In this document: positions 1 through 64,000 of the stretch, one piece after another | Position numbering within the stretch: the stretch's first letter is position 1 | Layout of the letters: each line of letters opens with the position of its first letter | Assembly: GCA_036676395.1 (NCBI GenBank) | Contig: JAKFCY010000003.1 | Coordinates: 1-64,000, forward strand | DNA: 64,000 nt | Direction: 5' to 3' | Source of the DNA: Bdellovibrio sp. | GTDB lineage: Bacteria; Bdellovibrionota; Bdellovibrionia; Bdellovibrionales; Bdellovibrionaceae | Translations under genes and position numbers: made by a program | Notes under the pieces: generated by a model | The model's database searches: none | What the model was told of the DNA's origin: nothing | The model's input: only the letters and a program-made list of their open reading frames with translations

Positions 1-1690
1 CATAGCTGCGATGACGTTTGCGCTCGTGATCGAAATTACACCTGTCGACAATGTGATATTGTCACCGATTTGCACGATACCTTTTGTACCAGAAGTTGTA
101 TCAGCGTAAACTTGAGAACCTGCTGAAGTAATTCTACCGAATGCGTCTACTGTAAAATATGGAATTAAAGTATTTGTACCGTAAGTCGTTGCAATCACAC
201 CGCTGTTTTCAAAACCAATCACCGGATTTGAAGCGCCACCAGTTAAAGTGATTGGCGAAGTCGATGAAACCGAATTCATCGGCACGTAACCAAGACCCGC
301 TGTAACGTCAGCATTATTTAATTGAGAACCTGAAATCACACGGCCTTTGCCATCAACTGTAACTTTCGTGTATTCAGTACCACTTGTTACACCGGCACCT
401 ACTGAAATTAATTGAAAGTTACCGGTATTCGACATCGTCGCATCGCCGGTCATAGCTACACCTGAAGCAATGCCTGCAGCATTTCCGACAAAGATGCTTC
501 CTGAAGCTAATGAATCAGTTAAAGCACTGATCCAAGTTGTTAAAACTGTTGCGCTCGTTGTACCGGATGCCGCAGATAATACCTGGCCTACAGCCGGAGC
601 CCCATTACCTGGTAAAACGATATCATAATTTGAAATACCTACCGGAGTCGTAAGTCCGATGTAGCCGCCAACCATTCCATCTTGTACACGTAAATTACGT
701 TGTACAGTCATATCTTGAACTGTCGTAATATTATTTGCAGTGAAGTCACCGTTATTATCACGACGAACAATTGTGCCGCTTGAATTCAAATGAGTCGCAT
801 CAATTGTATCACTGACTGATTGAGAAATTTGAGCTGAAGTTTTTTCGCCAACAGTCATCACAACGGTATTATCAAGAGTTCCTGAAACATCTCCGCTTAA
901 AGAGCCTAATGCAGTGATGACGTTACCGCTTGTGATCGAAATCACACCGGCCGTAACGGTAATGTTATTACCAATTTGTACGATACCTTTAGTTACATTC
1001 GTAGCATCAGCATAAGTAGTTGAAGTTGCTGAAGTGATGCGCCCAAATTCATCAATCATAAAATTTGGAATTAATGTATTTGAACCGTAGGCGCCTGAAA
1101 CAACACCGCTAAATTCAAAACCAATCACTGGATTTGAGGCGCCACCAGTAAGCGTGATCGGAGAAGTAGATGAAACAGTGTTCATAGGCACATAACCTAA
1201 GCCTGCTACCACGTCGGCATTAGTTAACTGACTTCCACTTGTCACGCGGCCTTTGCCATCAACTGTGACTTTCGTATACTCAGTACCACTTGTTACTGCA
1301 GCACCCACACCAACTAATTGTAAATCACCAGTATCAGATAATGTCGCATCACCTGACATAGCTACAGCTGTTGCTGTACCAGAAGCGTTACCGACAAAAA
1401 AGTTACCCGGGGCTAAAACATCAGAAAGTGCTGTAACCCACGTTGTAAAAATTGTTGAACTGGTTGTGCCTGAAGCCGCTGACAACACCTGACCGATTGA
1501 TGGCGCGCCGTTACCCGGTAACACGATATCGTAATTTGAAATACCTACCGGAGTCGTAAGACCGATGTAACCGCCAACCAATCCATCTTGTACACGCAAA
1601 TTACGTTGTACAGTCATATCCTGAACTGTCGTGATATTATTTGCAGTGAAGTCACCATTATTATCACGCATCACTAATGTTGCACTTGAA
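1..1690 (-). repeat. 906-bp (302-aa) internal tandem repeat in the fibre gene
   Basis: Matching blocks at a constant 906 offset, e.g. tgcacgatac 71 vs tgtacgatac 977 and tgaaatacctaccggagtcg 631 vs 1537. Confidence 0.9.
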
Positions 1691-3555
1691 TTGGCAGACG
1701 AAGCTAATTTACAGCTCCAGTTAGTTCCGTTAAAGAACGGAACTTCGTTAGCAGAACAAACTGTACTGGTTAACGAAGCACCACCTGAAGTAACAGTAAC
1801 GAATCCGTCACCAGTTAATGCATTTGATCCTGTACCACCACGTGCAATCGGCAATGTGCCTGTCGTAATTTTTGAAGCATCTAAATCCGGGATATCAGAT
1901 GCTAATAAAGAAGTACCACTTGTAACAATACCTTTACTATCTACAGTGAATTTGGTGTATGTACCTGCAGATACGCCGCTGTCCTGTAAACCCAGTTGCG
2001 GAGTCATTGAAGTACCGGCAATTGTTAAAGGAGCTGTCACTGTAACTGAAGCGACTTTATTATTAAAAATTGTAAAATTAACTGCTGATAAAAAACCATC
2101 AACTGTAGTGGTTGCTTCAGGAATAGAAATTGTCGGAGTCTGGCCGCCCGTTGAAACTAACGGTGCCGTTGCAGATACATTAGTTACGTTACCTGTCGTA
2201 GGCGAAATCCAAGAAGTTATTCCGTTAGCATCAGTAGCTAACACAAATCCATTGACAGGCAAGGTGCTCGGTAAAGTTAATGTGTAACTTACTGCTAGAG
2301 CTGCCGGAACATTAATTGTGGCATTTTGCGTGTTTGCCGCATTAAAAAGTAAAATGTTTCTTGTTGAATTATTCGTTGAAGAAATTGTATTAACCGTAAT
2401 ATTACCCGAGCCATCACGTTTAACTAATGTTCCATTCACCAACGCTGAAGTTGCGGCAAGCGTATCACCAACACTAGTTGAAATCGCAGAAGCAGATCTA
2501 CCGCCTACGGTTGCAACGACTGTTGCCGAAATTACACCTGTAACGTCTCCGCCCAAGGCTGTTGTTGTTTGAACTGCATTCACAATGCGCGGGTCATTAC
2601 CGGCCGCAACGGTGTTTGCTACCGCGCCGACATTCACTGTTAAAAGTGGATCAATTGTCGCGTCATTTGAAGGAGGGCCGCCCGATACCGTTAAGTATGC
2701 GTTTGTCGAAGTTACAGATTTTACTGTTCCGGCAATACCTGGTTTAGCAATCCAGGCTGCGCCGTCGAAATACATAACCTCGCCGCCGACGTATGTACCG
2801 CCTGCAGGATTCACGTTTTGACCCATGATTCGGCTAACAACTGTTGCAGACTGACCACCGGTGACCTCGCCAGATAATGGCACCGAGAAGTAAGCGACGG
2901 TTCCCTGTGAAGTTACATAGTATGAACTTTGTCCTTTGATCGTTGCATCTAATTCTTCGTACAACGGACGAGTGATCGCCGGAACTGCATATGGAACCGG
3001 TACACCAAAGCCATTGATCTCAACAACTCTTAATAAACTTGGAGCGCCGAATCCGCCAACAGCATTTGTGTTTAAAGCTTCAATGGCTAATGGCACATAA
3101 TTAATGGCCTGAGAAGGCAATGGCTCGTAAGCGGCTCCGCCCGGCGGAACGAAAAACACATTCAACCGGCGAGAATTAACAGTACCTGGAACAGTACCCC
3201 CGTTAATACAATTAATTGTTCTTGTTGAATCAGTAATAAAAATATCAGAAAACGGATTTAACAGCACAGCCGGTAAAGTCGAGCTTCCGCCATTCACTGT
3301 TAAAACGAAGTTTCCGTCTGCCGCCGTTAAATTCTGTGTTTGCGTCTCTTGATAAAGCACACACGTAGGTACATCAGGATGAACAACTTGAATTAAGAAT
3401 TGAATAGTTCCGCTGACCGGCGCATTACCTGCGGCTGTATCTAAGATACGTCCATGGTAAGTTAATTGCGGACCAAATTGGGCATTAGCCAATAACGGCG
3501 CGAAAAATAATAAAGCAATAAATAAACGATTGATGTGAGAGGTTAGATTAATCAT
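1..3555 (-). CDS. Large secreted phage-tail-fibre-like adhesin (Bdellovibrio MAT-like fibre), runs off the left edge of the window
   Basis: Absent from the ORF track because there is no stop in the window. ATG at 3555 overlaps the upstream TGA (ATGA). Reads MINLTSHINRLFIALLFFAPLLANAQFGPQLTYHGRILD: signal peptide plus a TYxGRI N-terminal motif. T/S/G/V-rich, with fibre motifs YTKVTVDGKGRV and YTKFTVDSKGIV. In frame to position 1. Confidence 0.85.
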   Translation of the reverse strand, partial: MINLTSHINRLFIALLFFAPLLANAQFGPQLTYHGRILDTAAGNAPVSGTIQFLIQVVHPDVPTCVLYQETQTQNLTAADGNFVLTVNGGSSTLPAVLLNPFSDIFITDSTRTINCINGGTVPGTVNSRRLNVFFVPPGGAAYEPLPSQAINYVPLAIEALNTNAVGGFGAPSLLRVVEINGFGVPVPYAVPAITRPLYEELDATIKGQSSYYVTSQGTVAYFSVPLSGEVTGGQSATVVSRIMGQNVNPAGGTYVGGEVMYFDGAAWIAKPGIAGTVKSVTSTNAYLTVSGGPPSNDATIDPLLTVNVGAVANTVAAGNDPRIVNAVQTTTALGGDVTGVISATVVATVGGRSASAISTSVGDTLAATSALVNGTLVKRDGSGNITVNTISSTNNSTRNILLFNAANTQNATINVPAALAVSYTLTLPSTLPVNGFVLATDANGITSWISPTTGNVTNVSATAPLVSTGGQTPTISIPEATTTVDGFLSAVNFTIFNNKVASVTVTAPLTIAGTSMTPQLGLQDSGVSAGTYTKFTVDSKGIVTSGTSLLASDIPDLDASKITTGTLPIARGGTGSNALTGDGFVTVTSGGASLTSTVCSANEVPFFNGTNWSCKLASSANSSATLVMRDNNGDFTANNITTVQDMTVQRNLRVQDGLVGGYIGLTTPVGISNYDIVLPGNGAPSIGQVLSAASGTTSSTIFTTWVTALSDVLAPGNFFVGNASGTATAVAMSGDATLSDTGDLQLVGVGAAVTSGTEYTKVTVDGKGRVTSGSQLTNADVVAGLGYVPMNTVSSTSPITLTGGASNPVIGFEFSGVVSGAYGSNTLIPNFMIDEFGRITSATSTTYADATNVTKGIVQIGNNITVTAGVISITSGNVITALGSLSGDVSGTLDNTVVMTVGEKTSAQISQSVSDTIDATHLNSSGTIVRRDNNGDFTANNITTVQDMTVQRNLRVQDGMVGGYIGLTTPVGISNYDIVLPGNGAPAVGQVLSAASGTTSATVLTTWISALTDSLASGSIFVGNAAGIASGVAMTGDATMSNTGNFQLISVGAGVTSGTEYTKVTVDGKGRVISGSQLNNADVTAGLGYVPMNSVSSTSPITLTGGASNPVIGFENSGVIATTYGTNTLIPYFTVDAFGRITSAGSQVYADTTSGTKGIVQIGDNITLSTGVISITSANVIAAM

Positions 3556-4679
3556 GGATTGTCTCCATACATTAATCCCTGGCCATTCAGATAAACTCTG
3601 AACAGCGATGACGCAGATGGAACAGAAGTGCGCTCCATGGGGCTTGCAAGCGAAGCCTGAACAAAATATCTGTTCGAATCAACACAAGGTTCAGCCAATG
3701 GCGACATGGGTACACCACCAGCTAAACAGCTTGCCGAATGAACTGCAGGTGGTTTGAATTCTTGTGAACTGCCGGCAACGAATTCACGAACTCTAAATTG
3801 GTAGCGGTCTAACGTACGCACAAAAACATGTTGGGTTTCTTCAAGGGGAACTGTCGGATTTTTTTTATTAAACATGTTGCGGGCCGTGATATAAATTTCA
3901 TAGACCGAACTATCATCTAAGATGTGATCAGGGCTTGTGATCCAAAACGGGCTTCTGACGTTACCGATTTCAACAAATGTGGGCTGAGATGCTGAAGGCG
4001 AAGCCTGGTACACCGGCATGATACCCGTAAACGCTGCAGGTTGCAGCGATTGGTCAGTAATTTTTTTATAATATAAATAATATCTGGCTGAAGAGCCGTC
4101 CATGTAGTCAGCGTTTGTCCAGTTCACTAAAATAGATTTTCTTAAACCTTCTGTGCTAGTGATTCTGAACGGTCCCGGCTTTTCAACACGGCGAACAGTT
4201 AACTGAAAACTTGTGCCTACTGTCGACCAGTAATCAAAAACTTCAACAGTGATAGTAATTTGTTTTGAAGCTGTTACAGACCCCGCAGTCATACTTAACG
4301 TACAATTTGGGTATGTTCCGGTCACAACCATATTTTTCGGGTCAATCACCGTATGTTCAGATGAGCGTGCTGCCACGTTAATACCGCTGCAAAACAGAAA
4401 TGTATCTGGATCAGAAAGCTGGAACGGCATTGATACAGTATCGTTCTCATCCATTTCTAAATCACTGAACGGAGAAATTGTCGGCGGAGCAGATTCAGTA
4501 CGCAAACCCGGATTGTATCCAGTTGAGATTTCAGAATTTTTTCCGCCAAGTAAATTAAAATTACAACCAGAAATAAAAAATGCTTGCGCTAAAATAAAAA
4601 GAGAAAGTGCCAACGCAGATTTGTTGCATTTGCAATTATTAAATAAAAATGAAATATATTTCATTTTAATTGGCTTCAA
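3552..4679 (-). CDS. Lipoprotein with Ig/cadherin-like and fibronectin type III-like domains
   Basis: Lipobox-like FFISGC. PTISPFSDLEMDEND Ig-like start. PGPF..ILVNW..YYLYY..YEIYITARN FN3 pattern. Confidence 0.7.
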   Translation of the reverse strand: MKPIKMKYISFLFNNCKCNKSALALSLFILAQAFFISGCNFNLLGGKNSEISTGYNPGLRTESAPPTISPFSDLEMDENDTVSMPFQLSDPDTFLFCSGINVAARSSEHTVIDPKNMVVTGTYPNCTLSMTAGSVTASKQITITVEVFDYWSTVGTSFQLTVRRVEKPGPFRITSTEGLRKSILVNWTNADYMDGSSARYYLYYKKITDQSLQPAAFTGIMPVYQASPSASQPTFVEIGNVRSPFWITSPDHILDDSSVYEIYITARNMFNKKNPTVPLEETQHVFVRTLDRYQFRVREFVAGSSQEFKPPAVHSASCLAGGVPMSPLAEPCVDSNRYFVQASLASPMERTSVPSASSLFRVYLNGQGLMYGDNP

Positions 4680-4920
4680 ACTTATTCTCTCTCCCGTAAC
4701 GTTCCACAGTTTGCGCTTTCTTAAATATTACCATGACTTAGCTCATGTTTATTTTTAAAGGCACAAAACATGCCTTGTAATTCTCAGGTGCGTCAACACG
4801 ATACACATACTAATATTTTGTCTTGTTTTGATAATTATTTTAAGGCGTACAAACAGAACTAGACATGTTCTAGCCCTAAGAATTAAGACTAGCCTCGACT
4901 TTAATGTCTTGATGTATGAC

Positions 4921-6234
4921 TTAATTTAATTGGCTGTCAGCCTTGATAGAAGCTTCAGACCAGTCTTTAAGCTTCCAAGAATATGTAAAAAGTAATGCTA
5001 ACTCTTTTGCGTTTTGAGTCTCAATTGAAGTATCTTGAGATGACATTGAATAACGAACTGTTCCCTTTAAATACTCTTCAATACGATCGTGAGTTACAGA
5101 AAATTCTAAACTTTGCCCAGACCCTGCATTAACATCGACGTTACTGACTTTAGTCGGGGCCAATGTGAAGTATTTCAACTCAGTATCGAATCTGAATTTA
5201 CCGGCCTGATGAATCATATAACTTAAATCGACAAATAATGAAGTCACATTCGCCGAATAAACGACGACTCCGCACTGAGAAACATCATTTACGGTACAAA
5301 TGCTACCTAAGATTAAATTGGCAAAGTTAAATACGTAATACAATTTATCAAACTGGCGAAGGCCTACACCAATGCCCCAGTTGCCTTTTTCAAAGCGGGC
5401 TTCAGCAGATAAACTTGTCAGCAAGCGGTCGCCACCTTCGATAGGTACACTTTTAATATCTGGCAACATTTGATTATTTTGTAATTCAGCATACAAAACC
5501 GTTTTTACGTTTTCATTCCAGTAATTGTTCCAGCCAAATCCCGCAGCTAAATTTAATTTTGAAAGCAATAACCCATCTTTTTGTGCGCCAGGAGCAGCAT
5601 TTGAATCCACCCCATCATAACGATTGTTGTAACCGCCAATGTTGGCAAAGATCGCCGAATAACGCGTAATACACTCTGATCCGGTCCATTCGCCTTCACA
5701 AATCATGCGATAACGAAGCGCTTCAGAAATATTATCTTGCGATTTAGAGCTGGCTTCAACATCTTGTATTTGTTCTTCAGCGGGCTTACCTACAATTTGA
5801 TTAAAGGTATCGGGTGTTTCTAACGGAGCCACTATCGGAGGCTGAGGCGCCACAGGAACTTCGACCGGAGCTTCTGTGATGGGTACTTTTTCAGCCGTGA
5901 TTTCACGGTAATCTTTTTCATTCACAACCACTTTAAACGGCGTAACTTCTTGTTCACAATCAAACGGCAAAGTAATCACCGTGCCTGGATCGACCAGATC
6001 CGGATTTTTAAATTTATTAAGCTTAAGAAGAACATTCATCGAGCCTTTATTACCAAACACAGGCTCTAAGCCGAATTTACGCAGCACTGCTGCAGGATAA
6101 TCACCCTTTACCATGCGATATTTTGTAATTTTAACTACAGGAGAACAGACTGGTATAACAGGAGCTGCTTCGGCCACCACAGATGTAAACAAGCCTGCGA
6201 GTATAACCCACAGAATCAAACTTCTTCTTCGCAT
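4921..6234 (-). CDS. LysM-domain outer-membrane beta-barrel protein
   Basis: Signal peptide. YRMVKGD...LLKLNKFKNPDLVDPGTVITLP LysM pattern, P-rich linker, then alternating amphipathic strands ending LLFTYSW. Confidence 0.65.
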   Translation of the reverse strand: MRRRSLILWVILAGLFTSVVAEAAPVIPVCSPVVKITKYRMVKGDYPAAVLRKFGLEPVFGNKGSMNVLLKLNKFKNPDLVDPGTVITLPFDCEQEVTPFKVVVNEKDYREITAEKVPITEAPVEVPVAPQPPIVAPLETPDTFNQIVGKPAEEQIQDVEASSKSQDNISEALRYRMICEGEWTGSECITRYSAIFANIGGYNNRYDGVDSNAAPGAQKDGLLLSKLNLAAGFGWNNYWNENVKTVLYAELQNNQMLPDIKSVPIEGGDRLLTSLSAEARFEKGNWGIGVGLRQFDKLYYVFNFANLILGSICTVNDVSQCGVVVYSANVTSLFVDLSYMIHQAGKFRFDTELKYFTLAPTKVSNVDVNAGSGQSLEFSVTHDRIEEYLKGTVRYSMSSQDTSIETQNAKELALLFTYSWKLKDWSEASIKADSQLN

Positions 6235-6271
6235 TCTTAATTATCTGTTAAGATTTCGAATTTAATCAATG

Positions 6272-8017
6272 TTATCGGTCGTCTGGACTAGCCGGAAGTC
6301 GATTTCCGTTACCGTCTGTCTGCAAGCGCTCTTGCTGAGATTGAAATTTGAAATAATCAAATTCTGACTTAATTTTTGCATCAGCTTGCAATGCCGAAGC
6401 CTTTTGCTGAAACTGCTGATTTTTCGAAGTTAAGACATTTCTTTGATAAATTTCTGCCAAAGATTCGGCAAAAAAAACTTCATTTGGGTCCGCATCATAG
6501 AATTCTTCGAATAATTTAACTGCACCGGCCATCTTATCTTGTTGTAATAAAGCCCAGGCTAATAGCGGTTTGATATTTTTGTTTCTAGTTTTAAGCTCTA
6601 AAGCTTTTTGGGCCAAGTATTCAAGTTCAGAGTATGGCTTTTTCTTTTCATACCATAATTCAGCTAACACCGAATAAATTTCTGAATTTTCAGGATTAAT
6701 CTTTTGCGCCAATTCAATTTGGCGCTTAAAACTTTTCATATTATTCATTTTAAAATGAATATACGCAGCTAATATTCTTAATTTGTCATCTTGCGGGTAA
6801 GATCTGATTCCCTGCTCAATTAAAGCAATTGATTCTACGTATCTTTTGCTCCAGATCATGTACTGGCCATACTCTTGATATAGCTCTAATGAATCTGGTC
6901 GCAACTGATGGGCACGGCGTAAACGGTTTAAAGCCAAGTCGCTTTGATTGTTTTTCCATTCTAAGCGCGCCAGTTGCACCTGGGCTGTAGGATAATATTC
7001 AGACCATGATGCTAAATTTTCTAACGTACTTGAAGCTTCGCCGATATCATTTTGCGCTAAGTGAATTTGCGAAATATAAAATACTGACTGATCAGATTTT
7101 GTGATCTCGTAAAGTTCTTTATACATTTCTTCGGCGTTCGAAAAATCACGTTTTAAAAAAAGCACGTGGGCGATTTTAAATTCGATACCGATCGAATCGG
7201 GGAAAATTTCTTTTTGCTTTTTTAATTCAGCAATCGCATCATTATAGGCCCCAATACGAATACAGGCTTGCGATAGACGCTCAGACACATCTAAATCATA
7301 CGGGTGATACTTAGAAAATTTTATACCTAAGGCATACAAATCTTGCCACTTACGCAAATCGTACTGAATTGACGTCATTTTTTTCATCGTCATTAAATCA
7401 AAAGGTTTTGCTTGTTCTGCCTGTTGCAATTCGATTAAAGCTAATTCAAACTGATTTGATCTTTGCAAAACTTCATAGCGGCCCAAATGAACACGAAAAG
7501 CTTCTTCGCCATTTTTTTCTAGGGTTTCTAAGTTTAACATCGCTTGGTCAAGGCGCTTCATGTTTAAATTCATCTGATAGATTTTCCATAACGGAAAATT
7601 CTCTTTCTTTAATTCATAAAGTCTTTGATTCACAACGATGACTTTTTCAAATGAATCTGCCGATTCATAAATATCTGAAACTAATTTAAGACGCGGGTAT
7701 TCTAAATTTACGGCGTCTAATTTTTCGAGTTCGATCAAAGCTAAGTTGTTCTGATTTTTCTTAAAAAACGAAACGCTTAACCAATAGCGTGACTCATGAT
7801 TATTTGGATCATGCAGTAATGATAATTTAAAATACTCGACAGCTTTGTCATAGTTATTATCGTTTAAAAATCCAAGACCTACATCTTTGTAATACCCAGT
7901 ACGTGTAGAACTCTGTGGAAAAAGATCTGAATAAATCGTCTTCTCAGGAATAACCGGCGCCGAGGCACAGCCCCAAACCAAACTACCCAGTATTAATATA
8001 GAAAAGATCTTTTTCAT
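6272..8017 (-). CDS. Tetratricopeptide-repeat lipoprotein
   Basis: Lipobox LVWGC and many TPR-like helical repeats (e.g. YDKAVEYFKLSLLHDPNN). Confidence 0.85.
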   Translation of the reverse strand: MKKIFSILILGSLVWGCASAPVIPEKTIYSDLFPQSSTRTGYYKDVGLGFLNDNNYDKAVEYFKLSLLHDPNNHESRYWLSVSFFKKNQNNLALIELEKLDAVNLEYPRLKLVSDIYESADSFEKVIVVNQRLYELKKENFPLWKIYQMNLNMKRLDQAMLNLETLEKNGEEAFRVHLGRYEVLQRSNQFELALIELQQAEQAKPFDLMTMKKMTSIQYDLRKWQDLYALGIKFSKYHPYDLDVSERLSQACIRIGAYNDAIAELKKQKEIFPDSIGIEFKIAHVLFLKRDFSNAEEMYKELYEITKSDQSVFYISQIHLAQNDIGEASSTLENLASWSEYYPTAQVQLARLEWKNNQSDLALNRLRRAHQLRPDSLELYQEYGQYMIWSKRYVESIALIEQGIRSYPQDDKLRILAAYIHFKMNNMKSFKRQIELAQKINPENSEIYSVLAELWYEKKKPYSELEYLAQKALELKTRNKNIKPLLAWALLQQDKMAGAVKLFEEFYDADPNEVFFAESLAEIYQRNVLTSKNQQFQQKASALQADAKIKSEFDYFKFQSQQERLQTDGNGNRLPASPDDR

Positions 8018-8121
8018 CACTCTTCTATTCGGCCAAAGCCCGACTGGACTGCACTAGACCGTGGTCCAGATCTTGTAGTATCTCACCTTGCGACATATAT
8101 AAACTAAACAAAGGATTACCC

Positions 8122-8574
8122 ATGAAAAACATGTTAACCATTTTAAGCCTAGTGTCGATTTCTTTAACAGCATTTGCTAAAGAGAATTGCGTGTCTGCTG
8201 ATATCCTGACAGAGCAACAACGCATTAACCAAACTGACGGCCTTAGCAATGACAGCCGCCAATTCTTATTAAACGGCACGTTCAGCCTTAAGATGATTCA
8301 AATCCTATCTTGCACAAGCATGAAGAAAAAGATTAGCAAAGCTGATTCTGAATTCGCAGTAGCTTACATGGAAGACGATGCAAAAACTAAAATTGCTAAA
8401 CTTGATCGCGATGCAGAATACATGAAAACGGCTTTAAACGATCCAGAAACTAACGATATTATCCGCACTGTTTACACAAAAAGCTTAGAGCTGATTCCAC
8501 AAGAAATTGAGCGCGAAAAACAAACTACTCAAGCAATCATTAAAGACATTAAAAAATTAACGAGAAATTTTTAA
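8122..8574 (+). CDS. Hypothetical secreted helical protein
   Basis: AAGGA RBS, signal peptide ending AFA, 150 aa. Confidence 0.7.
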   Translation: MKNMLTILSLVSISLTAFAKENCVSADILTEQQRINQTDGLSNDSRQFLLNGTFSLKMIQILSCTSMKKKISKADSEFAVAYMEDDAKTKIAKLDRDAEYMKTALNDPETNDIIRTVYTKSLELIPQEIEREKQTTQAIIKDIKKLTRNF

Positions 8575-8614
8575 ATATAGGCCAACGATCGAAATGACCG
8601 TTGGCGCTAAAAAC

Positions 8615-9613
8615 CTAAAATAATTCAGTACAGGCTGCTTCGACGTTACCTTCTACTAAGTTCTGTACTTGCGAAAGCATTGTATCGCACGACCCCACCA
8701 CTTGCGCCGTCTGGCGGTTTAATGGCCCGAAATGCGCTCGCAGAAGACGAATTAAAGTCATTGTGTATTCAGCTGCAAAGGCTGGGCAACGTTTAACAAA
8801 AGCTTGGTAATCGGCTCCGGCACCAGTTCCTAAAATAGATCGCGCCGTACAAGTTACGCCTTCTTTGAAGGTGGGCAACATACAACGGCTTTCGTCAGCT
8901 TTATATTCGTCATAAAGTTTTTTTAGTTCAGTCGATGCATTCATTGAATTGTAACTCGCTTGAAATAATCCAGCCTCTGCTTCTGCAGAAGTGCGATCGG
9001 TTCCAGCCGAAGTGTCATAACCTTCGCAATACTTGCCTGAACTTTCACGCATACCTAAACCCATGCCGATCACATAAGTTGCATGCAGTGGCTCATCACC
9101 CGTTGAACTAATACGAAGGCCCGAATTTGCTAGAATATTCGAGTAATGCGCTAGCACATCTTTAGCCGCATCTCCTGAACTTGGCGCCGCTAAAATCATA
9201 GCTGCTGGTTTCACAGGGTTAGCGCGAATACGACACAAACTGCGGGCATAACTTAAAGCCATTCCTTTAATGTAAGCTGCAGGCGCGCGACCGCGGTCTG
9301 TCCAGGAAGTTTGCGCACAACTTGATTTCGCAGCGATATCTTTAATAGAAGCCGTATATCCCGAGCTCGGAGCCGGGGTCGGTGTTGGAGTTGGTAAGGG
9401 AGTGGGCGTTGGAGTTGGGGCCGGTGTTACCACCGTTGGTTGTGATACTGTTGGAGTACCAGATACTGAGGTTGAGTTGTTGTCGTCGGTTGAAGACGAA
9501 GAACTAGTTACAGACGATAGGTCTGGGATTAGACAGCCAGATAATAAAAAAGCTGCGATGTAAATTGTTAATGTTTTTACGATTAAATATTGTTGTTTTG
9601 TGCTTTTCTTCAT
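8615..9613 (-). CDS. Lipoprotein with a lysozyme/lytic-transglycosylase-like domain
   Basis: Lipobox LLSGC, S/T/P linker, then GMRESSG...EAGLFQ, matching the E-S-S / G-L-x-Q lysozyme-fold motifs. Confidence 0.65.
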   Translation of the reverse strand: MKKSTKQQYLIVKTLTIYIAAFLLSGCLIPDLSSVTSSSSSTDDNNSTSVSGTPTVSQPTVVTPAPTPTPTPLPTPTPTPAPSSGYTASIKDIAAKSSCAQTSWTDRGRAPAAYIKGMALSYARSLCRIRANPVKPAAMILAAPSSGDAAKDVLAHYSNILANSGLRISSTGDEPLHATYVIGMGLGMRESSGKYCEGYDTSAGTDRTSAEAEAGLFQASYNSMNASTELKKLYDEYKADESRCMLPTFKEGVTCTARSILGTGAGADYQAFVKRCPAFAAEYTMTLIRLLRAHFGPLNRQTAQVVGSCDTMLSQVQNLVEGNVEAACTELF

Positions 9614-9794
9614 AGAAAAGCAGTTTCAACTGAACGCCTTAAAAATCGCCACCAGTATAAGATTCTGGTCTAGTCTAGTTTTTGTGAACTGCAAATAAAT
9701 TCGATTTCAGCATTGTTTATAATTGTAAAAAAAGTTTGTTTGTTCGCAAGATTTTATTTAGATTTAGCTGCACAGATGCTCGACTAAAGACCAT

Positions 9795-9821
9795 TCAAAA
9801 TACCTAAAAAAATTCCGATAG
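9795..9821 (+). promoter_or_regulatory. Putative sigma28 (FliA) promoter
   Basis: TCAA-N15-TCCGATAG, ending 10 bp upstream of the PilZ gene ATG. Confidence 0.55.
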
Positions 9822-9830
9822 ATAAGCACT

Positions 9831-10508
9831 ATGTCAGACATTACAGTACTAAAACAGATTACCGATGGTGCCTTTAAGCAAAAAGTTTTCCTGAAACTTT
9901 TAAATTCAGATGCTCTTATTTTGCTTAAAGATAAGTTCGATCGTCACTTACCCTTAAAGGTGACTCATTCAGCAAATGAAAAGTTTTACTGTAAAGGTGC
10001 CGTGAAACTTGATCTAGATTTTTCTTATTCAGAGACTTACACTGCCCATTTCACCGTTGATAACGAAAAGTATTTAATCGAAGCCGTTCCTAAAATGGAA
10101 GACGGCCAAGTCGTGTTAACTCTAAAACGTGTATTTCATTTACAGCTACGCAAAACTGTTCGTTATAAAGTGCCACACAATTCACAGATTAAATTATTAA
10201 TTGGTTCACACAACGAGCAAGGCTGCCTTATTAATTGCGAAGTTACAGATTTAAATTCATTAGGCTGCTCATTGATCATGAATTCTGCACAGACGGCTTT
10301 TCGGGCTGGTGATCTTATCGATGCAACTTTAATCAATGGCAACGAAGGTTCTTTGCAACTACAAGCTGTGATTAGAAATGTGCGCAAACATGGGCCCGAG
10401 CAATTTGCCATCGGTGTTGAGTTTCATCACATGTTATATTGCGGCGAAGAAAAGCTAACTTCGATGATTTCTGAGCTTCATCAAAAAGCGCATCTTAAAT
10501 CATCATAG
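9831..10508 (+). CDS. PilZ-domain (c-di-GMP receptor, YcgR-like) protein
   Basis: QLRKTVR (RxxxR) and DLNSLG (DxSxxG-like) motifs, plus a C-terminal AVIRN..IGVEF. Confidence 0.85.
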   Translation: MSDITVLKQITDGAFKQKVFLKLLNSDALILLKDKFDRHLPLKVTHSANEKFYCKGAVKLDLDFSYSETYTAHFTVDNEKYLIEAVPKMEDGQVVLTLKRVFHLQLRKTVRYKVPHNSQIKLLIGSHNEQGCLINCEVTDLNSLGCSLIMNSAQTAFRAGDLIDATLINGNEGSLQLQAVIRNVRKHGPEQFAIGVEFHHMLYCGEEKLTSMISELHQKAHLKSS

Positions 10509-13500
10509 ATTTTTCAGATACCATTTTTCCATCATCGATTTAATGACTTCAACCTTTACAGGTTTAGCCAGGTAATCATCCATGCCGGCATCAAGACAGC
10601 GCTGGCGATCTGATTCAAGAGCATAGGCTGTTAAAGCAATAATCGGCGGAGTTTTAATATTCTCTGAACGCAATTTGCGACAGGCATCAAAACCATCAAC
10701 CACAGGCATCTGGCAATCTAAAAAAGCTAAGTCGAATTTTTCTTGCTGAATCTTTTCAATAAATTTTTCGCCATTTTCAGTGATCGTCACTTCGCAGTTT
10801 AATCCTTCTAACATTTTTCGAATAATCATTTGATTCACCTGATTATCTTCAGCCACAAGAACTTTTAGTGGTCTGCCCCATTGCAAAGTAAGCTCTTCAT
10901 TGACCGTCGTGGATTTTGCAGTTTGCTCGATGTCACGTTTTAAGGTGACTTCAAACCAAAACGTTGAACCTTTATCTTTTTCACTATGCAGTCCAATTTC
11001 GCCGCCCATGAGCTCGACAAGCTTAGAACAAATTGATAACCCTAAACCGGTACCTGCCGCTTTTTTCTTAGACGAGCCATCTAATTGAGAAAAATTTTGA
11101 AAAAGCTTTTGAAAATCATCTTCAGCAATTCCACAACCAGTATCAACAATTTCTAGGCGATACTTAATATGTTCGGCGTTAATTTGATTCGCCACACGCA
11201 CAAGCACCGAGCCTTGATCGGTGAATTTAATCGCATTAGTAATTAAATTAGCTAAAATTTGGCGAATACGTAAAGCATCGCCATTTACTTTAATGTTGTC
11301 TAATTTTGTAATATCGTGCTGAAGCAAAATATTCTTTTTATCAGCAGCCACGCGGTATAAATCACAGCATTGCAGAACAAGATCTGAAACCAACATGGTT
11401 TCATTTTGTAAAGTCTGGCGACCCGCTTCGATTTTTGTTAAATCTAAAATATCGTTCACGATGCGAAGTAGATTTTCAGACGAACTTTCTAAAGCTTCTA
11501 AGAAGGTGGTCTGATCTTTTGTCAGTGGCGTGCTTTTAAGTAATGAAATTGTGCCCATCACACCGTTTAATGGCGTTCTAATTTCATGCGACATATTGGC
11601 TAAAAATTCTGATTTGGCTTTTGAAGCCAGACTTGCCTGACGTTCGGCTTCGATTAATTCCATATTCTTTTGTTCAGTCAGATTAATCGCATTTTTAATA
11701 CGCAAAGCCAAATCCTGATTTAATAATTGAATCTGCGTGTGCTGTTGGCGCTGCTCGATCGCCGAAGTCACTAATCTAACCAGTGTTTCAATCTGGCCGG
11801 CTTCTTCGATAAATTCGGCATACGATAACTCATCAGAGCAAATTATATAAATAAAGCCATAAGTATTGGCCTGGCGGCGCACCGGTAAAATCACAATTGT
11901 TTCTTGCTCGCGCTGTTTGGCCCAAACCGCTTCACGCAAATTCAGACTCTCCTCAAAACAAGTCGTTAATGATTTATAACTTTGCCCTGAAGTTTCCAGC
12001 ACCGGCAAAAAATCATGCGAAGTATTATTTGAAAAATACTCAACCACGCCGACACTTCGGCGCAATGAAGATAAATGCGATGTAAAATGATAAAGTTTTT
12101 CTAAACCATCACGAGGAGTTTTAATGTTTGAAATTTCATTTAAAAAATAGCCCACTGACTTTTCGTTATGGCTGCGGTTCACATCAGGCAAAACAAAATT
12201 ATCAGCATCGGTAATTTTATCAATTTCAAAAGCCATCTTACGTTGAACATGATCCGGTAAATCCTTACCCCAGACTTTCCATAACTCGTAAGAATTAATA
12301 ACTTCCCATTGCGCTTTCTGTTGCACGGCGAAGTCCAGACTTTTTTGTAATATCGTCATCGCTTTTTTTCTTTGGCCAAGATAATACAGGCGATAAGCTT
12401 CTTCGCGCAGCGCATGCGGTAAATTATTTTTATAAAAGCGGGCTTTAAATAAACTTTGGCGGGTGTGCTTTTTTAATAATTTAAAGTTTTTTACGGTTTC
12501 TAACGGAGTTAAAAATGTCTGTTGAATTTTTAAACGCAAGATCGTCGCAGACCATGGCCATAACGGAGTCACATACTCTTGGCGAAGACCCTGGCTGCTT
12601 ACGATATTTTTGGCATTTTCAATCGCCAGAAGTGCATCATCAAACTTTTTATGATTTGCTAAGTAGGTGGCCTTTGCGATGGATAGTTCGGCTAGGGCGT
12701 GCGCATCAGTTAGCTGCAAACGTTCGATCTTTTCGATCTCATGAATATCAACTGATTGCCCGTTAGATGCTTTACCAATGATTCCAAGACAAATCGCAGC
12801 GCTTTGATTGTCGTTTAAACTTTTTCCGCTGTTAAATATTTTTTGGCTTTGTGTGATAGCTTCTTTTAAACGCCCTTGGCGGTACAACGAAATAGCCACA
12901 TGCCAGCCAGCCGTGTTGGCCTCCCACATATCACCTTCTTTAACTAAGGTGTCATAGGCTTCTGAACAAACTTGTTCAGCTTCCTGATAACGCGAAGATC
13001 CGTATAAGCTGGTTCCTAAAAATCCTTTAGATTGGCCCACGCCCCAACGACTGTTTAAACTTTCACGAATTTTCATCGATTGGTAAGCATAATTAATTCC
13101 GCGCTCAAACCATGGAATCATCGTCATGACCGGCGCGTGTTCTGAATAAGCCTGGGCTTTTTCTAATGAATCAGAAAAATGTTCGACCGCGTTTAATTCT
13201 TTAATGTGAGCCCAGCCGCAATAGATAGCGCCTTTACCGAACCAATAACAATAAGCCAAACGACTGAGCAACCTTGCCGTTAAAGCATCTTTTCCGGTAA
13301 TCGCCGGGCGTACACCGGCTTTTAAAAACAAGGTGTGCCAGGTTTGAATCAAAATCTCTTTAAGCAAAAACACACAGGTCACAACTTTATTTTTTGGCAC
13401 TGGCACCTGTAAAATGCTTAAGGCTTTTTCAGTCAGGGCTGTCGCCGTTGCGATATTACCCTGTTTAAATTCAATTTCACCCAGTTTACCGGTGTATTCA

Positions 13501-14924
13501 GAGCGAAGTATTTTAATTTCACAGCATTCAATAGCTTCGTTAAAAACATGTGACGATCGTTCATATTTGCCAATTAATAAATACGCTTCGCCTAAGCGCG
13601 CCAGTACATTAGCGCGACGCTGATTATTTGATATAACAAACGATAGCGCGATTTGAAAATTCTGAATAGCCAGATCGTAGCTGGCACTGCCAAACGCCTC
13701 TTCACCCGCCTGTAACGAGTATTTAATGGCTTTTTCAGAATCATTGGCCTGCGCACAGTGATAAGCTAATTTAAATAAATCAGGCTTGCTTTGTTTTTCT
13801 AAAAAGCTGGCAATTAAACTATGATACTTTTGTGCACTCGATGAACTTAATTGCGCAATTAGGGCTTCACGAATTTTATCATGGTTAAAACGAATCTCAG
13901 GTAAATGTGGCCCCGTGATATCAACTAAAATACGTAAATCTTTACTGGTTAATTCAGCAAAGGCTTCCTCGAGCGAAACCCCCGCAATGATCGCCAAATC
14001 GCTGATCGCTGCAGACTTACCAAACACCGCTAAATGTAATAACAAAAGCTGTTGCGTTTTGTTTAATGCAAAAAAATGGCGACTGATTGTTGCTGCCAGT
14101 GATGCCGTGGGTTGTGCCAGGTCCTTATTTTGCGCACTCATATCACTGGCTAAAAAATGAATCGCAAAGGGATTACCCGCAGTCAGACTTATAATGCTTT
14201 CAATTTGATGGGGACTTGTGACTAAATTAAATTTTTGCAAATACTCAGAGGTCTCTGCTGTGGTGAACGGGCGAATTTCGATATGGTCATTTAATAATTC
14301 TTTTTTTAAATATGACAATTGTTCGCTGTTTTCTTTACGGCAACACACGATCACACCAAAATGACTTGAGATATTTTTTTCTGATTCTAACCACATCTTT
14401 AAAGTTTGTTTTGATAATTCATCGGCCCACTGAAAATCATCTAAGATCAAAAGCACCGGACGATTTTCATTAGCAATCATTGAAAATATTTTTGCCAGAC
14501 AAGTGGCAATACGATTTAACGCAAAAAAGTTTAATCCGCCGTCGGTGCTGTCTTGCGAAGTTTCAGCATCAGCACGCAGCAATGAGATTCCGGGAAAGAT
14601 GCGCGTAATGTCTTCGAAATAATATTGAATATGTTCACGCAGAGGTTTTGACCATTGATCTGAATTTAAAAGATATTTTGATAGCCCAGTTAAAATGTAG
14701 CCCGGAGTCATTGCCGACATCTGCACGCCCTGACCCGTGATCACTTCGATTTGACTTTGAGCGATTTCAGCAAGGCTTTTTTGTAAGAATAAAGTTTTAC
14801 CCCCGCCTGATGGAGCTTCAATAACTAATACACCACTGCCACCAGAAGCAATTTCTGAAATAAAACTTTCAAGCCTACGAGTTTCTGACTCGCGGCCGAC
14901 AAACCGATTCAATGGTTTAAACAT
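10503..14924 (-). CDS. Hybrid sensor kinase: AAA/STAND-type ATPase + TPR + HisKA + HATPase + receiver
   Basis: FVGRE..L, Walker A APSGGGKT, LILDDFQWAD, TPR region, FLANMSHEIRTPL, NAIKFT, DTGCG, GTGLGL, and a REC domain with DCQMP. Confidence 0.9.
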   Translation of the reverse strand: MFKPLNRFVGRESETRRLESFISEIASGGSGVLVIEAPSGGGKTLFLQKSLAEIAQSQIEVITGQGVQMSAMTPGYILTGLSKYLLNSDQWSKPLREHIQYYFEDITRIFPGISLLRADAETSQDSTDGGLNFFALNRIATCLAKIFSMIANENRPVLLILDDFQWADELSKQTLKMWLESEKNISSHFGVIVCCRKENSEQLSYLKKELLNDHIEIRPFTTAETSEYLQKFNLVTSPHQIESIISLTAGNPFAIHFLASDMSAQNKDLAQPTASLAATISRHFFALNKTQQLLLLHLAVFGKSAAISDLAIIAGVSLEEAFAELTSKDLRILVDITGPHLPEIRFNHDKIREALIAQLSSSSAQKYHSLIASFLEKQSKPDLFKLAYHCAQANDSEKAIKYSLQAGEEAFGSASYDLAIQNFQIALSFVISNNQRRANVLARLGEAYLLIGKYERSSHVFNEAIECCEIKILRSEYTGKLGEIEFKQGNIATATALTEKALSILQVPVPKNKVVTCVFLLKEILIQTWHTLFLKAGVRPAITGKDALTARLLSRLAYCYWFGKGAIYCGWAHIKELNAVEHFSDSLEKAQAYSEHAPVMTMIPWFERGINYAYQSMKIRESLNSRWGVGQSKGFLGTSLYGSSRYQEAEQVCSEAYDTLVKEGDMWEANTAGWHVAISLYRQGRLKEAITQSQKIFNSGKSLNDNQSAAICLGIIGKASNGQSVDIHEIEKIERLQLTDAHALAELSIAKATYLANHKKFDDALLAIENAKNIVSSQGLRQEYVTPLWPWSATILRLKIQQTFLTPLETVKNFKLLKKHTRQSLFKARFYKNNLPHALREEAYRLYYLGQRKKAMTILQKSLDFAVQQKAQWEVINSYELWKVWGKDLPDHVQRKMAFEIDKITDADNFVLPDVNRSHNEKSVGYFLNEISNIKTPRDGLEKLYHFTSHLSSLRRSVGVVEYFSNNTSHDFLPVLETSGQSYKSLTTCFEESLNLREAVWAKQREQETIVILPVRRQANTYGFIYIICSDELSYAEFIEEAGQIETLVRLVTSAIEQRQQHTQIQLLNQDLALRIKNAINLTEQKNMELIEAERQASLASKAKSEFLANMSHEIRTPLNGVMGTISLLKSTPLTKDQTTFLEALESSSENLLRIVNDILDLTKIEAGRQTLQNETMLVSDLVLQCCDLYRVAADKKNILLQHDITKLDNIKVNGDALRIRQILANLITNAIKFTDQGSVLVRVANQINAEHIKYRLEIVDTGCGIAEDDFQKLFQNFSQLDGSSKKKAAGTGLGLSICSKLVELMGGEIGLHSEKDKGSTFWFEVTLKRDIEQTAKSTTVNEELTLQWGRPLKVLVAEDNQVNQMIIRKMLEGLNCEVTITENGEKFIEKIQQEKFDLAFLDCQMPVVDGFDACRKLRSENIKTPPIIALTAYALESDRQRCLDAGMDDYLAKPVKVEVIKSMMEKWYLKNL

Positions 14925-14986
14925 AAGATAATTATAGAGAAGTTTACTGTAGAAAATAAGAGGGGCAGAGCTGATGTGTAGAAAAC

Positions 14987-15017
14987 TACAAAGCCCCTTT
15001 TAGACAGGGGCTTTGTA
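14987..15017 (-). terminator. Intrinsic terminator after the M12-like peptidase gene
   Basis: 12-bp inverted repeat tacaaagcccct / aggggctttgta, followed by a T-rich tract on the minus strand. Confidence 0.75.
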
Positions 15018-15038
15018 TTGAATTTAGCGTAATTTTAA

Positions 15039-16433
15039 CTACTCACTGGCTATTGGCGGTGTGTCGCCATCTGTACACGGCTCGCTAGGAACTGTCGGGT
15101 CTGAATTGGTCGGATTCTCAGACTGACCAACCGAGACCGAAAACGCTGCGACTTTAGCCGCACTTGCATTTAGAATCTTTGCACTGTTGTTCGAAGTTGT
15201 ACCGGTTGCATAACTATTATAGTCAAAGCCTGGGTTCGAAAAACGAGGTATCCGGGTGTAAGTTCCGTAAGCCATAACGGTTCTGAATTTACCCGAAGAG
15301 TTTTCATAACCATCACTATGATTTAAGCCCATGTTATGACCCAACTCATGTGTAAATGAAAATTGTTTAAACGCTGTCGTTTTCGTGATCGAAAAACCGG
15401 TGCTGAACGAAGACCCAACATAACCAATACCTGCAGTTGATGAATTATAATAAGCCACCACTGAAACTAAATCGGCGCCGACTCTTTTGCGTTCGGCATG
15501 AACCGCATCCCATTTACCATCACTTGTGCCTTTTAAAGCCGATAGATCAGATGAGAATGTGCTTTCAGTTTGAGTTAAAGCCATAATTCCCACTAACCGA
15601 ATGGCTAAATTCGCACCACTGTTTTGATACGCTTTATTTGAATCAGCAATACCCATTTGAATTAAAGCTTTCATCGCATCCACGCCACCCACGTTTTTTA
15701 AAGCATTCGGCGCATAGGCGACCAAGACATCAACCGTCGGAACCGCATCCATTGCCGTAACATCTTGTGCGGCCGCTTCAGTTTCCAGTGGTTGCGCAAA
15801 ATTCAGCGCGTTTTCGCCTTCTTCAGTTAGACAGTCTTCGCTGTGATCATGAATACTTTTAACTGTATGTGTACCGTCACCGGCAAAACGAATCTCGTAA
15901 GATTCTTGCGTTCCATTTTCGCTAATATTGGCCGTTAACACATTATTGTTAATAACTAAAGTTACATTACTTAAGTCATCGTTATCAATTCGACCCGTAG
16001 CCACGATGTTGTTCTCAGAATATTTCTTAACATCTTGTAATACGACGTTCACTGATTTGTTATTCAGGAGGGGCAGATGAAAATTATTACTACTTCTATT
16101 TAATAGACGTTGTCTTAATTGACCGACGTTAATACGAACTTGTCGTGTTTGCGTTTCATCTTGGTCGTTGTTATTTGTGTTTTCAGGCTGGCTGCGCAGA
16201 GCAAGGTGAGTGACATCTTCAAAAAGATCATCGTTATTTTGAATATTATCTGTATCCATTGCAGCGGCCATAGTTCTGGCTTCGCAGCTATTTGCCCCGT
16301 TCGCTGTCGAAGCAGCGTAAGGCTTGTCAGAAGAGGACGAAAGTAAACAGGATTGTAATACGCTCGTCAGAGTTAATGTTAATACCACGTTTCGTAAATT
16401 GTTTTTTGTTACTCTTGTGTTTTTCATGTGCAA
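15039..16433 (-). CDS. Zinc metallopeptidase, M12B/reprolysin-like, probable lipoprotein with prodomain
   Basis: HELGHNMGLNH (HExxHxxGxxH), Met-turn TVMAY, lipobox-like LQSC. Confidence 0.85.
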   Translation of the reverse strand: MHMKNTRVTKNNLRNVVLTLTLTSVLQSCLLSSSSDKPYAASTANGANSCEARTMAAAMDTDNIQNNDDLFEDVTHLALRSQPENTNNNDQDETQTRQVRINVGQLRQRLLNRSSNNFHLPLLNNKSVNVVLQDVKKYSENNIVATGRIDNDDLSNVTLVINNNVLTANISENGTQESYEIRFAGDGTHTVKSIHDHSEDCLTEEGENALNFAQPLETEAAAQDVTAMDAVPTVDVLVAYAPNALKNVGGVDAMKALIQMGIADSNKAYQNSGANLAIRLVGIMALTQTESTFSSDLSALKGTSDGKWDAVHAERKRVGADLVSVVAYYNSSTAGIGYVGSSFSTGFSITKTTAFKQFSFTHELGHNMGLNHSDGYENSSGKFRTVMAYGTYTRIPRFSNPGFDYNSYATGTTSNNSAKILNASAAKVAAFSVSVGQSENPTNSDPTVPSEPCTDGDTPPIASE

Positions 16434-16878
16434 TTAGTGTTACGGGCGTTTTGCGAAATCACCAAGTCTTCGAGGAAAAACTAACCGAAGGTCTTTGCGC
16501 ACATTGTTTTTTTAAATTGATAGAAGTGTAATTTAGCGAATTTAATTTCAGTGATCTCAAATATTTGATACAATAGTTTTTATAAAATTCGTGCTTGTTT
16601 GTTTGAAAAACATTTGCGAAGTCGCAACACCTTCACGCCATTTTCGTTGTTAAAATCTTCACAATATTTCTTAACACCCGTTATATTTAAGTTAAGAACT
16701 CTATAAAAACCGCTACTGACCTGAAAAATAGGGAAAATTGCCCGTGTACAAAGTGCACAAACCCTATAAAAGAATTTTTATTTAGTACTTTTCGCTAGAC
16801 GCTTTCTTTGAATTAAGGCATAAATCATTAAATAAATTATTATTTGAAGCACATCTGCACTTAAGGGGTAAAGCACTG

Positions 16879-18888
16879 ATGATTATTCAAAAACCATATA
16901 ACAAGAGTTTTTTTAATGTAACCCAGCTTGTACCGGTTACTGCTAAAACTCACACAACTGCTGAGCACGAGGGAATCTTTAACGAGATGCCCTTGCCAGC
17001 GTGTATGGTAGATTTAAAGAATAAAATTATCACAAAAATAAATCCAGCCTTTGAAAAGTTTCTGAATAACCGCGATCTAAAATTAAATGAGTTAGATCTG
17101 GCTGTAGATCGTTTAGCTGAAGGCAATTGGCTCGCCAGCGAAGAATACACCGTAAAATCACCTAAGGGTGATTTTATCACTTATCTGTTAACATCGGGCG
17201 AACCCATTCGTACCGGTGCTACCGAAATAAATATCCTTTATTTAAACGATGTGACGTTTTTAAAAAAAATGGAAGTTGATCTTCAGCACAGCGAAGCCCG
17301 CTTTGCCAATTCACTCTTAACTGCCCACATTGGTTTATGGGATGCAGATCCTGTATCTGGTTTAACTTATATTTGCCCTCGTATGGCCAAAGACTGGGGC
17401 TTTGATCACTCACAAAACCCGGTTCAATCAACAGCCATCGTGCAAGCCATTCACCCTCAAGACCGCCCGCTAGTTTGGGCTTCAGTCGAAAAAGCCATGT
17501 TAGAAGGGCTTCCCTATCATGCTGAATACCGTGTGGTACGCCCTGATGGCTCTATTATTTGGATCGAAGCCCGCGGTGAATACATCAAAGATATCAATGG
17601 CTATCCTTTTCGCTTTTCAGGAACATCAATGAATATTACCGAGACCGTAGAAACAAAATTAAAATTAATGCAAGAACTCGAAGAACAAAAAGAGATCGTT
17701 GCAAATTTAAAACAAATTCAACAAACAGCAGACTGCGCTCATAAAAACAAAAATGTTTTCTTAGCAAATGTCAGTCACGAAATCAGAACACCCTTAACCG
17801 CCATTTTAGGTTTTGCTGATTTACTTAAAGATGGGCCGATCTCAGAAATTGAAAAAACTCAATTTATTGAAACCATTAGCCGCAATGGCAATACCCTGAT
17901 TAAAATTATCGACGACTTATTAGATCTATCAAAAGTAGAAGCTAATTGTCTTGAACTAGAAAAAATTGAAATGCCCATTCAACCGCTACTACATAGCGTC
18001 GTTCAACAATTTAAAGATAAAGCGCGCAGTAAAAATCTTTATATCTTATTAGATATTCAAAATGAACTGCCGCATGCCATTTTGTCTGACAGTGTGCGCA
18101 TCCAACAGGTTTTATCCAATTTATTAAGTAACGCCGTAAAATTCACCGATCAAGGTGGCGTTATCGTGCAAGTTAAGTCGATCATAAAAAAACAATCAAA
18201 GACCGAAATTCAAATTCGTGTCACCGATACCGGAATTGGCTTAACCGAAGAGCAAAAAGTTCGTCTATTTCAGCCCTATGCCCAGGCTGAAACCAGCACC
18301 ACCAGAAAATTTGGCGGTACGGGTTTAGGTTTAGCCTTATCAAAACATTTGGCTCAGGCGCTGGATGGTGATCTAATTATTGAACGCTATGAAAAAGATG
18401 CGGGCTGTACGTTTACTTTTACTCTGACAGCAGAAATTCCAACCGTTGCAAGAATCACCGCTTGTGACGTAACAAAGGCTTTACAACAGATGAATTTTGC
18501 ACCCTTAGCAGGATTTAAAATTTTATTAGCTGAAGACTCGTTAGATAATCAGTATTACGTTGAAAAATTCTTATCAAAAAATGGGGCTATTGTAACGGTG
18601 GCCGACAATGGTAATGAAGCTATTGAAAAATGCACCAAAGAACAATATGACGTTATTCTTATGGATATCGAAATGCCGGTCATGGATGGCTATGAAGCCA
18701 CTCGCAAACTTCGCCAATTAGGTTACAAGATGCCAATATTAGCGCTTACAGCCCATGCTATGGCCGAAGAGCGCGGTAAAACGCGTGAAGCTGGCTGCGA
18801 TGGCCACTTAACAAAACCTATTGATACACACCAGCTCTTATCTGCCTTAGAAAGCGTTTTAAAGACTTCTCTCAAAAAGAAACACTAA
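16879..18888 (+). CDS. PAS-domain hybrid histidine kinase/response regulator
   Basis: IHPQDR..EYRVVRPDGSIIWIEARG (PAS_3), LANVSHEIRTPL, NAVKFT, GGTGLGL, and a REC domain with DIEMP. Confidence 0.9.
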   Translation: MIIQKPYNKSFFNVTQLVPVTAKTHTTAEHEGIFNEMPLPACMVDLKNKIITKINPAFEKFLNNRDLKLNELDLAVDRLAEGNWLASEEYTVKSPKGDFITYLLTSGEPIRTGATEINILYLNDVTFLKKMEVDLQHSEARFANSLLTAHIGLWDADPVSGLTYICPRMAKDWGFDHSQNPVQSTAIVQAIHPQDRPLVWASVEKAMLEGLPYHAEYRVVRPDGSIIWIEARGEYIKDINGYPFRFSGTSMNITETVETKLKLMQELEEQKEIVANLKQIQQTADCAHKNKNVFLANVSHEIRTPLTAILGFADLLKDGPISEIEKTQFIETISRNGNTLIKIIDDLLDLSKVEANCLELEKIEMPIQPLLHSVVQQFKDKARSKNLYILLDIQNELPHAILSDSVRIQQVLSNLLSNAVKFTDQGGVIVQVKSIIKKQSKTEIQIRVTDTGIGLTEEQKVRLFQPYAQAETSTTRKFGGTGLGLALSKHLAQALDGDLIIERYEKDAGCTFTFTLTAEIPTVARITACDVTKALQQMNFAPLAGFKILLAEDSLDNQYYVEKFLSKNGAIVTVADNGNEAIEKCTKEQYDVILMDIEMPVMDGYEATRKLRQLGYKMPILALTAHAMAEERGKTREAGCDGHLTKPIDTHQLLSALESVLKTSLKKKH

Positions 18889-19049
18889 TGTTAACCTTTT
18901 AACAGATTTTTTATTTGTAAATACAAAATTATTTGTATCATTTCGATCCTGCATATTTTTTAACACAGTCATATTTGTTATTCTTGATCTCGGCGCTATT
19001 TAAAAAGCAGCGCTATCAACAATAACAACTAACGTGATTTGGGGTGCGA

Positions 19050-19697
19050 ATGACCGCTGTTAAAAAAATGTTTCAAGACGAAATGAATGCTGTTCAAAAA
19101 ATGATTGTTGAAATGGACTGGAAAGACCCAGAGTTTTACGCCGAATGGCTGGCTCAGACTTACTTCTTTGTCTGTCACTCAACACGCATCATCGCCACAG
19201 CAGGGGTGAAGTTTCCGATAGAAAAAAATGCACTTCATAACCGGTTTTTACAGCATGCAACCGAAGAAAAAAATCATGAAATCATCGCTATCAAAGATTT
19301 GAAACATTTAGGCCGTGATATTAAAGAGTTCTCGCCGCTTCCGGCAACACAGGCTTTTTATCAGTCACAATACTATTGGATCGATCAAGTTGATCCCGCC
19401 TCGGTGTATGGATATTTTTTAGTGTTAGAATGCCTGGCTATTCAATGCGGGCCGGTGTTAATGCAAAAATTAAAACCGCATCATCCTGAAAAAAGTTTAA
19501 CCTTCTTACGTATTCACGTTGAAGAAGATGAAGACCATATCAATGAACATAACGAAGTTTTAGATACTTTTAATCAAAAAGAAACTGAACACATCATCGA
19601 AAATTTAAAAGTCAGTGCCTATATGTATATACAAATTCTAAAAAGTGTTGAAGAAAAAGTTAGATCTAAGCGTTCATTCAACAAGAAATCTGCCTAA
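19050..19697 (+). CDS. Heme-oxygenase-like diiron enzyme (iron-containing redox enzyme family)
   Basis: Helical protein with HATEEKNHE, YFLVLE and FLRIHVEEDEDH metal-ligand motifs typical of the HO-like/PqqC/CADD superfamily. Confidence 0.75.
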   Translation: MTAVKKMFQDEMNAVQKMIVEMDWKDPEFYAEWLAQTYFFVCHSTRIIATAGVKFPIEKNALHNRFLQHATEEKNHEIIAIKDLKHLGRDIKEFSPLPATQAFYQSQYYWIDQVDPASVYGYFLVLECLAIQCGPVLMQKLKPHHPEKSLTFLRIHVEEDEDHINEHNEVLDTFNQKETEHIIENLKVSAYMYIQILKSVEEKVRSKRSFNKKSA

Positions 19698-19709
19698 TTG
19701 GGTGCTTCG

Positions 19710-20432
19710 ATGAAAACAAATAGTTTATCTAATATTGATTTTACGTATCATGTGTTTTCACCCAAAGCCTGGCGAGAAAAAAATCAGCCCGAACAAATGC
19801 AACAGGCCTTTGAAACGTGGCTAAAAGTTTGGACCGACACCTATAAAGGAAGGGATTTCGAAGTTAAAGCTGAAGAATTTATTCGCCACGATTTAATTTG
19901 CGCCGTGATGGCAAATGGTGAAGCGGCTGCGGTTCACTGTTACAGTTTTTTTGATATCGACTCTAAACCCGATGTCAGCACTAAATATTTTCAGTTTTTT
20001 TCGCCAGAGTTTGTGAACAAGATGAAAGCTAAAAATATTCACACCGTCATGTCGATGGAATACTTAACCGTGAATGAAAAATTTCGCTCTAGTATTATCG
20101 GCTTTTCGCTTGGGCGTGCGCTGATCCAACTGGGTGTGCGTTTATTCGAAAATTCACCAGGGCATGCGATCGTGGCCCCGGCCAGAAAAGACGTCAAAGT
20201 TCATGAAATGGCTTATGACTGCGGTTTTACGTGCATTGAAGCGGATGTGATTCAGCGCGGATTTGCCTGTGACATGATTGCTTATTTTAAAGGTGACCAC
20301 AAAAATGTATCCGACCCATTTTTGAGCCGGATATGCGATCGTCTGTGGGATAATCGGGTGATTTCTGAATCCATCGCTGAGCATGTTACTGATAACGTGC
20401 CGGCCGCGATTCCTATTCGAAAAGTGGTCTAA
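19710..20432 (+). CDS. GNAT-fold protein (LuxI/FeeM-like acyltransferase candidate)
   Basis: MEYLTVNEKFR..GFSLGRALI resembles GNAT motif A and ..MAYDCGF resembles motif B. Starts 12 bp after the diiron enzyme gene. Confidence 0.5.
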   Translation: MKTNSLSNIDFTYHVFSPKAWREKNQPEQMQQAFETWLKVWTDTYKGRDFEVKAEEFIRHDLICAVMANGEAAAVHCYSFFDIDSKPDVSTKYFQFFSPEFVNKMKAKNIHTVMSMEYLTVNEKFRSSIIGFSLGRALIQLGVRLFENSPGHAIVAPARKDVKVHEMAYDCGFTCIEADVIQRGFACDMIAYFKGDHKNVSDPFLSRICDRLWDNRVISESIAEHVTDNVPAAIPIRKVV

Positions 20433-21216
20433 CGTTATTCGTAAGAAATTTTTCTTCTGAAAAACGTTTTAACTCATACTCCTCTTGGCGTCTTTGGCGC
20501 TCAAGTTCATCCGGGGTATTTACTAATTTTGCCGACAGGACTGCCACAAAGCAGTCCTGGGCATTATGATCTAGATCAGTCAGCGGAGCCACGAATTCTA
20601 ATTTATACATAAATTCATTTTTTAAGGCTGATGCTGTTTCAACCACTGCATGCGGCGGAATTTCTGAATGCACAATACGACGCTCAGCTAAAGCCACAGC
20701 CACATCGCCAAAGATTTTTTCGACAACTGTCGCGTCTTTACGGGCAAACAATTGATCCCATGGTGTAGTTTCTAATTCATCTAAAGAATAACTGCATAAT
20801 GAATAATAATTAAATGTGCGGTAAACCTGACGGGTTCCCATATACACTTCAACAATATGATCGTTTTCTAAAATATTAAAAAATTCAGCCGGCGGCGCTA
20901 AACGTAATGAACGAAGCGCAAACCATAATAACTGTTTTTCTTGTACGGTATTGAAAAGTTCTTTTTGCTGTGAAGCCATCTGAAAAACATCTTTATAGAT
21001 TTTCAGACGGTTTGAAATAGATGTGAACTCTGAATCATCTAACTTTAATAATTTAATATCAGCCGTGTTAGAAAAAACTCTGAAAGTAGATCCAAGTTTA
21101 GCGGCCAGTTCATGCATGCGCAAAACTGTCGAACAAAACTCTTTGAATGTATTTGATAATTCTCTTGCTGCGGGACTCGTTGAATTTCTAAGAATCGATT
21201 CCGTAACCTGAGACAT
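20413..21216 (-). CDS. Hypothetical protein with a PAS-like C-terminal region
   Basis: HIVEVY..RQVYRTFNYYSLCSYSLDELETTPWDQLFAR resembles the PAS core pattern. GAGGTG RBS. Co-oriented directly downstream of the XRE gene. Confidence 0.55.
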   Translation of the reverse strand: MSQVTESILRNSTSPAARELSNTFKEFCSTVLRMHELAAKLGSTFRVFSNTADIKLLKLDDSEFTSISNRLKIYKDVFQMASQQKELFNTVQEKQLLWFALRSLRLAPPAEFFNILENDHIVEVYMGTRQVYRTFNYYSLCSYSLDELETTPWDQLFARKDATVVEKIFGDVAVALAERRIVHSEIPPHAVVETASALKNEFMYKLEFVAPLTDLDHNAQDCFVAVLSAKLVNTPDELERQRRQEEYELKRFSEEKFLTNNVRPLFE

Positions 21217-21246
21217 AAACACCTCTTCTGAATCAAAAAAACAGAA

Positions 21247-21528
21247 TTAACTAGCTTTTGTTTTTTTCTTTTTCTTAAAGATCTTAGCTTCAATAGAACG
21301 CTTAGAATCCGAAACCATTGCGGTAACAACTTGATCGCGACTTAATGCAAGCACGTCGATCAAATGGTGAAAACAATGTGATGGTGGCGCACATAAACCG
21401 CGCTCCCAGTTAGAAACAAATTGCACATGCACTTTCAATGACTGAGACAATTCAGTCTGCGTAAAGCCTGCGCTTAATCTTTTTTCTTTTAAATAAACAC
21501 CTAAGTTTTGAAAATCGCCTGTTTTCAT
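21247..21528 (-). CDS. XRE-family helix-turn-helix transcriptional regulator
   Basis: LKEKRLSAGFTQTELSQSLKVHVQFVSNWERGLCAPP. Confidence 0.9.
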   Translation of the reverse strand: MKTGDFQNLGVYLKEKRLSAGFTQTELSQSLKVHVQFVSNWERGLCAPPSHCFHHLIDVLALSRDQVVTAMVSDSKRSIEAKIFKKKKKTKAS

Positions 21529-21704
21529 TTATTTCGTGCCCCTATAATTACTATGATGATTTACGTTATACTAAAATATAATTCAGTTTAAAACACATCT
21601 TTGATATAAGTCTATTTTCAGTAAATACTTACATCACTGTCAATTCTATAGACATAGAATGTATTGTTTTTTTGTGCAAATAAAATATTATTTAAAAGTT
21701 ACGG

Positions 21705-22886
21705 CTAAACTTCAAAACGTTTAATATGCAAATAAGCAGGAATTTCAAGACCATAGATGCCATCCACCAACGTTTTTGCTGCATTAAAACTTAACCCCAT
21801 GCCATGCCCGGAACAGCCTGCTAGATAATGCAAATTGGGCTCGTCAGAAACTGCCCCAATTAACATTTGCCCATCGGGCGAATAGCCCATAATTCCGGCC
21901 CATTGCCTTGCGATTTCAGCCTGCGGCCCAAAGCGAAAGTGAGTCTTAACAAAATCAAACAAAGCTGTCTGAATAACTTCTGTTGTTTGATCGGCGTGGG
22001 TCTTCTCGGTTTCTGAAGCTAGGTTTCGGAAACCACCAATTAATAATTCACCCGTTGGCAGCTGACGAAAATAACAAAGATGCTTAGTTAAATAACATGG
22101 CCCCTTAACAAATTGGGGTAATGGCTTTGTTAAAAGTATTTGTCCGCGACCGGGAACAATCAATGTTGAAAACTTTGGATTAACCAAAGGCAAATAAGCA
22201 TTCACTGTGATCACCACCTGCGCTGCTTGCAATTCTTCTTTGTCTGTTTTGATAACAAACTTATCGCTGATTTTGCTTACACTTTGAACTTCAGAGTTTT
22301 CGTGAATATAAACATTAATTTTTTTTAAGATTTCACCTAGTAATTTCACCGGATGAATATACCCATCCCCTGCATAAACTACTCCGCCTTCAAAACCTGT
22401 CACGCCGTAATCGCGATCCATATCTGAAGCATTTACTGCATACACATCAATGCCCTCGGCGCGCATGGTTTTTATCGTCTCTTGATAATGCGCCCAACGT
22501 TCGCTGTTCGCAGCCACGGTGCATGAACCCGTAATTTTAAAATCAAGTTGCTCAGCTTGATCCTGGATAATGTGCTCTTGCAAAAGTTTACGATTAGTTT
22601 CTGAAAATTTCCAGATTTCGACAGCCTTGCCTAAACCAAACTGATCTTTAAGTTTAATAAAATGTTCTGTTGAACCACAAGTGACAAATCCGGCATTTCT
22701 GCCGGAGGCGCCGTAACCGATTTGATTTTTTTCGACGATGCCGATTTTTAAATCTGGATTTTTTTGTAACAACCAATAAGCTGTTGATAAACCGGCAATG
22801 CCCCCGCCCACGATCACATAATCATAATTTTTTAATTTTAGTGTGCCGGTGTTTAATTTAAAATCTTGCCAAAAAGATCGAGTCAT
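21705..22886 (-). CDS. FAD-dependent oxidoreductase (DAO/PuuB-like)
   Basis: IVGGGIAG, GASGRNAGF, WAGIMG, GCSGHGM. Confidence 0.9.
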   Translation of the reverse strand: MTRSFWQDFKLNTGTLKLKNYDYVIVGGGIAGLSTAYWLLQKNPDLKIGIVEKNQIGYGASGRNAGFVTCGSTEHFIKLKDQFGLGKAVEIWKFSETNRKLLQEHIIQDQAEQLDFKITGSCTVAANSERWAHYQETIKTMRAEGIDVYAVNASDMDRDYGVTGFEGGVVYAGDGYIHPVKLLGEILKKINVYIHENSEVQSVSKISDKFVIKTDKEELQAAQVVITVNAYLPLVNPKFSTLIVPGRGQILLTKPLPQFVKGPCYLTKHLCYFRQLPTGELLIGGFRNLASETEKTHADQTTEVIQTALFDFVKTHFRFGPQAEIARQWAGIMGYSPDGQMLIGAVSDEPNLHYLAGCSGHGMGLSFNAAKTLVDGIYGLEIPAYLHIKRFEV

Positions 22887-23434
22887 AAATATTTAATCAT
22901 CTCGACAGCCGTACAGCGGCAGGGTTTTCCGTCACGTACACAAGTGTAATCCACATCTATCCAATAGTTAGGATGCGTAGCCACGGGTTCAAAACCAAAC
23001 TTAGTTAAATAACGAATCGAAGAATTATTTGGCGATTCTTGCCAGGCATGCGTAACGATGGCTTCGGTTCCAATGGCTTTTAAACACTTGATTGCAGCCT
23101 CTGACAGCTGTGGCCCCCAACCTAAACCCTGAACTTCTGCAGATAAAAATAAACTTTGAAAATAGCCTGCTTTATCTTGCGCAACTTTCCATAATTCAGG
23201 ACGAAGCTTTGCACCTTTGCCTTTGCTCCAACTTCCCGGAGGGTACGCTAAGCGCAATCCCTGAATTTTATTATTGGCATCCACTAAAACAAAAGAATAC
23301 ATGACACCGTTTAATAGTGATTTTTGATAACACTCGTTTAGTTCTTCTAAACTAAAATAATTTTCACCGATTGTGGCATCGGTGAAAACTTTAATTTGTG
23401 TTAAATCATCTAAATGCAAGGGACGAATCTGCAT
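22883..23434 (-). CDS. GNAT N-acetyltransferase
   Basis: LFLSAEVQGLGWG and NNSSIRYLTKFGF. ATGA overlap with the oxidoreductase gene. Confidence 0.85.
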   Translation of the reverse strand: MQIRPLHLDDLTQIKVFTDATIGENYFSLEELNECYQKSLLNGVMYSFVLVDANNKIQGLRLAYPPGSWSKGKGAKLRPELWKVAQDKAGYFQSLFLSAEVQGLGWGPQLSEAAIKCLKAIGTEAIVTHAWQESPNNSSIRYLTKFGFEPVATHPNYWIDVDYTCVRDGKPCRCTAVEMIKYL

Positions 23435-23455
23435 TTAGTTATCTGCTCATATTAG

Positions 23456-24085
23456 CTATTCAGTGTCAATTTGGTAATCACTGGGCTGACGCTGCACTGT
23501 CGTGGCTTCGACAGATTTGCCGAATTTATTTTCGCTGCCATAGCCAGTGACCTCAACATACTGGCCCACATCATAGGCCTGAGTTGGCCTTCTGATATCC
23601 ATCGGCAGTCTTACCACTGAACCTTCAGTTAATAAAAATCCTGAAATTTCACCAGTGGGTTCAATCAACAAAGTATCGATTTCACCATGCACCGTCATAT
23701 TATTAAGATCTTTAAAAGCTTCGCGGCGTTCACGTTTAGGTGCGAGCATTTTTCCTTTAGCTTCAGAAGTGATTAAAATTTCATTAGCATTTTTAGGTGT
23801 AACAATTTGTTTTGCCCACATAGAATTTGACGAAGTCTCGTCACCCTTTATAGTGACTTCATCACCAACCGCCACTGAATCCGTGATCAAAGTTGACATC
23901 TGTCCAGGAAAACGAATCTGCATTCCATCTTCTAAAATAAAACCATCGACGGCGCCATCAGCTGTGGTGATAAATCGATCGACAACACCTGAAGCTTGCC
24001 ACGCGGTCTTTTGCCCCATGCTTGTACAACCTGAAGTCATTATTCCCCAAATAGTAAAAACGACTAGATTAATCAACAGCTTCAT
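23456..24085 (-). CDS. Lipoprotein with two OB-fold-like repeats
   Basis: Lipobox TSGC. Repeats G.VDGFILEDG.QIRFP...GDEVTIKG and GEISGFLLTEG.VVRLP...GQYVEVTG. Confidence 0.7.
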   Translation of the reverse strand: MKLLINLVVFTIWGIMTSGCTSMGQKTAWQASGVVDRFITTADGAVDGFILEDGMQIRFPGQMSTLITDSVAVGDEVTIKGDETSSNSMWAKQIVTPKNANEILITSEAKGKMLAPKRERREAFKDLNNMTVHGEIDTLLIEPTGEISGFLLTEGSVVRLPMDIRRPTQAYDVGQYVEVTGYGSENKFGKSVEATTVQRQPSDYQIDTE

Positions 24086-24145
24086 AAAAAGTTCTCCTAA
24101 TTCAATATCAGTGAATGTTAATCTAAATTCAGCAAGGAAAGTGCC

Positions 24146-25753
24146 ATGAAAAAAAAGGCCGAACTGCCTTACAATCTTGAAGAAGGAACTCCTCTAACCT
24201 ATTACCGATTAATTTTGGCGATCAGTGGTGTAGTTTATCTTTTATGGTGGTACCTGACGGATTACTTTTTACCACATTCTTTTAATCCGATTTACAGCCG
24301 CCTAGTGGCAACCTCTTGTCTTTGGCTAATTTTTATCGCTACCTATTTTTCTGAACACGTTCGTAAACATATCGACTTTTGGTTTTCAGTGGGCGCCTGG
24401 TCAGTGACTCTTCATTTTTATTATTTATTTTACAACAACCGCGCAGACTTAACCTGGGTTTGGGGTTGTTATATGGCGGTCGTCGCCGTCGCTGCCATGA
24501 TGCAAACCATGCGTTCGATGGTCAGTTACGTTCTTTACGTGGCCGTACTTTCAATTATCATAAATTATTTTAGTCCGAATTTAAGCACGGTATTGTTCTT
24601 ACCAGGAATTCTAACAATATTAGTTGTTGGTTTTGTTGGCATGCGCTCAAGACTAAAACTGATCAGCCAGGTTCGCGAAAGCGCACTGCAAATTCGTCGT
24701 TTATTAGACGCCACGTTTGAAGGAATGTGTCTTCATGATGGTGAATTTATTCTTGATGCCAACGACTCTATGGTAAAAATGTTCGGTTATAACCATCGGC
24801 ACGAAATTGTTGGCAAGCCTATTTTTGCCCTGTGTACTGTTGAGTCAGCACAACTGGGAGCCATAAATATCGCAACCCAGACTGAATCCTCTTATGAAGC
24901 TAGGGGAGTCCATAAGAATGGCTCTGTTTTTCCTATCGAAATTCGCGCTAAAACTTATACTTTAAAAGATGGTGCACTTGGGCGAGTTGTAGCCATTCAA
25001 GACATTACAGAGCGTAAAAAAAATGAACAGACAAAAATTTTATTTGAAGCTTCGCAAGAAGCGTTACGCATCAGAAATGAATTTATTTCGATCGCTTCTC
25101 ACGAATTAAAAACGCCGCTAACAAGTATTAAACTGCAAACGCAGATGACTCAAATAGCCGCTGAAAAAAATGAAGCACAAGCCTACAGCCCCGAACGAAT
25201 GAAAAAGTTTGTGAATCAAATTGACCGACAGGCAGATCGTTTAGCTAATTTAATCGAAGACATGTTAGATGTTTCACGAATTTCTTTAGGAAAACTATCT
25301 TTAGATATGCAGCCGACTTCATTAAATTCATTAATCGAAGAGACCTTAGAATCGATGGCTGAGTTAATTAAGCAAAATGGTAACGAAATTATTCGCAAGC
25401 TCGACACTCAGGTCGTGGCAAACATTGATCGTTTTCGTATGGAGCAGGTATTAATTAATTTACTGACGAATGCCATCAAATACGGTGAAGGCAAGCCGAT
25501 CACTATCAGCTTAAGCAAACGCGGTGGCGAAGCTTCACTTTCAGTGCAGGATCAAGGCATGGGTATCGCCAAAGAAAACCAAGAAAGAATTTTTGCCCGC
25601 TTTGAACGCGCAGTGGCCGCAAAAAACATTAGCGGACTAGGCTTAGGACTCTATATTTCACAGCAAATTGTTCAGGCTCATCGCGGAACCATTATAGTAA
25701 AAAGTGCCCCGAACGAAGGGGCTTGTTTTATCGTAAATATTCCAGCAGAATGA
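24146..25753 (+). CDS. Membrane-bound PAS sensor histidine kinase
   Basis: Multiple N-terminal TM helices, PAS domain, SIASHELKTPL, NAIKY, DQGMG, GLGLGL. Confidence 0.9.
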   Translation: MKKKAELPYNLEEGTPLTYYRLILAISGVVYLLWWYLTDYFLPHSFNPIYSRLVATSCLWLIFIATYFSEHVRKHIDFWFSVGAWSVTLHFYYLFYNNRADLTWVWGCYMAVVAVAAMMQTMRSMVSYVLYVAVLSIIINYFSPNLSTVLFLPGILTILVVGFVGMRSRLKLISQVRESALQIRRLLDATFEGMCLHDGEFILDANDSMVKMFGYNHRHEIVGKPIFALCTVESAQLGAINIATQTESSYEARGVHKNGSVFPIEIRAKTYTLKDGALGRVVAIQDITERKKNEQTKILFEASQEALRIRNEFISIASHELKTPLTSIKLQTQMTQIAAEKNEAQAYSPERMKKFVNQIDRQADRLANLIEDMLDVSRISLGKLSLDMQPTSLNSLIEETLESMAELIKQNGNEIIRKLDTQVVANIDRFRMEQVLINLLTNAIKYGEGKPITISLSKRGGEASLSVQDQGMGIAKENQERIFARFERAVAAKNISGLGLGLYISQQIVQAHRGTIIVKSAPNEGACFIVNIPAE

Positions 25754-25760
25754 CCAAGCT

Positions 25761-26135
25761 ATGAACGCCATCACTAATAAAATTCTTCTTGTTGAAGATG
25801 ACATTGATATCCAAGACAATCTAAGAGCTTTTCTTGAAATGGAAAACTTCGAAGTCGAGTCTGTTGCCAATGGCAAACAAGCCATCGAGCTGATGCAAAA
25901 AGAAGGACGCCCGCGTCTTATTTTGTTAGACCTGATGATGCCGATCATGAACGGTTATGAAATGTTAGCCGAGATGAAAAAAATGAATCTTTTCAAAGGT
26001 AATCCTTCACCAATTATTTTATTATCTGCTGCAACTGATATCGAAGAAACTGCTCGCCAACAGGTGACTAAATTTATTCGTAAACCCATTGCTTTAGATA
26101 AGTTGTTGCTTACGATCAAAGAAATCTACGGCTAA
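25761..26135 (+). CDS. Single-domain response regulator
   Basis: ILLVEDD, LLDLMMP and KP motifs. Directly follows the kinase. Confidence 0.9.
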   Translation: MNAITNKILLVEDDIDIQDNLRAFLEMENFEVESVANGKQAIELMQKEGRPRLILLDLMMPIMNGYEMLAEMKKMNLFKGNPSPIILLSAATDIEETARQQVTKFIRKPIALDKLLLTIKEIYG

Positions 26136-26195
26136 CTTATTGTCCGGCTCGAAAAATGCTATAATACGTCTCGTAATTAAATTTATGAGGTGTTT

Positions 26196-27326
26196 ATGCA
26201 AACAAGAGTCAAAAACGAACTTTTAATGCTTTGTGGTTTAGGGACATTAGCCCTACTGCGTGCAAAGAGAAAACGATTAGCCCTAGTGCCTGCGATGGCC
26301 AGTGGCTATCTATTAACCCGCTTATTAATCGAAAGTACAAACCCGCAATCTTTTCGCGGGCAATCGGCTATCATCACTGGCGGTTCACGCGGGTTAGGCC
26401 TTGCCTTAGCGCGGGAACTCGTCAACGAAAACTGCAATGTCACTTTACTTGCGCGTGACGAAGACGAATTAAAACGTGCAAAAAAAGAATTAGATAAATT
26501 CAACAGAGGCGAAGTTCATATTGTCGTCTGTGATATCACCGATAATGTGCAGTTAAGTAAAGCCATTCATGAAGCAGCTGATTTATACGATGGTGTTGAT
26601 TTGTTAATTAACAATGCCGGCGCAATTGTTGTTGGCCCGTGGGAGAGCATGACGCAACAAGATTTTGAAGCGCAAATGAATGTTCATCTCTATGCCACGA
26701 TGAATTCTATTCGTGTGGCCTTGCCATTTTTACGTCAAAAAACCAGCGCTAAGCGCATCGTAAATATTTGTTCGATGGGCGGACGCGTAGCTGCACCGCA
26801 CATGTTACCTTATGATACTTCGAAATTTGCACTATCAGGATTTTCACAAGGTCTTGCCACTGAGTTGTATGACGAAGGTATTTCAGTAACAACAGTTTAT
26901 CCGGGAATGATGCGCACAGGGTCACCGATACAAGCAGTATTTAAAGGTGAACATGAAAAAGAATTTGCGTGGTTTCAAACTGCAGATGTGATTCCGGGAT
27001 TTTCAACTTCGGCCCGTGATGCCGCTAAAGAAATTATTCAAGCAGCGCGTGAGCGGCGTTTTGAATTAATGCCTTTTTTACCTGCGAAATTGCGCTTAGG
27101 TTTAGCTTCGTTTTTTCCAGAACTGGTAGCCTATACAATGGTGCTATTAAATCGCTTGTTACCACAAGGACAGTCTGGTGAATATAAAACCGGAGCCCAA
27201 AGCCGAGAAATTTTTGATAAATCTATTTTGACCAAAGCTTTTAAATCTTCAGCGCGTAAAGCCGAAAAAGATTCAAATCAATGGCCCAAAGTCGACGCCA
27301 AAGAAAATATGGGAGTCTTACACTAA
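26196..27326 (+). CDS. Short-chain dehydrogenase/reductase
   Basis: TGGSRGLG, NNAG, YDTSK. Confidence 0.9.
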   Translation: MQTRVKNELLMLCGLGTLALLRAKRKRLALVPAMASGYLLTRLLIESTNPQSFRGQSAIITGGSRGLGLALARELVNENCNVTLLARDEDELKRAKKELDKFNRGEVHIVVCDITDNVQLSKAIHEAADLYDGVDLLINNAGAIVVGPWESMTQQDFEAQMNVHLYATMNSIRVALPFLRQKTSAKRIVNICSMGGRVAAPHMLPYDTSKFALSGFSQGLATELYDEGISVTTVYPGMMRTGSPIQAVFKGEHEKEFAWFQTADVIPGFSTSARDAAKEIIQAARERRFELMPFLPAKLRLGLASFFPELVAYTMVLLNRLLPQGQSGEYKTGAQSREIFDKSILTKAFKSSARKAEKDSNQWPKVDAKENMGVLH

Positions 27327-27330
27327 CCAG

Positions 27331-28608
27331 CTACACTGATTCTAGAATTGCAGCGACACCCATTCCACCTGCAGTACAGATAGAAATTAATCCGCGCTTT
27401 TTACCACCACTTGCTAATAACTTAGCAAGTGTGCCGGTAACACGTGTACCAGTAGCTGCGAAGGGATGTCCCATCGCGATACTGCTTCCAACCACATTCA
27501 TTTTAGCTCTATCAATAGAACCAATTGGTGATTTTAATCCTAAAACATCTTTACAATACGCAGCAGATTCCCACGCTTTTAAATTACAAAGAACTTGCGC
27601 CGCAAACGCTTCGTGAATTTCAAAATAATCAAAATCTTTAAAGGTTAATTGATTACGCGTTAACAATTGTGAAACGGCCTTTGTTGGCGCCATTAATAAA
27701 CCGGCACCATGAACAAAATCAACTGCCGCGACTTGCACATCAATCACTTTAGCCATCGGAAATAATCCCATTTTTTGCGCCGCTGCTTCGCTGCCTAAAA
27801 GCACACACGATGCACCATCTGTTAACGGCGAACTATTTCCCGCAGTCAGAGTTCCGTTTTGCGGATCAAATGAAGGTTTTAATTTAGCTAAACGTTCTTT
27901 GCTGGTATCAGCCCGCAAAGTCGCATCGCGGGTGATGTTATGAAATGGAATCACTAAGTCTTCAAAAAATCCAGAATCATAAGCTTTTGCACCATTGATG
28001 TGACTGTTGTAAGCCACTTCATCTTGTTCTTCGCGCGCAATTTTCCATTCTTTCGCCATTAATTCACAGTGTTGGCCCATTGACATCAACGTGCGTGGTT
28101 CAGTCACTGAGGCGGCTCTTGGTTTAAACATACCAAGAGAGGCTCCTGACAATGCGCTCATGCGCGCACCGAAAGTTTTTGCGTTATTCATTTTCATTAA
28201 AAATTTTCTGAATTTATCAGAAACTTCGATTGGAAAATCACTGTTCGTGTCAACACCGCCGGCGATACCGATATCAATTGCACCAGTGTGAATTTTCATC
28301 GCGATTTGCCAAACGTTATCAAGACTTGTAGCGCACGCCCGTTGCGTGTTGTAAGCCGGAGTATTTGGATCAAGTTCGGTTTCTAAAACACATTCACGCG
28401 CTAAATTCCAATCAGCAGAACTATTCATCAGGCAGCCTAACGCCACATCACCGATTAATTTTTTTTGCAGATTATTTTTACGAATTAAACCGTTTAATGC
28501 AGCCACCATTAATTCTTTACGGGTGACATCGGCATAAACCGTTTGGCTTTTCGCAAAAGGTGTTCGTGAACTTCCTAAAACATAGACTTGGTTTGCATCT
28601 GATTTCAT
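27331..28608 (-). CDS. Acetyl-CoA C-acyltransferase (thiolase, FadI-like)
   Basis: RTPF, RACATS, HEAFAAQ, GHPFAATG, CTAGGMG. Confidence 0.9.
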   Translation of the reverse strand: MKSDANQVYVLGSSRTPFAKSQTVYADVTRKELMVAALNGLIRKNNLQKKLIGDVALGCLMNSSADWNLARECVLETELDPNTPAYNTQRACATSLDNVWQIAMKIHTGAIDIGIAGGVDTNSDFPIEVSDKFRKFLMKMNNAKTFGARMSALSGASLGMFKPRAASVTEPRTLMSMGQHCELMAKEWKIAREEQDEVAYNSHINGAKAYDSGFFEDLVIPFHNITRDATLRADTSKERLAKLKPSFDPQNGTLTAGNSSPLTDGASCVLLGSEAAAQKMGLFPMAKVIDVQVAAVDFVHGAGLLMAPTKAVSQLLTRNQLTFKDFDYFEIHEAFAAQVLCNLKAWESAAYCKDVLGLKSPIGSIDRAKMNVVGSSIAMGHPFAATGTRVTGTLAKLLASGGKKRGLISICTAGGMGVAAILESV

Positions 28609-28724
28609 AAGCTGATGTTAGCACTGCAACATACGCCCGCCAACCTTAGACCTTAGTCGTAGTTCGTCAAATGCCGCCGAAGGTCAGTTTGTCATCTGAC
28701 TTTGTTCTAAGTCATAATATGAAT

Positions 28725-30434
28725 ATGAAATCTATATACATCTTATTGTGTAGTTTAACTATCTTTGCGGCTTGCGAAAAAAAAGCAGCCGGTGAAATGA
28801 CTACAGTAACGTTGACCATGCCTGATCTTTCGCTCAACAGCAGACAAAACGTTTACACACGCGCCGCTTCTGCACCGGCCACAATTGACGAAGTGAATTG
28901 TTTTGCGGTGATGGTTTCAGGCCCAGAACCTTTTTTAAATCGCACAAGCTGTTCAGTTGTTGATAGTGTTGGTTCTCAAGTCGCTACGGCGAAAAGAACT
29001 GGTTTATTTCGGGGCTTAATTCCAAGTGGCGGCGTGATTACGTTATCCATTCCTGCCGGGGCAAGCCGTCAATTTACCCTGTTTGGCGTAAAAGCAAATC
29101 CACTTTCGGCTTGTATTGATTTTAATAGTCCGAATGCTTCAACAGAATTTACTTCTGATTTATTTCTTGTCGGCGAATCGGCTTCAGTTGATTTACAACC
29201 TGGTGTTACAGTGGCAGTGCCAATTAAATTACCGACAGCGGGCACTGCGTTTAACACAGGAAGTTCGCGCATTGGTGATTGCACCGGCCCTGATTCTCCC
29301 TATAAAACGCGCATCCTGCCAACGAAAGCCGAAGTCGTTAAAGATTATTTTACCTACGATGCCTTTCCAGCTAATTCTTGCAGCTCGGTGAATATTAATT
29401 TTACCGATGACGTCGGTCGTTCAGGCGCAACAGCGTTTCCTTACAATATGATTCTAGAACGTGCCGATGTAGATGGTGGCGGAACTGTGGGGTCATTCAC
29501 CTCATTTGCGATGTTCACTCAACCAAATTGTTCGGTCTCATTCTTTAATGAATTTACAGTGCCTGCAAACACACGTTCAATACCAGTGTACTTTAATACT
29601 ACGGCTTCACCTTCGGTTTCGGGTTTTCAATTTCGCATAAGACCCGGAACAACATCACCTTCCCCTTATGCCCAAACCACTACACCAACTTTTTTAATTC
29701 AGGAAAATAGTTCTGCCTCGATCGATATTTTTGGTCCGCGCAGAGTGATCAAAGATATGTGTTATAACTTGGTTGGCACATTTAAAACAGCTGACAAGAC
29801 AGTGATCAGTGGAACAGCTTACACACCTTCATATCCTGATATTCAAGGTCGCGTATTTCCTGAAAAATTTTGTACAAACACACAGATTGCCAGCGGAACA
29901 GCTCATGCAATTACAATCAATTCAAATTTCGATTTCTCTATTCGTTACGATCAAGACATTTTTACGCCGACATATTTTACTTTAACACCGACGATCACTT
30001 CAGCGACAGTAACTTTTCCGGCAAGATACCCGCTTCAAGTTGTCGGCGGATCTCGCAATCCGACTTTTTTGCGGCCAGAATTACCACCAAATTTACCGGC
30101 AGCAACCACTGGATGTTTTGGACCATTTCAGGTCTTAGTTGAAAACGAACGCGGAGCCGCCTTAGTGACCGAAGGTACGATTGTCGTTTCATTACTTTCA
30201 GGGGCACCTGCAAATGTTGCCATTTTTAATAATAATATTTGTAATCAGACTTATGCTTCATCATTTACTGATGATTATCGCCGGGTATTTTATGTGGGGG
30301 TAAGTACAACGGCAGTTGTTGCTAATACGACAGTCAGCTTTAGTGCTGCTGGCCAGATTGACCATCCAGATGCACCAGGAAACGCAACTTACACCACAAG
30401 TCTTACGACCGTGGTGAATCTTGAATTTAAATAG
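28725..30434 (+). CDS. Hypothetical Cys-containing, beta-rich lipoprotein
   Basis: MKSIYILLCSLTIFAAC lipobox followed by several beta-rich repeats with paired Cys. Confidence 0.7.
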   Translation: MKSIYILLCSLTIFAACEKKAAGEMTTVTLTMPDLSLNSRQNVYTRAASAPATIDEVNCFAVMVSGPEPFLNRTSCSVVDSVGSQVATAKRTGLFRGLIPSGGVITLSIPAGASRQFTLFGVKANPLSACIDFNSPNASTEFTSDLFLVGESASVDLQPGVTVAVPIKLPTAGTAFNTGSSRIGDCTGPDSPYKTRILPTKAEVVKDYFTYDAFPANSCSSVNINFTDDVGRSGATAFPYNMILERADVDGGGTVGSFTSFAMFTQPNCSVSFFNEFTVPANTRSIPVYFNTTASPSVSGFQFRIRPGTTSPSPYAQTTTPTFLIQENSSASIDIFGPRRVIKDMCYNLVGTFKTADKTVISGTAYTPSYPDIQGRVFPEKFCTNTQIASGTAHAITINSNFDFSIRYDQDIFTPTYFTLTPTITSATVTFPARYPLQVVGGSRNPTFLRPELPPNLPAATTGCFGPFQVLVENERGAALVTEGTIVVSLLSGAPANVAIFNNNICNQTYASSFTDDYRRVFYVGVSTTAVVANTTVSFSAAGQIDHPDAPGNATYTTSLTTVVNLEFK

Positions 30435-30435
30435 C

Positions 30436-30855
30436 TTATTTTTTTACAACTTGGCGGTTTACTAAAACCGTCAATGTGAAACTTTCAGGACCATCATCTT
30501 CACCGACAGTAATGCTTCCTGATTTACCATTAGTTACGATCATCTCTGGCGTTGAAAGAATTTCGCGAACGCCTTTAACTAATCTTCCGATAACTAATTT
30601 CAAATGAATTTTATCAAGTTCGCCGTCGATTTCTTCTGGAGTGACTTCCATAAAGCTGCCGGTGCCATTTGAATATTTTTGCTGAACTTCAGACTTTTCG
30701 CCCTCATTGGCTAATAAACCTTGAGATGCGACATGTTTGCCGTTCAAAGTCAGATCAACATTTAATTTATAGATTGGTAAACCCTGCTTAGGGTTGGTAG
30801 CCGCTATTGCGGTAGAAAGAAATAAAAACGAAACTAATAACGTCGACTTAAACAT
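30436..30855 (-). CDS. Hypothetical secreted protein
   Basis: AAGGAG RBS, signal peptide, beta-rich domain. Confidence 0.65.
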   Translation of the reverse strand: MFKSTLLVSFLFLSTAIAATNPKQGLPIYKLNVDLTLNGKHVASQGLLANEGEKSEVQQKYSNGTGSFMEVTPEEIDGELDKIHLKLVIGRLVKGVREILSTPEMIVTNGKSGSITVGEDDGPESFTLTVLVNRQVVKK

Positions 30856-31027
30856 CTGAGACTCCTTAAGCTTGATAAAACTTAAGAAAGTTTAAACGAC
30901 AAAATGTGAAAAATCATGCATAGCTTTGCATAATCATTTCTTAAAAACAGATACTCATACTAAAGTCTAGTAACGAAAATTCAGTCACAATAGAATTTAA
31001 TTACACTTTTACCCTTCATCATAAGAT

Positions 31028-31060
31028 TTGCTGGCCTCGAGCCTATCTCTAGGCCAGCAA
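31028..31060. terminator. Hairpin downstream of the flagellin pair
   Basis: Inverted repeat ttgctggcct / aggccagcaa. Confidence 0.5.
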
Positions 31061-31103
31061 TCCCAAGGATTTATGGATAAAACGTGGATCAGAATCTACT
31101 CAA

Positions 31104-31937
31104 CTACCCTAACAACTTAAGTGCTAGTTGAGTTTGTGTATTGGCTTGTCCCAATACTGAGGTCGCAGCTTGCATAAGAACATTGTTCTTCGCTAATTCT
31201 GTCGACTCTGCGGCTACATCTGTATCACGGATACGAGAGTTCGCTGCTGCGTAATTCTCCTCAGCTGTCGCTAAGTTTTGAGAAGTTGATTGTAAACGAT
31301 TTTGGAATGCACCCAAGTTCGCTCTGATAGAATTTACGCTGTTAATCGCGTCATCTACTGAAGCTAAGCTTAATTGTGCAGACTCTTTATTACCCACGCC
31401 GGCTTCGGTCAATCGCAACGCTTCTAATGTTGCATTTGATTCACCACTTTTAAAGCTGATGCGATCTAGTTCTGGATCATTTTGGGTACCGATTTGGATA
31501 TCCAAAACTCCGCCTAGGCCGTTCAACAGTGGTGTGCCATTGAATTTCGTGCTCTGAGAGATACGTTGCATCTCTTCTTTAAGCTGTTGAAACTCGATGT
31601 TCGTTAACCCGCGCTCACGATCACTGATCGTGTCAGAAGCAGCTTGTACACCCAGCTCGCGCAAGCGAACTAACATGTTAGCCATTTCTTGCAAGCCGCC
31701 TTCGGCAACTTGTACTAATGAAATACCGTCATTAGCGTTTCGGTTGGCTTGTCTAAGGCCTCTGATTTGAGCTTTAATGTTTTCAGAGATAGCTAAACCA
31801 GCTGCATCGTCAGACGCTTGGTTTACTCTGAACCCCGATGATAGACGTGCCATCGCGGTATTTTGTTTTATGCCTAAACTATACAGATTCTTACCTGCAT
31901 TAATCGCGGCTACGTTGGTTGCAATTCGCAATCCCAT
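31104..31937 (-). CDS. fliC: Flagellin
   Basis: RLSSGFRVNQASDDAAGLAISE and SRIRDTDVAAE. Confidence 0.97.
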   Translation of the reverse strand: MGLRIATNVAAINAGKNLYSLGIKQNTAMARLSSGFRVNQASDDAAGLAISENIKAQIRGLRQANRNANDGISLVQVAEGGLQEMANMLVRLRELGVQAASDTISDRERGLTNIEFQQLKEEMQRISQSTKFNGTPLLNGLGGVLDIQIGTQNDPELDRISFKSGESNATLEALRLTEAGVGNKESAQLSLASVDDAINSVNSIRANLGAFQNRLQSTSQNLATAEENYAAANSRIRDTDVAAESTELAKNNVLMQAATSVLGQANTQTQLALKLLG

Positions 31938-32175
31938 ATTATCCTCCTTGTATTGTATTCATCCGTGAATGTCCCCTATCCTTAGGTTTGAGCAGAATCC
32001 GTTCTGCTTATTTAAAAACTTTAAAAAACTAAATACACTAATCCTATGCTTGTACCCCAAAAGTCGGCGCTCGCACGACGGCCTTTGGTGGACAAATTCC
32101 AATACGGATTTGTCCCTTTTGTCAGACTCATTTCAGTAAGTCCAACCCCAGGTCACAGATTCAAATCGTTTGAAT

Positions 32176-33015
32176 CTATCCTTTGTTCAACAACTGAAGA
32201 GCTAAGCCCGGTTGTTGATTCGCCTGTGCTAGTACTGATGTTCCAGCTTGCAGAAGAATATTCTGTTTCGCTAATTCAGTACTTTCATCCGCGATGTCCG
32301 CATCTCTAATGCGTGAATTCGATGCTGACAAGTTCTCTAAGTTCGTTTGCAATCCCTCAACAGTTGAGTTCAATCTGTTTTGGATCGCCCCGAAACCTGC
32401 CCGTAGCTGATTCACATAGTTGATCGCGCTATCTACATTGGCTAAGCTGCTCTGAGCAGACGTCTTATCCAAAATACTTGTTAAATCCAATCCCAGTGCG
32501 CCCGTACTCGCATCTGTTAGTGTGGCGTCAAAAGAAATTCGGTCAAAGTCGGCCGAGTTCTTTACACCAATCTGGAAGTCCAACAATCCGCCCGTTCCGT
32601 TAAGTAATGGCGTTCCGTTAAATTCTGCACTTCCTGTCATACGATCGATTTCTTCTAGTAGCTGCACATACTCGACATTTGCCAATCCGCGCTCTCTGTC
32701 CCCGATCGTATCTGATGCTGCTTGCACCCCTAATTCACGTAATCTAATGAGCATGTTACTAACTTCGCTTAATGATCCTTCTGCAGTCTGAATCATTGAG
32801 ATACCGTCTTGCGCATTTCTGTTGGCCTGTTTAAGACCTCTCATTTGCGCTTTCATGTTTTCAGAAATCGCTAATCCCGCCGCATCGTCAGATGCTTTGT
32901 TGATTCTGTTTCCTGAAGACAATCTGGCCATCGCCGTATCCATTTTGTTCTTCGTACCCCATAATGCCTTTTGAGCATTTAGCGCCGTAACATTTGTACC
33001 AATTCTTAATCCCAT
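32176..33015 (-). CDS. fliC: Flagellin
   Basis: True start MGLRIGTN follows a GGAGG RBS. RLSSGNRINKASDDAAGL and SRIRDADIA. Confidence 0.97.
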   Translation of the reverse strand: MGLRIGTNVTALNAQKALWGTKNKMDTAMARLSSGNRINKASDDAAGLAISENMKAQMRGLKQANRNAQDGISMIQTAEGSLSEVSNMLIRLRELGVQAASDTIGDRERGLANVEYVQLLEEIDRMTGSAEFNGTPLLNGTGGLLDFQIGVKNSADFDRISFDATLTDASTGALGLDLTSILDKTSAQSSLANVDSAINYVNQLRAGFGAIQNRLNSTVEGLQTNLENLSASNSRIRDADIADESTELAKQNILLQAGTSVLAQANQQPGLALQLLNKG

Positions 33016-33146
33016 AACTTCCTCCATGAAGCTGTTCCGGTGTGTAACTACTCTGTGAGACTCCTGTCTCACTTCGTTTCATACCGAAGCGGTGTATTTT
33101 GAGAATCCATCCTTGAATTCTCAGAATCGTATTACTCTTAAACACT

Positions 33147-33173
33147 TTTTCGGATCATCCTGAGAAAACTTGA
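33147..33173 (-). promoter_or_regulatory. Putative sigma28 promoter of the flagellin pair
   Basis: Minus strand reads TCAA-N15-TCCGAAAA, about 130 bp upstream of the flagellin ATG. Confidence 0.65.
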
Positions 33174-33361
33174 GACGTTCGTATCAAGAAAGATCACTTT
33201 TGGCCTTTGGTCTGTCCTGTAATGCAATTAAACACGTCCTGACTAAATATTTTTCACATTTCAGGTCTAAGGGCTGTGGGCTCTCTTGCTCTCTCTTTTG
33301 TTCAAAAACCCTGTTTTAGCGTGACTCTGTTGTTAAATTTCAGTAATTTTCATACTCATAT

Positions 33362-34642
33362 ATGGAAATACGCGATCCCATTCACGGTAGTATTTATCTC
33401 TCAGACGGCGAAGAAGCGATCATCGAATCAGTTGAGTTTCAACGTCTGCGCGAAATCAAACAATTAGGTTTTTCTGAATTTAGTTTTCCGGGAGCAACTC
33501 ATAATAGATTTTTACATTCTATTGGTGTGAGCCATGTTTCGGGGTTAGTGTTTGACAGTATTTTCAGAGCGTATCCGTTAAAGTCTTCGAACAAAATTCG
33601 TTTTCGCCAGATGGTCAAATTAGCTGCGTTACTTCATGATGTGGGTCACGGCCCGCTATCACACACGACAGAACAAGTGATGCCCCAGCTTGATAAACTA
33701 AAGATTAAAATCTACCAAGAGCAAGGCGTTGATCAAAATCGCCAGGCCAATCACGAAGACTACACGATCAAGTTTGTGACTGATTCAAATATCGCAGACA
33801 TTATTAAAAAATATTATTCTGATATTGATCCGCTCCATGTGGCTTGTCTGATCGATAAAGAATTAAAATGTTCACCAGACGTTTTTACTGACGGGATCAT
33901 TAACTTCAGACCTTTATTAAGTCAGATTGTTTCAAGCGAACTAGACGCTGATCGTATGGATTATCTAGAACGCGATTCTTATTTCTGCGGAATTAACTAC
34001 GGTAAGATCGATCGCGATTGGTTAGTGCAGAACTTAACTCTACATATTAAAGACCATAATGCTTACTTGGCCCTTAATAGACGCGCACTGTATGCCTTTG
34101 ATGATTTTTTGATTTCTCGTCATCATATGTACCTTATGGTGTACTTTCATCATAAGAGCATTATCTATGATGAAATGCTGAACCTGTACTTAGGTTCTAA
34201 CGAGGCTACTTTTAAAATTCCTGCTGAACTTGAAAGTTATATTCCATACACCGACTACAAACTTTACGAACATTTAGACACGGTTCAAAACCCATGGGCT
34301 AAACGTATTGCTGAACGTAAGCCTTACCGCGTGGCCATCGAATTACATAACCAAGATAAAACCCGCGTTGAAAATGTTCGCCATCTATTAACAGACTCAC
34401 AAATTCATTCAATCTGGGCCAGCTCGGACGTTCGTCTGTCTAAATATCATCAAACGATTTCAGACAATGATATCAACATCTTCGTGGTTGATCAGTACGA
34501 CAAATGGGATAAACCATCCCCAATCAACAACGCGACTCAGATCTTTCAAAAATACGAAGGCTCACGCGTAATCGACCGCGTCTACGTAGCTCCAGAAAAC
34601 TTCGACACCGCAAAAAAAATCCTGAGCGAAAAAAAATATTAG
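33362..34642 (+). CDS. HD-domain phosphohydrolase (SAMHD1/dNTPase-like)
   Basis: RDPIHG, QRLREIKQLG, HNRFLHSIG, LLHDVGHGPLSH, DADRMDY. Confidence 0.9.
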   Translation: MEIRDPIHGSIYLSDGEEAIIESVEFQRLREIKQLGFSEFSFPGATHNRFLHSIGVSHVSGLVFDSIFRAYPLKSSNKIRFRQMVKLAALLHDVGHGPLSHTTEQVMPQLDKLKIKIYQEQGVDQNRQANHEDYTIKFVTDSNIADIIKKYYSDIDPLHVACLIDKELKCSPDVFTDGIINFRPLLSQIVSSELDADRMDYLERDSYFCGINYGKIDRDWLVQNLTLHIKDHNAYLALNRRALYAFDDFLISRHHMYLMVYFHHKSIIYDEMLNLYLGSNEATFKIPAELESYIPYTDYKLYEHLDTVQNPWAKRIAERKPYRVAIELHNQDKTRVENVRHLLTDSQIHSIWASSDVRLSKYHQTISDNDINIFVVDQYDKWDKPSPINNATQIFQKYEGSRVIDRVYVAPENFDTAKKILSEKKY

Positions 34643-34666
34643 GTGCCAGGCCGTCTTTCTGGTTAC
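34641..34666 (-). repeat. REP-like repeat copy 1
   Basis: Reverse complement is gtaaccagaaagacggcctggcacct. Confidence 0.8.
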
Positions 34667-35301
34667 AGCGTGTCATTAACTGAGAAAATTGGCTTATTAT
34701 AATTAGTATCTTTTTTCGATTCGAAAAATTGTTTTGTGAATCCCCATCGAACTGCTTCTAGTTTTTCAGGATTGGGAGCTTTGTTTAACCACTCTAATAT
34801 TCCAACTCGATCCTCGATCAGCAATGTATCTTCAACCAGCGGAATTTTATTTTTAGATATTTTTAATTTACTCTGTAGTGAACTAAACGGATAAGCTTCG
34901 ACAGTATTACAAAGCCCTGCAGCCACTGGATTGCGGTAGTTATATTTATAGGCGCAGAGATAATAGTTATACTCTTGCAATATGCATTTAAAATGCCTTC
35001 CAGCAAAAGTTTCGTTTATTCTATTTCCTTCTCTCGTCAGTCTTTTACTCGTCCGAGTCATAAACTGATGCATGCATTGGCTGATGTTAGCTTCTGGGGT
35101 AGAAGCTATTAAATGAAAATGATTGCTCATCATAACAAAACTGTGAAGTTGCCATCCGTGATCATAGTGTGTACGCGAAAGCTCTTCACAAAAAATATCC
35201 CAAACGATTTCTAACGGAATATTAAACCATTCGCGGTTAATACAGCGCGCACTTATGTTGTATGGAAATTCAGATTGTAATATTGCTTTAACTCGACCCA
35301 T
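34663..35301 (-). mobile_element. REP-associated tyrosine transposase (RAYT / Y1 HUH transposase)
   Basis: YNISAR..N, HSFVMMSNHFHLI (HUH), F.GRH, YNYRNPV.AG, YPFSS. Flanked by inverted 26-bp repeats. Confidence 0.85.
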
Positions 35302-35382
35302 CCAGCATTCAAAAGCAAAGATGATGACACGACATACTCATTTACTTTTAGTTTTAAGTCCGGAATTCGAATTTAATGCATT

Positions 35383-35408
35383 GTGACCAGAAAGGCGGCC
35401 TGGCACCT
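35383..35408 (+). repeat. REP-like repeat copy 2
   Basis: gtgaccagaaaggcggcctggcacct, 2 mismatches to copy 1. Confidence 0.8.
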
Positions 35409-35682
35409 ATTTCAGAGTACAGGTCTTTTTATAACAGATGACTTTGCGCTTACGTTTATCGATCGGCATACAATCTACATAGGGCATGATTTTTTTCGCA
35501 TGCTCTTCAAATTCAGTTTTATACTTTTTATTAACTGCATCTGGACCACACGCCCCGGCAGCAATAGTACACTCGTTATCTTTGAAGCATTTAAACCAAA
35601 TTGTTTTGTCTGGTTCAGGCCCTGATTCAGCATGAGCTGAACCAACAACCATTACTAAAGATAAAATTAATAAACTACGCAT
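35407..35682 (-). CDS. Small secreted Cys-rich protein
   Basis: GGAG RBS, signal peptide AHA, 6 Cys (C..D.EC.....C...AVN..Y...C...C....C). Lies between repeat copies 2 and 3. Confidence 0.7.
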   Translation of the reverse strand: MRSLLILSLVMVVGSAHAESGPEPDKTIWFKCFKDNECTIAAGACGPDAVNKKYKTEFEEHAKKIMPYVDCMPIDKRKRKVICYKKTCTLK

Positions 35683-35715
35683 AAAATCTCCATTTTAAGA
35701 TATCTTAGACGCGCC

Positions 35716-35740
35716 GTAACCAGAAAGACGGCCTGGCACG
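35716..35740 (+). repeat. REP-like repeat copy 3
   Basis: gtaaccagaaagacggcctggcacg. Confidence 0.8.
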
Positions 35741-36922
35741 CTAAACTCTTTCAAGAATCATGGCGATACCTTGACCGCCACCGATGCATGCTGAACCGAG
35801 CGCGTACTTTGCCTGGCGCTTTTGTAATTCATACGCCAATAGATTCATAATACGTGTGCCTGAAGCGCCTAGTGGATGTCCCACAGCAATTGCTCCGCCG
35901 CGCACGTTGGTTTTTTCTTTATTTAATTTTAATTCTTTTTCTACGGCTAGGTACTGGGCTGCGAAAGCTTCGTTCACTTCGACTAAATCCATTTGATCTA
36001 TGCCAAGACCTGCGCGCTCTAAGGCTTTTCTTGCTGCTGGTGCTGGGCCGATGCCCATGATTTTTGGATCGCAACCTACTGCGGCCCAAGAAACAATTCT
36101 AGCCATGGGTTTTAAACCGTGTGCTTTTACGAATGATTCGCTGGCGATTAATGAAGTGGCTGCACCGTCGACGATTCCTGAAGCAGTTGCCGCAGTTACT
36201 AAACCATCTTTTTTAAACATAGCCTTCATTGTTCCGATTTTTTCTACTGTGACTTCTGGTTTTGGGTGTTCATCTTTATCGATGATCACTTCACCTTTTT
36301 TAGTCGTGATTTTTACAGGCGTGATTTCATCTTTGAAAAGACCAGCCTCTAAAGCTTTTTTATATTTTTGCTGAGTAAAAACTGAGTATTCATCACATTG
36401 TTGTCTGGTGATGCCATACATCTCACCTAGATTTTCTGCAGTGATCGCCATCGGCGTACCTGTATAAAGATCAGTTAATGCTGAAGTCATTGCATCTTCT
36501 AGTTCGAAATTTCCCATGCGCATACCATCAAATCTAACTTTTCTTGCGACATACGGGATTTGTGACATTTGTTCTACGCCACCGGCTAAGATACATTGGG
36601 CTTGGCCAGTTAAAATCATTTCTGCCGCATTCGCGATAGATTGAAATCCTGAGCCGCATAAACGATTAATTAAATAAGCACCGCGCTCAACCGGGATTCC
36701 TAATTTTAATCCGACGTGACGTGCAACGTAGGCAGCATCGGCTCCGCTTTGTACGACATTACCAATAATTGTGTGATCGATTTTATCTGCAGTGATACCT
36801 GCAGCTTCTAATGTGGCTTTGCCTGCTGCGACTGTTAAGTCAGTTGCCGACACATCTTTTAAACCACCACCAAATGAACCAAACGCTGTTCTTTTACCAG
36901 ATACTAAATAAATTTTTTCCAT
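35741..36922 (-). CDS. Acetyl-CoA C-acyltransferase (thiolase)
   Basis: [29 protein letters not shown]. Confidence 0.95.
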
Positions 36923-36961
36923 ACGTTATTAGATCTTAGAAATTCAGACGAGACAATGAAA

Positions 36962-37528
36962 TTACCATTTCCATTTAAGCGATACGGCAGACTTCTGTTC
37001 GTGATTAGACATTTCGTGCGAAAGCACTAAATCATTTTTATCAGATAAGGCTTCTGAGACTTCTGCTGCTGCGCGCGCTGCTTTTAAATCGTAATTAAGT
37101 GCGGCATTTACCCAGCCTGTGTATTGAATCTTAGCTAAAGCCTGAATAGCTAAAACTTTAAAATTGAAGCGGTGATTAACTTGATTTTCGTCTTTAAACG
37201 AAGCTTCAACGTTTAATTTTTTCTCTGCTGATTCAACGGCTTTCCCTGCTGTTGAATGACGAAGTGGCGAATGTTTCCAGTATAATGATAAACTGTTATC
37301 AGCCACTTTTGTTAAAAAAGACTGCGAAGTTTCATCTGCAGAGATTCGTTCTGGCAAAATTTCGCCAGCAAAAACATCCGATAATGATTCCGCACCAGTC
37401 TTTGCCGGTAATACTAATTTTTTCGTGTTCGCAACATTCACTTTTGCCGAGGCCAAACTGCCCAAGCTAGAGCACAAGCTAAAAACTGAAAACATTGTAA
37501 ATACGGTTAAAACGAATCTCACAACCAT
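36962..37528 (-). CDS. Hypothetical secreted/outer-membrane protein
   Basis: Hydrophobic N-terminus and a C-terminal beta strand ending WKW. Start uncertain. Confidence 0.6.
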   Translation of the reverse strand: MVVRFVLTVFTMFSVFSLCSSLGSLASAKVNVANTKKLVLPAKTGAESLSDVFAGEILPERISADETSQSFLTKVADNSLSLYWKHSPLRHSTAGKAVESAEKKLNVEASFKDENQVNHRFNFKVLAIQALAKIQYTGWVNAALNYDLKAARAAAEVSEALSDKNDLVLSHEMSNHEQKSAVSLKWKW

Positions 37529-37703
37529 ACCAGATATATATTCAAGTCCTGGGCCACTCCTAGACGGTGGCAAAGCGACCTATTCGACCTAATAGGCTTA
37601 TTATGAGACACACTGTCAAACCAGTTGCCAGGTGGTGATATTGTTTTAACCTAAGAGTCAGGTTGATACGTCTTAGAAGTACAAGCTTCAAGGAGGAGGC
37701 AAC

Positions 37704-37838
37704 ATGAACAAAACAATGTTTTTCTTAATGGCCGCTATGGTATTTTTCGCATTCTTTTCAGGGTGTGCTTCGATCCAAAATTCAGAAAGCAAACCTAGCA
37801 CTAGAGTAACCAATTACGATCGACTTCCGTTTCTATAA
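37704..37838 (+). CDS. 44-aa small lipoprotein (below the ORF-track cutoff)
   Basis: AGGAGGAGG RBS. Reads MNKTMFFLMAAMVFFAFFSGCASIQNSESKPSTRVTNYDRLPFL with lipobox FSGC. Confidence 0.7.
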   Translation: MNKTMFFLMAAMVFFAFFSGCASIQNSESKPSTRVTNYDRLPFL

Positions 37839-37883
37839 TATTACATTTGATTCAGCATACAAACTCAATAACAATGGGTTTGT

Positions 37884-38948
37884 ATGCGTGACCAATCTTT
37901 AAAATTAATTTTATTTTCTATTTGTTTTCTAATTACTTCGAGCCTTCAGGCGCAAATTTCTGTCGGTTTAAGAGAATCCGCAATGGGTAACAGTGGCGCG
38001 GCCATCACTGAATCGTCAGCCCCTTCATTTTACAATCCAGCACTATTAGCTGAACGACAAAAAAGTTATTTCAGTGTCACTGGAACAACTTTAACTTCGT
38101 TTAAATCTAAAAGTGATACTGAAGAATTCAATTCAACAAAGTTTGCGCCGAATTATTTGTCGAGTATTCATGCCTTTGAAAATTATGTTCACGAATTTTC
38201 GCTAGTTAACCAGATCTCACTTGATGCCAGAACATCTTCACCTATCACCGATGGCTCAAGAAACACGAGCCTTAGAACAGACCAGTACAACCTGGCTTAT
38301 TCTTTTGCGTTTCGAAATTTTCCGTTCGGATTTCAGTTAGGTCTGCGCATTAATGAAAGCAGCTTTAATGTTAATCAATCCACCAATGATGGCAACATTG
38401 CAACCGGCGCTAATTTCGATATCTCGCGAAGAACCGGACATTTGTTCGCAGGCTTTGGCGGCATTCACCAATTTGGCAGCAGCTATCGTTTTGGTTATAA
38501 ATATGAATCAACTGGATTACGCGTTTATGATAAAACTGAACAGGCTGGATCATATTATTATTACGATAAAGGTAATAACTTATTTACGTCAGGCCAAACA
38601 GAAGGTTCAGTTGCCGATAACCCTATCTACACACAAGCTGTCATCTTAGGGCACAGTTTTTTAGTGGCTGATCATGAGTTTCTAACTGATTCACGGTTCA
38701 ATGCAACTGATGCAAGTGAAAATACTTATAATTTTTTTCAAACTTTTGGATACAAATTAAACTTCTCGAATCAAATGCAATTCATGACCGGTGCCTCTTA
38801 TGAATTCGACACCAATGCAAAATATGTTTCTGCGGGGTATTCTTGGCTGACAAACACTTTACGTTCAACGATCAGCGCTTATCACGCCGAAGATGGCAGC
38901 GATATGCAATCGACCGGATTTACCTTCGGCAGTGAATTTATTTATTAA
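37884..38948 (+). CDS. Outer-membrane beta-barrel, FadL/OmpP1-like N-terminus
   Basis: Signal peptide, SAMGNSGAA..SFYNPA.L motif, aromatic C-terminus. Confidence 0.65.
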   Translation: MRDQSLKLILFSICFLITSSLQAQISVGLRESAMGNSGAAITESSAPSFYNPALLAERQKSYFSVTGTTLTSFKSKSDTEEFNSTKFAPNYLSSIHAFENYVHEFSLVNQISLDARTSSPITDGSRNTSLRTDQYNLAYSFAFRNFPFGFQLGLRINESSFNVNQSTNDGNIATGANFDISRRTGHLFAGFGGIHQFGSSYRFGYKYESTGLRVYDKTEQAGSYYYYDKGNNLFTSGQTEGSVADNPIYTQAVILGHSFLVADHEFLTDSRFNATDASENTYNFFQTFGYKLNFSNQMQFMTGASYEFDTNAKYVSAGYSWLTNTLRSTISAYHAEDGSDMQSTGFTFGSEFIY

Positions 38949-40221
38949 TCGTCACGCTTTCAAATAATGTTCCGATAGTGCGCTGCAAATTAAAATGCAT
39001 TGAAACTAAATTTCTTTTTAGCTGCAAATTTGATTGCCAGTAATTAGAACGTGTATCGATTGCGGCGATCATATCTTTAAATTCAACATCTTCGCCTTTT
39101 TCAATTTTACGAAATATTTCTGTAATACGCGCATCGGCTTGCTGTAAATTTTTTTGTTGCAAGCTATGTAAACGCTCTAGATTAACTAAGGCTTGATAGC
39201 GCGAATTTAAGCTGTATTGCACATCAGCTAAAGTGGCATCGCGTTCACTGCGAGTCGCCGCCAAATCTTTATTACCGGCACGGTTACGATACATAGAACC
39301 AGCACCAATGGTGTACGTTACTGAAACGCCCACGTAAGCACCTTTTGAATGCATGGGATCACTGCCCGATGTACGCGTATTGTTACCACTGTAGCTGGCA
39401 TTTAAATCAACTTGCGGACGAAACATTCGTCTTTTATCAGCTTCACGTTCATGCGTTTCTGCGGCCAAACGATGATCCATACTTTGAATATCCGGACTTT
39501 TACTTAAAGCTAATTCAAAAGCTTGTTCAGCATTATTCGGAATCGTTAATCCTTTGCGCATTTGCTCTAAATTTTCCAGGCTTGAAGCCTGTGGAGCGGC
39601 CAATGTCGTAAAGTAAGTAAAATCTTTTTGCGCCTCGCTAATACCGAAATCAACATTAACGTTAGCTGTCTGCATATCATTGATTCTTTGATCCAGAGTT
39701 TTTCCTTCTTCTTCATTCAGCGATGCTTTTTTCAAAAACTCTAATTTTTTTTCCAGATCAACAACAAAACTTTTTTGCTCATAATTTTCTACAAGTCCAA
39801 TGTAGGCCTCAAAAACCGAACTAGCAAAACTTCCACGCGTATTCGGAATACGTGAATTACTTGAATTATATTCGGCATCCATAGCCTTTAAGCGCTCTTC
39901 AGAAGCACGCAGTGATTCAACATCGGCGCCGCCATTATAAAGATTCATTGAGATGCCAACGCTATTACTACGCCCAGTCGAGCGATTTGTTCCCGGAACA
40001 CCACCGGTTTGCCTGGTCGAATGATAAACCGAACTTGAAATATTCAGCGAGGGAAATAAATCCATGTATTGAGCTTTTTTACGATCTTGCATAGCCTGCA
40101 CGCGCAGATCTATAGCTGCTGTACGCGGATTATTTTGAATAGCGCTTTTAATCGCATCTTTTAATCCGATGCCATAAGATGTAGAGGCGCTCAACGTAAC
40201 GTACAAAATCAGCTTTTTCAT
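38938..40221 (-). CDS. TolC-family outer-membrane efflux protein
   Basis: AIKSAIQNNP, FPSLNIS, MNLYNGG, ALSKSPDI, PQVDLNAS two-repeat OEP pattern. Confidence 0.85.
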   Translation of the reverse strand: MKKLILYVTLSASTSYGIGLKDAIKSAIQNNPRTAAIDLRVQAMQDRKKAQYMDLFPSLNISSSVYHSTRQTGGVPGTNRSTGRSNSVGISMNLYNGGADVESLRASEERLKAMDAEYNSSNSRIPNTRGSFASSVFEAYIGLVENYEQKSFVVDLEKKLEFLKKASLNEEEGKTLDQRINDMQTANVNVDFGISEAQKDFTYFTTLAAPQASSLENLEQMRKGLTIPNNAEQAFELALSKSPDIQSMDHRLAAETHEREADKRRMFRPQVDLNASYSGNNTRTSGSDPMHSKGAYVGVSVTYTIGAGSMYRNRAGNKDLAATRSERDATLADVQYSLNSRYQALVNLERLHSLQQKNLQQADARITEIFRKIEKGEDVEFKDMIAAIDTRSNYWQSNLQLKRNLVSMHFNLQRTIGTLFESVTINK

Positions 40222-40327
40222 ATTTGCTCCTGAACCGGAGTTTACAAAGATTATGCCGAAGCCTATTCGATTAAGTTAGAAATGAGTGTCTTATTTTTAG
40301 ACACTGAACGACGATTTGCTGATCTTG

Positions 40328-41332
40328 TTATTCGTTATCTAAAATATAGTTCGCTGGATTTACGGCGATACCGTTTACGCGAACTTCATAATGACAGTGC
40401 GGACCAGTTGATCTACCTGTACTGCCAACTGCAGCAATCACATCGTAACGTGAAACTTTTTGTCCCACTTGCACAAAGATTTGTGAGTTATGCGCAAAAC
40501 GCGTTAGCACGCCATAACCGTGATCAATCGAAACAAGCTTACCGAATTGATCATCCCAGCCGGCAAAACTTACGATTCCATCAGCTGGCGCACGCACTGG
40601 TGTTCCCGGAGGAGCCGTAATATCTAAACCCGCATGCATTTTTTGACGACCGTTGATCGGATCAATACGATAACCAAAACGTGAGCCGATCGGTCCACGT
40701 GCTGGTTGAATACTTGGAGTTGCTGCCAATAAACTTTGGCGATCTGATAACAGCTCCCATAATTCAATCACAGATTGTTCTTTTAAATTAGAATCTTTCA
40801 CCGCTTGATCAATACGAATCACAAGAGACGCATAATTTGCTGAAGATTTTTCTGAAGCCACTTCACCCTTCATAGGATTTAATGGAGTTTCAGTTTCAAT
40901 GACGGGATCATCGCGCTCCATATCATCTAAACTCATACGCGGATTTGGATCATCAAGCCTTGAACCCACCACTTGCGCTGCCGGAAAATTTAATTTTTCT
41001 GGACGGTCTTTTAACTGAACATCTGTAATTAATTTTAATTTGTTAGAAACATTTGTGACCCGGTCCATCGCTGATTGCAATGAATCAAGTTTGGCTTCAA
41101 CCACCTGAAACTGGTTTTTTAATTCGATGTTTTCTAGTTTTAATTTTTTATTTTCTAATGACTGAGCTAACAAACCGAAATAATCAATGAAGCCCGCCAT
41201 TAATAACACGACAAAAAGACCTACAAAAAATAACGAGATTTTAAAATAGGCGACCGGTAAGCTGATCTTTTTAGTTTCGCTTTCATTACTGGTCACAAAA
41301 TAAAGAGTGATCTGTTTACGTGGTTCGCTCAT
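40328..41332 (-). CDS. M23-family peptidoglycan endopeptidase
   Basis: TM segment, coiled coil, HAGLD, GRSTGPHCHYEV. Confidence 0.92.
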   Translation of the reverse strand: MSEPRKQITLYFVTSNESETKKISLPVAYFKISLFFVGLFVVLLMAGFIDYFGLLAQSLENKKLKLENIELKNQFQVVEAKLDSLQSAMDRVTNVSNKLKLITDVQLKDRPEKLNFPAAQVVGSRLDDPNPRMSLDDMERDDPVIETETPLNPMKGEVASEKSSANYASLVIRIDQAVKDSNLKEQSVIELWELLSDRQSLLAATPSIQPARGPIGSRFGYRIDPINGRQKMHAGLDITAPPGTPVRAPADGIVSFAGWDDQFGKLVSIDHGYGVLTRFAHNSQIFVQVGQKVSRYDVIAAVGSTGRSTGPHCHYEVRVNGIAVNPANYILDNE

Positions 41333-41339
41333 GCATTTT

Positions 41340-42065
41340 TTATGTTTCGCTGAAATTCAACACAAGAACTGTGACGTTGTCATCACCGCCGTGAGCTAAT
41401 GCCTGCTGAATAAACATCGGAGTAGTTTTATCCGGAGTATTGTCATTAAAAATCTGGCACATCTCCTGATCAGTGATCATTCCGGTTAAACCATCTGAGC
41501 ACATTAGAAAAATATCACCAGGTGAAACTTCGCGTTCAATAATATCTGGATACACATCACGTTCAAAACCCACACTGCGGGTAATAACGTTTTTACCGAT
41601 GGTGGCTTTGGCTTTTTCTTCAGATAAAAATCCAAGACGAATTTGTTCATTAATTAAAGAATGATCTTCGGTTAATTGCCACACGTAAGGTTTACGGTAC
41701 AAATAACAACGGCTATCACCCACGTTAGCAATGTATAATCGTGAATCACGAAAATAACCCATCACCATCGTTGTGCCCATACCATTTAATTTTGATTCTT
41801 GAGCGGCACGATCGAAAATCCGATGTGAAGCTTCTTGGTACGCCTGCATTAACACTTCTCGCGGAGAAAATTGTAACGCTTTCGGATGTCCCAAAACTTC
41901 GCGAACAGTCTCAACTGCTAGGGCAGAAGCGACCTCGCCGCCCATGTGACCACCCACGCCATCTGCGACTACAAAAACACCAATTCGTTCGTCAATCAGA
42001 AACGAATCCTGATTGCCGGAGCGTTTAAGCCCTTTATCTGTTAAGCACCAACATTGAAATCTCAT
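41340..42065 (-). CDS. PP2C-family Ser/Thr protein phosphatase (Stp1/PrpC-like)
   Basis: NQD, VADGVGGH, NVGDSR, CSDGL, GGDDN. Confidence 0.93.
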   Translation of the reverse strand: MRFQCWCLTDKGLKRSGNQDSFLIDERIGVFVVADGVGGHMGGEVASALAVETVREVLGHPKALQFSPREVLMQAYQEASHRIFDRAAQESKLNGMGTTMVMGYFRDSRLYIANVGDSRCYLYRKPYVWQLTEDHSLINEQIRLGFLSEEKAKATIGKNVITRSVGFERDVYPDIIEREVSPGDIFLMCSDGLTGMITDQEMCQIFNDNTPDKTTPMFIQQALAHGGDDNVTVLVLNFSET

Positions 42066-42286
42066 TCCTATACAGTGTCATGGCGATTACCATCCGAGTC
42101 AAAGGGCACAAATTAAACCATTACTTATGGCCTACCTAGACACTGGTCTAGTTCTTAAAAAATACGACTAAAGGTCATCACCGAAACCTCAATTTCAAAC
42201 GTCATACAACCGATAGTCTAGTAAGAGATTTGCTTAACTATCTAGTGTAACAAAAAACAAACACTAGCTACCAAACAAAGGTCGAT

Positions 42287-43171
42287 ATGAAACGCACAAG
42301 TCGCCTTAAAATTTTTATTACTCTGTCTATTGCCATACATATGGGATTAGCAGCGGTGGTTTTTGTTTTACCAAAAATTCAACAACACTATGCACCTATC
42401 GAAGTTGTGCTTGTTGAACCCGAAGAAATTATCGACGACGCGGCCAAAAACGAAAAAGATCCAACTCGCATTGTTGAAACTGACGAAAAATCAGCCAACG
42501 AACAGGTTAACGAAAATGCAAAATATTTAAGTGTAAAAAATAATTCAGTTGAAAAAGAAACTATTGCTAAACTTGGCGAAACTTTTAAAAACGCACAACC
42601 TGTAGCAAAAAAATCTGTGAAAGCCGTTAAAAAATCTTCGCCAACTTTGTTCGGTGAAAAATTTAATGCTTACGATGCCATGGCAAAAAAAGCGGCTAAC
42701 GGTAAATCAGATATCAACGGCAAACAACAAGACCAATCACAAACTGCACAAAACGGAAACGATCGCGGCGTTGAAGCCACAGCAACAGATCAACTAGCGC
42801 AAGTTGAACAAACTTTAAAAACTCAGTTGAACACACGCGAATACAAATATTACGGTTATTACCAACGCATTAAAAACCAGCTAAATCAATTTTGGCAGCC
42901 AGAAGTTAAGCAAAAAGTATCACGTCTTATGACACAAGGTAGAACAATTGCCTCTGATTCGAACAATAAAGTCACTAAATTGATCATTGTTCTTAACGAC
43001 GCCGGCACGTTAGTGAAAGTACAGGTCATTGGTGAATCTGGAGTTCGCGATCTCGATGAGGCCGCAATAGAAGCCTTTAGGCAGGCTGCGCCCTTTCCAA
43101 ATCCCCCTAAAGGGATGGTCGAAAATGACGGCACCATTAAGATCCGCTGGGACTTCGTGGTGGAGTCCTAG
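42287..43171 (+). CDS. TonB-family energy transducer
   Basis: TM segment with SIAIH and a C-terminal SG...LDEAAIEAFRQAAPFPNPP. Confidence 0.8.
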   Translation: MKRTSRLKIFITLSIAIHMGLAAVVFVLPKIQQHYAPIEVVLVEPEEIIDDAAKNEKDPTRIVETDEKSANEQVNENAKYLSVKNNSVEKETIAKLGETFKNAQPVAKKSVKAVKKSSPTLFGEKFNAYDAMAKKAANGKSDINGKQQDQSQTAQNGNDRGVEATATDQLAQVEQTLKTQLNTREYKYYGYYQRIKNQLNQFWQPEVKQKVSRLMTQGRTIASDSNNKVTKLIIVLNDAGTLVKVQVIGESGVRDLDEAAIEAFRQAAPFPNPPKGMVENDGTIKIRWDFVVES

Positions 43172-43312
43172 AAGCCGGCCAAAAAACCAAAGCCAAATCT
43201 AAAAAATCTGCAGCCGCAGATGAAATAAAGTCTTTACTCTAAATACAATAAGTTTTATCTCTATAGCGTTGAATTTTTAGCTACTGTTTTAAGTTATAAA
43301 AAAGGACCACTT

Positions 43313-46123
43313 ATGTCTGGAAAAGAAATCACGTTAAAGGATCTAAAAGATCTGAATAAAGACACGTTAGACTCGATCGCAAAACGCGCGCATTACTTGG
43401 CGACGCAAATGATCTTTCAAGCCAACATTCGCGAAAAAGATAAAGGCGATCCAAAAATCGGCGGCCATCAATCGGCATCGGCTTCTGCATTACACATCAT
43501 GGGCGCATTACACTTAATCGTAAAATCTGGTTATGACCACATCGCGAATAAGCCACATGCATCACCTACTGATCACTCGTACAATTATTTATTAGATCTA
43601 TTTTTAAAATCTGATTTATCAAAATTATCTGAAGAAGATAAAAACATCGCGATGATGGGTTTACGTAAGTATTCTAAAAACGGCGAACCTGTTTTTCAAT
43701 CTTACCACTCAACTTACGATTCTGATCACCACAACTTCTTCCCTTCGGGCACAGTGGGCATTCCACCAGTTCAAGCCGGATACCTTGCATTAGCTTACCG
43801 TTTTGCTAAAGAGCATAACTACGATATTCCTGAAGCTCACTTTTGGGCGTTATCAGGAGATTCTGAATTCCGTGAAGGTTCAATGTATGAAGCTGTTCCA
43901 GATTTCGCTGAACGTGAAATCGGAAACCTAACTTGGATGGTCGACTACAACCGCCAATCGTTAGACGGTCACCGTATCGTGAATCAAAAAATCATGGAAG
44001 GCACTGATGCTGATCGTATTGAAAAATCGATGGCAGCTAATGGCTGGGAAGTGATTCAAGTACGTCACGGTTCTAAACGTTTAGCACTTTTCAAAAAACC
44101 AGGCGGCGATGCTTTCAAAAAATTATTAGAACACGAATTAGTCGATTACGATTTACAAGCGTTTTTATTAATTCAAGATGTGAAAGCGTTAAAAGCCGGA
44201 ATGGCCAAAGATCATCCGCAAATTAAAAAATTCTTAGACGGAGTCTCTGGCGAAGAATTATACGAAGGCTTACGCGATTTCGGTGGTCACGACATGATTC
44301 AACTTGCTGAAGCGATGTTGAAATCTAAAGAATCAAAACGAAAGCCTACAATCATCATCGTTCATACGTTAAAAGGCTGGGGCTTAAAAATGGCCGCTCA
44401 ACCTGGCAACCACTCAGCTTTAAATAATCAAGAAGAGATGGACGAACTAAAAGCTAAACAAGGTATCAAAGGCGAAACACTATTTGCAGGCTTTGACCCT
44501 AAAACTGCTGAAGGTAAATTCTTACAAGCTCGCGGTGAAAAATTATATTCTGAAATCAAAGCGCAAAATGCTTTGAAAGATAAAAATAAAAATTTCTTCG
44601 CCAAAGAATTTGAAAAAATCGGTGGCTTTCCTGAAAAGTTAGACATCAACACAAAAATGGCCAGCTACCCGCACACTCAATGGATGCTTGGTCAGTTAAC
44701 TGCCAAATTAACTCGTATCGCAAATGCTGATGTGACAAAATTAAATGATTTCGAAAAACGCTGGAAGACAGCGGGCGAATTATTTATGACCATGGCGCCA
44801 GACGTAGGAACTTCAACGAATTTAAATCCAGCAATGGATGGTAAAATCTTCGGAGCTCCAACAGTGACAGATGTCGAAGCTGAATACGGCGTTAAAGACA
44901 CGAAACTTCCTGATCTTGTTCCGGGCGAAGAAGAATCAGATCGTTTCTTACGTTTTGAAATCGCTGAAGGTAACGTCATGTCATGCGTGGGTTCGTTCGG
45001 TCGTATCCGCGACACCTTGGGCGTTCCGGTAATGCCGTTAATGACGGTTTACGATTTCTTTATTAAACGTGCCTTAGATCAGTACTTCTACAATCTTTAC
45101 TGGAAGTCTTCTTTCATCTGCGTGGGTACTCCATCAGGTGTAACATTATCTCCGGAAGGTGCGCAGCATGGTTGGAAGTCTGACTTCCAAATTCCTGGGC
45201 AAATCACTTGGGAGCCGTTCTTCTGCTTAGAGCTTGATTGGATTTTATGTGAAACCTTTAAAAGACACTTATTAAACGACAATGCTGGCCGCAACGGTAC
45301 ATTACTTCGTTTAGTGACTCGTGGTGCTGACCAAAAAGATTTAATGAAATATTTAAATAAACAATTACGCTTCAAAGCTAATCCAGAATCAAAATTAGCC
45401 CGCGCTGAATTTCCAGTAGCTGGTGGCGTAAATGAAGAAGAAGTAACAGCCAAATCTGAAACTGAAATTCACGCAGTTATGCGCGAAGAAGTTTTAAAAG
45501 GCGCTTACTACTTAATCGACTACCGTGGTTACGCTGGTTACGAGCCCGGTGATAACGTAGTCAATATTTTCTCGATGGGTTCAATGACAACTGAAGCAAT
45601 CAAAGCCTCAGAAGATTTATTAACTCGCGGAATTTACGCCAACGTGATCGTTGTAACTTCACCTGATTTATTATGCGGTATTTTAGCTCATGAAAATGAC
45701 TACAACTACTTACGTAATGAGTTGGGAATCACGTCTGATTTATATTTAAACCGTCAAGGTGACGTGGGTTCTGCAGATCTAGTGATGGCCTCAGGCCGTC
45801 GTATTCCAATCGTGTCAGTTCACGATGGTGAAGCAGGTTTACTTGATAATTTAGGTTCAATCGTTGGCGTAAGACAAGAATCATGCGCCGTACGTAAACA
45901 CTCTAAGTGTGGCCGTCCGGTCGAAATCTATCACTTCCACAGCATCGACACTGAAGCAGTTGTTGAAGCGTGCGGTAAAGTATTATCAGAAACAGCTTTA
46001 GAAAAAGTAATCGTAAATAAAACTACGATGGAAGAAACTGCACTTGCTGCAGCTTCAACTGGCGAACAACGTCCTCACTGGACAGAGTTATGGCCTTCTA
46101 AAACACAAAATCAAAAGCACTAG
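43313..46123 (+). CDS. aceE: Pyruvate dehydrogenase E1 component
   Basis: GGHQSASAS, KPHASP, GDSE TPP motif, NRQSLD, GVTLSPEGAQH. Confidence 0.88.
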   Translation: MSGKEITLKDLKDLNKDTLDSIAKRAHYLATQMIFQANIREKDKGDPKIGGHQSASASALHIMGALHLIVKSGYDHIANKPHASPTDHSYNYLLDLFLKSDLSKLSEEDKNIAMMGLRKYSKNGEPVFQSYHSTYDSDHHNFFPSGTVGIPPVQAGYLALAYRFAKEHNYDIPEAHFWALSGDSEFREGSMYEAVPDFAEREIGNLTWMVDYNRQSLDGHRIVNQKIMEGTDADRIEKSMAANGWEVIQVRHGSKRLALFKKPGGDAFKKLLEHELVDYDLQAFLLIQDVKALKAGMAKDHPQIKKFLDGVSGEELYEGLRDFGGHDMIQLAEAMLKSKESKRKPTIIIVHTLKGWGLKMAAQPGNHSALNNQEEMDELKAKQGIKGETLFAGFDPKTAEGKFLQARGEKLYSEIKAQNALKDKNKNFFAKEFEKIGGFPEKLDINTKMASYPHTQWMLGQLTAKLTRIANADVTKLNDFEKRWKTAGELFMTMAPDVGTSTNLNPAMDGKIFGAPTVTDVEAEYGVKDTKLPDLVPGEEESDRFLRFEIAEGNVMSCVGSFGRIRDTLGVPVMPLMTVYDFFIKRALDQYFYNLYWKSSFICVGTPSGVTLSPEGAQHGWKSDFQIPGQITWEPFFCLELDWILCETFKRHLLNDNAGRNGTLLRLVTRGADQKDLMKYLNKQLRFKANPESKLARAEFPVAGGVNEEEVTAKSETEIHAVMREEVLKGAYYLIDYRGYAGYEPGDNVVNIFSMGSMTTEAIKASEDLLTRGIYANVIVVTSPDLLCGILAHENDYNYLRNELGITSDLYLNRQGDVGSADLVMASGRRIPIVSVHDGEAGLLDNLGSIVGVRQESCAVRKHSKCGRPVEIYHFHSIDTEAVVEACGKVLSETALEKVIVNKTTMEETALAAASTGEQRPHWTELWPSKTQNQKH

Positions 46124-46130
46124 GATATAA

Positions 46131-46880
46131 ATGTTTCCTGACAAAGGTGAATTGTTTAAAGCGGCAGATAAAAAATCAGAACATCTGGTTTTTTTCTGCC
46201 ACTTTTTTAAAGGCCACAAAAAAGCCTTACGCCGCCATATTGATTTAGTAAATGAACTTGGTTTTGATGCTTACGTCTTTAATTTAAAAGACGATTTAAA
46301 AGATCACAAGTTTGTGCCTTACTCGAAAAAATCGAAAAAGTTCGGCATGAAGCACGCTTTAGCTGAACAAATCGGTCAGCATTTAGAATTATTATCTGAA
46401 TATAAAACAAAAATTCTTTTTGCGTTTTCGAATGTTGCAGGCTGTGCGATCGAAGCTCACACACTTCGCCTTAAAGAAGGTAAGAATGATGTGATCGCTA
46501 TGGTTTGTGATAGCGGCCCAGGCGCTGGTAATTTTTTTCAATCGTCGTACATGTTATTAGAAGATCAAATCGGCGTTAAATCATTACCGTTAAAGATTAT
46601 CGGCACACCGGCCGTAGCGTTTGGTTGGAGTCCGAAATTAAATTCAGATATTCGTCACGACTTAGATAGTTTTCCAGAAGGATTTCCACTTTTAAGCATT
46701 CGTGGGTGGCGCGATCGTTTGATCACACCACAAGATATCGACAAAGTTTTTGATCATCACAAAAATTTAAACTGGAAGAAGTTATCGTTGCCAGAAGCAG
46801 GTCATCTGAACGGATTAAGAGATTTTCCGAGTGAATATAAACCTGCAGTTGAAGATTTTTTAAGGCAGTTTAGATACTAA
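46131..46880 (+). CDS. Alpha/beta-hydrolase-fold protein
   Basis: FAFSN nucleophile elbow, CDSGP, D.LI, GHL. Confidence 0.7.
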   Translation: MFPDKGELFKAADKKSEHLVFFCHFFKGHKKALRRHIDLVNELGFDAYVFNLKDDLKDHKFVPYSKKSKKFGMKHALAEQIGQHLELLSEYKTKILFAFSNVAGCAIEAHTLRLKEGKNDVIAMVCDSGPGAGNFFQSSYMLLEDQIGVKSLPLKIIGTPAVAFGWSPKLNSDIRHDLDSFPEGFPLLSIRGWRDRLITPQDIDKVFDHHKNLNWKKLSLPEAGHLNGLRDFPSEYKPAVEDFLRQFRY

Positions 46881-46891
46881 TTTCAATAAAT

Positions 46892-47668
46892 TTATTTCTT
46901 AAATTCTTTTTCAAATTCAACTTTTCCAGAATCAAGATGATATAAAGCCTCATTGATTTTAATATGATGAGACTTTACAAAGTCAGAAATAATTTTCGAT
47001 CTTAAAACTAGATCGTGTGAGACACCTTTAACATTAGCCCAAGATTCAGTTACGAGTCCTTTTGTGGGTTGAGCGCCTTTAAACGAAGTGATTCGAGGAT
47101 GTATATCCCCTACTAGTTTATCAAGACTGGGGCTACCGGCAGAAGAGCCATCTAGAGTATTCATTGCTGCTGTTACGGCTCCGCAAGAAGTATGGCCCAT
47201 GACAAGGATATGTTTTGCACCCAAATGTTCCAGAGCATACTCAACTGATCCTATAACATTTCCATCGAGAGCTTGTCCTGCAGTTCTGATCACAAAAACC
47301 TCACCAAGTTTTTGATCAAATAAAATCTCTGGAGGAACTCTCGAATCAGAACATGATAAAATTATAGTGTGTGGCTTTTGCCCAGTAGACAATCTTTTGA
47401 CATCAGACATTTTCTGACCGTCTTTTCTTAGACTGCCTTCAAGATATCTAGTATTACCATTTTTAAGCCAACCCAATGCTACTTCAGCAGTAACGCCAGC
47501 ACTATTATCGTGGCCATGATGAGAGGCCGAGGCATGCTTAGTAGAAACAGGCAAAGTGTGTTCAGATTTTTTTGCAGTTTGATTTTCATGAGCCTCATTC
47601 GCAGGAATGGTGCTACAACCTAATGTATAAAAAAATACTAAAATTATAGGTAAAGTGATTTTAGACAT
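46892..47668 (-). CDS. Beta-class carbonic anhydrase with a lipoprotein-like signal
   Basis: CSDSRVPPE, RTAG, GHTSCGAV, N-terminal TLGC. Confidence 0.92.
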   Translation of the reverse strand: MSKITLPIILVFFYTLGCSTIPANEAHENQTAKKSEHTLPVSTKHASASHHGHDNSAGVTAEVALGWLKNGNTRYLEGSLRKDGQKMSDVKRLSTGQKPHTIILSCSDSRVPPEILFDQKLGEVFVIRTAGQALDGNVIGSVEYALEHLGAKHILVMGHTSCGAVTAAMNTLDGSSAGSPSLDKLVGDIHPRITSFKGAQPTKGLVTESWANVKGVSHDLVLRSKIISDFVKSHHIKINEALYHLDSGKVEFEKEFKK

Positions 47669-47757
47669 TTCATGTCTCCTTAATTAATTATTAAGTTATA
47701 GTTCACTGTTTTGTTCAGCGATAGTCCTGCAAATACCTTCTAGACTTAAGCTCCTTA

Positions 47758-47877
47758 CTTCTTCAGTCGGCACAAACTTGTTTATCGCTGAACTTCTGTT
47801 TTGACAGAGGTTACCCGTGGCGAAGTTGCATGAAAGCTGCATGTGTTCGTTTTCAAGTTGATAACAATTTTCAATGT
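47758..47877 (-). pseudogene. Internally deleted remnant of the O-methyltransferase gene
   Basis: 47758-47777 = 59267-59286; 47775-47807 = 59343-59375; 47820-47877 matches 59806-59863 with 2 mismatches. Confidence 0.9.
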
Positions 47878-47985
47878 TGGAAAAAACTTTCTCTACCGGA
47901 AGCAGGTCATTTAAATGGCCTTCGCGATTTTCCGAGTGAATATAAACCTGCGGTCGAAGATTTTTTAAATCAGTTTAGTCATTAA
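47878..47985 (+). pseudogene. Second, diverged copy of the hydrolase gene 3' end
   Basis: Encodes WKKLSLPEAGHLNGLRDFPSEYKPAVEDFLNQFSH*, versus ...FLRQFRY* at 46773-46880. Confidence 0.9.
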
Positions 47986-48059
47986 TCAAATATCATCACT
48001 ATCGACTCCGATTAAATTAATAGTGTGTTTTGACCTGAACCCAATTTCTGTACCCGCCC

Positions 48060-48632
48060 TTATTTTGAAAAACAAGCCGCAAATGCGCCGTCGGCAGGCG
48101 CACTAGATGGAGGCATTTGCCCAGACGAAAATGCTCGCTGAAGCGTTTGTAGCTCTGACGCTTCAAGCTGACCGCAGCTTTTTCCAAATTTGGCTTGGCA
48201 TAGAGAACTTAAATTTTTCTCAGCGAAAATGTTTGCAAGCATTCCAAAGTAGATAGAGCGCATTGCCGATGTTTCATATTTCATTGCAATAGCTTTAGCT
48301 AAATAGGCATTACTCATGTGCCAAAACAACATGCCTCCTGATGCACTCGTAAGATTTTTAGCAATGAATGACGACATATTCTCTGTGCATGCCTTCGATG
48401 AACTTGCATGTGGTAAGCAGCTCAAACAAAGCATCGCTTCTGGCATTTCGTCGCCATTCACTGAGGAGCTAAACTCTTTTCCAAAGCCCGACATCAGTTG
48501 AGTCAGGCTAATTCCCGGCTTTATTGAGTCCTCTGAGGGAAGCTTGGAGTAGTAGTATGCTAAGGGGAAAGCCAAGCCGCACATAACGACTAAGACCGAG
48601 ATTCCACCGTACAAAATAAATTTATTGCCCAT
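48060..48632 (-). CDS. Membrane-anchored degenerate GT51 transglycosylase-like protein, possible immunity protein
   Basis: TM segment then YYYSKLPS. IAKNL...LAKAIAMKY...IYF...FGKS..QL...E follows GT51 motifs 2-5, but the catalytic EDxxFxxHxG motif is absent. Confidence 0.45.
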   Translation of the reverse strand: MGNKFILYGGISVLVVMCGLAFPLAYYYSKLPSEDSIKPGISLTQLMSGFGKEFSSSVNGDEMPEAMLCLSCLPHASSSKACTENMSSFIAKNLTSASGGMLFWHMSNAYLAKAIAMKYETSAMRSIYFGMLANIFAEKNLSSLCQAKFGKSCGQLEASELQTLQRAFSSGQMPPSSAPADGAFAACFSK

Positions 48633-48882
48633 AAAAAATCCTACCTTCCGCCAAGTCCTCGAAGCCTTCTGCCAACGCTGCCAGGAAAGAAAAAGTTATT
48701 TCCTAAACTCTTGAATGGCCCGATACCATTTTTTTGAACAGCTCGGTAATTTATCCCAGGTTATTTTTCAAAATAACTATGGCAGCCAAGTGCGGGCCCT
48801 GACCAGCTGCAACAAGCCGCTCTGAATAGGTCCACCACAATTATTAGAAGTAGCGTTATAACTACCCGAATTGTTTTTTAAG

Positions 48883-49494
48883 TTATTCGCTAGTGTTGGA
48901 AGCATACTTCCTAATAAATAAACGAATTTTTCCCTGGAACTCCTTATTGTCGCGATAGGGCCTTTCAAAAATTCCACTACCTTGCAAATCTTTTTTAAGA
49001 TTCTCAAAAACTGAAGCAGTCAGAGGATACTGTAGCGACTCTCTCAATAGCAGATACCCAAGAAAATCGTCTTCGCTCTGCCATTTTTGCCAGTCTAACG
49101 CTTTTGAAACCATGCTCTTGCCTGGCATGTGAACAATGATTTCTTCAATTTCTTCGAGCACCTTGGTCAAAAACTCTTCATCCTGCGAACTAACCTTAGA
49201 TGAGCACTTAACGATGGCTTCGCGCCACTCTCGACGAAGCTCTTCTCCGAGAACTTTATCGCTAGAAAAATCAAAATACTTTTCTAGAACACCTCGTAAT
49301 CGTTTTCGTAAATCTGAATCCACTATTTCCCCCATGGCCAGTGTTTGACGACCCCTGAAATGACGCGCTTGCCAGGTTTCATATCTTTCAGCCTCCAGAA
49401 AAATTTTTGGCCCGTGCCACCCACTTTTTATCGCGTCAATGGATCGCGTGACGCAATGAGAATTTTGACACGATGAAATACTACCGGAGGCCAC
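48883..49494 (-). CDS. Hypothetical protein or gene fragment
   Basis: 203-aa ORF with a GTG start and no recognisable motif. Confidence 0.35.
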   Translation of the reverse strand: MASGSISSCQNSHCVTRSIDAIKSGWHGPKIFLEAERYETWQARHFRGRQTLAMGEIVDSDLRKRLRGVLEKYFDFSSDKVLGEELRREWREAIVKCSSKVSSQDEEFLTKVLEEIEEIIVHMPGKSMVSKALDWQKWQSEDDFLGYLLLRESLQYPLTASVFENLKKDLQGSGIFERPYRDNKEFQGKIRLFIRKYASNTSE

Positions 49495-49617
49495 CTACAG
49501 TAGTAATACGGACAAGGTAGCAATTCAAATGGAAGCTATTAAAGCCAAAATGCGTAAAGAACTTACGCACCAAGAAATTAACTAACAAAATCATGCGCTC
49601 ACTTGAGCTTAAGTACA

Positions 49618-50052
49618 TTAAAAAGTCTCAAGTACTTCATTTAGAAACTCACCTACGTGAGGATATTCATCATCTTCGATTTTTAGAACTTGTGGAGTCG
49701 GCATAAAAATATGTTTGTGATGAAACTGATTGTGGTCTTCGTGTGGTGAACAGTAACGAATTAAGTTTTGACCGTTCGGATTTGGCAAATTCGCATTGTA
49801 AGAATATGCAACGGTTCTAGCTTGCAAACGTCCATTTACTTCATCAACCAGAATATCTTTTTTAATGTCTATGCGAACATCTGTTCCCTTGTAAGTACGC
49901 ATAGGGATTTGTTGGCATTGGATTTCGTAATATCGAGTTGTATGTTTAAATATTGTATAAGTTTTTACTACCGTCATGTACGGGTTGTAAAAACGAAGTG
50001 TTTTTTCATGTATCGAGAGATAGTGCTCCCACGAGTTCCAACCATGCTTCAT
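49618..50052 (-). CDS. Putative toxin, TumE/DUF6516-like
   Basis: YSYN...LIRYCSPH...HHKH resembles the Y.Y...IRYDN.H...HH.H signature. Confidence 0.55.
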   Translation of the reverse strand: MKHGWNSWEHYLSIHEKTLRFYNPYMTVVKTYTIFKHTTRYYEIQCQQIPMRTYKGTDVRIDIKKDILVDEVNGRLQARTVAYSYNANLPNPNGQNLIRYCSPHEDHNQFHHKHIFMPTPQVLKIEDDEYPHVGEFLNEVLETF

Positions 50053-50330
50053 TTTATTTGAGCTTTATAAAATCTAACTTGGCTTTGTAACGATAACGCT
50101 CTAAGAAACAATTCATTATAAGTCGCGCTGTTTTCGGCTTTTACTAAAAGTGCTTCAATGGTTAAGTTCATGCTAGATGCAATTGTTTCAAGTTCTTGTT
50201 GTGTGGCCATCAAAGCTTCCGTATTGGAAGAAAATTTAGCTTGAAGTTTTTGAGCTTGTGTAAGTAGATCACTAGATTCACTCACGATATTAGATTCGAG
50301 ATTTTCGTTTGCTTGAATTTGTTGAGACAT
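50049..50330 (-). CDS. Putative antitoxin (small acidic helical protein)
   Basis: AGGAGG RBS and ATGA coupling to the downstream TumE-like gene. Confidence 0.5.
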   Translation of the reverse strand: MSQQIQANENLESNIVSESSDLLTQAQKLQAKFSSNTEALMATQQELETIASSMNLTIEALLVKAENSATYNELFLRALSLQSQVRFYKAQIK

Positions 50331-50433
50331 AGAGAACCTCCTTTTGGATTACTTTAACACTAATGGCCTTCAAGATCAAAATTAAAAACCTAGTAAAATC
50401 AATAACTTATGATTTCTATCTGGGCGCGATTCA

Positions 50434-50637
50434 TTATTTAGACTTAAGCTCTGTTTTGGTTAAGATAAGGCCTTTTTCAATGGCTTCCATTATAACGTCA
50501 TTTTTACGAACCACGCGTTCGTCACCATCACGGTTCTTATTATAAAGCTTCACAACTTCATCAACGGCCTTATTTAGTCGTTCCTTATCAGCTGGTCAGA
50601 TTTAGGTCGCGATTGGGATTCTTTTACATTTAGACAT
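50434..50637 (-). pseudogene. Possible ribbon-helix-helix-like pseudogene
   Basis: MSKCKRIPIAT*I*PADKERLNKAVDEVV...KNDVIMEAIEKGL, with two in-frame stops. Confidence 0.3.
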
Positions 50638-50963
50638 ACATTTGCATATCATTTTTTACGCCGTGGTAAAACACTGCAGCAGTTGCAAGTTGTGCTCGGT
50701 CACAGAAACATTCAGCAAATGATAGATTTCTAAGGCGATATTGTTAGCCGTGAAGAGCAAAAAAGTTCACCGTACTAATTCACGAAAAAACAGCGTGCCA
50801 ACGATTTTTTGCGTTTTTAAAATCGTGCCAATTTTGACCCTAAAATCGTACCAAATGCTGAAATAATTCACAGGTGTTTTTTGAATATGCGTGCCAGAAT
50901 TAGGCACGCAACTGGCACGGTACATGTGACAGTGATTTTCAACCGAGGGATTTTTGGCACGAT

Positions 50964-51236
50964 CTAAAGCTCATTTTTACATGAGTCACACTTTTTAGGA
51001 AAAAACATAAACCACTTATTTTGAAAATTCGTTGGAGAGGAGCGTCGCATAACCTTCACTCCACATTTAGCGCACTTGATCTGATGAAGATGCAATTTTA
51101 AGATAAGGGCCGTAGCCCATCCTAAGATAATCCACGCAACTTCTTTTGTGTAAACCACTGCGACGAATGATCCAATAAATATGAGGAGCAGTAAAATTGA
51201 TTCTAGTCTGTAAAAAGTGAATTTATTTATCTGCAT
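50964..51236 (-). CDS. Small membrane protein with a zinc ribbon, putative immunity protein
   Basis: Two TM segments, CAKC..CDSC, GAGG RBS. Directly after the orphan Rhs module. Confidence 0.6.
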   Translation of the reverse strand: MQINKFTFYRLESILLLLIFIGSFVAVVYTKEVAWIILGWATALILKLHLHQIKCAKCGVKVMRRSSPTNFQNKWFMFFPKKCDSCKNEL

Positions 51237-51251
51237 GTTTCCTCTCAGTTA

Positions 51252-52455
51252 TTACTGACACACGTTAGTTGTAGGTTTAACAGGGCTTCCATCGCCTCTT
51301 CCAATGATACCTATTGCTCCTGTATTGCCAATTGTTATTGATCCACCACGAGGCGAACCTATACCAATACTTCCACCATATCCTGTTATTGCGCCGTTAT
51401 TTGGATTTGTGACTACCGAACCTGACAAAAAGCCTATATTTCCATTGTAATTTAAAGAAGATCCAGTGATCGAATTTGCATCAGGGTAAAAAGTTCCTTG
51501 GAGACCAATGCCTGCACCGCCACCAAAACCAGTCGCTCCAAAACCGTATAGACCTGCGAATACTTGGCCGTTTTGCGAGCCAAAATAAAACCCTCCAGCA
51601 GCATCCGCACCGCCTCCCAAATAGCCGCCGATGCCTATGCCTATTGTTATTCCCCATAATCCTGTTGGGTCAATACAGCTCACTGGGTTATTGTTGCAAT
51701 ACGCGTATAGGTTTGTGTCACCGCCATTAAATCCCGAAGGATCTTTAGTTAACCAGCGGCCAATGGTTGGGTCGTAGTCACGGGCACCGAACCTCGTCAG
51801 CCCAGTATCAGGATCGTGCAATCCGCCGGCAAATCCAAAAGGTTGAAATCCTGGCGCAGTATTTTTTGTAACTTTACCAAACTCATCGTGCAACATTTCT
51901 TGAGCAACAGAACCATCTTTAACTCGAACTATTAATCTAACACTACCAAGGTAATCAGTTATGATTCGATACATTTCACCTTTAATAACCATATAATCTG
52001 GAACATGAAATTTTGCACCATAGATATAACGCTGTAACACTTTACCATCAGGGCCAACGACGCCAGCCACTCGAATTTGATCCTGATAGATGTAAGAACT
52101 TTGCAGGGTACCGTTTACGTTATTTTGAATTCTTCGGCCATAACCATCTATTTCATATTCATAAGATGTCGAGCCTAATTTTACGGATGTAATTTGGCCA
52201 AATGAATTATACGTGAATGAGGTTACTTGATTAGAAACGTTATTTTTCTTCGACTCAAGCTCACCGTTTAAATTATATTGAAAACTGTCTGCGTTGTATG
52301 TCACAAGACGGTCTTGAGAATCATACGCTGCAAGAGTTGCCTGACCACTTGCAATGCCAGAAATACGATTATTATTGGCATCATATATGTATTTTCCAGA
52401 AGTGATTCCATTTTGTTTAACTTGGCTTAGTCGATTTCGCGTATCATATGCGACC
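51252..52455 (-). pseudogene. Orphan Rhs core + C-terminal toxin module (5'-truncated)
   Basis: YD repeats, FGFAGGL, FGARDYDP..GRW..KDP, NNPV..IDPTG, then a Gly-rich CT. Rhs-like coding continues upstream of 52304 (AYDTRNRLSQVKQNG) without a native Rhs start. Confidence 0.85.
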
Positions 52456-52509
52456 TGAGACCCAAACTAGTACCAATAGAGTCAGACGACGGAGTTAATT
52501 CAGTCGCAG

Positions 52510-52608
52510 CGTAACCATAAATCCCTAGGATAATTCCAGCAATTAAAAGCAAAAAGGAATGCTCACTAAAAAGAATAATCCTAGATCAGAGTTTTTTAAA
52601 AAATCCAA
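52510..52608 (-). pseudogene. Frameshifted paralogue of the 53911-54129 membrane protein
   Basis: LDFLKNSDLGLFFLVSIPF(-1 frameshift)LLIAGIILGIY versus MDFLKSSNVGLLFLVSIPFLLLITGTVVGLY. Confidence 0.75.
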
Positions 52609-52616
52609 ATTTATTT

Positions 52617-52649
52617 CCCGTGTCGGTTCGATTCCGACCCGATCTACCA
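52617..52649 (+). other. tRNA 3'-end fragment (att-site-like scar)
   Basis: GTCGG-TTCGATT-CCGAC T-arm, then 7-nt CCGATCT, discriminator A and CCA. No D-arm or anticodon arm upstream. Confidence 0.7.
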
Positions 52650-52659
52650 TCTTACTTCA

Positions 52660-53712
52660 TTAATTCGATGTATTCTGCATATAGATCTTATAGTGACCTG
52701 CAAGGCTTTTGCAGCCATCACTCTGATCTGTAATAGTGCGTTTTGTAATTAAATAATTCTGCTCAGTTAACCGAAAAGACACCATATAAGAGCATGTTGT
52801 GTCTGAACCTTGATTAACGGCATGAATTCCATTTTGATTAACCACAATTTGATTAGTACTGAAAACTTCATTCTTGCCATTAGTCACCCATGCCTCTTCT
52901 GCCAAGTTTATTTTGTCGCCAAAAATATCTTCAGTAGATTTGAGTGAATACAAAAAAGAACCTTTTGCGCCCCCGTTATCTGTAATGCCGTCAGGAAAAT
53001 ATCCAAAACCAGAAGTCAAACCTCCACCACTCATTGCACCGGCAAACCTCATCCAATTGCCCAAAAGTGCGTTCAACTGGGGAATACGCGCTTTTGAAAA
53101 AGCTTCTTCTGCAGCCTCAAAACTAAAGTAAGCGCTATTGCCATTTAGTGGTGGATTTTTTTGGGCAGCAGCAGCTGTTTTATATATTCTGTAATTCTTA
53201 TCGCCACCCTTGCATGTAGAGCTCTGAGTAATCTGAGTTTTTGTAATTAACATATTATCTTTTGTAATACGAAAAACTAACGTTTGTTCACAAAATTCAT
53301 CTGTTTCAGGAGTAAGACGAGTCACTTCTGATTTATATGTCACTAAGCGTGTAGAGTCCCAGATATTATTGTATTTACCCTCTGTAGTGCGAACCCTTTC
53401 GAACAATAGGGTGCTGGTACCAAAAATATCTTTCGCGAACATAAAGAAATTCCAGATGTAGCCTTTATTGCCCGCATTACTTGTTACAATGCCATCTGGA
53501 AAATAACCGACTTCCCAACTTGGCGTCTGACTATCTGTGGCTCCACCAATCATCATCCAAGCACCAACAAGCTCTTGAGTTTTAGGAACATGAGCGCCAG
53601 CAAATATTTTTTGTGCTTTAGCAAAATCAAAGTTCCCTACTTCATTTGATTGAGCTGCAGATGTTGTAGATACGAACATAGACATTGCAAAAATCATTAC
53701 GATTTTTATCAT
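52660..53712 (-). CDS. Secreted protein made of two homologous ~165-aa domains
   Basis: Signal peptide. F..A...F..A..P....L.G.WM...GA....GYFPDGI...G.KG...DIFG...FR.T..N.LITK occurs twice. Confidence 0.75.
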   Translation of the reverse strand: MIKIVMIFAMSMFVSTTSAAQSNEVGNFDFAKAQKIFAGAHVPKTQELVGAWMMIGGATDSQTPSWEVGYFPDGIVTSNAGNKGYIWNFFMFAKDIFGTSTLLFERVRTTEGKYNNIWDSTRLVTYKSEVTRLTPETDEFCEQTLVFRITKDNMLITKTQITQSSTCKGGDKNYRIYKTAAAAQKNPPLNGNSAYFSFEAAEEAFSKARIPQLNALLGNWMRFAGAMSGGGLTSGFGYFPDGITDNGGAKGSFLYSLKSTEDIFGDKINLAEEAWVTNGKNEVFSTNQIVVNQNGIHAVNQGSDTTCSYMVSFRLTEQNYLITKRTITDQSDGCKSLAGHYKIYMQNTSN

Positions 53713-53910
53713 GGGATTTATTCTCCTGAGTAAATAAAATTTAATTGAGCATAGTTTATTCTGTTTAATTTGAGAACCGAAATCTACAAATTCTTAATAA
53801 ACTATGGAAAAAAGCCTCGCGTATCACTTCCCATATCTAATTAATAAAAGTGATATCGGCTTCAGCTGGGGTGACCTTACATGAGTTTTCCGACCACTTT
53901 GAATTAGAAT

Positions 53911-54129
53911 CTAGCCGGACATTTTGGGCACAATCGTAACCCTCATTAAAACTGCTGAAATAATTAATATTATTACTGCTAACGACAAGTATACCAGAAA
54001 CAGTTTGATCGATTTTTTGCGAATTACTATAGCTGCATATAACCCAACGACTGTTCCTGTTATTAATAACAAAAACGGAATGCTAACTAAAAACAGTAAT
54101 CCTACATTTGAGCTTTTTAGAAAATCCAA
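53911..54129 (-). CDS. Small two-TM protein, putative immunity protein
   Basis: Hydrophobic 72 aa. Starts 2 bp after a toxin-CT-like remnant. Confidence 0.55.
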   Translation of the reverse strand: MDFLKSSNVGLLFLVSIPFLLLITGTVVGLYAAIVIRKKSIKLFLVYLSLAVIILIISAVLMRVTIVPKMSG

Positions 54130-54130
54130 T

Positions 54131-54260
54131 TTACTTCCCTAATCCTTCGGCAAAACTTCTGCAATTCGTCGACTCAGAACTAGAAGTATAATCACTCATT
54201 AAACCGCCAACAAAATTGTACTTTAAAAGATGGTAGTTTTCATATAAGTTCCCTCTAATA
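54131..54260 (-). pseudogene. Possible remnant of an Rhs C-terminal toxin
   Basis: YNFVGG...TNCRSFAEGLGK* (Y...NC..F papain-like motif) coupled to a membrane protein gene. Confidence 0.35.
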
Positions 54261-54335
54261 TGCTTACATTCTGTGAGGTTACCACGGGCCGAGGTTGCTC
54301 CAACTTTGGTGGTATTTTTGAACAACCTATAAGAT

Positions 54336-54761
54336 TTATTTTTTCTCATTTTTATTGATTTTAACTATTATTGATCTTTCTTTTTTACTAAACGGCATTA
54401 TTGAAGAAGGATTATAGTTTTCACTAAAAAAAATATATTCTTTGTTTGAATCTAAATTGATTATTAACTAGCAATCTATATCTTTTTCAACTTTATCGTC
54501 TTTTGCCGCATTCGTGCTAAATGGTCCAATCTTAAATTCAGAAACATTAGCTAAGTTTTTGATTTTTTCTCGCGCTTCTAATATAAAATATTTTTTTTCG
54601 TTTTCAATTCTAGTTTCTTTAACTTTACCGACAATGATCCAATCACTATTTTTAACCAATTGGTTTTTTTTCCAAAACCAAGAGCTTTCATAATTGAGTG
54701 AACAGGCATTCGAATAGGAATTACCAAACAATAAACAAAGCACTAATGTTATATTCTTCAT
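54336..54761 (-). pseudogene. Secreted protein (immunity-like) with a premature TAG
   Basis: MKNITLVLCLL..ACS..SDWIIVGKV. TAG at 54468, after which the frame stays open 43 more codons to TAA at 54336. Confidence 0.55.
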
Positions 54762-54841
54762 GCCAACTCCTACTATTCCCCTGCCTCTTTTGGAAGACAT
54801 CGATTATATTTTTCTGCTTGTCGACGGTATCCGTACGCACA

Positions 54842-55210
54842 TTATCGATTGTGCTTTTCGGTACGCTCGACACCTTCTGAACCTTTAAACAGATATGTAG
54901 AAGCGTCAGACTCATATATAAGTTTTTTCCCTGTAGAATCAACAAAATCAACAGATTTTATTTCTTCGCTTGGTACATAATGGCAAATTTCATTTTCATT
55001 TTTCAATAAATCCAAGCCTTCGATACTCAACGGATATTTACCGCATTTATCAAAATATGCAGAAAGTGCCTTTTGAATTACTTTCATTCGAGAAGTTAAT
55101 CGATATAACTCAGCGTCATCGTCGTTAACTTTTTTTGACGCTAAAAAATAAGCAGCCACTAACATTAATACGCCCACTACCACCAAAATGAAAAATCTAT
55201 TTTTTTTCAC
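54842..55210 (-). CDS. GspG (T2SS pseudopilin)-like protein in the immunity position
   Basis: TM segment, IQKALSAYFDKCGKYP....GLDLL and VDSTGKKLIY (cf. DPWG.PY.Y). Start overlaps the 3' end of the Rhs gene. Confidence 0.55.
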   Translation of the reverse strand: MKKNRFFILVVVGVLMLVAAYFLASKKVNDDDAELYRLTSRMKVIQKALSAYFDKCGKYPLSIEGLDLLKNENEICHYVPSEEIKSVDFVDSTGKKLIYESDASTYLFKGSEGVERTEKHNR

Positions 55211-58200
55211 ATCGTCTCCCTGAAAACTTCAAGAAATTATCACCATTCTCTTCCTGAAATGCATCTGATTTTCCGAATATGTCGAAATGCGCCCTGTTTC
55301 TATTGAAGATCGAGCTAAGCACTACTTTGGCCAGACCTCCATATCCACCTTGAATATGCAGCGCCTCATGATACACAGTATTTAACAAATCTAAGACTTG
55401 GTCATCATTTAGAATCCCTTGATATTTTGAATCCAGTAAAATTTGATTGTTAAAAACACTAGCCGAACCAGAATCTCCTGGACTGTTTAAAGTTCCAAAA
55501 GATGTATTCTGAATTTCAGGAATAAATCTTTTCACGAAAGCAATTGCCTGATTGATATCTTGCTGGGTTCTACCACTCGGGTCCACATAATTGATTGGAT
55601 CACTACCTACATACCCATATAAATTCTCATCTCCTCCTCTAAATCCAATCGGATCTTTACTAATCCAGCGACCTATCTCTGGATCATACCAACGCGCTCC
55701 AAAATGAACTAAATTCGTATTATGATCATACAATCCACCGGCGAAACCAAAAGGTTGAAAACCTGGATTGGTATTTTTTAAAATTCTACCGAATTCATCA
55801 TGCAACATTTCTTGCATAATTGTGCCGTCGCTAACTCTGACTACTAATCTTACGCTTCCAAGATGATCAGTAACAATACGATAAACAGCGCCCTTCATAA
55901 TCATGAAGTCTGGTGCATGAGATTTCGAAGCATAACCAAATCGCTGTAATACGTTACCTTCAGCATCTAATACACCAGTCAGCCTTAGTGGGCCTTGATA
56001 TATATACGTGCTTTGCAATACTCCGTTTACAAAATTCTGCGCTCTTCTTCTAAGACCATCGTACTCATAACTAATTGCTGTCGAACCTGATTTAACTGCC
56101 GCAAGCTGACCTAACGAATTAAAAACATAAGATGTTTCTTGGTTAGTTATCGAATTTTTCTTCGAAACAAGATCACCTTTTAAGTTATATTTATAATTCT
56201 GTGTGTTGTATGCAGAAAGTCGGTCTTGTGAATCAAACACCGATTTAATCGATTGAGTACTTAAATTTCCACCAACACGATTTCCGTTAGCATCGTAAAC
56301 ATACCTAGAAGCAATGGTTCCATTAGTTTTTACTTCAACCAGCTTGCCACCTAAGTCGTACGCGTAGTCATATGTTACCTCGACACCATTAATGGATTCG
56401 ACTTTTTTAACTATTCTACCTAAATCATCACGAACTAATTTATATGAATATAAAGTTGGATCGACCAATGCATTCTTGTTGTGGTATTTCAGGATATAAG
56501 AATTTAATTCCCCAAATTGATTATACGAAAATTCGTCTCTAGCTGTGTTTTCACCTTCGAAGACTTTAGTTTCACTGATTTGTCCTGAGTCAGATGCATA
56601 TAGAATATCTTCGTTACCTATGCGGCTGATTTTTCCTGCAGGCCCATAATTATATTTGAAAATAATTCTAGGTGAACCTTTAACACCGTTTACAACTACA
56701 TCTTCAACAAGTCGTCCTAACGAATTACGAAATGCCATATATGCACCGACTACTGCGTCTTCTTTTTCCAAAACATCCTGATTTATAAACCCACCTTCAA
56801 ACGGGTATAAATACGAAGCTAAAGTAGCTGGAGTTTTAATTCCATCATAAATTCCAAACTTAGAATTAAATCTGTAGTTGTAAGTGCCTTCTGGGGTTAC
56901 AATACTCTCGAGCGTACCATTGGCTTGGTGATAATTAAAAATATTCATGCTGCCATCTGGGAATGTGATTGCAGTTAGTTGTTTATCAACATTGTACGAG
57001 TAGTTTGTCGGAGTTGATTCTTCACCTTCCAACAGGGGTGGAGAATAACTTATTGGCAATTCTAATACGTTGAAACTAAAGTTATGTTTTTGCTTGTTTG
57101 CTGGAGTGATAGCAATCAATTTGTCATTTTCATCGTAATTATAGATAACTTTTCTGCCATCGGGATATTGAATAGAATCTAATTTTCCAGTTTTAGTATA
57201 AGTATAATCAGTTGATTGGCCTAGAACATTACTTGTTGAAGTTAACAAATTTGTTAAAGGATCATAAACATTCTCGATGATACGATTGCCCTGAGATATA
57301 CGAACTAGTTTATCTTGCTTGTATGAAAATGTTGTCGGCACATAGCTTCCCCATTGAAAAGCTACAACTCTTTCAAATTCATCAATTTGTGATTTAAAAT
57401 TAATGCCATCTGCAGTTTGCGTGGTGAATATTCTTTTTTCGCCATTGTAACTTGTTACAGTATTCTCTCCAAATGCATCAGTTAGTTTAGAAGAATAATT
57501 CTTGATCGAAAAAGGATTGGCAGGATCATTTAATTCAAAATTTTCTGATGTTTTTGCCTTTGTATTTAAAGTTGTTCCAGAAGCTACGTTGCGTGTGACA
57601 GTGCGTGCGAAATCCTTAAATCTCAGATCTGGCGTATAGTAAGTAAAATAATCTATTCCGTTTTTTCTTTCAGACAATTCACTCTCAGCAGCCCACGACT
57701 GTACCACGGTTTGATCCGGATTCAGAACACGCTTATAATAATAGACCTCGTCTTTTCCATCAGCGTTTTTGTACGTTTGATTGTCAGTTGTATAGTTTGT
57801 GATACGGCCCATTGGCGATTTAGAATTAATTTGAGTTGGCTTGCCAGGCACAACATTCTTTTCTAAATTGATACTATGTCCGCCTGAATGAGCATCGTAA
57901 ATTAAATTACCTAGATTATCATATGAAAACGAACTGACTTGCCCTTGGGGCTTTCTGAATGTTTTTAATAAACCTAATTCATTATGGTAAGTTACTGAGT
58001 ACGTTTGACCCGCAGGATTTTTAATCGCAGAAATAAATTTAAAATTATTCAGAGTTATTTGAGTGACTTGGCCACCAGGCGCGGTAATTGAAACTAAATC
58101 CCCTTCTGCATTACGATTGAACAGAGTTCTTTTGCCGAATGCATCTGAAATTGAATTTAATAATCCATTTGCACTATGTTCAAATGAATATACTAAAGCA

Positions 58201-59153
58201 CCTAACCAAAAAGTTTTAGTTTGAAGATGTTTACCACTTAACGAATCAAAAATATAAATAAGCGATCTATCAGAATCGATAACTCGCAATTGATTATTAG
58301 CCAATAGTTCTGCTTTTGCTGTTAAACTTGAACCATCCCCTCTTAACACTTGTTTGCGATTTAAATCATAGAAGTGGTAAATAGTCGGAAGCCAAAGTCC
58401 AAATCCTAAATACTTCGCTTGTAAGCTCCCCATCGGAACTTGAAAAGATGTTGCAACTCCTGTTGGAAATTGCTTAACAAAAACCTCAGCTGCCATAGAA
58501 CCTATGTTTTGACTTCCATTTACTTTTCCATTCCAAACATATTGAGCACTAAGATTCGTAGCAATTGGAAGAGCTTTATTCTCAACCACTTCACCGTTTA
58601 TTTTAATCGCGTATTTAACTTGAGTAGCACCAGCATCAAGTTTATCTGAAGTCAGCGGAATTCTTAGAGTGTAATCACCAATTCTTCCAGAAACCTTATT
58701 CGTAAAATAAGCTAATGAAAAATTAGTACCGACGATTCGCACTTCTTCCCCAAGCACTTGGTTATCTGTAAAAATAATTGAGGCACATTGGATTGAAGTT
58801 TTATCGACCGATGGAACTGTAAATGTTCTGGGAGTTGGATCATCTTTAGGTCTTGGCGGTGTAGGCGTAGGATTTGGTGTTGGGGTCGGCGTTGGATTGG
58901 GATTGCCACCATCGCAGTAAGCTGTGGCTCTTCCTACATCTACAGCTCCCTGCCAACTAATAGTACATTCAGATTCAAATCCCCCCTCAAAATAGCGGAC
59001 GACTTTAAATTCTCTCTTCATATCTGGAGGACCACTTATTTCAAGACATTGCTTTTTGTGACGTTCGATCTCGTCCTTACAAGAAACTGCTTGAGCTTGA
59101 GAATTGAAAGCTAAAGCTACAATTAACAATAACGAACGAAAAATAGAATTCAT
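55197..59153 (-). CDS. Sec-signal Rhs/YD-repeat toxin with a HExxH metallopeptidase-like CT
   Basis: Signal peptide AQA, PT linker, YD repeats, FGARWYDPEIGRWISKDP, DPINYVDPSG, and a CT containing VYHEALH. Confidence 0.9.
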   Translation of the reverse strand: MNSIFRSLLLIVALAFNSQAQAVSCKDEIERHKKQCLEISGPPDMKREFKVVRYFEGGFESECTISWQGAVDVGRATAYCDGGNPNPTPTPTPNPTPTPPRPKDDPTPRTFTVPSVDKTSIQCASIIFTDNQVLGEEVRIVGTNFSLAYFTNKVSGRIGDYTLRIPLTSDKLDAGATQVKYAIKINGEVVENKALPIATNLSAQYVWNGKVNGSQNIGSMAAEVFVKQFPTGVATSFQVPMGSLQAKYLGFGLWLPTIYHFYDLNRKQVLRGDGSSLTAKAELLANNQLRVIDSDRSLIYIFDSLSGKHLQTKTFWLGALVYSFEHSANGLLNSISDAFGKRTLFNRNAEGDLVSITAPGGQVTQITLNNFKFISAIKNPAGQTYSVTYHNELGLLKTFRKPQGQVSSFSYDNLGNLIYDAHSGGHSINLEKNVVPGKPTQINSKSPMGRITNYTTDNQTYKNADGKDEVYYYKRVLNPDQTVVQSWAAESELSERKNGIDYFTYYTPDLRFKDFARTVTRNVASGTTLNTKAKTSENFELNDPANPFSIKNYSSKLTDAFGENTVTSYNGEKRIFTTQTADGINFKSQIDEFERVVAFQWGSYVPTTFSYKQDKLVRISQGNRIIENVYDPLTNLLTSTSNVLGQSTDYTYTKTGKLDSIQYPDGRKVIYNYDENDKLIAITPANKQKHNFSFNVLELPISYSPPLLEGEESTPTNYSYNVDKQLTAITFPDGSMNIFNYHQANGTLESIVTPEGTYNYRFNSKFGIYDGIKTPATLASYLYPFEGGFINQDVLEKEDAVVGAYMAFRNSLGRLVEDVVVNGVKGSPRIIFKYNYGPAGKISRIGNEDILYASDSGQISETKVFEGENTARDEFSYNQFGELNSYILKYHNKNALVDPTLYSYKLVRDDLGRIVKKVESINGVEVTYDYAYDLGGKLVEVKTNGTIASRYVYDANGNRVGGNLSTQSIKSVFDSQDRLSAYNTQNYKYNLKGDLVSKKNSITNQETSYVFNSLGQLAAVKSGSTAISYEYDGLRRRAQNFVNGVLQSTYIYQGPLRLTGVLDAEGNVLQRFGYASKSHAPDFMIMKGAVYRIVTDHLGSVRLVVRVSDGTIMQEMLHDEFGRILKNTNPGFQPFGFAGGLYDHNTNLVHFGARWYDPEIGRWISKDPIGFRGGDENLYGYVGSDPINYVDPSGRTQQDINQAIAFVKRFIPEIQNTSFGTLNSPGDSGSASVFNNQILLDSKYQGILNDDQVLDLLNTVYHEALHIQGGYGGLAKVVLSSIFNRNRAHFDIFGKSDAFQEENGDNFLKFSGRRCEKK

Positions 59154-59240
59154 ATGGGCTTCCTCAGAACCCAACGGTATAAATAAATATTAATTTATAA
59201 GCAACAGAATTTATCGAAGCCCGAAATCAGGGCATCTTCT

Positions 59241-59894
59241 TCATTTTTTAACAGCCAGAAGTAAACCTTCTTCAGTCGGCACAAACGACGCCGTAAAATT
59301 CGCATCCGCGAAAACATCCGTAGTCATCTCTTTCACCGTCTGAACTTGTTTATCGCTGAACTTCTGTTTTGACAGGTCTCCCCAGACACTTCCTGCTAAA
59401 AAAACATTGTCGATGAGGATCATTCCACCTGACCTGATATTGTTTTTGGCCCACATCCAGTAATCTTTATAGGCCGCTTTATTACCGTCGATGAAGATCG
59501 CATCGAAGGGCCCCTGGCTTGATAGCTTAGGTAGTTCTTCACGAGCATCACCGGCCACTATCACGCATTGGCCGCGGTCTATCCAGGGCTTTAAGGCTTG
59601 GCTTGCAAGTGCAATATGTTCAGTAGACTTTTCTAATGTGTAAATGATGCCATCTTGTTGTAATGATTGAAGAAAGTACTGACAAGATAGGCCCGTCAGC
59701 GTGCCTATTTCTACAACTTTTTTCGGTTTAATTAGGCCGACCAAAAACCCCATTAAATGGGCTTCGGTATGAGAAACAGAGATGCCACCTAAACCTAATT
59801 GATCTGCGAATTTGCGTGAAAGCTGCATGTGTTCGTTTTCAAGTTGATAACAATTTTCAATGTAGGTGTACGAGGGCTGGATTGAATTTCTCAT
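59241..59894 (-). CDS. O-methyltransferase (COMT/CCoAOMT-like)
   Basis: VEIGTLTGLS, GDA, FDAIFIDGNK, DNV. Confidence 0.92.
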   Translation of the reverse strand: MRNSIQPSYTYIENCYQLENEHMQLSRKFADQLGLGGISVSHTEAHLMGFLVGLIKPKKVVEIGTLTGLSCQYFLQSLQQDGIIYTLEKSTEHIALASQALKPWIDRGQCVIVAGDAREELPKLSSQGPFDAIFIDGNKAAYKDYWMWAKNNIRSGGMILIDNVFLAGSVWGDLSKQKFSDKQVQTVKEMTTDVFADANFTASFVPTEEGLLLAVKK

Positions 59895-59965
59895 GCTTAT
59901 TGTTTACGTCGAAAATTTTGGATTTTCAATTGCTGATCATTAGGCAAACCATTATAACTTACAAC

Positions 59966-60958
59966 ATGTCTGAAACATTACTAGAAGTTACAAATTTACG
60001 TACTCGTTATAAAACTGATGATGGTGCTATTTTTCCGGTAGATGACATCTCTTTCCGCGTGAAAAAGGGTCAAACTCTAGGCATCGTGGGCGAATCAGGT
60101 TGTGGTAAATCACAAACTGCACTTTCAATTATGCGCCTTATTCAAAAACCAGGTGAAATTGTTTCTGGTGATGTGCAATTCAAAGGCGAAAGCTTATTGA
60201 AAAAAACTGAAGATCAAATGCGTGAGATTTTAGGTAATCAAATGGCAATGATTTTTCAAGAGCCGATGACTTCGTTAAATCCGGTTTACACGATCGGTGA
60301 CCAAATCGAAGAAAGCATTCGTCTTCACCAAAAAGGTTTAACAAATTTAGAAATTAAAAATAAAGCGATCGATATGTTAAAGCTTGTGGGTATTCCTGCA
60401 GCTGACAAACGTTACCATGAATATCCGCACCAATTATCAGGCGGTATGCGCCAACGTGTGATGATCGCTATGGCGATGAGCTGTACGCCGCAATTATTAA
60501 TTGCGGATGAGCCAACAACTGCACTTGATGTTACTATCCAAGCACAGATCTTAGATCTAATGCGTAAAGTTCAAAAAGAATTTCAAGCCGGCATGATTTT
60601 AATCACGCATGATCTAGGCGTAGTGGCTGAAATGTGCCAAGACGTTATTGTTATGTACGCTGGTAAAATCGTTGAGTACGGCACTGTAGAAGATATTTTC
60701 TACCGCCCGAAACATCCGTACACTAAAGGTTTACTTGATTCTATTCCGCACTTTGAAACTGGCTCGCGCATGAAACAGTTAAATACAATCCCGGGCTTAG
60801 TACCAAGTTTGTATAGCCTGCCTGTTGGTTGCCGTTTTCAAGAACGTTGTAAATTCGCTCAAGAAGACTGCCGTCGTGCAGAACCTAATTTAGAAAACTT
60901 ACGTGGCGTTCATAAAGTCGCTTGTTATCATCCAGTTCAATCAGAAGGAAATAACTAA
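59966..60958 (+). CDS. oppD: Oligopeptide/dipeptide ABC transporter ATP-binding subunit (OppD/DppD-like)
   Basis: [29 protein letters not shown]-terminal Cys motif. Start taken as MSETLL. Confidence 0.88.
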
Positions 60959-60960
60959 TC

Positions 60961-61947
60961 ATGTCTCAGACTCAGCCGTCCGCACAACCACTTCTTACCG
61001 TTGATAATGTTGTAAAACACTTTCCGATTCATGGCGGATTATTTTCTCGTCAAATCGCGGCTGTTAAGGCCGTACAAAATATTTCATTTACCTTAAACAA
61101 AGGTGAAACGCTGGGCCTAGTTGGCGAATCAGGCTGTGGTAAATCTACACTTGGTCGTTGTTTGATTCGTTTGATCGAACCAACTTCTGGAAAAATTATT
61201 TTCAACGGTGAAGACATCACGCATGTTGATTCAAACCGCATGCGCGATTTACGTCGTAAAATGCAAATCATCTTCCAAGATCCGTATGCGTCTTTAAATC
61301 CGCGCATGACAATCGGTGCGATCTTAGAAGAGCCTTTAGTTATTCATAATCTTTACCCGAACTCAATCGAACGCCAAGAACGCGTGCAAGAATTAGTAAA
61401 ACTTGTTGGTCTTCGCCCTGAACATTTATCGCGTTACCCGCATGAGTTTTCAGGCGGACAACGTCAACGTGTGGGCATTGCCCGTGCGTTAGCGGTAAAT
61501 CCAGAAATTATCATCTGTGATGAACCAGTTTCTGCCTTAGACGTTTCTATCCAGGCGCAAGTCATTAACTTGTTAATGGAACTTCAGCAAAAACTTGGTT
61601 TAACTTATATCTTTATCGCCCATGACTTAAAAGTGGTTGAACACGTTTCAACCAAAGTGGCCGTGATGTACTTAGGCCAAATCGTCGAGATGGCTGAAGC
61701 TGATGAGCTTTATAAAAACCCGCAACATCCTTACACCAAAGCGTTGTTGTCAGCGATTCCGGTACCAGATCCTAAACCTCGCCCAGAGCGCATCATCTTA
61801 ACAGGGGATGTACCATCGCCAATCGCGCCGCCGCCAGGTTGTTATTTCAACCCACGCTGCCCGATGGCTACTGCAGAATGTACAATGACAAGACCTGAGT
61901 TAGTTGAAAAATCACCGGGCCACTTTGTAAGTTGTTTAAAGGTTTAA
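60961..61947 (+). CDS. oppF: Oligopeptide/dipeptide ABC transporter ATP-binding subunit (OppF/DppF-like)
   Basis: [27 protein letters not shown]. Confidence 0.88.
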
Positions 61948-61948
61948 G

Positions 61949-62224
61949 ATGAAATTATTTTTATCATTACTTACGTTAGTTAGTTTTATTTCAATCGCCC
62001 AAGCTGAAGAGACTTTGGTTGAAAAAGCAGAAGCTACAGCTAAATCTGTAGTTCGCGAAGTTAAAAAAGGCGCCAACCGTGCCGAAGAAATGGCTTGCGG
62101 CAAATTAACTGGCGATAGCAAGGCTACATGCCTTGCTAAAAAAGCTAAGAACCGCGTTACTGAAACGACAGACACCGTTGTCGATAAAGCTGACGAAATC
62201 AAAAAATCAGTCGATTCTAAATAG
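61949..62224 (+). CDS. Small secreted helical protein
   Basis: Signal peptide AQA, K/E/A-rich, two Cys. Confidence 0.7.
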   Translation: MKLFLSLLTLVSFISIAQAEETLVEKAEATAKSVVREVKKGANRAEEMACGKLTGDSKATCLAKKAKNRVTETTDTVVDKADEIKKSVDSK

Positions 62225-62232
62225 TTTTTTGC

Positions 62233-62257
62233 GTGGTCACTGTCTCATAGTGACCAC
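62233..62257. terminator. Hairpin after the opp operon
   Basis: Inverted repeat gtggtcact / agtgaccac. Confidence 0.45.
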
Positions 62258-62354
62258 TGTCTTATCTTAATTTGAGAATATTAAACTATACGTGGTTTTC
62301 ACGTTTTCTGCTCTGATATCCTATAGGTAGCTATCTTTTCTTAAGGGAGTACTT

Positions 62355-63467
62355 ATGGGACGTCTTGCCTGGAATTTTCAGCTTTCGTTTTTATTAATTT
62401 TTTTATTGGCGATGAATGTTAATGCTGGTGGTGCTATCGCCGGCAAAGTCACAATTCTAAAAGGCAAAGTTTTTTTCGAACGCGGCGGACAAAAAATCCA
62501 AATTAAAAAAGACGATACGGTTTTAGAATCAGACACCATCGAAGCTGAAGTGGGAACTGCGCGCATTACGATGATTGATTCTAATTTAATCGATATTTAC
62601 CCGAAGACAAAAATTACGATCTCAAAATATGTTTACAAGCCAAATCAAGATCAAAAAGAAGTCGATTTAAAAATCGATTTTGGTAAAATTAAATCCACTG
62701 TTATTCAAAAATACGATGGCGCTAAAAGTAAGTTTCAAATAAAAACTCCTGCAGCTGTAGCCGGAGTGCGCGGAACAGTATTTACGGCTGAATACGATAA
62801 AATTAAAAAAGTTGCTAAAATTGTAACGATTGAAGGTTTAGTTGCCGTTGCTAAATTACTTGAAGATAACAGACAATCTGCTCCAGTGTTTGTACGCCCT
62901 GATCAAGTGGTCAAAGTTGATGTCGAACAAACAAACTCAGAACAGCCCCGTGATCTAACGCCCGAAGAGCGCGATAGCCGCAAAAAAGAAGATAAAGATT
63001 TAGGTTATCAGTACGATCCAAAAAGTGAAGCAACACCGCCGACACCGCCAAGCGCTAACAATCCACCACCACGGCCACCGGTAGCAGGCGGTCCTGCGCA
63101 AGGACAACCACCCACTCAACCACCAGTCACTGCAGGCGAAACCCCAACTGCAAATCGTGGCGCAAATTCAGAGCCGCCTAAAGAGCCTGTTAAACAAATC
63201 AAAGAATCTGTACCTTCAACTGTGAAAAATTCAAGTGATCGTCAACAACAACAGCAGCAGCTAGCACAACGTCGCCAAAAACAGCTTGAACACGAGCAAG
63301 CCAGAAAACAGAAACAGTTAGAAGAAGAAATGAGAAAACGCCAGCAATTAGAAGCCCAAAGAGCCGAGGCTGCCCGACGTCTGGCAGAAAGCACGATTAT
63401 CAATAGACCTCCGCCGACGACCACCGTGCCGTCAACTCCAAGCCCGGGTGCGAACTCTCCGTATTAG
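62355..63467 (+). CDS. FecR-domain secreted protein with a Pro-rich and Gln/Glu coiled tail
   Basis: Signal peptide, G.V..LKG.V, FQIKTPAAVAGVRGT.F, EGLV.V. Confidence 0.8.
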   Translation: MGRLAWNFQLSFLLIFLLAMNVNAGGAIAGKVTILKGKVFFERGGQKIQIKKDDTVLESDTIEAEVGTARITMIDSNLIDIYPKTKITISKYVYKPNQDQKEVDLKIDFGKIKSTVIQKYDGAKSKFQIKTPAAVAGVRGTVFTAEYDKIKKVAKIVTIEGLVAVAKLLEDNRQSAPVFVRPDQVVKVDVEQTNSEQPRDLTPEERDSRKKEDKDLGYQYDPKSEATPPTPPSANNPPPRPPVAGGPAQGQPPTQPPVTAGETPTANRGANSEPPKEPVKQIKESVPSTVKNSSDRQQQQQQLAQRRQKQLEHEQARKQKQLEEEMRKRQQLEAQRAEAARRLAESTIINRPPPTTTVPSTPSPGANSPY

Positions 63468-63627
63468 ACGTCATTTGGTCACTACTAAATAAATTTTAAT
63501 TCAATAGTTTACTTTTATTGTCGAACAATAAATCACCTCGCATCTTAATTTGAGAATGTTGAAGAATACATGGTTTTCATATTTTTCTGGCTGCTATCCT
63601 GTAGGTAGATATTTAACGGGGAGATCT

Positions 63628-64000
63628 ATGGCACGTCTTTTGGGAAAGTTACGACTTTCATTCTTAACGGTTTTTTTACTAGTCTTTAACGCGAATGCAG
63701 CTGGCACTATTGCCGGCAAAGTTACGATTTTGAAAGGCCAAGTTTTTATTCAACGTGGTGGACAAAAAATCCAAGTCAAAAAAGACGATACCATTTTAGA
63801 ATCTGACATCATCGAATCAGAAGCCGGCACGGCTCGCATTACGATGATCGATTCAAACTTAGTCGACGTTTATCCGCGATCAAAGGTTGAAATCGCCAAA
63901 TACATTTACAAACCAAATGAAGATCAAAAAGAAGTCGAATTAAAAATCGATTTTGGTAAAATCAAATCTACAGTAAATCAAAAATATGACGGGGCTAAAA
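63628..64000 (+). CDS. Second FecR-domain paralogue, runs off the right edge of the window
   Basis: MARLLGKL...AGKVTILKGQVFIQRGGQKIQVKKDD, highly similar to the 62355 gene. Confidence 0.85.
   Translation, partial: MARLLGKLRLSFLTVFLLVFNANAAGTIAGKVTILKGQVFIQRGGQKIQVKKDDTILESDIIESEAGTARITMIDSNLVDVYPRSKVEIAKYIYKPNEDQKEVELKIDFGKIKSTVNQKYDGAK

Follow-up and report, generated by a model that had tools for sequence, protein, structure and literature searches.

Organization of the locus and its control regions

The window (the whole stretch of Bdellovibrio sp. DNA that was analysed, 64,000 nucleotides) contained a four-gene cassette organized as two convergent units: (i) gene A (19050–19697, plus strand, 215 aa), encoding a haem-oxygenase-like diiron oxidase (HDO) of PF14518, followed by gene B (19710–20432, plus strand, 240 aa), encoding a GNAT-fold acyltransferase with a predicted LuxI/FeeM-like topology and presumed to be a synthase, and (ii) gene D (21247–21528, minus strand, 93 aa), encoding an XRE-family helix-turn-helix (HTH) regulator with HTH_31/HTH_3, followed by gene C (20413–21216, minus strand, 267 aa), encoding a helical region plus a predicted PAS-fold domain and presumed to be a ligand sensor. 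This layout agreed with the initial annotation: the junction sequences placed a 12-bp gap (19698–19709) between the two enzyme genes, B and C shared a 20-bp 3′ overlap (20413–20432), and the bounding spacers were AT-rich (GC 0.27 at 21450–21749 and 0.36–0.37 at 18750–19199, against ~0.40 within the genes). Within the minus-strand unit, 30 bp separated D from the downstream gene C. Gene A had an ATG start with GGGGTG in front, and gene C started from the ATG at 21216 with a GAGG ribosome-binding site upstream; the GTG at 21222, used in a longer open reading frame call, was rejected as the start of C since it fell inside this ribosome-binding site.

An imperfect palindrome (18972–19031, no strand assigned; 33-nt arms, 79% complementary), a candidate operator or hairpin, was located 20–80 bp upstream of A, and it was kept in the near-identical genome G018 and partly in genome G383. 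Upstream of D, the first gene of the D–C operon, no inverted repeat of at least 12 nt was found. The predicted promoter region of this operon (21529–21704, minus strand) carried a sigma-70-like site TTGACA-18-GAAAAT at 21643–21614, with counts from the promoter and terminator scans not above those of shuffled sequences; the region was 83% conserved in a three-way alignment with G018 and G383, and the only motif shared by nine D-upstream regions resembled a −35/−10 promoter. The palindrome, promoter, and motif searches identified no operator common to the A–B and D–C promoters. In soil RNA library X20, contigs 90–95% alike covered parts of A, B, and C, a weak hint of expression; those covering parts of C stopped short of its 5′ part, and D was uncovered, which is no evidence of silence. 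Shares below 0.2 in runs X10–X20 were set aside in naming habitats.

Predicted properties of the four proteins

A matched PF14518 (Haem_oxygenas_2) with an E-value of 8.7e-11 and 42.4 bits, above the gathering cut-off of 28.9 bits, in line with its initial assignment as a haem-oxygenase-like diiron enzyme. The metal ligand set of HDOs is composed of three His and three carboxylates; A presented such a set in E73, H76, E127, H156, D160, and H163, none of which varied across sets of 63 and of 27 family members, and judged by these six positions it looks catalytically intact. A was the sole strong member of its family in its own genome. Its best relatives of solved structure in profile comparison were 3dde, a structural-genomics protein (E 1.1e-18), followed by MboA (2.9e-8), with UndA at 0.13–0.18; A was only distantly similar to any characterised HDO. 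MboA (mangotoxin acetylenase) is reported to be an HDO with desaturase/acetylenase activity, and UndA (an HDO and fatty acid decarboxylase) and the desaturase-like UndB form a known analogous pair. A further difference from known HDOs was the pairing of A with a GNAT enzyme: an HDO mini-review makes no reference to one, with 0 occurrences of acyltransferase, GNAT, or N-acyl in its main text.

B had no match in Pfam or NCBIfam at E≤1, PF00765 (Autoind_synth) and PF13444 (Acetyltransf_5) included. At the same threshold PF00765 was also silent across the whole genome of origin (99.3% complete), and PF13444 had a single match there (G000:C2:744175–744459), to which the B profile failed to align (hhalign probability 0.1); the best PDB sequence for the B profile had an E-value of 1. 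The AlphaFold model of B (pLDDT 87.5) agreed with the initial reading of the protein starting at 19710 as GNAT-fold, with acyl-homoserine lactone (AHL) synthases and FeeM at the top of its structural matches: LasI was the top Foldseek match (E 1e-6), and in VIA-align against 48,161 chains the first rank fell to RpaI (Z 15.5–15.6, 196–198 of 212–213 residues aligned) and the second to FeeM (2g0b; Z 15.1, rmsd 3.3, 178/188 residues), with BjaI at Z 14.3–14.6 over 192–195 residues. The predicted topology was LuxI-type, including the C-terminal helix; other GNATs scored no more than 1 Z apart from these matches, with arylalkylamine N-acetyltransferases (Z 14.9–15.3) within 1 Z of RpaI and FeeM. 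Given this tie and the silence of the LuxI and FeeM sequence models, various acyl-chain lengths and acceptors are conceivable for B. The B family comprised 1036 representatives at 50% identity, unannotated wherever named, with invariant residues W37, W41, F57, R59, R126, R159, G172, and W213.

The AlphaFold model of C (pLDDT 85.1) was divided into a predicted N-terminal helical region (~1–103) and a predicted PAS-fold domain (~117–231). For the latter, almost the entire top 50 in VIA-align against 48,161 chains consisted of PAS, LOV, and HIF PAS-B structures, with middling Z-scores (6.2–8.4, 94–124 residues aligned); Foldseek gave probabilities of ~1.0 with a best E-value of 1.7e-3, none reaching E≤0.001, and the nearest language-model neighbours were PAS_9, PAS, and MEKHLA clusters at 0.92–0.93. 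The PAS-like segment initially noticed in C was thereby recovered as a predicted fold, with no Pfam PAS family matching at E≤1. The one match of C in Pfam/NCBIfam at that threshold was ZSWIM4-8_C (E 0.016, below cut-off), and the best PDB sequence for the C profile, Nup107 (E 0.07), was discarded as spurious. A word search with the C profile retrieved just 21 close relatives, each of them either without a name or labelled "hypothetical", and the conserved polar residues were E123, Q130, R133, Y143, R159, H189, and E193. Sensing of O2 or redox state is frequent among PAS domains, which can also respond to light or merely dimerise.

D, initially taken for an XRE HTH protein, bore this out with HTH_31 (4.6e-7; 30.5 bits, cut-off 27) and HTH_3 (8.2e-7; 29.4 bits, cut-off 23), both above gathering scores, and it belonged to a subfamily with the motif QF(V/I)SNWERG. 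Two further strong copies of the D family stood alone in the same genome, one of them divergent from fliD–fliS.

Recurrence of the module and exchange of its oxidase

A locus census covered 82 B genes in 80 loci, drawn from 17 families and 71 genomes, the loci being chosen from the best B matches and spread by family, which makes the sample biased. An oxidase was found within 300 bp of 73/82 B genes (A-type at 61, membrane fatty-acid desaturase at 13, and both at 1), C within 3 kb of 66/82, and D within 3.5 kb of 52/82, while D was not found near 30/82 and C not near 16/82. All parts were present at 47/82 B genes, and the failure to co-occur in other genomes, which the initial annotation had set against its own reading, was thus not what was encountered. 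Identity across module families was 20–40%, with pairwise values of only 23–33% in the co-divergence comparison, and 81 clusters displayed 42 architectures of gene order. The four-gene grouping is far beyond chance, because at such identities these gene families are still met side by side in many genomes and gene orders. Among 401 genomes of the phylum, B was found in 150 and C in 141, with near-identical per-family tallies; a hand count gave 125 genomes with both, 25 with B only, 16 with C only, and 235 with neither. The module was present in 27/27 sampled genomes of one genus and in 50/54 genomes of its family. Single genomes held one to four divergent modules, and one genus carried two to six C copies against one to three B copies.

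Three natural fusions were observed: (i) B with A (L095, 469 aa), supporting the two enzymes acting together; (ii) B with FAD_binding_4 (L094); and (iii) D with C (L026:7323–8408, 361 aa, HTH_3 at residues 12–63), supporting the split-receptor idea. Three kinds of enzyme were observed in the oxidase slot, namely an HDO, a membrane fatty-acid desaturase, and an FAD oxidase. The genome of the window itself contained a second, paralogous module (L022) composed of B, FA_desaturase (PF00487, 1.2e-30), C, and D, in which the desaturase, having no PDB sequence relative, replaced A; the B and desaturase genes of this module are located at G000:C2:1596155–1598871. This swap of HDO and membrane desaturase parallels the UndA/UndB analogy. 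The type of oxidase switched at least 5–6 times across the B tree; on the C tree only three changes sufficed to account for the kind of oxidase at each locus, against a mean of 9.3 in shuffles, with 0/500 shuffles as low. Mantel correlations were 0.51 for B–C, 0.51 for A–C, and 0.42 for A–B (0/2000 permutations each), these co-divergence statistics being confounded by shared ancestry.

The sensor and regulator were not universal companions of the enzymes. In one family (f22), B was found in 31/107 genomes and C in 13/107, and a histidine kinase of ~470 aa adjoined A–B instead; this pattern, together with the many B genes near which C or D was not found, indicates that the enzymes work without C/D in some lineages. 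A C-like domain in histidine kinases beside A–B or short C proteins was sought in 50 two-component proteins, where the C model had no match better than a full-sequence E of 0.47 and homology was thus not shown. In genome G036, A–B had no C/D within ~6 kb and no remnants detectable by tblastn, and a C ortholog was located on another contig, adjoining a B fragment. Additional neighbours included FA_desaturase beside A (L066 and L075), a methyltransferase (L099), and, separating B from C, an ABC exporter (L085/L086). The interpretation in the initial annotation was supported by these comparisons as a whole, and the interchangeable oxidase slot, the second module in the same genome, and the many modules lacking D or C went beyond it.

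Proposed circuit, alternatives, and significance

We consider it somewhat better than an even bet that the four genes constitute one module, in which B and the oxidase would produce an oxidised molecule of the N-acyl type, C would sense it, and D would transmit the signal to DNA. B would take the acyl chain of acyl-ACP or acyl-CoA and attach it to an amine acceptor, and A, in an O2-dependent step, would then desaturate or otherwise oxidise the product of B; this role of A is proposed because a desaturase or FAD oxidase fills the slot in sister modules and because the closest characterised relative of A with a solved structure is a side-chain desaturase. The PAS-fold domain of C would sense the resulting product, and C may act through the XRE protein D on transcription, with the D–C fusion pointing the same way. 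The module would probably be among its own targets, which would make it a quorum-sensing-like or autocrine circuit.

The nearest counterpart of such a circuit is LuxI/LuxR (LasI, RpaI, and BjaI). Likenesses were as follows: (i) a GNAT-fold synthase of ~200–240 aa is the best structural match of B; (ii) genes for a small-ligand sensor and for a DNA-binding function accompany that of the synthase, in an orientation that is often convergent but varies; and (iii) multiple divergent pairs per genome occur together with surplus receptor copies. The module differed in that B was undetected by PF00765 and nothing pointed to a homoserine lactone product, in that the receptor would consist of two proteins, one with a PAS fold and the other an XRE HTH protein, rather than being of LuxR type (C and D had no LuxR-type autoinducer-binding or GerE HTH Pfam domains), and in that an O2-dependent oxidase was included as a third component. 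FeeM-type synthases, likewise, provided the second-best structural match of B, yet B was undetected by PF13444. On the receptor side, VqmA is a one-component PAS + HTH signal receptor, and RRNPP proteins are XRE-type quorum-sensing receptors. The module shares with them the coupling of a ligand-sensing domain to an HTH, and the D–C fusion is exactly such a one-component architecture. It differs in that (i) sensor and HTH are usually separate polypeptides; (ii) the HTH is XRE-type and N-terminal, and the sensor is PAS rather than TPR; and (iii) the presumed ligand is a small molecule of acyl origin, neither peptide nor pyrazine.

The order of B and oxidase also resembled the logic of the tyz cluster, where the N-acyltransferase TyzA is reported to act first and its product then to undergo O2-dependent desaturation by TyzC; the oxidase of the module is an HDO or membrane desaturase, while that of tyz is a nitroreductase-superfamily flavoenzyme, and the tyz and stieleriacine clusters are not described with a dedicated PAS/XRE sensor pair. 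The bioactive lipids reported from N-acyl amino acid synthase clusters, tyrazolones and stieleriacines, lend weight to the strongest competing explanation, a small gene cluster whose product is a lipid with biological activity (a surfactant, an antibiotic, or a lipid related to predation or the envelope) but not a cell-to-cell signal, with C/D as a pathway-specific regulator sensing precursor, product feedback, or an environmental cue. The tailoring genes moreover vary in natural-product style (L066, L075, L099, L085/L086, and L094), and f22 has the enzymes without C/D. Such a cluster is rather unlikely but deserves serious weight: a dedicated sensor/regulator pair is retained beside a tiny cluster in 17 families, C lineages follow the oxidase type, the extra C copies in one genus resemble receptor solos, and several divergent modules are possible in a single genome, features that fit signalling channels better.

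A housekeeping role, in which B would be an OlsB-like enzyme of membrane aminolipid remodelling, the oxidase a lipid desaturase/hydroxylase, and C/D a device tuning the process to O2, redox, or temperature, would explain why a classical membrane FA_desaturase can occupy the oxidase slot, and it would accord with the FeeM/OlsB-like fold of B and with the frequent O2/redox sensing by PAS domains. It is nevertheless quite improbable, given that a canonical Acetyltransf_5 gene to which the B profile does not align lies elsewhere in the genome, that one to four divergent copies, 42 gene orders, and a patchy presence in 150/401 genomes are unlike housekeeping lipid genes, and that no OlsA-like second acyltransferase recurred among the neighbours. 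A toxin–antitoxin or anti-phage cassette (GNAT toxin plus XRE antitoxin) or a set of chance neighbours is very improbable: GNAT toxins with HTH antitoxins exist and D matched HTH-containing PADLOC models (e.g., RmrA, E 1.3e-8) through its HTH only, but A, B, and C matched no PADLOC model at E≤0.01, no GNAT toxin system is known to show the features of B, a 240-aa protein of LuxI/FeeM topology coupled to an oxidase in 73/82 cases, and chance neighbourhood is ruled out by co-occurrence in 17 families.

Returning to the signalling circuit, the one to four divergent modules per genome and the surplus C copies suggest a diversification like that of signalling channels. A wider generalization is put forward more tentatively, at somewhat short of an even chance: Bdellovibrionota may possess phylum-wide, highly diversified, self-made small-molecule circuits whose components resemble no quorum-sensing system described, each with a sequence-orphan LuxI/FeeM-shaped synthase, an exchangeable oxidase that sets the identity of the signal, and a PAS receptor with a separate or fused XRE partner, the whole forming orthogonal channels plus receptor solos. 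Were this generalization true, obligate bacterial predators would have in it their first signalling chemistry of endogenous origin.

No description of the module was found in the published literature, and none of the literature searches retrieved a diffusible signal made by Bdellovibrio-type predators themselves; the circuit would bear on how such predators coordinate their attack, their growth within prey, and their release. If the circuit reading is true, two new protein families would be defined, B (1036 or more clusters at 50% identity) and C, one clade of HDOs would gain a function, and orthogonal synthase/receptor pairs would be supplied for synthetic biology. With the module present in 27/27 genomes of one genus and 50/54 of its family, genetics in cultivable strains could test it directly.

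Gene layout and predicted products of the cassette

The cassette covered 19050–21528 of the window. As the initial annotation had proposed, it was composed of four genes bounded by AT-rich spacers (GC 0.27 at 21450–21749), and the ORF list and junction sequences confirmed the arrangement: A (19050–19697, + strand, 215 aa) and B (19710–20432, + strand, 240 aa) were separated by 12 bp, B was convergent with C (20413–21216, − strand, 267 aa) with an overlap of 20 bp, and D (21247–21528, − strand, 93 aa) lay on the same strand as C and 30 bp ahead of it. C starts at an ATG that follows the ribosome-binding site GAGG; a GTG at 21222 falls within this site. The wider region was flanked by a secreted reprolysin-like M12 metalloprotease (15039–16433, −) and a membrane PAS histidine kinase (24146–25753, +). 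Just past the cassette, a second acyltransferase plus oxidase pair (21705–23434, −), composed of a GNAT of the Acetyltransf_1 family (22883–23434, −) and a DAO-family FAD oxidoreductase (21705–22886, −; E 1.5e-55) overlapping by 4 bp, was kept in the near-identical genome G018.

The predictions that A encodes a haem-oxygenase-like (HO-like) diiron enzyme, B a GNAT-fold enzyme, C a protein with a PAS-like segment, and D an XRE regulator all held. A was a predicted haem-oxygenase-like diiron oxidase (HDO), matching PF14518 over the Pfam cut-off (E 8.7e-11); its residues E73, H76, E127, H156, D160, and H163 were invariant across 63 family members and also in the 27-row alignment A3, and they make up the three-His/three-carboxylate ligand set expected of the superfamily. 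The A profile matched the PDB sequences 3dde (uncharacterised; 1.1e-18), MboA (2.9e-8), and, weakly, UndA (0.13–0.18); MboA is reported to form an alkyne by desaturating a side chain iteratively. Elsewhere in the window's own genome, G000, a 615-aa open frame contained an HDO-like domain distantly related to A (G000:C2:510552–511088; E 6.9e-11 against the A profile).

Neither Pfam nor NCBIfam yielded a match to B at E ≤ 1, the Pfam LuxI and FeeM models did not recognise it, and a profile search found no sequence relative in PDB. The model built from 22 divergent homologues was confident (pLDDT 87.5, pTM 0.85) and had a GNAT fold: Foldseek placed LasI, an AHL synthase, on top (E 1e-6) and RpaI, BjaI, and FeeM within its leading twenty matches, and an unbiased screen of 48,161 chains ranked RpaI first (Z 15.5, 196 residues aligned) and FeeM second (Z 15.1, 178 residues). 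Arylalkylamine N-acetyltransferases were tied within 1 Z over fewer residues (164–171); since the likeness to LuxI/FeeM was tied with that to other GNATs, it did not fix the acceptor or the acyl length. Wherever a family member bore a name, it was 'hypothetical protein', in MAGs of Bdellovibrionales, Oligoflexia, or Pseudobdellovibrionaceae.

C likewise matched no family above threshold in the Pfam/NCBIfam search. Its model (pLDDT 85.1) displayed helices at residues ~1–103 followed by a PAS-type alpha/beta domain at ~117–231; the top 50 matches in the Foldseek, second-look, and unbiased searches were almost wholly PAS, LOV, and HIF PAS-B domains, with middling scores (Z 6.2–8.4, best Foldseek E 1.7e-3), and the language-model neighbours were PAS clusters. 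D was an XRE HTH protein with the subfamily mark QF(V/I)SNWERG. D-family regulators also stood alone: two more strong copies were located outside any module in the same genome (G000:C2:303436–303699 and G000:C2:381302–381547), one divergent from fliD-fliS and the other adjoining rplM-rpsI plus two unknown ORFs. A search of the cassette upstream regions found no shared operator.

Co-occurrence and variation across the phylum

Of 61 relatives, 32 contained the B family, as did 150 of 401 genomes in a phylum-wide sample, among them 50 of the 54 from the window's family and 27/27 from one genus. Neighbourhoods of ~10–12 kb were collected for 80 B hits, which came from 71 genomes in 17 families (20 from 39 places among relatives and 60 from places in the phylum-wide search, picked to spread over families), including near-duplicates of the window (L009 and L116) and of each other (L099/L100), and 82 B genes therein were tallied with HMMs of the four families. 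A lay within 300 bp of B in 61/82, a membrane FA_desaturase in 13/82, either oxidase in 73/82, and both in 1/82; C lay within 3 kb in 66/82 and D within 3.5 kb in 52/82, leaving 16 B genes with no C and 30 with no D found nearby. The proposed co-occurrence of the four genes in other genomes was thus upheld: oxidase, C, and D all accompanied 47/82 B genes, and a hand count of the 401 genomes, in which kin are not independent, gave B plus C in 125, B only in 25 (20 of them in family f22), C only in 16, and neither in 235. The C family occurred in 141 of these genomes, with per-family tallies parallel to those of B. Mean pairwise identities were low (A 33%, B 24%, C 23%, D 31%) and 42 different gene orders or orientations were seen among 81 clusters, so the conserved set was not just synteny of close kin.

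Genomes carried one to four divergent modules. The second, paralogous module of the window's own genome (L022:5950–8678, within G000:C2:1590206–1602835) contained B (249 aa), a 311-aa membrane FA_desaturase (PF00487, 1.2e-30) instead of the HDO, and then C and D in convergent orientation; D was 62% identical to that of the window, and B and C only ~20–23%. Across the B tree, the oxidase type switched at least 5–6 times; UndA/UndB offer a precedent for a shared job done either by an HDO or by a desaturase-like membrane enzyme. Three fusions were identified: (i) D plus C (L026:7323–8408, −; 361 aa, HTH_3 at residues 12–63), (ii) B plus A (L095:4251–5660, −; 469 aa, Haem_oxygenas_2 at residues 271–433), and (iii) B plus a FAD_binding_4 oxidase (L094:3363–5675, −; 770 aa). 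Some modules also contained tailoring or export genes: a SAM methyltransferase gene separated A and C in one (L099:6359–7261, +), an ABC exporter separated B and C in another (L085:5939–7816, +), and an FA_desaturase was additional to A, beside it, at two loci (L066:3290–4282, −; L075:5696–6649, +). Neither an acyl carrier protein nor an acyl-CoA ligase recurred among module neighbours.

In family f22, B occurred in 31/107 genomes and C in only 13/107; where C/D were missing, A-B was abutted by a histidine kinase of ~470 aa that the C HMM did not detect. Short C proteins (165 aa) adjoined HisKA kinases at L021 and L027, two-component proteins lay within 3.5 kb of B in 35/80 loci, and in the window a hybrid histidine kinase (16879–18888, +; PAS_3, HisKA, HATPase_c, Response_reg) was located directly upstream of A. 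In genus g23, C-family genes outnumbered B (two to at least six C matches versus one to three B per genome, e.g., L099:7268–8766) and formed tandem C-C pairs without D; the surplus copies may be receptor 'solos'. In G036 the module was divided between two contigs: A and B were intact on one (C6:19155–20077), 85% identical to the pair of the window and without C/D, and the other (C1:478515–491210) had a C ortholog beside a 48-residue B fragment containing a stop codon.

For 25 non-redundant full modules, distance matrices were correlated for B-C (0.51), A-C (0.51), and A-B (0.42), each value reached by 0/2000 permutations, and more weakly for D (0.11–0.26); on the C tree, partner oxidase type required 3 changes versus a shuffled mean of 9.3 (0/500 shuffles as low). 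Both measures are inflated by shared ancestry.

Proposed circuit and competing readings

The best-supported reading has four steps: (i) B would acylate an amine acceptor, (ii) the oxidase would desaturate or otherwise oxidise the product, (iii) the PAS domain of C would sense a small ligand, most simply the oxidised B product, and (iv) D would carry the output to DNA. The order of steps (i) and (ii) is established for TyzA/TyzC, in which O2-dependent desaturation follows N-acyl transfer, and N-acyl dehydrotyrosines are known to be bioactive. PAS domains may sense O2, redox state, or light rather than a product. Soil RNA library contigs 90–95% alike covered parts of A, B, and C, which is only a hint of expression; DNA may also be present in libraries of this kind.

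That the module is instead a gene cluster for a bioactive lipid, with C and D as its pathway regulator, is possible, if rather unlikely. Membrane aminolipid remodelling is improbable; that the genes adjoin by chance, or form a defence or toxin-antitoxin cassette, is highly improbable, and PADLOC gave no matches for A, B, or C.

Searches of the openly accessible literature found no such system in the titles and first abstract lines of work on Bdellovibrio quorum sensing and autoinducer synthases, no haem oxygenase-like diiron enzyme with a GNAT/N-acyl partner, and nothing relevant on Bdellovibrio XRE/PAS/acyltransferase signalling; the main text of a 2026 HDO mini-review nowhere used the terms acyltransferase, GNAT, N-acyl, quorum, or signal. 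Under the four-step reading, the module has the same synthase-plus-receptor logic as LuxI/LuxR but differs in its new synthase family, its obligatory exchangeable oxidase, and its PAS plus XRE receptor. The multiple divergent modules per genome, the extra C copies in one genus, and the split G036 module resemble diversified signalling channels.
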